DNA of 64,000 nucleotides from Magallana gigas (lineage: Eukaryota). Positions 1 to 64,000 of this stretch are shown here, piece by piece. Made by a program: the position numbers and the translations under genes. Under the pieces are notes generated by a model. It had not been told where the DNA came from, did not search any database, and saw only the letters and a list, made by a program, of their open reading frames with translations. How positions within the stretch are numbered: position 1 is the stretch's first letter; every line of letters starts with the position of its first letter. The stretch covers positions 19,468,001-19,532,000 of the forward strand of contig NC_088856.1 in assembly GCF_963853765.1 (NCBI RefSeq), read 5' to 3'.

Positions 1-783
1 TATTACCATTTCTAAGTTTGTAAGACTTGGATTTCTTACAGTAAAGTAAGGACCTGAAAATAAATTCCTCAGAGGAAGGCATAATATTTGCTTTCCGTAA
101 ATATCTCTCTAACATAGCTACAGGACATGTATCATTTGGAGTTCTTGAAATAACCACAGTGCTTCCTTCTTTGTATACATCGGTCTTGCTTCTTTCTATA
201 AACAACGAAACATGAGAATCAAAAATACATATGTTAGATCTTTTCAAATTTATCAGTTCGGAAAAACGCAAAAATCCAGCATATGCTATTAAACACATGC
301 AGCACAATCGTATATCTTGTAAGGAATCCGATTCTTTTCCAAATTTTTTCACTAATTTTGATAACACTTCCGGTGAAATGGGCTCTTTTTTCTTTACGGT
401 ATGGCTGACTGATCTTATAGCTCCTTCTTTCACTGAATTGACAAGAGTGGAATCGCATGGATTTTTAAAGTCTCCTAGAGAATGAGCCCAACTTATAGAA
501 TATACCGCTTCTTGAATTTTAGCTACAGAATGGAATTTAGTCGACAAGTGAATAATGTATATAGCGACGTTTGTCTCTGAAGCTGGTAAAGGGCTAATCT
601 GGGGTATAAAGGAAGAACACCACTTGCAAAAAGCGTTAAAAGCATATTTGTATTTTTTACATGTGTTTTTCGCTTTGGATTTTAAACAATACTCTGGGAT
701 TGCGTTTTTCAGAGCTGATATGCGCTGATCCTCGTTATCATTTCTGGAGAGGACTTCCTTCCATCTCCCCACAGAAAAAATGT
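1..783 (-). CDS. Tyrosine recombinase (YR) of the DIRS-order element; partial, continues beyond position 1
   Basis: Manual translation of an uninterrupted minus frame (~260 aa): DIFSVGRWKEVL...KAKNTCKKYKYAFNAFCKWC...CLIAYAGFLRFSELINLKRSNI...FIERSKTDVYKEG...CPVAMLERYL...FIFRSL. It contains the YR catalytic Arg motif (GFLRFSEL) and the SKTD motif. Absent from the ORF track. There is no ATG at the 5' end, which is preceded by a polypyrimidine tract and CAG at 786-784. Confidence 0.92.
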
Positions 784-963
784 CTGAAAAACGTAAACAA
801 AAAACACCAATCAATATGACAGAATAACGATGCAGATTTTATGAAAATATCAAGCCATGTATTTATCACATTCGTGATAACGTTGTTTTATACCTTTTTA
901 AAACATATAAATAAGTATCATATACACTTAATATCATGCATTAGCTATATACCAAAGTCATAT

Positions 964-1330
964 CCACTGGTTACACCACGCTGTGTACCAGGACTTACTC
1001 ATGTCCACTGGCTACACCATGCTATGTACCAGGACTTACTCAATTCCACTGGCTACACCATGCTATGTACCAGGACTTGCTCATTACAACTGGCTACACC
1101 ATGCTATGTACCAGGACTTGCTCATTTCAACTGGCTACACCATGCTATGTACCAGGACTTGCTCATTTCAACTGGCTACACCATGCTATGTACCAGGACT
1201 TACTCAACTCCACTGGCTACACCATGCTACATGTATGTACCAGGACTTACTCAACTCCACTGGCTACACCATGCTATGTACCAGGACTTGCTCATTTCAA
1301 CTGGCTACACCATGCTATGTACCAGGACTT
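964..1330. repeat. Tandem array of a 41-bp unit (8 full + 1 partial), each with an internal inverted repeat
   Basis: Units start at 964, 1005, 1046, 1087, 1128, 1169, 1210 (47 bp, 6-bp insertion), 1257 and 1298. Core actggctacaccatgctatgtaccaggactt; variation is mainly in the ~10-bp linker. Confidence 0.97.
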
Positions 1331-1480
1331 AACTCCAAAATTTTTTATTTACTATATAAAGTATCATTCACCCCGATCAATTAATCGTCAAAATGTATGT
1401 ATCAAGACTTGAATGTAAAACAAAGTAAAAAGATATTATATGTTCAAAAACATCAACTTTTTTATTTCAGCAACAATACA

Positions 1481-3535
1481 TCAACATTTACCAGCATCTA
1501 ATCTTACGGCCAACACGGGAGTACAAAAATTGTTAGATCCAAATATAGAGTGTTTGTTCAATCCTTGTTGAAAAATATTTTGGGGGTTTTTAAATTCGAT
1601 TACTTCTTGTACGTAACCACGATAGCTTAGATTTTTCCCAAAAATAAAAGTCCAAAAAGGAGAAGAACTCCACTTTGGAACAATAAGAGTACCCTTGGCC
1701 TTACAGCTCACAAGATATTTGATAGTCTTAATTATCAGAATAACAGGTGGCACAAGCCAGTTATTTTCATCACTCCAATTCTGACAAAAACAATCGACAT
1801 TTTCTGAACCTGGATTCCAAAACAAGGAATTAAATCTTTCCAACTTTTTATTATAGGAATTTGCAAGGCGATCTATTGTATGTGGACCCCACAATTCATC
1901 CATGAATCGGAAAAATTCCTTTGTCACACCCCAATCTTCATAGTCTATGATATTGCTTATATAATCAGCTTTGATATTTTCTTGTCTTGGAATCCATTGA
2001 ATATCAATATTAATACCTTTCTGAATACAAGCAGAGAAAATATTCATGGCTAACTCTTGTAATTCCAATTTCATACTCCCACATTGCACTATTTTTACAC
2101 ATGCTTGATTATCTGTGAACCACTTAATAGTCTTTGATGCAAATCTGTCTTGAAAACATTTCACAGTTTGTTCAATGGCTCTTAATTCACGCCACGTAGA
2201 ACTTTTCTTAGCCTCATGCTCTTTCCACATTAAATGAAAAACCTCTTGATTTACATCAATAGTATAAGACCCTGCTGCTACATTACTTGCATCAGAATAA
2301 ACAACAATATCTTTCTCAAAAACACTACATAGTTTCTTTTTGTTAGATACAAAAATATTCAAAAGCCAAAAGTTCAACTCTTTCAATATGTGTTCCATTT
2401 TTTCTGAATTGAGAACACTATCCCAAGACGACCTTGACACTATTTTCATATAACAATAGCGTGTCATAATTCTACAAACATTCCCGAAGACGGGAGAGAG
2501 CGAAATAATTTTACCTGTCACCTTAGCAAGTTGTCTCGCCGTAACTTTAGGCATTAATTTTAACAAACACTCTAATGAAGACTTTAAGTCATCAATACGC
2601 CTTTCTGGAATACACAATGTAAAGTCGATCGAATTCCAAACTAAACCCAACCATTCTAACTGCTGAACTGGTTGAAAAACAGACTTCTCGATATTAACCA
2701 GAAAACCAGCCTTGTCCAACGTATCTTGAATAAATTTTGAAACATTCTCACACTGATTTTTTGTATTTGACAACACTAAACCATCATCTAAGTACAAAAC
2801 GATGTCTATACAGTTTTCTCTAAAGTATTTAACAATAGGGCGCAAGCATTTAGTAAATACATACGGCGCTGTACTAAGTCCAAATGGTAAAACCGTAAAA
2901 CAGTAAAACTTGTCCTTCCATGAAAAACCTAAATAAGTCTGGGACTTAGTAGAAATATCAATGTGATGGTAACCTGAACGTAAATCGAACTTGATACAAA
3001 AACAATCTTGTCTGAAGTATTCTAAAGCTATTTTCCAGTCTTCAAATTTAATGCGTTCTTTTTTAATGTAAGTATTCAGAGTGCTCAAATCCAAAATTAA
3101 ACGTTTTTTATTTTTGTTTTCGGCCACGCTTAAAGGACTGACAAAGAACGGCTGGAAGGGAACTTCTACAATACATTCAGACAAAAATAACTGTTGAATA
3201 GCATCAGATACAAAGGAATCATTTCGTAATGCAGACTTGTTGTTATTCATGCACATAGAAGGTGGATTGGCAGTAAACGGAATATCATAGCCCGATTTTA
3301 TTATTTTCAAAATTGAGTCATAAGTATTCATACTCTCCCAAAATGATATATGTCTAAATAAGCTTTTCTTTATACCCTTTGTGTACATAAATGATTTTTC
3401 GTTATCAATTACATCAAAATAATCAATGTGCTGAAGAATTTCAGAATCACTTTCACAATTGATATCAAAATACTTATCTTCCACTAGAGCTCTGTTGTCT
3501 GGAAGTTGTTTCCAGCGGGACACTTGTTCTTCCAA
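1481..3535 (-). CDS. Pol of DIRS-order retrotransposon: reverse transcriptase + RNase H + C-terminal DNA adenine methyltransferase-like domain
   Basis: RT motifs FDLRSGYHHI, VLPFGLSTAP, LYLDDGL. RNase H motifs VYSDASN, STWRELRAI, FTDNQ, WIPRQENIKADYIS. MT-like tail TIDRLANSYN...DCFCQNW...WLVPP...GTLIVPKW. The track's start codon is TTG, not ATG. Confidence 0.95.
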   Translation of the reverse strand: MEEQVSRWKQLPDNRALVEDKYFDINCESDSEILQHIDYFDVIDNEKSFMYTKGIKKSLFRHISFWESMNTYDSILKIIKSGYDIPFTANPPSMCMNNNKSALRNDSFVSDAIQQLFLSECIVEVPFQPFFVSPLSVAENKNKKRLILDLSTLNTYIKKERIKFEDWKIALEYFRQDCFCIKFDLRSGYHHIDISTKSQTYLGFSWKDKFYCFTVLPFGLSTAPYVFTKCLRPIVKYFRENCIDIVLYLDDGLVLSNTKNQCENVSKFIQDTLDKAGFLVNIEKSVFQPVQQLEWLGLVWNSIDFTLCIPERRIDDLKSSLECLLKLMPKVTARQLAKVTGKIISLSPVFGNVCRIMTRYCYMKIVSRSSWDSVLNSEKMEHILKELNFWLLNIFVSNKKKLCSVFEKDIVVYSDASNVAAGSYTIDVNQEVFHLMWKEHEAKKSSTWRELRAIEQTVKCFQDRFASKTIKWFTDNQACVKIVQCGSMKLELQELAMNIFSACIQKGINIDIQWIPRQENIKADYISNIIDYEDWGVTKEFFRFMDELWGPHTIDRLANSYNKKLERFNSLFWNPGSENVDCFCQNWSDENNWLVPPVILIIKTIKYLVSCKAKGTLIVPKWSSSPFWTFIFGKNLSYRGYVQEVIEFKNPQNIFQQGLNKHSIFGSNNFCTPVLAVRLDAGKC

Positions 3536-4251
3536 TGGCCATACTTAAAGCATCCGAAGCAAACGTCGGTTGGCTGTGGGGTTCTCTGTCTCCCACGAAA
3601 ATACGCCTGCTTGGGGTAGGCGAGAAAAGGCTGAGAAGCGCTAACAAGAGCAGGAGTTTGAGCGGCCAATTGAGCGGCGGATCCAGCAGCGGCGGACACA
3701 TAGCCTCTGTTCGGGACACTTTGATATGGGCGCGGCCTGTATTTAAGACGGAACTGCTTGACACTCCTGAGGGCGCGGTTTTCCGCACTACGGATCTTCT
3801 TTTCATCCTCTGAATCATCTGTAATATCACTGGCCTTGTATTCATTCACCGTTTTCCAGCCTGCTGGTGACGAGTCGGCGATTCTGATATGCTTATTACG
3901 GGTATCGATGTCGTGAATTATCTCGCTGATTAACAACAATGATTTGTGATCACCTTTCGATTTCACAATTTTCTCCAATTTAAGGACCTTCTCTTTAAGC
4001 CCTTCATTAAACTCGAACTGGATCTTGTTACCCTCCGATTTCAGCTTATTCCCGATATTTTCTTTCACCTTCTTCTGCAAATACTCGGAATTCTGAGACT
4101 GCTCCGTTTGTAGTTTTTCTGTTAACTCTTCAAACTGGTTTTTTATAACAGTAGTAAATAAATTTACTACGTCGGTCAGGTCAGGCGCAGATTCACTCTG
4201 TTCATTCTCTTTCTCAATCACTATATCATCGGCATTAACTGGTCGAGACAT
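3484..4251 (-). CDS. Gag-like ORF1 with C-terminal CCHC zinc knuckle
   Basis: 255 aa, ATG start. Zinc knuckle CFGCFKYGHWKNKC; central RNKHIRIADSSPAGWKTVNEY...DDSEDEKKIRSAE block typical of YR-retrotransposon gag. Overlaps the pol frame. Confidence 0.9.
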   Translation of the reverse strand: MSRPVNADDIVIEKENEQSESAPDLTDVVNLFTTVIKNQFEELTEKLQTEQSQNSEYLQKKVKENIGNKLKSEGNKIQFEFNEGLKEKVLKLEKIVKSKGDHKSLLLISEIIHDIDTRNKHIRIADSSPAGWKTVNEYKASDITDDSEDEKKIRSAENRALRSVKQFRLKYRPRPYQSVPNRGYVSAAAGSAAQLAAQTPALVSASQPFLAYPKQAYFRGRQRTPQPTDVCFGCFKYGHWKNKCPAGNNFQTTEL

Positions 4252-5415
4252 ATTACATGTACGTGCAAATGCGGCAAAGAAAAGCCTTCGAATGAGTGAA
4301 AATCGTGCTTAACTTGAATACCTGTTCTACAGGTTATATGCTATAAATAGTAGCCAATGGCTACAGGTTTAAATATATAAAACCAAAACATAGAACATGT
4401 GTTCTAGTACCTATGATAAATTAATTGTATATACGTCCCTGATTTGACCTATTAAAGAGGTTTTGTGTGTAGTGATCCATTAGGAGTGGATTAAAGATTT
4501 AATTTTAATTAGATTGATAATAATATAAAGGAATATTATACCTGGAGAATTGAAAACTACTAAAAATATTAAATTGTGTTCCTGATCAGACATGGCCTTT
4601 ATCAGTATTTGGGTTTTGACTACTACTGTACTAACCAATCTTTCGGTAAATTAAACTTTAAGCTTTGTTGTACGGTAAATATTGGCATTTCTGAAGAAAA
4701 TTTTTAGGCTTTAGTTTTTTTATTTTCTCTTCTTTGAAAAGGATTTGGACCTTTCAATGAATTCTCTTTGCTCATGTTTCTTAAGTTTGATTTGTGACAA
4801 AGAAGTCTGGTTGAAATTTGCCACATGGTTAAAAAAAAATATGCAGGCAAAAACCTTCAAATCCTGAAGTCAATTGAAATAATAGGGGTCAACACGTCAC
4901 ATTCTAATGTCTGTTACTGGTATTTTAACAGGTTGAAATAAACATTTACATGTATGTATGAAATTAAACTTGCATATTGAACTAGCAATAAAAAGACACA
5001 ATAACAGAATTTCAAGTTAAAAATGTATTAAATTAATTTATCTTTCAAACAAATTATACAAGTTATAATTTACAAAGGACTAGATGAAAAAAGTTACATA
5101 CAGCTCTTGAAGCATACATGGACGTGCATAGAAAAATCTCTGCGAAGAACATGTACATGTTCTCTTATCTTTACAGACTTTTCAACAAAGATATTTCTGA
5201 TAAAAAAAATGTCTCTATAAGAACTTGTATACTTGATCACTAAAATGTACATCATCCATGCGATTAGTCACGGTTTCTTGGCACTTCAAAGTTCAAATAC
5301 CATCACAGATATTCCCATATGTACAATAATTGGTCCCTTGAAGTCGCTGAGTAATCAAGAGCATGCTAGTAGTAATATGGCATGATGGGAGCAGCAAAGC
5401 ATGCTGGGAATGCTC

Positions 5416-8400
5416 TCAAGATGCTGAAGACCCTTCCTCCTCTCCCTCCTCTTCTACTACAACTTGGTATTGAGACACCCACTCTTCTGGATTTTTTTCA
5501 TACAACTACAACAAAAATAGACTAAATAATGATGCTACTTCTAAAATGTTTCCGCTTTTCAAGAACTTTTAGTTATTTTTGTAAACATTTTCTGAAAGTT
5601 AAAAAGCTTCCATTTCTGAACAGCCTTCAAACTCAATCTTGCAGGTATTAGACCATTGATACATGTAATTTGCAGACATTTTCTAGCCCTGTAGACTCAT
5701 CACCCTAAGGACGTTCAAAGTTAGGTGTCAAAACAATCCACAATGTCAAAACAGATGGACCTGTGGATTCTGCAGTTACATCATTCTGATTTTGTTATGA
5801 AATGATTATGAAATGATTGATGCATCTCACCTGACTGACAAAGTCCAGACAGTTCCTTTTTGTGATTTCCTTCTTAGCTCTGAACCCCCATCTGAACTCA
5901 AAGACCGGGGGGTCGGTGTTTGGCTGACGAGTGTACTCGAGGTACCCTTGTCTCACAAACTCAACAGTCAGCTGCTTTTTGACATCACCAAAGACAGGAT
6001 GAGTCACACTGCAAAAAATACAACACCAGAACATGTACAATTACTGAAAGAAAAAATTCTTAATTAAAAACTGACTAGATATTTTAGAATTTTTATTCTA
6101 AAAGGTTTGAATCAAATAAAGAAATCAACACTGTTTTGAGTATTACATCTATTTAATATAAAGATAAATGCATAAATTATCAAAAAACAATAATTGAAAG
6201 TAATTACTTACTCTTGATCAACTTTAAGTTTTCTCAGCATGTGATAAAGTTGAGCTAAAATAAAAAGTAGACATTCTGGTAATCATTCAAATGTTCTTTT
6301 ATACTACATACCTTTTTCAACATTTTCAAAACAACACCTTTCTTAATTTTATTTTTCATACAAAAAACATATCACACAATGAAACTCATGTTAGTAAAAT
6401 GCAAGTTTTCACTAGTTTCAAAGAGTTTCAATATATTAATCATGAAGGCAACAAATGGGGATGAAAAGTCGTCTCAGCTGTATGGGTCTGGAACCCAGGG
6501 TTTCCAGGGTACTGTGTAAGCACTAAGCTAAAGAGACCTAGTAAGCCAGTATTGACTGACAATTGCACATTTGTTAACTTGATAACAATGAGTTTTAAAC
6601 AAGTACTTACAATCTACCATAACTTCTCCATTCATAAATATAGCACTGAGTACGACCATCAGGAGTCCAGTCTTGGCGTGATTTTCGTCCGACCAATCGA
6701 CGGGGGTCAAGGTCAAGTTGGGGTCACTCTCCAGCTGCTCATCTACGTCGGTGTCTAACGTATTGACCAGGATATATGTACCTTTCTGTTTGTCCTCTAA
6801 ACTCACCAACTCTATCCCAAAGATCTGAAGAATGCCAGGGAAAATAACATTTTTTAAAGATAAAATTAACCTCTGGATTGGTAAAATCTTTATATTAAGA
6901 TCTGAGTTAGTAAAATGAACTCTTTTTAAACGTGGCAAAAATACTCCCAAGAGTTCCTGCACATGTACTGTAGATACCCTTACTCTAGGTGATTTTTCTC
7001 CCAGCAAAAATCCAGTAACATATATTTATTTGCAATCAATATTTCTTATAAATTGCTGATAATTAACTTGTTCATGTATGAATAACCTTTAGGTTATGAA
7101 AACATAACCCCAAGAAGTTGTTGGCACATGAAATTACAAGAAAAGAAAGTTTTCATTAATTGAAAACTTTCCTTAATAGATGATGTATGTACATATTATT
7201 ATCTATAAATTACTGAATAAATGTAAGCAAGAAAAGACTCAATTCATTCACATGTATTCACCTTTCTAAGCTTTTCTTCGGCTAGTTTCATCATCACAGG
7301 GAGAGCTTTACTGTGTTCCTTTAATACCTGCTTATTTATATCTGTACAAAACCATTTTACAATCTATAAACATCAACATATTCCTTATGATTAAAAATAA
7401 TTCTTACTCAGTTTTATGGTCACCGAGATTCCATTGGCTTATTGATGTTCAAACATTAGCTATAATGATCCAATATGACCCCTATCCAGTCACAAATGTT
7501 TTCTCTCTTATAAAAACCATTCACAATATCTGCTGCACTGCTCTTTGCAGGGTATATTTACAGTTTTATAAAGCTATTGTTTCATTTACTGCTACATCAT
7601 ATACTGTGGATTCCTAATTAAGAGCGAGGAATTTTTATTGGCATAAAATCATGAGAAGCACATCTCGCAATTTTTTTAATTTGCTTTTTTTTTTTCAAAC
7701 ATACGTAAACTAAATGAAATTATAATAATTGGCATTTCACAATCTTATATCTAATACTAGTGATTTGATGCAAAATTGTTGAATCGTGGAATTTAGTTCT
7801 TGCGTAAAATAAGGAATCTACAGTTATTGTTAGTAGTTATTTACCAAATAAAACTTTGCCAATCTACAGCAATTTGCTACTGCAAAAAAACAGTAACACA
7901 GCTATTGAGAAAGGGTTAACTTATAAATTAAGATATTCTTTAAATTAATCTTTACTTTACCAAGAAAGTAAAGACATACATACTAATACATCCCTGCTTT
8001 AACATGGGGAAAAATAAGTAAAACTGTAACTCAAAACATCAAACAGCGAAATATGGCTTTCTCCATCCATGAAATTAATTGTAGGAGTTTCATATTCCTA
8101 CCAAGTTTTTTGATAGGTAGCTTCTTTTGGTCCATTATCAACAGGAACTGGACGAGGTCATGCAGCTTCTTTTCCTGTTCTCCGCGGTCCATACTCGAGT
8201 GAGCTTTCTCTGCTTGTGTAGCAGACACCTGAGAACTTGGTATTCTGTCATTATCAGGCTAAAATACAAATTAACATACAAATAAATAACTGCAATCCAA
8301 TTAATTACTAGGGAGGCTACTGTCTACAATTCAATTCAGTTTATTTACTCAAACCATGAAATGGTGCATGAGGTCAATCAGTCTACAGGGACAATCATAA

Positions 8401-10194
8401 CTAAATTACTTATGGTTAAGAAAAACAATCTTATTAAATCAGATCCTCATTGCTCCTGTTTATATGATATGTTGCTAGGAGGCGTCACGTCATATAAACA
8501 GGAGCATCGAGGATCTGGATTTAATCAGATTGATAAGAAAAACTGCTTTAATTCCAACAAGAGCATCCTCTAAAGAAATGTATTGTTATGGGGGAAATGC
8601 ATTACCTTGGCATATGGTTAATGGAGCACATGGCTCAGCGGTCATAGGCTTAGGCCTGCTGGTTCAAATCTAGCTGTGGTCACTAGTGGGTTGTGCATGC
8701 ACTTAGACAAGGTACTTTGTCTTCATTTGTAAGTCCACCCAGCTGAAACTGGGTACTAACTTACACTGGGATTAACCTGCAATGGACTGGTGTCCCATTC
8801 AGAGGGAGTCAATGACTTTCATCCGCATAGCACCATGGAAACCGGGGATAAGAAGCCGCCTTTTGGCCTTCATGGCTCGGAGAAGGGTTTAATTTTTAAC
8901 TTTAACAGTAAATGTTATTGTGGTGGCTAAATTCTTTTGTGGAGGAAAATCAGGGGATATATTACTGAGCGCAGCGAGAGGCGGGCAAACCCCGCCTCGC
9001 GAAGCGAGGATTAATGGTTACACATATATATAAGAAAATCAGTAAAAAATGAAAATTGAATCAGGGGTACTAAGGCCAAAAAAAATTTCTTCCAGCCCTG
9101 GGCGCCGCCATATTGGCAGCCATTTTGTTTTTAAAAAGTTAGTTCGATCATTGATTGACTGGTACTTATCGATGTTTATTGCCCCTAAACTTGATTAAAT
9201 AAGTTCCAGTGTTTCAATAGAAGGTAATTTAAATTAAAAGAAATTAAAAAGGAAACCAGATAAGTTTCAAAAGTGCTTCAATCAAGAAACACGACTTGTT
9301 CTATGTATGTCTTATCAAATTATCAGATGGAAAATAATTACATTAACGTCAAGAAACTGGTCTTTTAGATTCTGAATAAAGTATTCAATTTTATTACATT
9401 GGCATTCATATGAATTAAATTGATGAACAATGAAAGAGGAAATTTAAAAAAATTCGGAATCACGTAACTCTCTTCGCTTATTTCCGAAGACAAAACTTGA
9501 ACGTTTTACGTCTGAAATATGACGTCATAATGTAGACTGAGCACGCGACGTTTAGTTTAACTTTGACGAATGATTTGAGTAGGCAACCATGCTGGCGGAT
9601 CCTACTTGGTGCGATTTAAATAGATTTTATTATCCAAAAATCAAACTGCACTGTGTTAAATCTGCGCTCGGTCCAACGGTCACACCGTTTACATATTATA
9701 TATAGCACATACAACATATAATTTTTACAGATTTGGCAAAAATAGCCTATAACTCAATCGGACAGTGTGTCAGACTGAATTTTATGACTTTTCAACCACA
9801 TGAGGGGCATAAGATGGTCCCATATCCATTGCCTTGTGAGCTTACACATCAAACTCTGTCAATGGTCTTTGAAATAAGAAACAGTCGAGAACTAGCACAG
9901 CTATAGAAGTAAAATTGTCAACTCCTGTGGAACAAGCTACTCCCTAATCTGAGATTCCTCTGACTCTAACCCCCGATTTTTTATTGTGACGTGCGGGGGA
10001 GAAAGCGGGGGTTAGAGTGACAGTCACAGAAAACTGGTAAAGTTTCATATCGATTTTTCACTTGAAACTGCGAACAATGATTATTCTTTCATCATATCAG
10101 AGATTTATGTTATTTATGTCTCTGATCATTACAATAGAAATTAACTTTTTACATAGGTTGAGGATAAAGTTACCTGCTTATTTGTTCTAGGCAT
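5416..10194 (-). CDS. NSMCE3: Non-structural maintenance of chromosomes element 3 homolog (MAGE/necdin family, SMC5/6 subunit), 7 exons, 260 aa
   Basis: Exons 10194-10174, 8258-8102, 7341-7262, 6824-6611, 6254-6212, 6008-5831, 5505-5416. All GT-AG, phases close, 783 nt. MAGE homology motifs LVQFLLIMDQKKLPIK, IFGIELV, KTGLLMVVLSAIFMNG, HPVFGDVKKQLTVEFVRQGYLEY, FEFRWGFRAKKE. Confidence 0.92.
8623..8905 (+). mobile_element. tRNA-derived SINE (central domain resembles V-/Meta-type SINE domains) in NSMCE3 intron 1
   Basis: Pol III A-box-like tggctcagcggt and B-box-like ggttcaaatc, followed by aacctgcaatggactggtgtcccattcag...ggaaaccggggataag and an AT-rich tail. The superfamily assignment is from memory of SINE consensus sequences and was not aligned. 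Confidence 0.65.
8963..9697 (+). mobile_element. Non-autonomous Helentron-type element (HINE/DINE-1-like), copy 1
   Basis: 11-bp subterminal inverted repeats actgagcgcag / ctgcgctcggt, GC hairpin aggcggg..cccgcct near the 5' end, stem-loop aacggt-cac-accgtt after the 3' subTIR, T-rich flanks. A highly similar inverted copy lies at 48641-49377. Confidence 0.8.
9963..10018. repeat. Short inverted repeat (13-bp perfect stem), probably a collapsed MITE
   Basis: actctaacccccg (9963-9975) and cgggggttagagt (10006-10018). Confidence 0.7.
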
Positions 10195-10743
10195 GGTAAA
10201 TGATGGTTGATACTTGCTGTTACTTTCAGTTTCAAGACCCGCGGGAAGCAAAATCAAGTTACTCGATCCCGATCATTTAAAAATGGAACAGCTGAATTCA
10301 CTTCATTTCCAAGCTTAACGGGGTCTAAATTGTGAATAACTCATTATTTTAAGAATATTTTTCCATATATATTTTTTGCATTATATATCTAAAAATTGAG
10401 ATTAAGAAATTAATTGCATCGAGATCAAGATTCCCAAAATCAACTTATGACTTTCCTACTGCTTTTATTGGCAAACAACACCACATGGACACATTCAAGC
10501 TTGGCCTGTTGTTTGTAAAGCATCAGAAAAGTTCGGACTTTATTCGAGAAATTCTTTAGTGTGTCTAGACAAGCAATCGTGACCGTTAAACCTGTTGGAT
10601 CGTGTGGGACTATAAACTGGCCATAATGCCAGTGAAACATTGGCTGTTTCCAGATGGAAAGTCTCCCGTGAAAACGAAATTGTGGAATTGGTCGTCCAAT
10701 TTTGTCTGCGGATTAGCGGGGGCTGTTTTTAAAGTTTATTTAG
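10195..10743. promoter_or_regulatory. Probable bidirectional promoter NSMCE3(-)/tafazzin(+)
   Basis: Divergent first exons, CpG-richer than the flanks. E2F-like cttcccgcg on the minus strand ~10240; candidate tafazzin 5'UTR exon donor tag|gtaggt at 10744. TSS positions are inferred. Confidence 0.55.
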
Positions 10744-10816
10744 GTAGGTATCGTCGTTTATATTGTAATTAACATATATACTATACATCTGATTATTTTG
10801 GCGTCTGAAAAATTGG

Positions 10817-11869
10817 GTATCAGGAGAAAACGTACCCAGGAGAAAACGTACCCAATCTCCAGGAGATTTTCTATGAAAATCATAATTATACTACTTAATA
10901 GTTTTTAATACTTTTATATACTATTTTGCATAACAAATATACAGAAATGTAAGAATTTCATAGATAAATGAATTTAATACTTTATAATTTGGACATTTTA
11001 AATAATTTTCATTTGCTACTTTAATGCATATTTCAATGCATAGATGTATAGAAATATATTTTATTTTTATGAATGATATCTTTATAATAATTGTAGCAAC
11101 TTTTATTTTACAAAATAATGACCTGTCATAAAGTGTTATCAGTCTACTTCTTCTAATTATCCATTTATCGGTAGCCTTACCGATTTGAGTTTCTCTATGC
11201 GAGATCCCCTGATTTTAATTATAGTGATAATCAATTAAATACCTGAGGAGTCATTATTATGTAATATTATGTATTGCCTCCCCGCGCAGGAGGTAGAAAT
11301 ATTCACTCTCCACACATAATACATGTCAGTGGCGTCGGAAGCAAATTGACTGTTCAATGTTACATCTCGTAGTAGTTTCCATATATATGAATCAAACAAA
11401 TATTTAAAAGACTTGAGCTTGGTTTTATTATAAGCAACTTTGTTTTATAGATAATTTTCAAAAAAATGTTTTAAAAAACACGATATCGACTTCTTGAGAT
11501 ATTCATCATTTAGTTCTCCAAAGAGATTTTAATAAAAACTACTTATTTCACGGTTTTTTATGGTGGATTAATTGTTGACTAATTAAACTGCTCAGGCCAC
11601 GTTCGTGTATGTGTATGTTACAAATTATTGTCTTAATAATTTAAGTACGTGACCATGGTGACTATGCATTTAAAAACTACAGCAACAAATGATACAAATG
11701 TTCATTGTATATTTTATTTTATTTCATTTAAGAATATCTATGAAAACCATTATTTATTATTTCCATAGGGTACGTTTTCTCTTGGAGAAAACGTACCCGG
11801 GTTCTCCTGGAGAAAACGTACCCTATAAATTGGGTACGTTTTCTCCTGGGTACGTTTTCTCCAGCATTC
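10817..11869. mobile_element. Non-autonomous Mutator-like (MULE) element
   Basis: 9-bp target-site duplication aaaaattgg (10808-10816 and 11870-11878). Imperfect TIRs built from the repeated motif ggagaaaacgtaccc (2 copies left, 5 right in both orientations). AT-rich non-coding interior. Confidence 0.8.
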
Positions 11870-14800
11870 AAAAATTGGCTATTTTCATCAGCGACGTATA
11901 TACGTCCCTGTTTCATGCAAAGAGAGGTTGAGACTATATGGATTTCACTTGACATCCTGTTAATAACTCTAAACATATATGATACTAAATTATAGCTTGT
12001 GTTCAAATTATTAAAGACTAAATGTACTTCATATTTTTTATTATATATTGTGTTGTAAAAAGTTGATTTGAATGATTTTTATAAAATTGTTTTAATTAAT
12101 GTTAAAAAAAAAATAGTAATGCGTTGAACTGTGTTTGCCTATCATAAATTCATAATAATTTTAAAGTTTTTTATTACCGGTAAAAGGTTTGACTGTATTT
12201 GGAATCAAAGCAAAATGAGTAAACTTTAAAGATATCAAGATGTTTTAACAATTATCACTTCGACTTATCGGCCTTTTTTTAAATTTACATTTGGTCCCAA
12301 ATTTTTTGTTTTTTATGTGACAGTCTAAACAATCCAGATTTAAAAGGCTGTCCAACTGTGAAAAATTGTTTGGTGTCTGCAACAAATTGTAAATAAATTG
12401 AGATGTGTTATAATGTAAGACTTTTGACTATAATGTAAGGACTATAATTAGTGATGAAAAATCCATGCAATTTCTAAAATTGCCCAATCACTATCTACAC
12501 AAGTCAAGTTTGGGGTCAAAGCTTCAAGCTTGCATACATGTATCTTCATATATTCATAAAAAAATTTTTCAATGGGATTTAATTAATAGGGTAAAAATTA
12601 GGGAAAAATCCAGTCCCCAGGCATAATTTGGGTTTATATTAATGCGAACATAACTCCATTTCTGGCATTTAGTCTTTCTTAGTCAGTGATTATAATGTAA
12701 TGAAAATTCAAGGACAGAGATCTAATTCACTGTATCAAAGGTTGATGTACTTTTGTTAAGACATTGTTGTAGGAATATAGAAATTGTTCTGAATTTTAAC
12801 CAATGCATTAGATAGGACTGCAGCATGTATGTCTCTAGTTGGTGTGGGTTATATCTTAATTCTCACTCTTTGTGGCAGTGTGATTAAATTTTAACTTGAG
12901 CAGACAAAGTGACTGCAGTTCTGCATAAAGTCATTAGCCAAAACAAATCAAGGGTTGAAAATCGTATACCTTTGATTTTTAGATCATTCTCTCTGTAAGA
13001 GGCTTATAATGTGTAATGCCTGCAAAAATTTATTTGGTATGTATCTGAATGTATGAGGCAAATAAATGTGAAGTGTGGTAGTTTATAATCATTTTTGACC
13101 ATATGTTGAATAAATATTTTAATCCCATCAGAAATTAGGCTAGCATTAATGTTTATCAAATGATTAGAATGGGTGAAATTTACTTTCAATTGATAAATGC
13201 AGTGATGCATATGTTTAATTTTTGACTTGTTCTCACATTCAGGACCCAAAAAAAACAATATCAGTTAAACCTTATCATTGTTAAATCATATGTTAATATA
13301 TTTGATACTTTTTCATTCGTTGAGAGGAGATACTATACATGTACATCTAAGCCTATAGATTTATAACACAATTTTGTATGTGATGTGGTAAACTTTAAAG
13401 AAGAAATAGTGCATGATACTTGTACTATTAGAAGATTAAGATTTAAAGGAATCCTTCCCATTGCTTGATTTGTTTTGATTTAAAGACTATCGGTAGTTAC
13501 AAGATTCATGATTCTTACTTTGACAAACAACCAATGAACTAGTTTAGTTAAGTTTATAATAATCAGTATTATTTATGAACAACAGTATTAAACAGAAAGG
13601 CAACAAAAAGCTATGCTAGTGCCTATATACATGTATTTGCCTTTTGCATTAACATGATTAAGAGGAACTCTTTTATTCACTGAGAACATTTAGTAAAAGT
13701 TTCAAGAATGTGTATTTGGTCAAATTGAATTTTCATAGATATATTTCATTGTTAATTTTACCTAATATTATTAAATATAGGCTTTGAGAAATGAAAGTTA
13801 TGTTTGGCGTATGTTTCATTTCACATATTAATCAATAATGGTAGGCTATGATTCCGATGTACTGTGCTCCTCTTGGTACCAGACAGGTGACAAGGCTAGA
13901 AGTAACCCAAACAAGTCCATCATGATTTCACCCAGTTCTGCAGTCTCAAGTGTACTTTAAATGGAAAGTGTGGCATATTTGTACTGTCCTATGTTTATTT
14001 ATCTGTTTGCTCAATTGTAAAATTCAGTGAACAGTAAGAGACGCCCTCCTCACGATGTTACAGTGATAAAAGTATCTATGTACCTCTAAATAAAATCGGT
14101 CAGGATCAGGTGACAAGAGTAACATTTTCCTGACCAGACTGTATTTACATATTATTTTCCTGAATTTTAATTGCTCTTTGGAAAAGTTTAAGTTACATAC
14201 CTTTCCCTGTAGCTACAGGTGACAGAAAGACATGTGTTGAATGAAAATGCTATTACTTAGTAAAGAGAATGTAATAGATTTGTAAATGGGTTGTATGAAG
14301 TCAATATTTGATTACATCTTCTCCTTAAAGTGATATAAAGTATTCTAAAATTGGAAATACAGTATTTGGATGCTCCAAGAAATAAGTTTGGACTAAATGC
14401 ACTTACTACATGTACTGTTTGGCAAATTAAAGCTCCTCTGTGACTGTTTATACATTAAATGAAAGTAAATGTTCAATATTCAAGTTAAATTTAATTAATG
14501 CATGAAATCAATGTTCAACAAAATAGCTTATTTGGTTGAATTTTGCACAGGATCTGTTGATGAAAAATCTTTGTGTAAATGTCCTTTTCATCTCTGTGTA
14601 TTCTGGATTTGTGTTCTTTCACACCGAATTTGTATGGTACCCAACACTTCTCATTGTCTTGTTGTGAGAAACATGTTCATGATCTTCTTCTGATAGTATT
14701 GAACACACCTGCGTATTGAAGCTAATACCCAATTGACCGTCCCTTGATCAGCTGTATTAAGTTAGTAGTCAGGTTATTTTTTGGACAAGTGTAAAGCATG

Positions 14801-15169
14801 ATCGCCATAATCTAATCCCCTTCTATTTCAGAGTTCAGTGAACTGAAAGACATCCAAAATAGTTTTTTGTTTTGAGCAACTTTTGGATACTTCAAATTCA
14901 AAAGAGATTTGGTTAAATTTCGACACAATGTTCAATGTTCTATGTGCTGATACAAAAGTTCAGCTTTGGATAGAGGTTATTGCTTAGTCACAAGTTAGGA
15001 CCATTTTAACAAGGCCTTGGACTTTCATTAGGACGTAGCTATCTATTTCTTGCGTCAAAACAAGTAAAAAATGATGTGGTTTCAAGTGAAATATGCACCG
15101 ATTGATTGAGCTCAAAAGCTAGACAAATCTTGTTGATTTCAGAGAGCCGTGGCTAACAATGAAATATAC

Positions 15170-18100
15170 ATGCCTACGTCACATTACTGTTTAACACAAC
15201 TACCCAAAGTCCAAGCTCTTGTTAAACTGGTTCTAAATGATGGTTTTATCAGAAGTTTAAATCTGGTTTCAGAGAAGTTGAACTACTGCAAAGTTTATAA
15301 CAAGGAGAAAATAATAGACACGGTCGACCAAGTGAGAAAGTCTGGACGCAGTCTGATAACATACAGTAACCATGACAGCTGTATCGATGACCCCACGACC
15401 TTAGGTAAACAAAGGTCAAAGTTCAAGCCATAAAAGATAATATGACATGATCATTGATTGTGAATCAATTGACATGGAGACAAATGCAAGATATTTGTCT
15501 TTAAAATTTAATGATATTAAGATTCTTCAAATTTTGAACAGCTATGCTGAGATGGGATCATGTGTTGAATGGTAAAAGACTTCGGTGGGTCCTTGTGGCA
15601 GACGAGATCTGTTTCACCTCCAAACCGCTGGCACTCTTCTTCAGTCTCGGGAAAGCCATTCCAGTGATCAGGGGCGAGGGAATCTATCAGAAACCTATGG
15701 ACTACGCCCTGGATAAGATTGATCGCGGGGCATGGGTACATATATTTCCGGAAGGTATATATTCCAACTGTATACTAGCTGTAATAGCCTTCTTTAAATT
15801 AATACATTTGTATGAAGTTTAATATATTATTCAATTATATGCTTGATATTTTAAAACAGTTTGAAGCTTTCTTAGTAATAATATCACTCCTATTGAGTAG
15901 ACAAAGTATGGTTTGTAAAAATAAAACTGATGATCAATGTTTTATGTGGTACTTTTTCTGTTTACTTGTATATTTCATTGAGTGCTAATTTGAAATAGTA
16001 TGTGGCAATAGGAAGTCGCTTGCTTTAAATTAGCAGTATTAAATCCATATGACATATCTCATTTTGGAGGGTTCAATGTTACAGGGTCATCTCTGTGGAA
16101 CAAATCTTTTAAGTAAAATAATTTGGTTTCACTGTACAGATATACAAAACTTGTACTTTACAGGACCTTCTCTGAAACATAATGGGATTAAGGCTCACAT
16201 AAGATTTATTGTTTAATTCTAGTACCGATACTACCATGTTTATTTTGAGAGCTGTGAAATGTTATTGTTTCACATATTTGTCCATAGTCTTTAGGTGTCA
16301 AACAGTAATTTCTTTTGTTCATACTTTCTAGGTAAAATAAACCTTGAAAAAACCTACATTAGATTTAAATGGGGTAAGTACTTTTGATTTTCATGAAATC
16401 CTCACCAAGTTGTTATTGTTGTTAGAAGTTATACAGTGTAGTGAAAAGGCTATTGATGGAGAGGTGAAAATTAAATCCTTTGATAAAATCCCTTTTCTTG
16501 ATTTTGTAGCTAGTTGCATGGATACTTGTCTTATCAAAACATTTTGTGAATAACTTCTTTTGGAAAACCCACTAAGTGTATATGGTAAAGGTGTTACAAA
16601 AGTTAAAACTTATACATGTGTGTGTGTGAAAAAAAAAAAAATACAATTCTCAAAATATTTTGAAAAAAAGATCTTTTTTTTTTAAAACCTACAAAAAATA
16701 ATTAAAGGGTGAAGTATAAAACTTTCGCACAACTTATGTGTGTGAAAGGCCAAAAAAAAAATTGTCTATGTTTATGTATGTGGGAGGATGGTAACATACG
16801 CTAATCAGAGCAGGCTTTCACCTTTAGTTTGTACTTTAAGTCAGATACTATAGAATATGTCTAATGGCCTGCAGCTGAACCGGAATTTTATTGTTATTGT
16901 TATCACATCCTACATGTCTGTCAAGGAAGTGTCCACTACCGGTGCATATAGACTATTCTATCACTATTTTGTTGTTACCATGTTTGATTACTTTAACCTC
17001 CTTTGACCCTGAGTACCAGGTTAGTTTTACTGACAATCACAACAACAACAAACAAAAAAACAACTTGTCAGAACCGTTGAAATGAAATGCCTTTCACAAA
17101 TCCAGGACATTTTTGTTAATGTTATACCTACAATCATGTATGTCAATAAATGTCAGCTTTCCTTTTTAGTAACTAACCAATTACTGATACAATACTCCGT
17201 AATTAAAAATACCTTGTAATTTGTGATATGGTATTAGCAATACTGATTAGCTGAGTTGATCACTGGAGGTGGAGGTAAATACAGTGCAGGGTACCTATGA
17301 TTCTGTATCCTAATGATAAAGAAATATTCTGTAGCCTAATAATTGTGGTCTTTTCAGGGATAGGTCGACTCCTGACTGAAGCTCAGCAGTGCCCCATAGT
17401 GGTTCCATTCTATCATTACGGTAAGCTCCTCTTTTTAGCTATGCTTATTGCTTAAGCCATGGACTATGGTCTCTCTACATGAAAGTGGTGCAACAGATCA
17501 AATAAAAAATGAATTTGATGTCAAATAAACACTTTTGAGTATAAAAATTCATTTTGGAGGCATTGTAATATTTAGCTCACCTGAATCTAGTGTTCACCGG
17601 TAGTCCAGAGTTAAAACTGTCTAAGTGTCTGTCTGTCCATTTCACAATATTTAATTCTTTTATAGAACCGTTATGTACACCAATTCCAATTACCGTAAAC
17701 TTAAAACAAAGTATCATTAGGTGATATGAATGTAACTTTATTTTATGATGAAAATGTAAAAATATTTCAAGAAGTTCATACATTTATACAGAAGTACTAG
17801 ACTAAGTATGAAAGATTTATCTAAATTTTTTAAATGTATTTGCATAACTTTCTTATCCATCCTAGTTCTAATTCTTCTAGATTTGCACAGTATGACAGCA
17901 TTCAAAACTACTGATTTATTTCTTTTTCATTAAGTGTACTATAACTGTTTAAAATGTTAACTGGCATTGTATGGCATTGTAATATATTATGTACAACAAG
18001 GAGAGGACTCTATAAGTTTTTGGAACTTGCCTCCAATCCTTTTGGCATCATTAGTCAATAAAATATGTTCAACTCATAGGAATGCAAACAGCCAAAATAA

Positions 18101-20826
18101 AGGGCCACATCCATTGAAAGGGGGAGGGTAATTAAAAAAAAAAATCCTGACAAAGAGTAGGATTTTACTACAAAAAAATCACTGTGTTGTAGCCTTTGGA
18201 GCTGTTGTTTACTTCAATCTATGGTAATAATTTTTTTTTATGATTTAGTCTGTACAACTTCAAACGTAGCTGTTAGATTGTACAATGATTATAGATTTAA
18301 TCTGTCTGATCCTTCATCATGGCTTCAGTGGTCCCGAGAGAGGCAAAGATGAATTGAATAGATGAACCAGCAGTAGTAAAAACAAGAATGCAGCAAAATT
18401 TCAAACAAGTCAAATTTCAAACAAGTCATGCTGTCTGTATTCTCAGTACTTTGATTAATCCCAAATCTCATCAAACAAGGGCTAAATTCAAATGTATTAA
18501 TATCAAGAAAATTTTGACACATTCTTTTATCCTTTTCCACAGGCATGGATGAAGCTTTACCCACAAAGACTCCTTATTTTCCTCGCTTTAAAAAGGTATA
18601 TTTTTCTGTTGATAGGAATGGATGATACATTTCCGAATAAAAATCCTCATATTCCAGAGTTTGGAAAGGTACAGAGGAGGGTCTGAAGTGCTTTGTACAC
18701 CCCCCACAATTATAACCAGAGTATATTTCACTAACAATGTCATTTACCTGTGCCTATTATTAGACCTACATGAACAACTCCCATGCATTTCTTTTTCATT
18801 GAACTGTTTCCCATTAAAATTAAAGAAAAATGCTCTCTCTCTCTCTATTTCACATAAAGGGGTAACCTAGGTTTCGGATTTGAACTTTTTCGCTGCTAAG
18901 GCAAAATTATTCCAAGATATATAGGTTCACAAGACTCACATCACACGCCTCTTCTCTTTACGACTGAGTTAATTTATTAAAACATGTTTCCATTATCTAA
19001 AATTGCCTTTCTTTGAGTTTCATTGTCTGATTTTCCACATTCTTACACTCCTGTGTATTAACTCCTGTTGCAAGTATAAATAAAACTTGCACCTATATGC
19101 TGTTATTACACATACACTATTCAGTATTCTTCATGAATAAACCCAATTGTACCCCAACCTTATTGTATGTTCCATGATTTATGTTATGATATGATTAGTT
19201 CCTTTATTTTATACATGTACTGAACTATACTGCATCAACCAACTATTCTGAAATCCCATTTTTATACTGACTTTTGATCTCTACTGGTTGGATGTGGGAG
19301 TTCCTTGATATTAAGATAAAAAGAAATCCTTTTTATATAAACATGTACTTATTTAGCTATTTTTGTCTTCATTACATGTATATTACAACCTGTAATTATT
19401 TTAAGTACTGTACTGAAACAGTAGATTCCTGATTAAATGCTAGGCATTAAAGTTAATGAAAATCACAAGAAGCACCTCTTGCAAATTTTTCAATCTTGCT
19501 TTTTATTTTTCTTTCAGTTGTGAACTTTATGAAATTATAACAAAAGCTGGGTGCTTAGGATGTTATTTTTCTGCGATTTGACAAAAAAAAAAACCCAGTG
19601 GAATCATTGAATTAGATATACTTGCGTAAGATAAGTACAGTAAAACACGGTTATAACGAAGCGTCAGGGACGGGCGATTTTGCTTCGTTAAAAGCGTAAT
19701 TCGTTATATCCGTCAAGTTTACAACATGTAATATAGTCACTGGGAATGAAAATCACTTCGCTGTAAGCATCAATTCTTTATAAGCGTGTTCGCTATGACC
19801 ATGTTTTACTGTAATCTACAGTAATTTTCAGTGTTAAAAGAAAACAAGAGGATGTAAATGTATTGTAATATGGGATTTTTTCCTCTCAGAAAATCACCAT
19901 TTTAGTGGGCAATCCCATCGATTTCTCCGAGGAGTTGGAGCGGTTGAAACACAAGATGACTGCAGTGAGTACTGAGTATATAACTATGTCAAACTTTTGA
20001 ATTGGATATATATGATATGGTACTTTTATACATTTATTACTTACCGGTACTACATTGTAATAAATAATATGCATTAGCTGCAGGTCTGAAAAACTCCAAA
20101 TTTTCTCAGACCGGGAGCTACAGACCTGCAGCTAGCAATGCATGCTGAATTACATTACGGCCATCATGTTGCCTTCTATAATTTGCAGTTTGCACTGATA
20201 ATAGAACTATAGTCAGCAATACTGTGATGCATTTAACCCAGTAATCTTGTGTCATTCTTGTCTGAGATAATGAAACAAATACCTTTATCTTATTTAAATG
20301 GTTAATAGCCAGCAGGTTCTATTCCATTAGCATGCACTTCAATTGAATCTATATACATAATGTTTTCATTTTTTTCCATGCAGTGTTTTGGTTTGTGAAA
20401 CACTACGAATCAATTTGTAAAAGTATAGTTCAAAAAATTTATACTAAAAATGAAAATTACCGATATGTAAAAAATAAATGATATAATATTTTATTGTACA
20501 TTTGCTGGAAATTATATAAATGTTAGAAACCATATATCCTTGATAATTCTCTGAGTATTATGAGGTGATAATTACCGTTTCGGTTGTGACATGATCAAAT
20601 CTACCATAAATGATCACCTTATTAATGATAATGATTCTATATTCCTTAAATAAAGATGTAGCAATGGCTTTTGTGATCTATGTATTCTCATTATTTTTTT
20701 TTTCAGACTGAGCTCAGGAAACATTTTACAGATATTCTTCAAGAAAAACTTTACGCCCTTCGGAAAGAAGCTGAAGAACTTCACAAAGTTCGGAAAGCGG
20801 AAGAACCTCACAAAGAAGACAGCTGA
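15170..20826 (+). CDS. TAFAZZIN: Tafazzin (mitochondrial phospholipid transacylase), 7 coding exons, ~266 aa
   Basis: Exons 15170-15404, 15542-15754, 16332-16373, 17358-17420, 18543-18595, 19890-19964, 20707-20826. GT-AG, 801 nt. Acyltransferase motifs SNHDSCIDDP (HxxxxD), FFSLGKAIPVIRG, WVHIFPEGK, RFKWGIGRL, PYFPRF. Start ATG inferred. Confidence 0.93.
19638..19811. mobile_element. MITE with CAGT...ACTG ends and TA target duplication (Tc1/mariner-pogo type) in a tafazzin intron
   Basis: ta|cagtaaaacacggttataacgaa ... ttcgctatgaccatgttttactg|ta. Confidence 0.8.
20075..20134. mobile_element. Tiny TIR element / MITE deletion derivative, copy 1
   Basis: 14-bp TIR tagctgcaggtctg...cagacctgcagcta. 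Related longer copy in the opposite orientation at 40048-40143. Confidence 0.65.
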
Positions 20827-48174: not shown

Positions 48175-51100
48175 ATGGAAGAATATGTTCGAGATCCATG
48201 GTACTTTATAATTTTGGTTGAGTTTTTATATGTCTTAATTACTTTTTTGACCGTTCATTAATTCTTAATCGATAGTTCATTCATGAAAGTTGAAGACGCA
48301 CATGTTACATCAGCCTGGGGGTGGGAGAAGTTGCATAAGTGTTTGTTACAAAATATTTCATTGAAATTGTGATTTGTAAATGATTGGAAATGGATATTGA
48401 TTGGTAAGTGAGCCTGGGTTGAAGATTTCAGAATCTATTTGTTTCATGTGTAATGTTATAGTTTTTATGACATGATGTCATTGACAATGACAGTCAGGAA
48501 GTTTATAATATCACCAATATCTTATATTTTAGTTGATTTTCTTCTTGTTTTCTTTAAAAAGAAATTAATTACATTTTTGAAGGGAAATCTTACATCAATT
48601 ACTAAATTTTAGGGTAATGTTGAATTGAAAATATCCAAGTAATATGTAAACCGTGGGACCGTTGGACCGAGCGCAGATTTAACACAGTGCAGTTTGATTT
48701 TTGTGTGATAAAATCTATTTAAAACGCACACAGTATGATCCGCCTGCATGTGGTTGCCTACTCATACCATTCGTCAAAGTTAAACTAAACGTCGCGTGCT
48801 CAGTCTACATTATGACGTCATATTTCAGACGTAAAACGTTCAAGTTTTGTCTTCGGAAATAGCCAAAGAGAGTTACGTGATTCCGAATTTTTTTATTTCT
48901 TGTTTCATTCATCATCAATTTAATTCATATGAATGCAGCTGTAATAAAATTGCATACTTTGTTCAGTATCTAAAAGATCAGTTCCTTGACGTTAATGTTT
49001 TTATTTTCCATCTGATAATTTGATAAGACATACATAGAACAAGTCGTTTTCTTGATTGAAGCACTATTGAAACTTATCTGGTTTCCTTTTTAATTTCTTT
49101 TAATTCAAATTAACTTCTATTGAAACACTGGAACTTATTTAATCAAGTTTAGTGGCAATAAACATCGATAAGTGCCAGTCAATCAATGATCGAACTAACT
49201 TTTTAAAAACAAAATGGCTGCCAATATGGCGGCGCCAAGGGCTGGAAGAAATTTTATTTGGCCTTAGTACCCCTGATTCAGCATTCATTTTTCACTGATT
49301 TTTTTATATATACGTGTTACCACCATTAATCCTTGCTTCACAAGGCGGGCTTCGTCCGCCTCTTGCTGCGCTCGGTATTAAGAAGAAAGATAGTAAACTG
49401 GTCTGTTTTATCTGTAACATAATGGGAGATATAATGATGGACAAGACCAGGATTCAAATCAAGGCTTTTTGAATCTCATCAGGAGCTCTTTCCACTGAGC
49501 TACTATAGTCTGTCCCAAGTTATTGCTTCCATCAATTTTTTATGATTTTTTATAAAAATTCACATACCTGTGAAAGAAATACAATTGAAATCGATGAAAG
49601 GGAATATATCCAAGATATCTTAATTGAACAATTATCCTTTTTCACTCATAAAATTTCACAGGAACGAAAAAAAATTTTAACAGAGATTTGTAATGGGAAA
49701 TGTTTACATCTTTTCTCCATTCGGAATACACTCGGAATACATCGCGCAATTTTTTAACATTATCATCCGGGCTTATTAATGGCTGATGCAATGCAAAATC
49801 TCTTAGACTTTCAATTTTTGGATGTGTATTGAAACCTGAAGCGGTAGAGGGGGCGTTTCAAAACAGATAATCTGGACATTTTTCATATTAGTGGATGAAC
49901 GTAGTTTGAGCACAAAGGTATTTACTATTATTGAAATATCAAGCAAAAAGTGGTGGAAGCAAACACTTGGGACAGAGTATATGTGCTGGGGGTCAAACCA
50001 GTCTGACCATCAATTCTTTCTTCCTTAAACGATTATTGTCCTTGATGATCAACACCCCTGGTTCTCGACTTACCTGGCAATTCCCGGGGATAGTTGTCAT
50101 CAAATGTAACAGAAAGGTAGAAATGATGATAAACCAGAATGGGATTCCAACTTGGACCTCAAGAATCTTCATTCCGGTGCTTAAGCCACTGAGCAATTAG
50201 GTGTGATCAAACTGGTCTGTCTGTCATAAATCCAAAGAATTGATCTTGTAATGAACAAGAGAAAGTGTCAGGTATTTTTTAGAACTTATTTTTAATGTTA
50301 TTCTCTATATTCAGTCCCTACAGAATTGTGGATGACTGCGGAGGTGCCTTTGCTTTGGGTACGATAGGAGGTAGTGTGTTTCATTCCATCCAAGGATTTA
50401 GAAATGCGGTAAGTAAATAAATGAATGACATGTACAGTAATATATCATATACAGTAGCATTTTTCTTTTGAGCAGGATATGATACATGTATTTGCCATAA
50501 TTCATGAATTTGAGATTGATAATTAAATTATTGATGTATTAAAATTTTATTCCTGTTGTTGCTCAAATTTTATTTTTATTTTTTTTCATTCTCAGGGTAA
50601 AGGAACCAAACTAAGAGGTGCTCTAACAAAGGTTGTATCCAATAGCCCAAGGACGGCAGGTAATGGTCAAGAACTTAACTGTAAAATGCTGTAAAGTGCT
50701 GTAAACTCAAATAATGGTGAAATCTAAATCCCAGTACTTCATCCTGTTATCATACAATGCATCAATTAATTGTCTCCTGCTTTCACTGAAAGTGGAGGAT
50801 GTGAATTTTAGTCTGCATTCAGATGTATTATTTAATTGGAATTGCAAAATTGACACTAAAAAACAATGAATTCCAACTATTTAAAGTACTCTGCTTGATG
50901 CCACAGTGGCTATGATTCTCTGAATATTGTTTTAAATTTTATTTGCAGGAAGTTTTTCCATGTGGGGTCTAATGTTCACAACAGCAGACTGCACGTTCGC
51001 TCGCATCCGAGGAAAAGAAGACCCCTGGAACTCCATAATGAGTGGCTTTACAACAGGCTTCATCCTAGCTTTACCAAGTAATTACTAGGAAGTTTCTTCT

Positions 51101-52623
51101 CATTCAATTTTTTTTCTGTTCCAAAAATTCAAGTAAAATTCACTTTCTCCTGCTTGTTTCCTCTTCCTACAAAGAGAGAAAGTAGAATCCCATAATATTT
51201 ATTACATATATTTCTAATTGTAGATGGTTATTGGGCAGCCACAGGGTCTGGTGTAGTAGGTAAGCATTGTGGATTTTTATTTTTTCTCATCAAACTTTTC
51301 CCAAATTTTACAATTGTGATGCTATCATTCTAGCAGTCTATTTCATTTTTCATCCCCCAATATTTAAACTCTTAAATCGCTTAAGTTATTTGTCATGTAT
51401 TTGCAATGAAAAAGGGCATATCTACATTATTTATTAGAATTTTATGATTGTTAGCATGACAACAGTTCACATGCACATTCACATTTCCAATTACATAATG
51501 GGCGAGAGCTGTAACACTGCTTTTTAAACCCTCAAATCTACGCTGACAATATTTTATGAATAAAAACTTGCTTTTCCAGGAGGAATTTTACTAGGAATGA
51601 TTGAAGGAATCAGTATCATGATGAACCGCATGGCTGGGGAGGAAGCCTACAGAGGTAAGGGCCCAGTTGTCATGCCTGATGGTTGCTTGTAAACAGAATT
51701 ATAGTATTTACTTTTAGTATTTCAAGACCCAGGATCATGAATCAGGCCTAGAGAAATTCCATATATGATTAAGATTCTCTCTTTTTCTTGTTGTTTAAGT
51801 ATCATTTAAAAAAGGGTTTTGAAATTCTAAATTCTAATTTCAGTCTAGAACCTTTTATATTGTGTTTATGGTTGTTCTTGTCCCACATTACTTTCACTTA
51901 ATCACAGTTGTAAAAGTTTTTTTATCTTTCAAATTTGCATACAATATGTTTAAAGAGATATGATTTACAATGGATTAGCTACATTTAAAATTAGCCTTCC
52001 TTGCAATGAGGAGGGAACGGAATGAAAATAAAATGGGGACAAAATTTTCCTTCATAGTGTAGTTTTAAATTTTTTTGGCTTGAAGATTTGTTATTAAAGA
52101 TTAAAAAGACAGGATGAAAGTTTTATGATTAGAATTTCTTTCCAATTTTCAGAAAATTCTGATTTAAGGTGATCATAAGTTGCATTTCACCACTTTATTT
52201 GTGTTCAAGAATAGTTCTTTCATTTAAATTGACGATTCTGAAATATTTTTATGAATCTTTTCTGAAATAAGTTTTGGGTTTTTTCCCTTTATGAATATTG
52301 TTCATTCATTTAAAAAAAAAATGGCATTACTGACTTCATGATAAATTTCCACTGCATATGAATTTTACAGAAACGAAACAGTATTATAAGACAGAAGTAA
52401 AATGCATGAAATTAATGTAGGAGTAGTTCTGTTATAATTTAGACACAAAATTAATGCAAAGAGACAACAAGACAAAAGAATTTAAATTATTTTAATCTTT
52501 GTAGAGAACGATACCAACAGAAGGATGTTTGAAGACCCCCATGCAGAACCCCCTCCCCCAGAAACCCCTTCACTAGGCTCTGTGTTTGGAATGTTCGGTC
52601 CACAGACTCAGACAAATCAATGA
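48175..52623 (+). CDS. TIMM17: Mitochondrial import inner membrane translocase subunit Tim17, 7 exons, 180 aa
   Basis: Exons 48175-48200, 50315-50408, 50596-50659, 50949-51077, 51224-51259, 51580-51654, 52505-52623 (543 nt, GT-AG). [41 protein letters not shown]. Confidence 0.95.
48641..49377 (-). mobile_element. Non-autonomous Helentron-type element (HINE), copy 2, in TIM17 intron 1
   Basis: Reverse complement of 8963-9697 over ~735 bp, with the same subTIRs and hairpins. Confidence 0.8.
49441..49503 (-). mobile_element. Degenerate tRNA-derived SINE head
   Basis: Minus strand tagctcagtggaaagagc (A box) ... gatttgaatcctgg (degenerate B box). No intact cloverleaf. Confidence 0.5.
49508..49977. 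mobile_element. MITE with TA target duplication, copy 1
   Basis: ta|gtctgtcccaagttattgcttcc ... ggaagcaaacacttgggacagag|ta. Diverged second copy at 63520-63995. Confidence 0.8.
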
Positions 52624-55600
52624 CACAGTACATGTACCACTAGGATTTTACTTGTGACTTTTTACCATTGCCATTCATTTTGCTACATTTTCATCATATT
52701 GTGGAGAACAAAGAATGAACATTACTTTTTTCTGTTGAACAGATGAAATCCATCATGTTAGCAAGACATTTATTTTGATATGTACTGTGTTGATCGGAAT
52801 TCCCAAAGTCTTGTTCAGATCTGTGTGATTTTGAGTGATATACAGGGAGCCGTGTACTCTGTGAAGACATGTTGAGATGTTCCCGGTATAAATAAAATTT
52901 GTAGGGACATGAATCACATTATGACTGTACAAGATTACACAATTTATATCTACACATGTATATACATGGCACGTGTGTACATACATGTACATGTATTGTT
53001 TTGTTGTATAGGTCAGTCTGATCTAGGGGTTAGATGTACATGCATTCTGCGTACATATTCTGTGTTTCTGATTAATGATTAATAATTAAGTCCAACATCA
53101 CACACTGTTATCATTGCATTCATCTATGAGTTTATTTTTCATGTACAGATCTGAGTAAAAATGTGCATTGAATTATGGTACAGGAAAATCAACACAAATT
53201 AATAAGTTTTATTTATAATATTTTAAAACGATTTTCATTCTGGTTTGATAAGAGTTATCTCTCCTTAGCCAGATACTTTTGCTGTATTTACTGTAGATTA
53301 CCGTTGTTGTTGGTTTTCAAACATTTAAAAAAACGACAAAAATCAATAAAAAAAAATGAAGCAAACAAATTTCTGTTGTCGGTTTTATTATATACGCATA
53401 TTTACACGTTTTGTGAATTAATTCTTGTTATTGTACAAATCAAAATTCTTGCAGAAAGTACTTTCTGATGACATATTTTGTAATTTTTTCCATGAAAAAA
53501 AATTCTCATGCTTTTAATTGAAACTTTAACCATTAAAAAAAATACCCGCGGTTACAGTAAACCATTAATTATAATTTTTGTAAGTGCAAAAGTTATATTT
53601 GGTGGACCAGTGGATGCCAAAGGGGAAAATTTTACTAACTGCCAGAGCTTTCTATTTAATGAAAGAAGACCATCGAAAAAGTTTTCAAAAACATCCACGG
53701 TCTAAACATACATATTTAATAGATTCCGAGAATGTGTATCAAAAATTCCAAAGAAATCATTAGCCAAAAAACTGTAGTTGCTAATTCATGTTTGTCTGCA
53801 GAGATGCTGTTTTTCATGTATTGCGACCTTTCGGTACCTTAGATATATAAATAACTTTTCTGGCAGATTTATGCATTAGATGAGGTTTGTTCATCGATGT
53901 CACCTTTCCAATTTGACGATTTCTTGCAAACCTTTCCGCGTACCTGCTAAAAACTTCGTGTGTATACCTCAGAAGCATGTCACATACATTATATATATAA
54001 CATCGTCCCCATAGCTTATTATTTCCTTGTTCGCTGCAAGATTTTAGTGTATCATCTGAATGTTAATTGTTGTTAATCTTTTGAATTTATATTTTCATTA
54101 TACGCTGAACTCGACCCCCTGGCGATGTTTTTACTTATGGCGTAAGTGTATCTATAGATAAATTGACAAAAATCCTAAATGACATATAAAAGTTTTTACT
54201 ACTCAAAGGATAATTTCAGCACACGAGTTTCTTTTAAATCTTCCACAGCAATCTCTTTAAAGTCTGTCTGGATTTTTTTTGTGTATGTATGAGAACATAA
54301 AAATAAATTAAGCTCAACTCAGACAGGTGTTGTATAGTTTGTATAGGATGGGTCGTCGTCTTCTGTAAAATTTTCGATATTTTTTTTTCAGTGCATGAAG
54401 TTCAACTACAACAAAAAAAAACCAGGGCATGTAAGGATCAAGTTTACAAAATGGGGATGAAATGTATCACTGCGTAAAGTAGTAAAGGAGAAGAATCACA
54501 CCAGACTTTGCGTGATGACAAAACACTATTTATTCAAACAAACATGGTATCCTATAGTGGTTTCGCGTCCGAAAACACGCATCACATCGGCTCGGTTTAA
54601 ATTTGCACACACTTTCTGATGGAACTTATTTGAACTTGCGTCTTGCGGTGGAAAATAATTTATCATAATGCTCGAACATACGAACACATTCCACTTACAA
54701 ACCAGTGCATCAGTACTCAAACACACTTCAGTGTAAATAAAAATAACTTTATACTCGAAAATACTTTATGGACAGACTAATTCTTTAACACTCCAACACT
54801 TCATTTACAGAACATTTTCTTTTACCTTCGAATTAGGAAAAGAATGCACAAATACACAATATACTCAGTACATAGTTTATCTGGGTAGAAATTATGCATC
54901 ACTAATTTTCTAACAATGAAAAAATAACGCATTTTAAAACCAATCTATTTAAGAATCATTTGTTATGATTCGACATCATCTGATAATTCACTTTTACTCT
55001 GTATCTCCATAGATATCACGTGCTGAAATATATTTAGCGAAATTGACTTGCGATATTAGAAATAGAAATTTAATGTTGTTGATGACATGCAAAATTTCTT
55101 TATACGTGTATTTATAAGCCCCCCCCCCCCCCCTCGGGACCCTGGCCTCCACTCTCTAAAAATAACTTGTCCCTTAGCATCCGATCCCAGAGAAATAGCA
55201 TGATCATGCTAGAAAACTAAACATATCTTTTGGAGTAAAACGTTCCCATAACTGAATTAAATACTTTTCAAAAGTCTTTAACCATGCCCTAAGCCTAAGT
55301 CCTAAGCCGTGGACATAAATGGGCGTGGTTGTGGGGTGGGGACAGAGAATCTGTAATCGGTCCGCGAAAGCCCAAGTACATGTACGTACGTCGACGTCTT
55401 TACCCCCAAAAGATTCTAAATTCTAAGACCTCCCAAGATAATAGGCTTTTTCTTCGCCTCTCCGCTTGAACCCTTCCCTCCCGTGCTATCCAGTAGACAG
55501 GCTCTTGGCATATATACGTCACAATTCACAAAACACGCAATGGGGTCTGTCAGGTTTCCTCTTTCCTATGATGTCAGTGTCCCGTTTAATTTTTAGTCTT

Positions 55601-56281
55601 GTATGCCCCTAAAGAGTCACCTTTACATAACATATGCTACATGTAAGTTGTTATTTTAAATCTGAACCAAAATATTTTGTTTTTTATAATCATATTATAG
55701 AATGCCAGAGTAATACACTGATGAATTTTCATGCTCTTGAAAAGATTTCGTTCATTGACGCAAGAAATTTTTGAAACTTTTCATGTGACGTCATTTTGTG
55801 AGTGGTTCGTCTTAAGGAACAAAATCAAAATTAGTAGTAAGCCTAATCCTATTTTAAAAACCTCTTCCCGTGGAATTACGAACGATACACCATCCAACGT
55901 TCCTCTTAGTGCAAACAAAAACGAACATTGAATGATTTATTTGGAAATGGACAATAAAAATATAGTTCATTTAGCTTAATACAAGTTTGCTTTAATTGAG
56001 ATATGTTTTAATCATAAGACTAATATGTCTCTGTAAACCGGGGAGATGAAAAAAAGGTAATTAATAGAGCTTGTCGCACGTAGGCGAAGATTTGGGTTCC
56101 AGGTTACATGTTTGATAAGTGGGTTAAAAATCGATGTGACTTTATGATGAAAACATAAATGTTTAAATGATATTAATCATTGATCGTTTCAGGAAGTTTT
56201 ATGTGTAATTCATTGTATGTAGCAAATTCGTAGCAAAGTCTGTCCATTTATGCATTATATCTGTTCCGTCTCATGCCCAAA

Positions 56282-56317
<36 letters not shown>
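56282..56317. repeat. (CT)n microsatellite, interrupted
   Basis: ctctctctctctctctct-tt-ctctctctctctctct. Confidence 0.9.
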
Positions 56318-56560
56318 TGAAAAATATCTTTTAGCAAATTACAAATGCTATTTGAATTGAATAACTATCATGCACCCACCCACCTCTCCTAAAAACTTTC
56401 TATTCACATGTGTAATGAAAAAAAATCGATATATCTTTGGTCAATTCTGAGCTTTTTAGAACACAATGCACAATATTTCAACAAATTTACCTCTTTTTCA
56501 ATGCAAACCCCCCGTCGACTTTTTAGCCCTGTCATTAAACTTTAGATATGGCAAGAAATT

Positions 56561-57021
56561 AGTTATGACTTACCCCATTACATTTGTAATCAGTAACAAC
56601 GCACTGTACTAACCTTAATCCGAACCTAACCTAACCCTAACCCTATCCCTAACCCAAAACCTAACCTTAACCTAAACCCATTTGTAACCAATGTTACCTG
56701 TAACCAATGTAACCTGTCACGAGTACATCAAAGTTTGTATATTATTCATAATCAAGCAATGTAACCGATATAACCAATGTTACTGGTTACAAATAGAAAG
56801 GGGTAATTGTCAGGACTAATGCTTGGTCCTAAACCCTAATCCTAACCCTATTAAACTAACCCTAATCCAAATCTTATCCAACCTAACCCTAACCCCAAAC
56901 CTAACCCTAACCTTAACTCATTTGTAACCATTATTAGACAATGTTTCATTCATAATCAAGCACTCTAACCAATGTTACCAATGTTACTGGTTACAAATAG
57001 AAAGGGGTTAAAGTCAGGACT
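56561..57021. mobile_element. TIR-bounded non-autonomous element with internal degenerate (CCCTAA)-like repeats and a duplicated right half
   Basis: Left end agttatgacttaccccattacatttgtaatcagtaaca is an imperfect inverted match to tgttactggttacaaatagaaagggg..gtcaggact, which occurs twice (ending 56817 and 57021). Two blocks of cctaaccctaa-like repeats. Confidence 0.6.
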
Positions 57022-57184
57022 GATTTCAACAACGAGAAGAAGGGGGCGTTTCAAAACAGAAATCTTGGACCTATTTTTAGAATGAATATTGTTTGGACAC
57101 AGAAGTTGACACTGAAGTGCATGCATTTGAAAATCGAAATAATAAAGAAAAAGTGAAAGATGGCGGATCCTAGGACAGGTTATA

Positions 57185-58195
57185 CGAGGGTCGATCAAAA
57201 TATACGAAGACTTTTGCCATAGCTATGTAACTTGACGTCATATAATTATTAAATCTATTAAGCAGTTGTTTCAAACAGTTTGAAATCCAACAAGTAAATA
57301 TATTTTCTTATTTTTAAGAATAACTTAAAATCTATTCATGCAAAAATGAAGTCACGGCGCACGGTCAAAATTTGTGTTATGCCAACAATAAACCATATGT
57401 TGAAAATGATATCTATACATTGGACATAAAACCAAATAATATTGAAACCTCGAATTAACATTTGTCATGATATTCTATGTACCAAATAGCGACCGGATGA
57501 ATAGTTTTGTAGTACATATATCAGTAACTAAAGACAGATAGTCCTCTTTAGATTTGACCGAAAATATTGACGTCGTCGGACATCACGGCGCAACGAAAAG
57601 TATTAACACTATATGGATTAAACTCGGAGAAAAGTCGATAAGAACTGTGAGAATGCTCAATGGTGGAAAAAATAAGTCAAAAATTATTCGAACGTTTGTG
57701 TTTAACTGTGTTACATTTTTTTTTAGGGTGGTGGTATTTGTATTTTGAACATCGAACGAACGAAATAGAGAAGAATATCTTTAAATATTTAGTCAAAAGA
57801 ATAAACAACGTCATCTGACGTTCAGGGTTTTTCTTACAGTAAACGAAGAGATATGCGGTAAGAATTTAAAAACTTCGAGGAACTAACTTATTATTTTCTA
57901 ACAAATGTTAGCAAATTAGATGTCAAGTGATAAAGTGCCGATTTCAATTGTGTGGTAAAAAGCACAAAAGACTCCGGGTGATATAAAGATTGGGTATATA
58001 TATTAACTGTGCGTGCGTCACCTTTACGCCATGTTTTCAACGTTACCGTGCGCCGTGGTGACGAAACATGTTGTTTTAAAAATCGGATATCAATAAAAGA
58101 AGTGTAGGTGCATAAATTTATCTGTTAATTATGACTATTATGAAAAATATATGTTAGATAGCCACATTGTCTTCGTATTTTTTGATTGACCCTCG
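57185..58195. mobile_element. Non-autonomous mariner-type element
   Basis: 27-bp TIRs cgagggtc(g/a)atcaaaa(t/a)atacgaagac with 2 mismatches, flanked by TA on both sides. No transposase ORF. Confidence 0.85.
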
Positions 58196-59609
58196 TACAA
58201 TATGGTGTCAAGAATGGATATCTGCTACAATTGGGTGAAGTGGAGGTCAAGGTTAAATTTAGCGCGATTAATTGAATGTCTATATAGTAATATATAATTA
58301 GTTCAAACATGGTTATAACCTAACCTCGCCAGCCACTCCCTGTACCAGCTATTGTTTTTCTATACTGATATTTAGAAACATCACGAATGTGACGTTACCG
58401 TTGAATTCGCTGACAGCGCATGCTTTTTTTTGTTGAAGGTTCAATGTTTATTATGTAAAAACGAAAATAGAATGTTAAGTGCATGTGGATGATGAATACA
58501 ATGTAAATCAGACCATTCGAGAAACGCTGGTGTTGTTTCAAATTTTAATTTTCTCGAAATAGTAATTGTTTTTTTTTGTTCATTTTGCGGGAGCAAAGAA
58601 GTTCATGCCCACGCACTCGAACTTCGCCCACTGCAGAAACAAGCAGACGATTGTCTATCTCCAAGTCTTAATTAAAAAGAAAACGAACGGAGCAATGGTG
58701 CTGTTAAACAGATAGAAATCTGTCGCATGAACACTAATCGACCGAAACGATGAAATGATCGGCTTATTTTTTGCTGAACCGAAAAATAATTTTCCACAAA
58801 GAATCAATTTCCTTGATGTACTTCGTCGACAGATTTTATCGTCTAAGAAGCAATATATAATTTGTTTGTCTCGCAATCGTCCGAAATCTTATCTCTTGTT
58901 TTTCACGTAATTTTATATCATATTATAAAGTGCATTAGAAGAGATAGTATGTATCTTCTATAGCGAAGATTAGCGTATCATTTTTAGAAAAAAAGTTGAA
59001 ATTTTCAAGATAATAATAAATTTAATATGTAGGTGCATGAATCATATAATTTTTTATGGCACATAATAAAATTGCTTGCGCCGTGGTCTAAGCTCGCACC
59101 ATTAACTGTCAGACAAAATTTAAACAGGTTGCAATCCACCTACCAATCAATTATTTATATTGTTAATTGCAGTCTTAATCAATAACGATATTTAATCGCT
59201 GAAGTAAAAAAATCTGTGATTTGAAATTCAAATAAAAAAACACCATGCATTGCTTTGCTTATTAAAGATGACTTGAAAATACATCTATATACGTACGTAA
59301 TATATTGAAAAACACTTTTGGTAATCTAAGTTAAAAATTCATGCCTTGATGAACAGAAGACTAGATTATGTAACTTATATAACCGTTTCTTATTTTAATT
59401 ACAGACACACTCTAAATGAACGCATCCTATATGACCTTGATGGAGCCCCGTTGTTTGGGTACGATGTGACAGACATCATTCGTCACTCGGACAATCCAGA
59501 ATCTTAATGAGCCAGCCTGATTCATAACCTGTATACCGCAGAAAAAACATATTATGTCGAGTAGAATTTAATTTATGCATATAAAGCACAAACTTGAATG
59601 AAAACTTTC

Positions 59610-59940
59610 AATTACGTTGCATCGTTTTTTTAAAGTAGGGGGGCCAAACTCTTCCCAACCATTTTGACAAGCAAAAAAAAAAAAAGCATGCAGCTTCTCA
59701 AAATCACGTCAATCCTAATTCGGGGGTGGGGGTGGGGGTGAGGGTGGGGGTTGACTTACTATCAGCTATCACCTATAACTTCATATAACACCAATCTCAC
59801 CGTTCATTTCCTCCTTTTACATGCTCCCACAAAAGGGGGAGGGGCAACTTTCATTTTAATTAAATTTTAACATGTAAATTTAAAAAAGATGTTTTCTGCG
59901 AGAAAAGGGGGGAGGGGCATGTGCTTGATTATTGTATAGT
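59610..59940. repeat. Degenerate interspersed repeat with G-runs, including a G-quadruplex-capable tract (59722-59750)
   Basis: aaagtagggggg...gacaagcaaaaaaaaaaa...gggggtgggggtgggggtgagggtggggg...aagggggaggggca. Family not assigned. Confidence 0.4.
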
Positions 59941-60649
59941 ACATATCAAGAAAAAAGTTTGGGGTTCTAGGGTCCTAAACACGCTGAATAGCAGGAAATG
60001 CATGTTAAAGTTACCTTGATAAACGGTCTACGTATAATAAATTCATTCTTGGGTTTCGTAAATTTTTGACATCTTTAACCGCCTTGTTTTTGTATTTTAT
60101 CAAGGAAACATGCCAAAATTGTCGCAAGGCAAGTTCGTTAATGGAAATATTTTTCAAACAGAACTGTATCTATATTCAAAATATTTTCACAAAAAGGAAC
60201 CCCAAGGTTAATTCAAGACTGTAAATTCTGGTCTGAAATGGAATTAAAGAAGGCGTCGTGATCTTAAAAACAATAACAAGTTTGGATTTCGCCAGGTGCG
60301 CGCTTTTATGGTGATGTGTCCATAGTTGGTGTTTCTTGTTACGAGGCATAACAGAGAGCGACATTTGTCGCATGTTTAATGTCATCTTAATACATAAAAC
60401 AAAACGAAAAACCTTACTATTGTGGCAAAAAAATGTTTTCCTGAAAAATCAATCATTACTAATCGAACTATCGTCGCCGGACTGACGGGAATGCGATCGA
60501 TCTGTCGGAAATGGAAGTTCTTGGGAAGTCAATTTTTTTAATACGTGGACAGTGGTGCTAATTACCACAGTCATTTCCATTTTCTAAATTAATTATACAA
60601 TAAGGGATATATACGTCTGATTTTGTTAAGTTGATTGTTTTTTAAAGTC

Positions 60650-61290
60650 TTATCTTATAAGCCATTACGTTTGAACGTTAATACAAAATTGTCACTGTTT
60701 GATACATAGTACATTATGGTTTGTTGTGAATTATGGGGACATCACCCAGCAAGTGATTTAGAGAGCATACATCTAGATTTTCTAATGAGACTATTATGTG
60801 TTAGGAAAAGTGTTACATCAATGATGGTATATTTTGAATTTGGGCGTAAACCAAATGATTGCAGTTGGATAGAAAATATAGAATGTTGAAATATTGGATA
60901 AAATTACAGAATAGTGATAATTGTATTTTAAGCAATATATACCAAGATATGGTAAATGAATGTGAAAGACAGTTAGCCTCTAATTGTTGGCTCTCGTACA
61001 TAAAACAGTTGATTAACAATTTAGGTTTTGGATATATATGGAACTGTAAAGAACAATTTAATGAACATGTATTTTTTACTTGAAGTGAAGCAGAGGTCGA
61101 CCGATGTGTTTATACAAGAAGGTCATGGCTACTTTGAAAATTCCCCCAAATGTATAATGTATAAGCATTTATTTAATAATTTTGAAGTACACGAATATTT
61201 AACAAAACCAATACCAACTGCATGCATATGTACAATTTATAGGTAAATACCGTTTATCATCTCATCAACTTGAGATTGACACTGCACGAA
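60650..61290 (+). mobile_element. Decayed non-LTR retrotransposon (LINE) ORF2 C-terminal fragment
   Basis: Frameshifted peptides ...CELWGHHPASDLESIHLDFLMRLLCVRKS..MVYFEFGR.., KYWIKLQNSDNCIL..., KQRSTDVFIQE...ENSPKCIMYKHL..., KYRLSSHQLEIDTAR, typical of the post-RT region of LINE ORF2. Clade (RTE-X or L2/CR1-like) not determined. Confidence 0.75.
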
Positions 61291-62160
61291 AAGTCGCGTT
61301 TAATATAATTTTATAGATTCGTTTACCAAATTATATTTCTTGTTTTTAATATAATTTGTGTATAACGTTATATTATATGCAAAATATAATGTCATTTACT
61401 TGATTGGATTTTATAATAATGTATAATTAGATTTAATGCGATATACAACAAGAATAATGTAGTTTAATAGAAAAAATTATACGTTTCGTTTAAGAAAATT
61501 GACATGCATACGTAAATACATTTATACATAAAGTTTAATAATGTTTCTGGTATTCAGGAAATATATATGATAATTAATGTGTCAATAATATGTTATTTTA
61601 TACAAAATAAAATGTTGTTTACGTACTCATTATTGCAAATACACAAAATCGTCTATATGTATCAAAGTATCTGATATTATGTTCTGATTTAATCATGGGA
61701 GGGGTTCGAGACGGTAAACACAAAACATCCTAATGATTATTTTTTCAGACACGTATAAGTAGATTAGATACAATATACAAAAAAGTATAATAAAGTTTAA
61801 TAGAAAAATATATAACTATGATAATTTTAGTTTGATCTTTATATGTAAATTTGCTTATACTTGAAGTTTAACCGAGTTTGATTTGCATTAAATATACGTG
61901 ATAATTAATGTGCCATTAATACATCTTTCATTTCGAATAAAATATTGTTTATACACTGATACAAACAGACAAAATATTATAAAGCATCCAATATTATTAT
62001 TTGCTGCAGCTCTGAACTTACATGTACGTGGAAGGGGTTTGGGAAGAAAAAAAACCCCACTAAATTAATCACTTCAAGGAAATATTTGATTTGTAGTAAA
62101 ATAAAAACGAAAAAACTCACAAAGCAAATAAAAAATATTTGACTATAACAATTGATTCAG

Positions 62161-62162
<2 letters not shown>

Positions 62163-62193
<31 letters not shown>
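62163..62193. repeat. (GA)n microsatellite
   Basis: Run of ga dinucleotides. Confidence 0.92.
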
Positions 62194-62197
<4 letters not shown>

Positions 62198-63519
62198 AAC
62201 CTCTACGCGCATGCGAATCAAATTAAGCCAATCAAAAATCGAGAGAATTCGGGACCCGCCAAGCTGCGATGGAGATAACATGTCAGATTCGAGTGAAGTA
62301 GCGAAGTAGATCTATCAGAATTTAGTGCTCTTGGACTGATGAATCATCAGATTCGTACATCGACGAAATCTTTAGGAAAACATCCATTGTCAAGACTATT
62401 GTCAAGTGCCGAAAGGGAAGAAAAAGTCACCACCATGTCAAGCAGGTAGAGCGCTCGTGAGAAACAAGATGGCGAAACTGTCCCACAACGTCAGTCCTTT
62501 GCCTCAACTTCTGTTCTTACATGTAGCAGCACCTTGGAGATAGGTTCGCCGGCCAGTAGTACCAGTTGTTTAGTAGGTATGGTGGTGATTACGGTATCGA
62601 TAAACAAGCGTCCCATTAACACATGCTCTTGTAATTTTATAGTTACTTCCCCTTGTGAACATGATTATTTCCCTTGTAAGAAGTACAGTCAACTCGTAAC
62701 CAAACTGATTTGTAATCAAATAGTCGGATAGACCGAGTGAAAAATAACTTCAAATTACATGATTATGCCCACAGTCATAACTTTTTAATATTGATATTCA
62801 TTTAAATAAATATTGTCGGGTATGTCATATTATCAAATTACCATATTATCTACCGGTATAAGTATTTGTACTCACAGATGCTTGGGGACGGGACTCCCAA
62901 CCCCCATATTCACCCCCTCCCCCCCCCCCCCCCCACATTCACAAGTTATTTTTACCATTTGACACCTTATGAAATTAAAGAGACCATCATTTCCAGCCGG
63001 TCAGTACTTTTTCAGTTATGAGCCCGTCCTATGATATCGCGGTAGTTATATTATTTTGTTAAAAAATCTATCAATACGAAAATATTTCCAGAAACTAATG
63101 TTTTGTGAGTTTATATACCTCAGTAATGTTTAACGTGTCTGTTTTCAATGTCTAAAAATATTCCGATGTTAAATGTCAATTTCAGCGCGTGCTACTATAA
63201 GTAAACAGAAATACCGCGATACCATAGAACCAGCGATATGATAGAAACAAGTATAAATAATTTAAGGATTTCCTAGCGAGGTGTCAAATTTTACAAGATG
63301 GTGTCTGCTGACATTGCAAATTCTTTGCTTTTTATACCAGGGGTATATATTTTATTTCTACATAGCTTTTGCGTTAATTGTGTTTTTTAAATGTAGCATA
63401 AATCAACATATAGTTATAATAAAAATAAATGATAAAAAAATAACCCGAGAATGGAGGGGGGGGGGGGGGCAATAATTAAACACACAAGTTTCAAATTTAA
63501 TCAATGTTGATTATAATTT

Positions 63520-63995
63520 GTCCCAAGTTATTGCTTCCATCACTTTTTGATGATTTTTTTTATAAAAATACACCTACACTCAAATAGAAGTACAGTTGAA
63601 ATCGATGAAATGGAAAATATATCCAAGATATCTCCATTCAATGACACATCATTTTTCACTCATAAAAGTTCACATGAAGGTAAATAAATTTCTTATGGAA
63701 ATTTATAATAGGAAATGTCTACATCTTTTCACCATCTGGAAATCACTTGGAATATATACCTTGGACAATTTTTCGTTATCCAGGCTATTTCATGGCTGGT
63801 GCAATGAAAAATCCCCATAGACTATTTTGAGTTGTATATTGAGATCTGAAGGGGCAAAAGCCAAAGGGGTGTTTCAAAACAGATAATCTTAAGATATTTC
63901 ATATATATTTTGAGGATGAACATTTGAGCACATAGGTATTTAAGATTATCAAAATATCAAGAAAAAGTGAACGAAGAAAAAAACTCGGGACAGAG
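63520..63995. mobile_element. MITE, copy 2 (left TIR truncated)
   Basis: gtcccaagttattgcttccatca... to ...ctcgggacagag, colinear with 49508-49977. Confidence 0.75.
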
Positions 63996-64000
63996 TGTAG

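Follow-up and report, generated by a model that had tools for sequence, protein, structure and literature searches.

A predicted U2-type AT-AC intron as the probable source of the tyrosine recombinase in a PAT-like retrotransposon of the oyster Magallana gigas

The tyrosine recombinase (YR) of a PAT-like retrotransposon in the oyster Magallana gigas is probably (with a probability of roughly three in four) translated from a spliced subgenomic RNA, from which a predicted 2,685-nt U2-type AT-AC intron (3477–793) would be removed to place a leader peptide in frame with the YR. This interpretation is built on genomic sequence and computed protein models. Positions are those of the window, that is, the whole 64,000-nt stretch of DNA analyzed, and a slash within a motif marks the exon–intron boundary. 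The features of the element are as follows.

4263..4426, minus strand: 5′ split direct repeat A1 (A2 and B1/B2 lie to the left of the window)
3484..4251, minus strand: gag with a CX2CX4HX4C zinc knuckle
3478..3845, minus strand: pol leader ("transframe") frame overlapping gag, with its ATG at 3845; predicted to encode the beginning of the YR protein
1481..3544, minus strand: pol core with RT (RVT_1, E 2e-21), RNase H (weak), and a methyltransferase (MT)-like C-terminus
3470..3480, minus strand: conserved 5′ splice site AAG/ATAAGTAT, a U2-type AT donor with its first intron base at 3477, phase 1 in the pol frame
793..3477, minus strand: predicted AT-AC intron, 2,685 nt, containing RT, RNase H, MT, and the spacer; sister-family RefSeq models show the corresponding junction
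2857..2867, minus strand: cryptic GT donor with its first intron base at 2864; P0162 (Logan, 2 contigs) joins it to CAG 784 out of the pol frame
1484..1494, minus strand: pol-end donor CTG/GTAAAT, family-specific
958..1331, minus strand: nine 41-nt tandem repeats, each a predicted bulged hairpin
793..814, minus strand: branch-like TTGAT (A at 811), pyrimidine tract, and AC 3′ splice site (794–793), phase 1 in the YR frame
784..786, minus strand: CAG acceptor for GT donors, located 9 nt past the AC, whose phase it shares
1..792, minus strand: YR coding exon, continuing to window −244 (Phage_integrase, E 1e-11 for the whole ORF)

The element is 5.2 kb long, extends on the minus strand from window 4426 to about −778, and carries gag, pol (RT, RNase H, and a weak MT match), and then the YR on the same strand. 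Its split direct repeats are ordered A1..B1A2..B2 and are perfect (164 nt for A, 96 nt for B), with the internal pair located downstream of the YR. The YR on the same strand after RT and RNase H, the split direct repeats, and the Gag zinc finger together make up the layout that the available passages of PMC4157794 describe for the echinoderm form of Pat1-like (PAT) elements in the order DIRS; those passages are silent on how the YR is expressed, whereas here a conserved intron is predicted as its source. No DIRS1-like inverted terminal repeats with an internal complementary region were found, all self-matches of ≥40 nt being direct. The putative MT-like domain after RNase H had Dam as its sole match (E 0.022; 14.9 bits, the cut-off being 28.1), and this weak match, together with the approximately 170 aa that follow RNase H, argues tentatively against placement in Ngaro, which has no MT domain. 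The label PAT-like is given here on layout and domain content. Relative to its siblings L002 and L134, the window copy has a 14-nt deletion at 3489/3488 that puts the pol leader out of register; L002, which is 98.85% identical, is deletion-free and has a pol frame of 792 aa. Because the deletion precedes the donor, the window copy cannot use the AT-AC route in frame, and it is probably non-autonomous.

The predicted donor lies just past the gag stop (G/ATAAGTAT, base 3477) and pairs in frame with the AC ending at 793, which is nine bases ahead of the CAG acceptor. The complement of the oyster U1 5′ end is CAGGTAAGTAT, and the AT donor matches it at 9 of 11 positions, with an A at +1; among the GT, GC, AT, and AC sites scored on the sense strand from 4426 to 784, it was the best U1 match. 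The two ends thus combine a donor that is U2-consensus except for the A at +1 with a conserved in-frame AC past a pyrimidine tract, as expected of a U2-type AT-AC intron. U12-type AT-AC introns have the 5′ site ATATCCTT and the branch site TCCTTAAC; a U12-type intron was rejected because the donor is ATAAGTAT instead and no U12 branch site occurred in the acceptor stretches examined. The AT donor surfaced only by direct comparison of the region past the gag knuckle. With an approximate donor weight matrix, no GT site in the element scored as a strong donor, and codon alignments of pol and gag contained no universal GT column. Roughly 0.4 Mb from the window, about 30 U1 snRNA genes are arranged in tandem at approximately 2.1-kb spacing (G000:C4:18980351-19062404).

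We compared 45 further element stretches from the same genome (5 siblings, 39 relatives, and the extended locus of the window element itself), counting one row per family and leaving out L003–L006 and other broken copies. Most families have a donor-like motif directly after the gag stop. In 14 of the 33 lineages scored, no site in the 170 nt past the gag knuckle scored above the motif G/AT[AG]AGTAT, which is in phase 1 of the pol frame in 13 of these 14; in L034 the phase is 2, and the pol frame is shifted again downstream. Alignment places an in-phase AC at the homologous position in 12 of the 14 AT-donor lineages and AA in the other two. In L016, an AT and a GT donor tie in score. When a blind rule was applied, an in-phase AC was present in 11/14 AT-donor lineages and 0/14 others, against a background of 32/940 positions; since the lineages are related, such counts lack independence. 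An ATAAGT-like phase-0 motif is present in the control lineages L025, L027, L031, and L099; it falls outside the blind rule and fits no explanation given here. In L025, L027, L031, and L035, gag and pol form one frame with almost no spacer ahead of the YR, and the phase-0 ATAAGT-like motif past the knuckle overlaps a GT in phase 1, splicing from which would fuse Gag to the YR.

The two ends also change in concert. In L015/L016 the donor is a GT lying four bases further downstream and the acceptor an AG shifted downstream by one base, each in phase 2; L021/L023/L032 have GT-AG ends in phase 0/0; and in the L028 group the AC is in frame, whereas the CAG lies 14 nt past it and out of frame (phase 0). 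In a midpoint-rooted YR tree of 36 rows, the AT-AC label requires three changes, at least two of which are forced by strongly supported branches. The AT-AC rows form two groups, both supported; one of these, with eight AT-AC rows (94/95 support), also holds the GT-AG phase-2 pair. Being midpoint-rooted, the tree does not show the direction of change between AT-AC and GT-AG. Across families, the comparison shows conservation of the putative donor and of the AC, agreement in phase, and joint shifts of the two.

Protein models from sister families and other bivalves point to the same junction. RefSeq XP_065922975.1 (P0258), which matches locus L007 of the same genome, reads NEVD-G-FADIF, and L007 genomic DNA yields exactly this reading through a join at G/ATAAGT..ATAC/GA. 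Mussel models, read from proteins with no DNA, obey the AT-AC rule in that an unspliced R becomes G and an unspliced H becomes D: P0047 has VN-G-FSDIF, compared with VN-DKYL in P0121 and LR-FSDIF in P0221, and P0239 has VN-D-FSEVF, compared with TH-FSEVF in P0051. In the P0047 cluster, 10 of the 15 members listed are 481-aa models. The scallop model P0102, also known as a protein only, with no DNA, is compatible with the rule, and in P0272, a model for the L015/L016 lineages, we found the residue predicted beforehand for the phase-2 GT-AG product. RefSeq AT-AC introns come from read alignments; the models themselves are computed, and the RNA support behind these AT-AC junctions is inferred. 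No AT-AC junctions beyond those already known were present among 16 N-termini of 50%-cluster representatives. For the window family, a search with the leader peptide found a leader-YR protein among 0 of 916 candidates, and the only spliced form found was the Logan-derived P0162 (2 contigs), which joins 2864 to 784 out of the pol frame.

In a raw-read test covering four runs (712 reads aligned, with approximately 1 in 100 reads of each run sampled), no 3478-to-792 joint was found; this negative result is weak because the depth near the donor was 0–1.7 and the reference carries its 14-nt deletion 11 nt before the donor. The reads share indels with decayed, truncated copies, and read depth was rejected for that reason as a gauge of YR versus pol expression. 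Many unspliced reads crossed the acceptor, with depths in the four runs of 7, 6, 3, and 0 at position 799 and 10, 10, 3, and 2 at position 744.

Intron-less copies, which the sequence-only reading had suggested looking for, were sought as traces of retrotransposed spliced RNA, and the result was mixed: one pol-less element was found, but it belongs to another family and has no intron-bearing parent in the same assembly. This element, L129 (G000:C3:6520501-6524300), is a complete, single-copy element bounded by split direct repeats, in which gag is present and the leader and YR form one 524-aa frame, fused a few codons past the gag stop. It fits a retrotransposed spliced RNA and is a candidate for one. 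Of six candidates with gag near the YR, L129 alone fits; L130–L133 and L135 were rejected as processed copies because they break away from the splice sites. No processed copies occurred among 80 metagenome loci, in which 29 knuckles were examined and one false match (L062) was obtained.

Splicing had originally been placed elsewhere. The sequence-only reading predicted a 708-nt GT-AG intron (1491–784) that joins the end of pol to the YR, creating an RT-RNaseH-MT-YR polyprotein. Its description of the sequence was accurate on recheck: the YR frame opens after the TAA at 841–839 and has its first in-frame ATG at 298; TTGAT at 814–810 is followed by a T-rich tract and a CAG with its AG at 785–784; CTG/GTAAAT stands at 1491, three codons ahead of the pol stop; and donor and acceptor are both in phase 1, 708 nt apart. 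The nine-copy 41-nt array at 958–1331 and the AC at 794–793 had escaped that reading. The conservation it called for divided the two sites. The inspected families share a pyrimidine tract and YAG at the homologous position where the YR begins, and the acceptor CAG at 784 itself appears to be used because P0162 joins the GT donor at 2864 exactly to it. The donor is one of four GT sites in the element with an 8/11 U1 match, three of which are in phase 1, and it is identical in three close siblings, but the 80%-identical copy L006 has GTCAAT in its place and the other families compared lack it. An in-phase GT reaching 8/11 within the last 30 nt of pol occurs in the window family alone (1/17 lineages), and 10 of the 17 have no in-phase GT there at all. 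Models of other families (P0054, P0191, P0007, and P0121) are among several that join internal pol GT donors to CAG, as such an intron would do, but no oyster model read links the pol C-terminus with the YR, and the predicted 1492-to-783 joint did not appear above the listing threshold in the four raw-read runs, two of which had an acceptor depth of approximately 10; given the indels that the reads share with decayed copies, this negative result is weak. Splicing into the acceptor region as the supply of the ATG-less YR, with the rest of the transcripts staying unspliced, is therefore retained from the earlier proposal, while its donor and its polyprotein product are not. That this 708-nt intron is the main source of recombinase is highly unlikely, although a minor Pol-YR isoform may exist in the window family alone.

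Other donors, acceptors, and promoters have to be weighed against the AT-AC intron. The AT donor overlaps a GT four bases on (3473), and if this GT were spliced to CAG, the YR could be translated from a third-frame ATG overlapping the gag stop, by stop-start re-initiation. RefSeq P0197/P0202 read MINVF for the L011 family, using this GT at +5 with the third-frame ATG rather than the AT; 7 of the 14 AT lineages have a suitable ATG ahead of the site, and the gag-pol-fused L025/L027/L031/L035 fit a phase-1 GT at the same spot. However, the window family and six other lineages have AAG instead of ATG, the phase-0 CAG of the L028 group would make the join out of frame, and the in-phase AC would be left unexplained, so that we regard this route as very improbable for the YR in general. 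The acceptor could instead be the CAG at 784 while the donor remains AT, giving an AT-AG intron, possibly after A-to-I editing of +1. The CAG 9 nt past the AC is conserved in the window clade, where this join would be in frame, and human RNA contains AT-AG sites that editing converts to GT-AG (PMC4176328, Table 2). P0258, P0047, and P0239 nevertheless retain three extra residues and so use the AC, and the CAG is out of frame in the L028 group; an AT-AG intron is accordingly given little credence.

A further route requires no long intron. A promoter inside the spacer could drive the YR, with either a mini-exon whose ATG lies ahead of a phase-1 GTAAGT in the last repeat (998) or a non-AUG start. 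The YR depth exceeds the spacer depth, reads extend unspliced into the spacer, a TATAAAA-like motif is located near 891–885, and ATGA/GTAAGT is present in all four siblings that cover the site. Against this, the reads bear the indels of decayed, 5′-truncated copies such as L005, poly(A) libraries are 3′-biased, the read starts do not pile up, and ATGA/GTAAGT is missing from the spacers of other families; we judge such a promoter the least credible source of the YR. Spliced-leader trans-splicing was also considered as a YR route and dropped, as the literature listing gave it no support in oysters.

In the AT-AC intron that we favor, the unspliced RNA would be both the genome and the message for Gag and Pol, while a minority of the RNA would lose the 2.7-kb intron and encode leader-YR, such that Pol and the YR would have a common N-terminal leader. 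Pairing of U1 with the donor is predicted to involve positions −2, −1, and +2 to +8, the A at +1 notwithstanding. The A-starting intron would then select the AC over the nearby CAG, which may serve both as a pyrimidine-tract/AG recognition element and as the acceptor for GT donors. According to section 20 of PMC1557818, a final C rescues an intron whose first base has been changed from G to A, and in yeast and human tests A-starting introns splice to a final C less efficiently. These properties would explain both the choice of the AC and a low splicing rate, the latter being inferred; the unusual ends would keep splicing inefficient and leave most of the RNA full length for Gag, Pol, and packaging. 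It is conceivable, though somewhat short of an even bet, that AT-AC ends on the major spliceosome act as a throttle on the ratio of genome RNA to recombinase mRNA in the oyster/mussel/scallop lineage, and that they have been exchanged with GT-AG more than once, both ends together.

Retroviral env and copia gag are likewise expressed through spliced subgenomic RNAs from one promoter, the unspliced RNA being both the genome and the pol message, and weak splice sites set the ratio of spliced to unspliced RNA. Unlike in those systems, splicing is predicted here to yield the integration enzyme, joined to the pol leader, and the weakness would reside in the terminal bases of the intron. U2-type AT-AC ("type II") introns are known from SCN4A/SCN5A and TAF2; in section 20 and Table 1 of PMC1557818, they number 24 of 610,067 introns, all in host genes, or 0.003% of introns in five model genomes. 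The predicted intron resembles those of SCN4A/SCN5A and TAF2 in its donor, which is U2-consensus save for the A at +1, in its AC end, and in its conservation among relatives. It differs from them in that it is located in a mobile element, encloses a whole ORF, and must mostly be retained, and, unlike host-gene AT-AC introns, it alternates with GT-AG between lineages.

Neither spliced YR expression nor an AT-AC retrotransposon intron is mentioned in the passages covered of PMC1557818, PMC4176328, PMC4157794, PMC3266345, PMC7192593, PMC6681497, PMC3783388, PMC8547959, PMC3537659, PMC9940879, and PMC5753468. Titles and the beginnings of abstracts likewise gave neither in print, within a scope that excludes the Goodwin/Poulter papers, which possibly mention splicing. 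How DIRS-order elements express a start-less recombinase ORF is left unexplained in the passages covered, and the AT-AC prediction supplies a precisely defined junction, accessible to RT-PCR. If the prediction is true, annotation restricted to GT-AG introns mispredicts such recombinases, and U2-type AT-AC ends have been kept across many diverged mobile-element families with matched switches to or from GT-AG, which would surprise specialists in both transposons and splicing and would provide a natural series on how the spliceosome pairs the first and last intron bases.

The 41-nt repeats (958–1331) are predicted to fold with z −2.0; in related families, variant-stem hairpins stand at the place of this array, and no Rfam family scored above the cut-off in the spacer. 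Because the array is within the part removed, the predicted hairpins may mark full-length RNA. L013/L015, L020, L021/L024, L022, and L032 each have their own short repeat array in the pol-YR spacer, unlike the window hairpin in sequence. The spacers of L007 and L011 contain strong acceptor-like sites with donor-like sites 2–26 nt on, pairs that are possible micro-exons or recursive sites.

Several observations concern the insertion itself. Reads from three runs join L001 4214–4216 to 9427, that is, the two flanks of the element, forming an empty site, and the insertion appears to be absent from the alleles of other animals. A 13-nt inverted repeat is made up by the two flanks (window 4427–4440 and about −779 to −800), with no target duplication seen, so that the insertion site seems to have been palindromic. 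At about 30 listed places in the genome, the 164-nt A repeat recurs separately at 86–99% identity with no gag region; these copies are probably truncated 3′ ends or non-autonomous derivatives. A host gene with introns and a MAGE domain (Pfam MAGE, E 9e-7) lies at about window 5460–7025 on the minus strand, with its last exon approximately 1 kb from the 5′ end of the element.

Follow-up and report, generated by a model that had tools for sequence, protein, structure and literature searches.

A tandem array of RNA hairpins between the Pol and tyrosine recombinase genes of a bivalve PAT-like retrotransposon, probably a working tag of its unspliced RNA

What is a short tandem repeat doing between two genes of a retrotransposon? 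The question is raised by a 64,000-nucleotide stretch of the Magallana gigas genome (contig NC_088856.1, positions 19,468,001 to 19,532,000 of the forward strand), referred to hereafter as the window, in which nine repeated units separate the Pol gene of a mobile element from its tyrosine recombinase (YR) gene. A reading made from the letters of this DNA alone (the sequence-only reading) had described the units as RNA hairpins and proposed that they serve in Gag binding and packaging or in splicing control, with the caveat that intact stems might be chance in a young minisatellite. The selection, packaging and processing of RNA by tyrosine-recombinase retrotransposons are, to our knowledge, almost unexplored, and our search of the open literature found no such arrays, YR splicing or packaging signals described for elements of the DIRS order.

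The array belongs to an element whose genes are all on the minus strand. The parts that can be recognized in the window are:

4236..4425 (-): 5' terminal direct-repeat region, likely the 5' end of the element (79% identity to the 159-nt repeat of the related contig L001)
3484..4251 (-): Gag-like ORF, 255 aa, taken from the ORF list
1481..3535 (-): Pol ORF, 684 aa, with reverse transcriptase, RNase H and a weak Dam-like (MT) C-terminal domain
1334..1480 (-): AT-rich spacer preceding the array, which aligns weakly with L001
2..783 (-): YR exon (tyrosine recombinase), cut by the start of the window, from its translation and a Phage_integrase match

The 5' terminal repeat stops just upstream of the Gag ATG. 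The Gag-like ORF matched no Pfam family above threshold, and its translation ends in a CCHC zinc knuckle (C-X2-C-X4-H-X4-C). Pol was recognized by RVT_1 (Pfam, E=2e-21) and the truncated YR by Phage_integrase (E=2.5e-5); the full-length YR of the family is P0125. The C-terminus of the window Pol scored 15.2 bits on PF05869 (Dam), below the cut-off of 28.1, and the Pol proteins P0061 and P0009 of relatives scored 30.3 and 27.8 bits, respectively. In L001, 159-nt direct repeats (729-887 and 5356-5514) bracket the ORFs. That contig stops 32 nt past the second repeat and the window does not take in the 3' end of its own element, of which no second copy was found within the window.

The element thus has a reverse transcriptase and RNase H together with a tyrosine recombinase, not an integrase, in the order Gag-Pol-YR on a single strand. 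PAT-like elements carry Gag, Pol and YR in this order on one strand, whereas DIRS1-like elements have the order Gag, YR, Pol with overlap; PAT-like termini bear split direct repeats, and Ngaro and VIPER lack the MT-like (Dam) domain that follows RNase H (PMC3266345). A Gag-Pol-YR retrotransposon of the DIRS order and of PAT-like type, rather than Ngaro, is indicated by the order of the genes, by the MT-like domain of relatives and by the terminal direct repeats of L001; the Dam-like domain of the relatives, weak in the window copy, speaks against Ngaro. Relatives of Pol numbered 1509, and the named ones are all bivalve (Mytilus, Magallana, Pinctada, Pecten and Mercenaria). DNA carrying Pol relatives was taken from metagenome, Logan and NCBI contigs.

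Several other features of the window were noted in passing. Just past the 5' end of the element lie an ORF with a MAGE-homology Pfam hit (6528-7007, minus strand) and two ORFs that appear MAGE-like by eye (5795-6040 and 8031-8228); all three probably belong, as exons, to a host gene that adjoins or surrounds the insertion. About 1 kb separates a tandem 16-mer from its reverse complement (10821-10854 and 11831-11862), a pair that looks like the inverted repeats found subterminally in a small foldback or MITE-like element. Long C2H2 zinc-finger ORFs occupy 29280-31946 and 33333-34259 on the plus strand, and interstitial degenerate telomere-type repeats (CTAACC / AACCCT) occupy 56609-56917.

The array itself consists of the following units:

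959..1333 (-): array of nine stem-loop units (TRF, pattern search, unit alignment A2, covariance model and pair counts)
1293-1333, 1252-1292, 1205-1251 (47 nt), 1164-1204, 1123-1163 (-): individual units
1082-1122, 1041-1081, 1000-1040, 959-999 (-): individual units, continued

The nine hairpins described between Pol and YR were recovered both by TRF (period 41, 9.0 copies, 90% matches, 958-1331) and by a covariance model made from the units, which gave nine hits of 57-67 bits at 959-1333 on the minus strand and no further unit in the rest of the 64 kb window; the window sequence has zero N runs. An Rfam 15 scan of positions 1-6000 left the array unmatched, with four weak hits (E 0.4-0.6) elsewhere. 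Each stem-loop reads CUGGUACA / UAGCAUGG / UGUA(G)CCAG within a unit of 41 nt, one unit being 47 nt long. When the 25-nt core CTGGTACATAGCATGGTGTAGCCAG was used as a search pattern on the minus strand, seven exact copies and one with three mismatches were found where none was expected. In the ninth copy, that of unit 1205-1251, 6 nt are inserted where the loop begins on its 5' side. The three substitutions of the 3'-most unit (959-999) fall at two loop positions and at the bulged G, so that the unit alignment agreed with the earlier claim that the changes of this unit are confined to bulge and loop and that a 6-bp insertion enlarges one loop.

Differences between units spared the stem pairs, as had also been claimed. 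Among the nine window units 10 of 41 columns vary, all of them outside the 16 stem columns (hypergeometric P=0.003), and the three variable columns of the 25-nt core likewise lie outside the stem (P=0.04). The variation within the L001 array spares the stem as well (P=0.011). The two linker haplotypes, said to alternate, are arranged in blocks instead (A B B A A A' B' B'').

Does such a unit fold unusually well? RNAfold gave -9.4 kcal/mol per unit, with two possible registers. An 8-bp stem with a bulged G and an 8-nt loop, as in the sequence-only reading, is one possible fold, but the register that RNAfold prefers is shifted by one base and has a U.G pair, a bulged A, a 6-nt loop and two outer pairs in addition. 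The unit hairpin was not unusually stable relative to dinucleotide shuffles (z about -0.7 to -1.1), and for the whole array z was -1.5 when the sense strand was folded and -2.4 for the antisense strand. Folds of the sense strand (z -0.7 to -1.5) thus have no greater stability than shuffled sequence, and thermodynamics alone proves nothing about the hairpin.

Which RNAs of the element would carry the array depends on where its transcripts are spliced. Two sites are predicted in the window:

1486..1494 (-): predicted 5' splice site GCTG/GTAAAT (the slash is the exon boundary), at the Gly codon that lies three codons ahead of the end of Pol
784..810 (-): predicted 3' splice site, a pyrimidine-rich tract followed by CAG, with the AG at 785-784 and the exon from 783 in phase 1

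The YR frame of most lineages lacks an ATG between the conserved F-[S/T]-D-[I/V]-F start and the stop that precedes it. The window YR is of this kind, being free of ATG codons from the stop upstream to its own conserved start, D-I-F, and the translation upstream of the YR start reflects pyrimidine-rich sequence. An acceptor at the same codon and in the same phase was found in the window, L001, L003, L016, L017, L030, L083 and L097. RefSeq models P0181, P0182, P0184 and P0186, from mussel and oyster, join Gag or Pol exons exactly at this acceptor. On L097, P0181 has the donor TCC G/GTAAGA and the acceptor TTTTTCAG/AT, and the array of that element is inside its intron. On L083, P0186 has the donor ATC G/GTAACA, and P0182 together with P0184 the donor TCA G/GTACAC. 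All of the mapped donors are G/GT at Gly codons in phase 1, and the introns are canonical GT-AG. We also noted that the Pecten maximus model P0218 (L098:2861-2866 and 5405-5414) joins Gag to YR at the usual codon with no clean GT-AG intron, and this junction was left out of the evidence.

Strong phase-1 donors are present in the Gag of L003, L016, L017 and L030. The window and L001 have weak donor candidates only, and the donor in the window is for this reason a prediction; it would end the exon at 1492 with the GT at 1491-1490, in phase 1 and in frame with the YR exon, with a simple donor score of 3.1, and an in-frame Pol-YR product would result. The window-type Gly-codon donor is absent from L001, which has an in-frame ATG instead. 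The earlier placement of the array inside an intron is accordingly supported by the ATG-less YR, the conserved acceptor and the RefSeq junctions, with the window donor predicted. Fused to Gag or Pol, YR appears to be made from spliced RNA. With donors at various places in Gag and Pol, the spacer between Pol and YR is the sole segment absent from all spliced forms, as judged from exons examined one by one, and an array upstream of the conserved YR acceptor would occur only in unspliced RNA.

Arrays in the same place were found in related elements. L001, whose Pol is 77% identical to that of the window, has an array of period 42 with five units plus one degenerate unit. The contig of L002 (Pol about 97% identical, DNA 98%) terminates inside the first unit. 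L003 (Pol 56-57% identical) has an array with a 49-nt period that begins at the Pol stop, and L097, a copy on a Mytilus californianus chromosome, has 5.7 units with a 53-nt period; the hairpin segment of L097 aligns gap-free with that of L003. Unit counts in the window, L001, L003 and L097 are 9, 5-6, 4-7 and about 6, respectively. In the Pol tree the window element groups with L001, L002 and L003 in a clade with a support of 99. Searching with the stop-free antisense ORF of the array located L093, L094, L095 and L096, which hold decayed arrays of the 41-nt family with 4, about 12, 8 and 7 units. A Pol remnant lies upstream of the array in L093 and L096 and YR lies downstream in L093, in which the 3'-most unit has the same three variants as the 3'-most unit of the window. 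The decayed arrays are linked to oysters by Logan runs of the SRR6063xxx series. These runs contain, besides the arrays, a family with a YR N-terminus that, as far as residue 13 of the exon was read, matches RefSeq models of Magallana gigas. Repeats of other kinds occur in the Mytilus californianus element as well: 59-nt tandem repeats inside both terminal repeats (L097:1630-1824 and 7076-7289) and, just downstream, a 47-nt satellite of 27 copies (L097:8100-9393).

For this clade, with four lineages and the decayed copies, the array is thus a constant feature of variable copy number, the property that the sequence-only reading had named for testing. The sister clade, an oyster family (L083-L092), has a 258-nt spacer with no TRF array, and many other related lineages have no TRF array in the Pol-YR spacer, so that elements can do without an array of this form. 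Counts of presence and absence are biased, as contigs assembled from short reads tend to break at arrays. The possibility of an unrelated minisatellite dispersed in the genome was not borne out: no unit was found elsewhere in the window and ORFs derived from the array number only four among 5.8 billion proteins, so the array is not a dispersed satellite. A degenerate unit pattern was also unmatched in IMG/VR viral contigs.

Has the array been kept by selection? Between the window and L001, Pol shows 43.8% identity at 160 four-fold degenerate sites, which is near saturation, while the hairpin core is identical at 21 of 25 positions (P=4e-5) and the linker at 9 of 16. Two of the four core differences are a single A-U to G-C swap in which the two arms change together, from TACA/TGTA to TGCA/TGCA. 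The loop centre AGCAUG is conserved between the two elements apart from single-unit variants. The unit core thus does not look like an unconstrained minisatellite evolving at the neutral rate, and the caveat that the array is a young one with stems intact by chance is refuted by the same comparison.

The pairing was followed in two alignments. In A3, which holds 34 distinct units, 93.5% of the pair cells are paired and double changes occur at three pairs; shuffles never reached the observed pairing or the covariation score. Since L003 has a longer loop and is out of reach of the covariance model of the window and L001, L003 and L097 were aligned separately (A4). Placing L003 in the hairpin register of the window was tried and dropped, with energies of -0.7 to -3.5 kcal/mol against -8.7 to -13.2 kcal/mol for an inner 8-bp stem. 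L003 and L097 fold into this inner stem and a 3-bp outer stem. In A4, 95.5% of the cells are paired (25-60% in slid controls; 19-60% in slid controls over the alignments), and double changes occur at three pairs: C-G to U-A, A-U to C-G, and C-G to U-A or G.U. The count of double-change pairs, the measure most robust to relatedness, was not significant, as it was equalled in 41 of 500 shuffles for A3 and in 178 of 500 for A4. The main evidence for a fold of the sense strand comes from two positions of A4 at which U.G and G.U pairs are conserved, since neither would pair on the antisense strand or in the half-sites of a duplex. Double changes were found once from the window to L001, once in a decayed unit, three times from L003 to L097 and once in the 27-mer family described below. 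The covarying stem positions that the sequence-only reading had proposed to look for were thus seen as compensatory and G.U changes, in about six independent compensatory events, a total that is supportive, not overwhelming.

Other hairpins occupy the same spacer in other lineages. A 27-mer array, GCGCU-UCAU-AGCGC, is present in the Pol-YR spacer of nine loci that form their own clade. Its terminal unit is A-U compensated, another unit gains a C-G pair, and at z -2.5 the 27-mer is the sole hairpin to reach such a value relative to shuffles. Unrelated arrays in this spacer are a 46-mer in L029, a 54-mer in L071 and a 32-mer in L007. The loops of the other array families (UCAU, GAGU and ACUU) are unrelated to that of the window. 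A small hairpin, GCC-loop-(U)GGC, occurs in 2-6 dispersed copies per spacer in lineages without TRF arrays:

L008, L014, L016, L017, L029, L036, L042, L061, L072, L082; L098:5011-5240: spacers with GCC-loop-(U)GGC

In Pecten maximus (L098) six copies are spaced 33-43 nt apart. Among 35 held-out lineages, GCC-loop-GGC gave 21 sense-strand hits in 18.9 kb of spacer, compared to 2.7 expected from the upstream rate and 1.4 from shuffles, and 6 hits on the antisense strand; these lineages are interrelated, so the P-value is indicative only. By eye, the pair adjoining the GCC/GGC stem is complementary in 17 of 28 copies (37.5% expected). Some spacer motifs (GCCGAGTGG and GCCAAGTGG; for example, in L008:6117-6128 and L036:3036-3045) coincide with a 9-mer of the Pol III A-box or tRNA D-arm, GCNNAGTGG. 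A tRNA-like nature of the GCCGAGTGG motifs was considered and rejected, as ARAGORN finds no tRNA.

Taken with its position, the array is probably a working tag of the unspliced RNA, since the stem has been kept through compensating mutations in related elements. The reading that fits best is a sense-strand RNA module under selection in a bivalve PAT-like YR retrotransposon. As to what the module does, we lean, tentatively and short of an even chance, towards a multivalent platform on unspliced RNA for Gag binding and packaging. The repeated hairpins would be bound by the element's own CCHC-knuckle Gag, so that the RNA taken into particles would be genomic RNA rather than the spliced YR mRNA; avidity would depend on the number of copies, and in each lineage hairpin sequence and protein would evolve together. 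This function is favored because the hairpins turn over as if tracking a partner encoded by the element, because multivalency recurs across the lineages and because the position of the hairpins separates genomic from spliced RNA. The lineage-specific turnover fits better with an element-encoded partner than with a host factor. A broader version, in which an evolvable genomic-RNA identity tag for Gag is dispersed in some lineages and amplified into arrays in others, is possible but rather doubtful. In DIRS-1, RNA that was artificially spliced is still reverse-transcribed (PMC7192593), so that the exclusion of spliced RNA is no proven need in the DIRS order.

If the module acted on splicing instead, it would regulate, from within the intron, the 3' splice site of YR, which follows 175 nt further on, for instance through the displayed GCAUG, and would keep most RNA unspliced or make splicing tissue-specific. 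Splicing retroelements need balanced splicing, as is established for retroviruses, and GCAUG is the core motif bound by RBFOX-type proteins. The array is 175-550 nt upstream of a conserved acceptor, AGCAUG is found in eight of the nine window loops and this loop is invariant between the window and L001 save for single-unit variants. One canonical motif lies outside the array:

935..940 (-): UGCAUG, the single canonical copy between array and acceptor; L001 has UGCAUG in the equivalent stretch

GCAUG occurs 9, 5 and 3 times in the spacers of the window, L001 and L003, respectively, and GCAUGG recurs in the units of L097. In the spacers of other lineages, in contrast, GCAUG is not enriched (1.10 per kb compared to 0.82 per kb upstream), and it was rejected as a general spacer feature outside the clade of the window. 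The loops of the other array families are unrelated, the base before GCAUG in the window loop is A and not U, and a host factor with a fixed motif predicts conservation of that motif across lineages rather than turnover. We regard splicing control as unlikely, though still a live rival. The array could also owe its existence to replication, if hairpins stall reverse transcriptase and template slippage amplifies the hairpin units; the Pol-YR spacer would then be the only stretch that tolerates insertions, and the stem would be kept by amplification bias. Arrays of unrelated units arose several times in the same spacer, copy number ranges from 4 to 12 within one family, many lineages are without arrays, the stability of the hairpin is unexceptional and tandem arrays are known from non-coding parts of plant retrotransposons (cited in PMC8268682). 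Slippage does not explain, however, why the unit core is at 84% identity when neutral sites have dropped to 44%, why the loop sequence is conserved like the stem, or why array-less lineages have small, dispersed, strand-specific hairpins, and we consider such a minisatellite an improbable, though still live, account of the array.

Two further readings take the units as DNA or as templates of other products. In their inverted-repeat geometry, with arms of 8-9 bp around a spacer of 8 bp, the units recall lox/FRT-like cores, and the YR gene is their neighbor; a palindromic duplex target for the recombinase or for a host factor (e.g., an internal promoter or enhancer for YR) would also be expected to show the joint arm change from TACA/TGTA to TGCA/TGCA. 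Against such a site, the one-base asymmetry (the bulge) is conserved, the U.G and G.U pairs of L003 and L097 would be mismatched half-sites in duplex DNA, and GCC-loop-GGC favors one strand by 21 to 6. Recombination of YR elements is believed to take place at their termini (PMC3266345). An element with recombination sites in direct repeat every 41 bp would tend to destroy itself, and a DNA-level site is very unlikely. Least credible of all, and close to being dismissed, are precursors of small RNAs or antisense frames coding for a repeat protein. Small-RNA precursor hairpins have a stem of about 20 bp or more, and the stems here, at 8-11 bp, are far below known Dicer or Drosha substrates. All three antisense frames of the array are open and have given rise to public gene calls (P0121-P0124), but no Pfam hit was obtained, the four such ORFs are the only ones in the protein collection cited above and, as a period of 41 is not a multiple of three, an antisense 'protein' merely cycles through the three frames. 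The open antisense frames in the window (841-1332, 983-1384 and 1065-1412, plus strand; 163 aa) are likely artefacts of a stop-free repeat.

The packaging module preferred here has partial counterparts in known systems. Like the retroviral Psi downstream of the major 5' splice site, it would consist of stem-loops present in unspliced genomic RNA only, in an element with a CCHC Gag, and its sequence is lineage-specific; the array, upstream of the conserved acceptor and downstream of all donors observed or predicted, would have the placement of a packaging signal, in genomic RNA and not in spliced RNAs. Retroviral signals are, in addition, specifically bound by Gag/NC and required for encapsidation, for which the counterpart seen here is the CCHC knuckle of Gag. 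Unlike Psi, it is a tandem array of one hairpin in the 3' half near the acceptor, not in the 5' leader, and it belongs to a DIRS-order (PAT-like) element rather than to an LTR element or retrovirus. The resemblance to RBFOX (U)GCAUG clusters and intronic retroelement regulators is the repeated GCAUG upstream of a regulated 3' splice site; here the motif is in a structured loop and is not shared by other array families. Plant LTR retrotransposons of the Ty3/gypsy (Ogre/Tat) type have tandem-repeat regions inside non-coding parts (cited in PMC8268682). These are, as here, short arrays in an untranslated region that vary in copy number and between lineages, and Ogre also has an intron; those arrays are treated as hypervariable and unconstrained, whereas here the core is conserved beyond neutral sites and forms a covarying hairpin. 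The dispersed packaging signals of ssRNA viruses of the MS2/STNV type (PMC6475782) are many weak, degenerate stem-loops with a shared loop motif that act by avidity, a likeness that covers both the tandem arrays and the 2-6 dispersed GCC-loop-GGC hairpins. Theirs are genome-wide and bound by coat protein, whereas the hairpins here are confined to one intronic spacer of a retrotransposon. The imperfect hairpin, its conserved bulged base and the adjacent tyrosine-recombinase gene are also reminiscent of integron attC sites. These are folded single-stranded hairpins with extrahelical bases that are recombined by a tyrosine recombinase. The units here are internal, however, and not at recombination junctions. 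DIRS-1 has single-stranded cDNA intermediates (PMC7192593), but the first-strand cDNA is antisense and the better fold is on the RNA-sense strand.

For the widespread elements of marine invertebrates to which this one belongs, the analysis offers three testable features: a spliced YR message, hairpins present only in unspliced RNA, and arrays that covary. If the hairpins control splicing, they would be to this retrotransposon what splicing silencers are to retroviruses. If they are a tag for Gag, they would give the DIRS order its first described cis-acting packaging signal, one that arose naturally by tandem amplification and is tunable by copy number.
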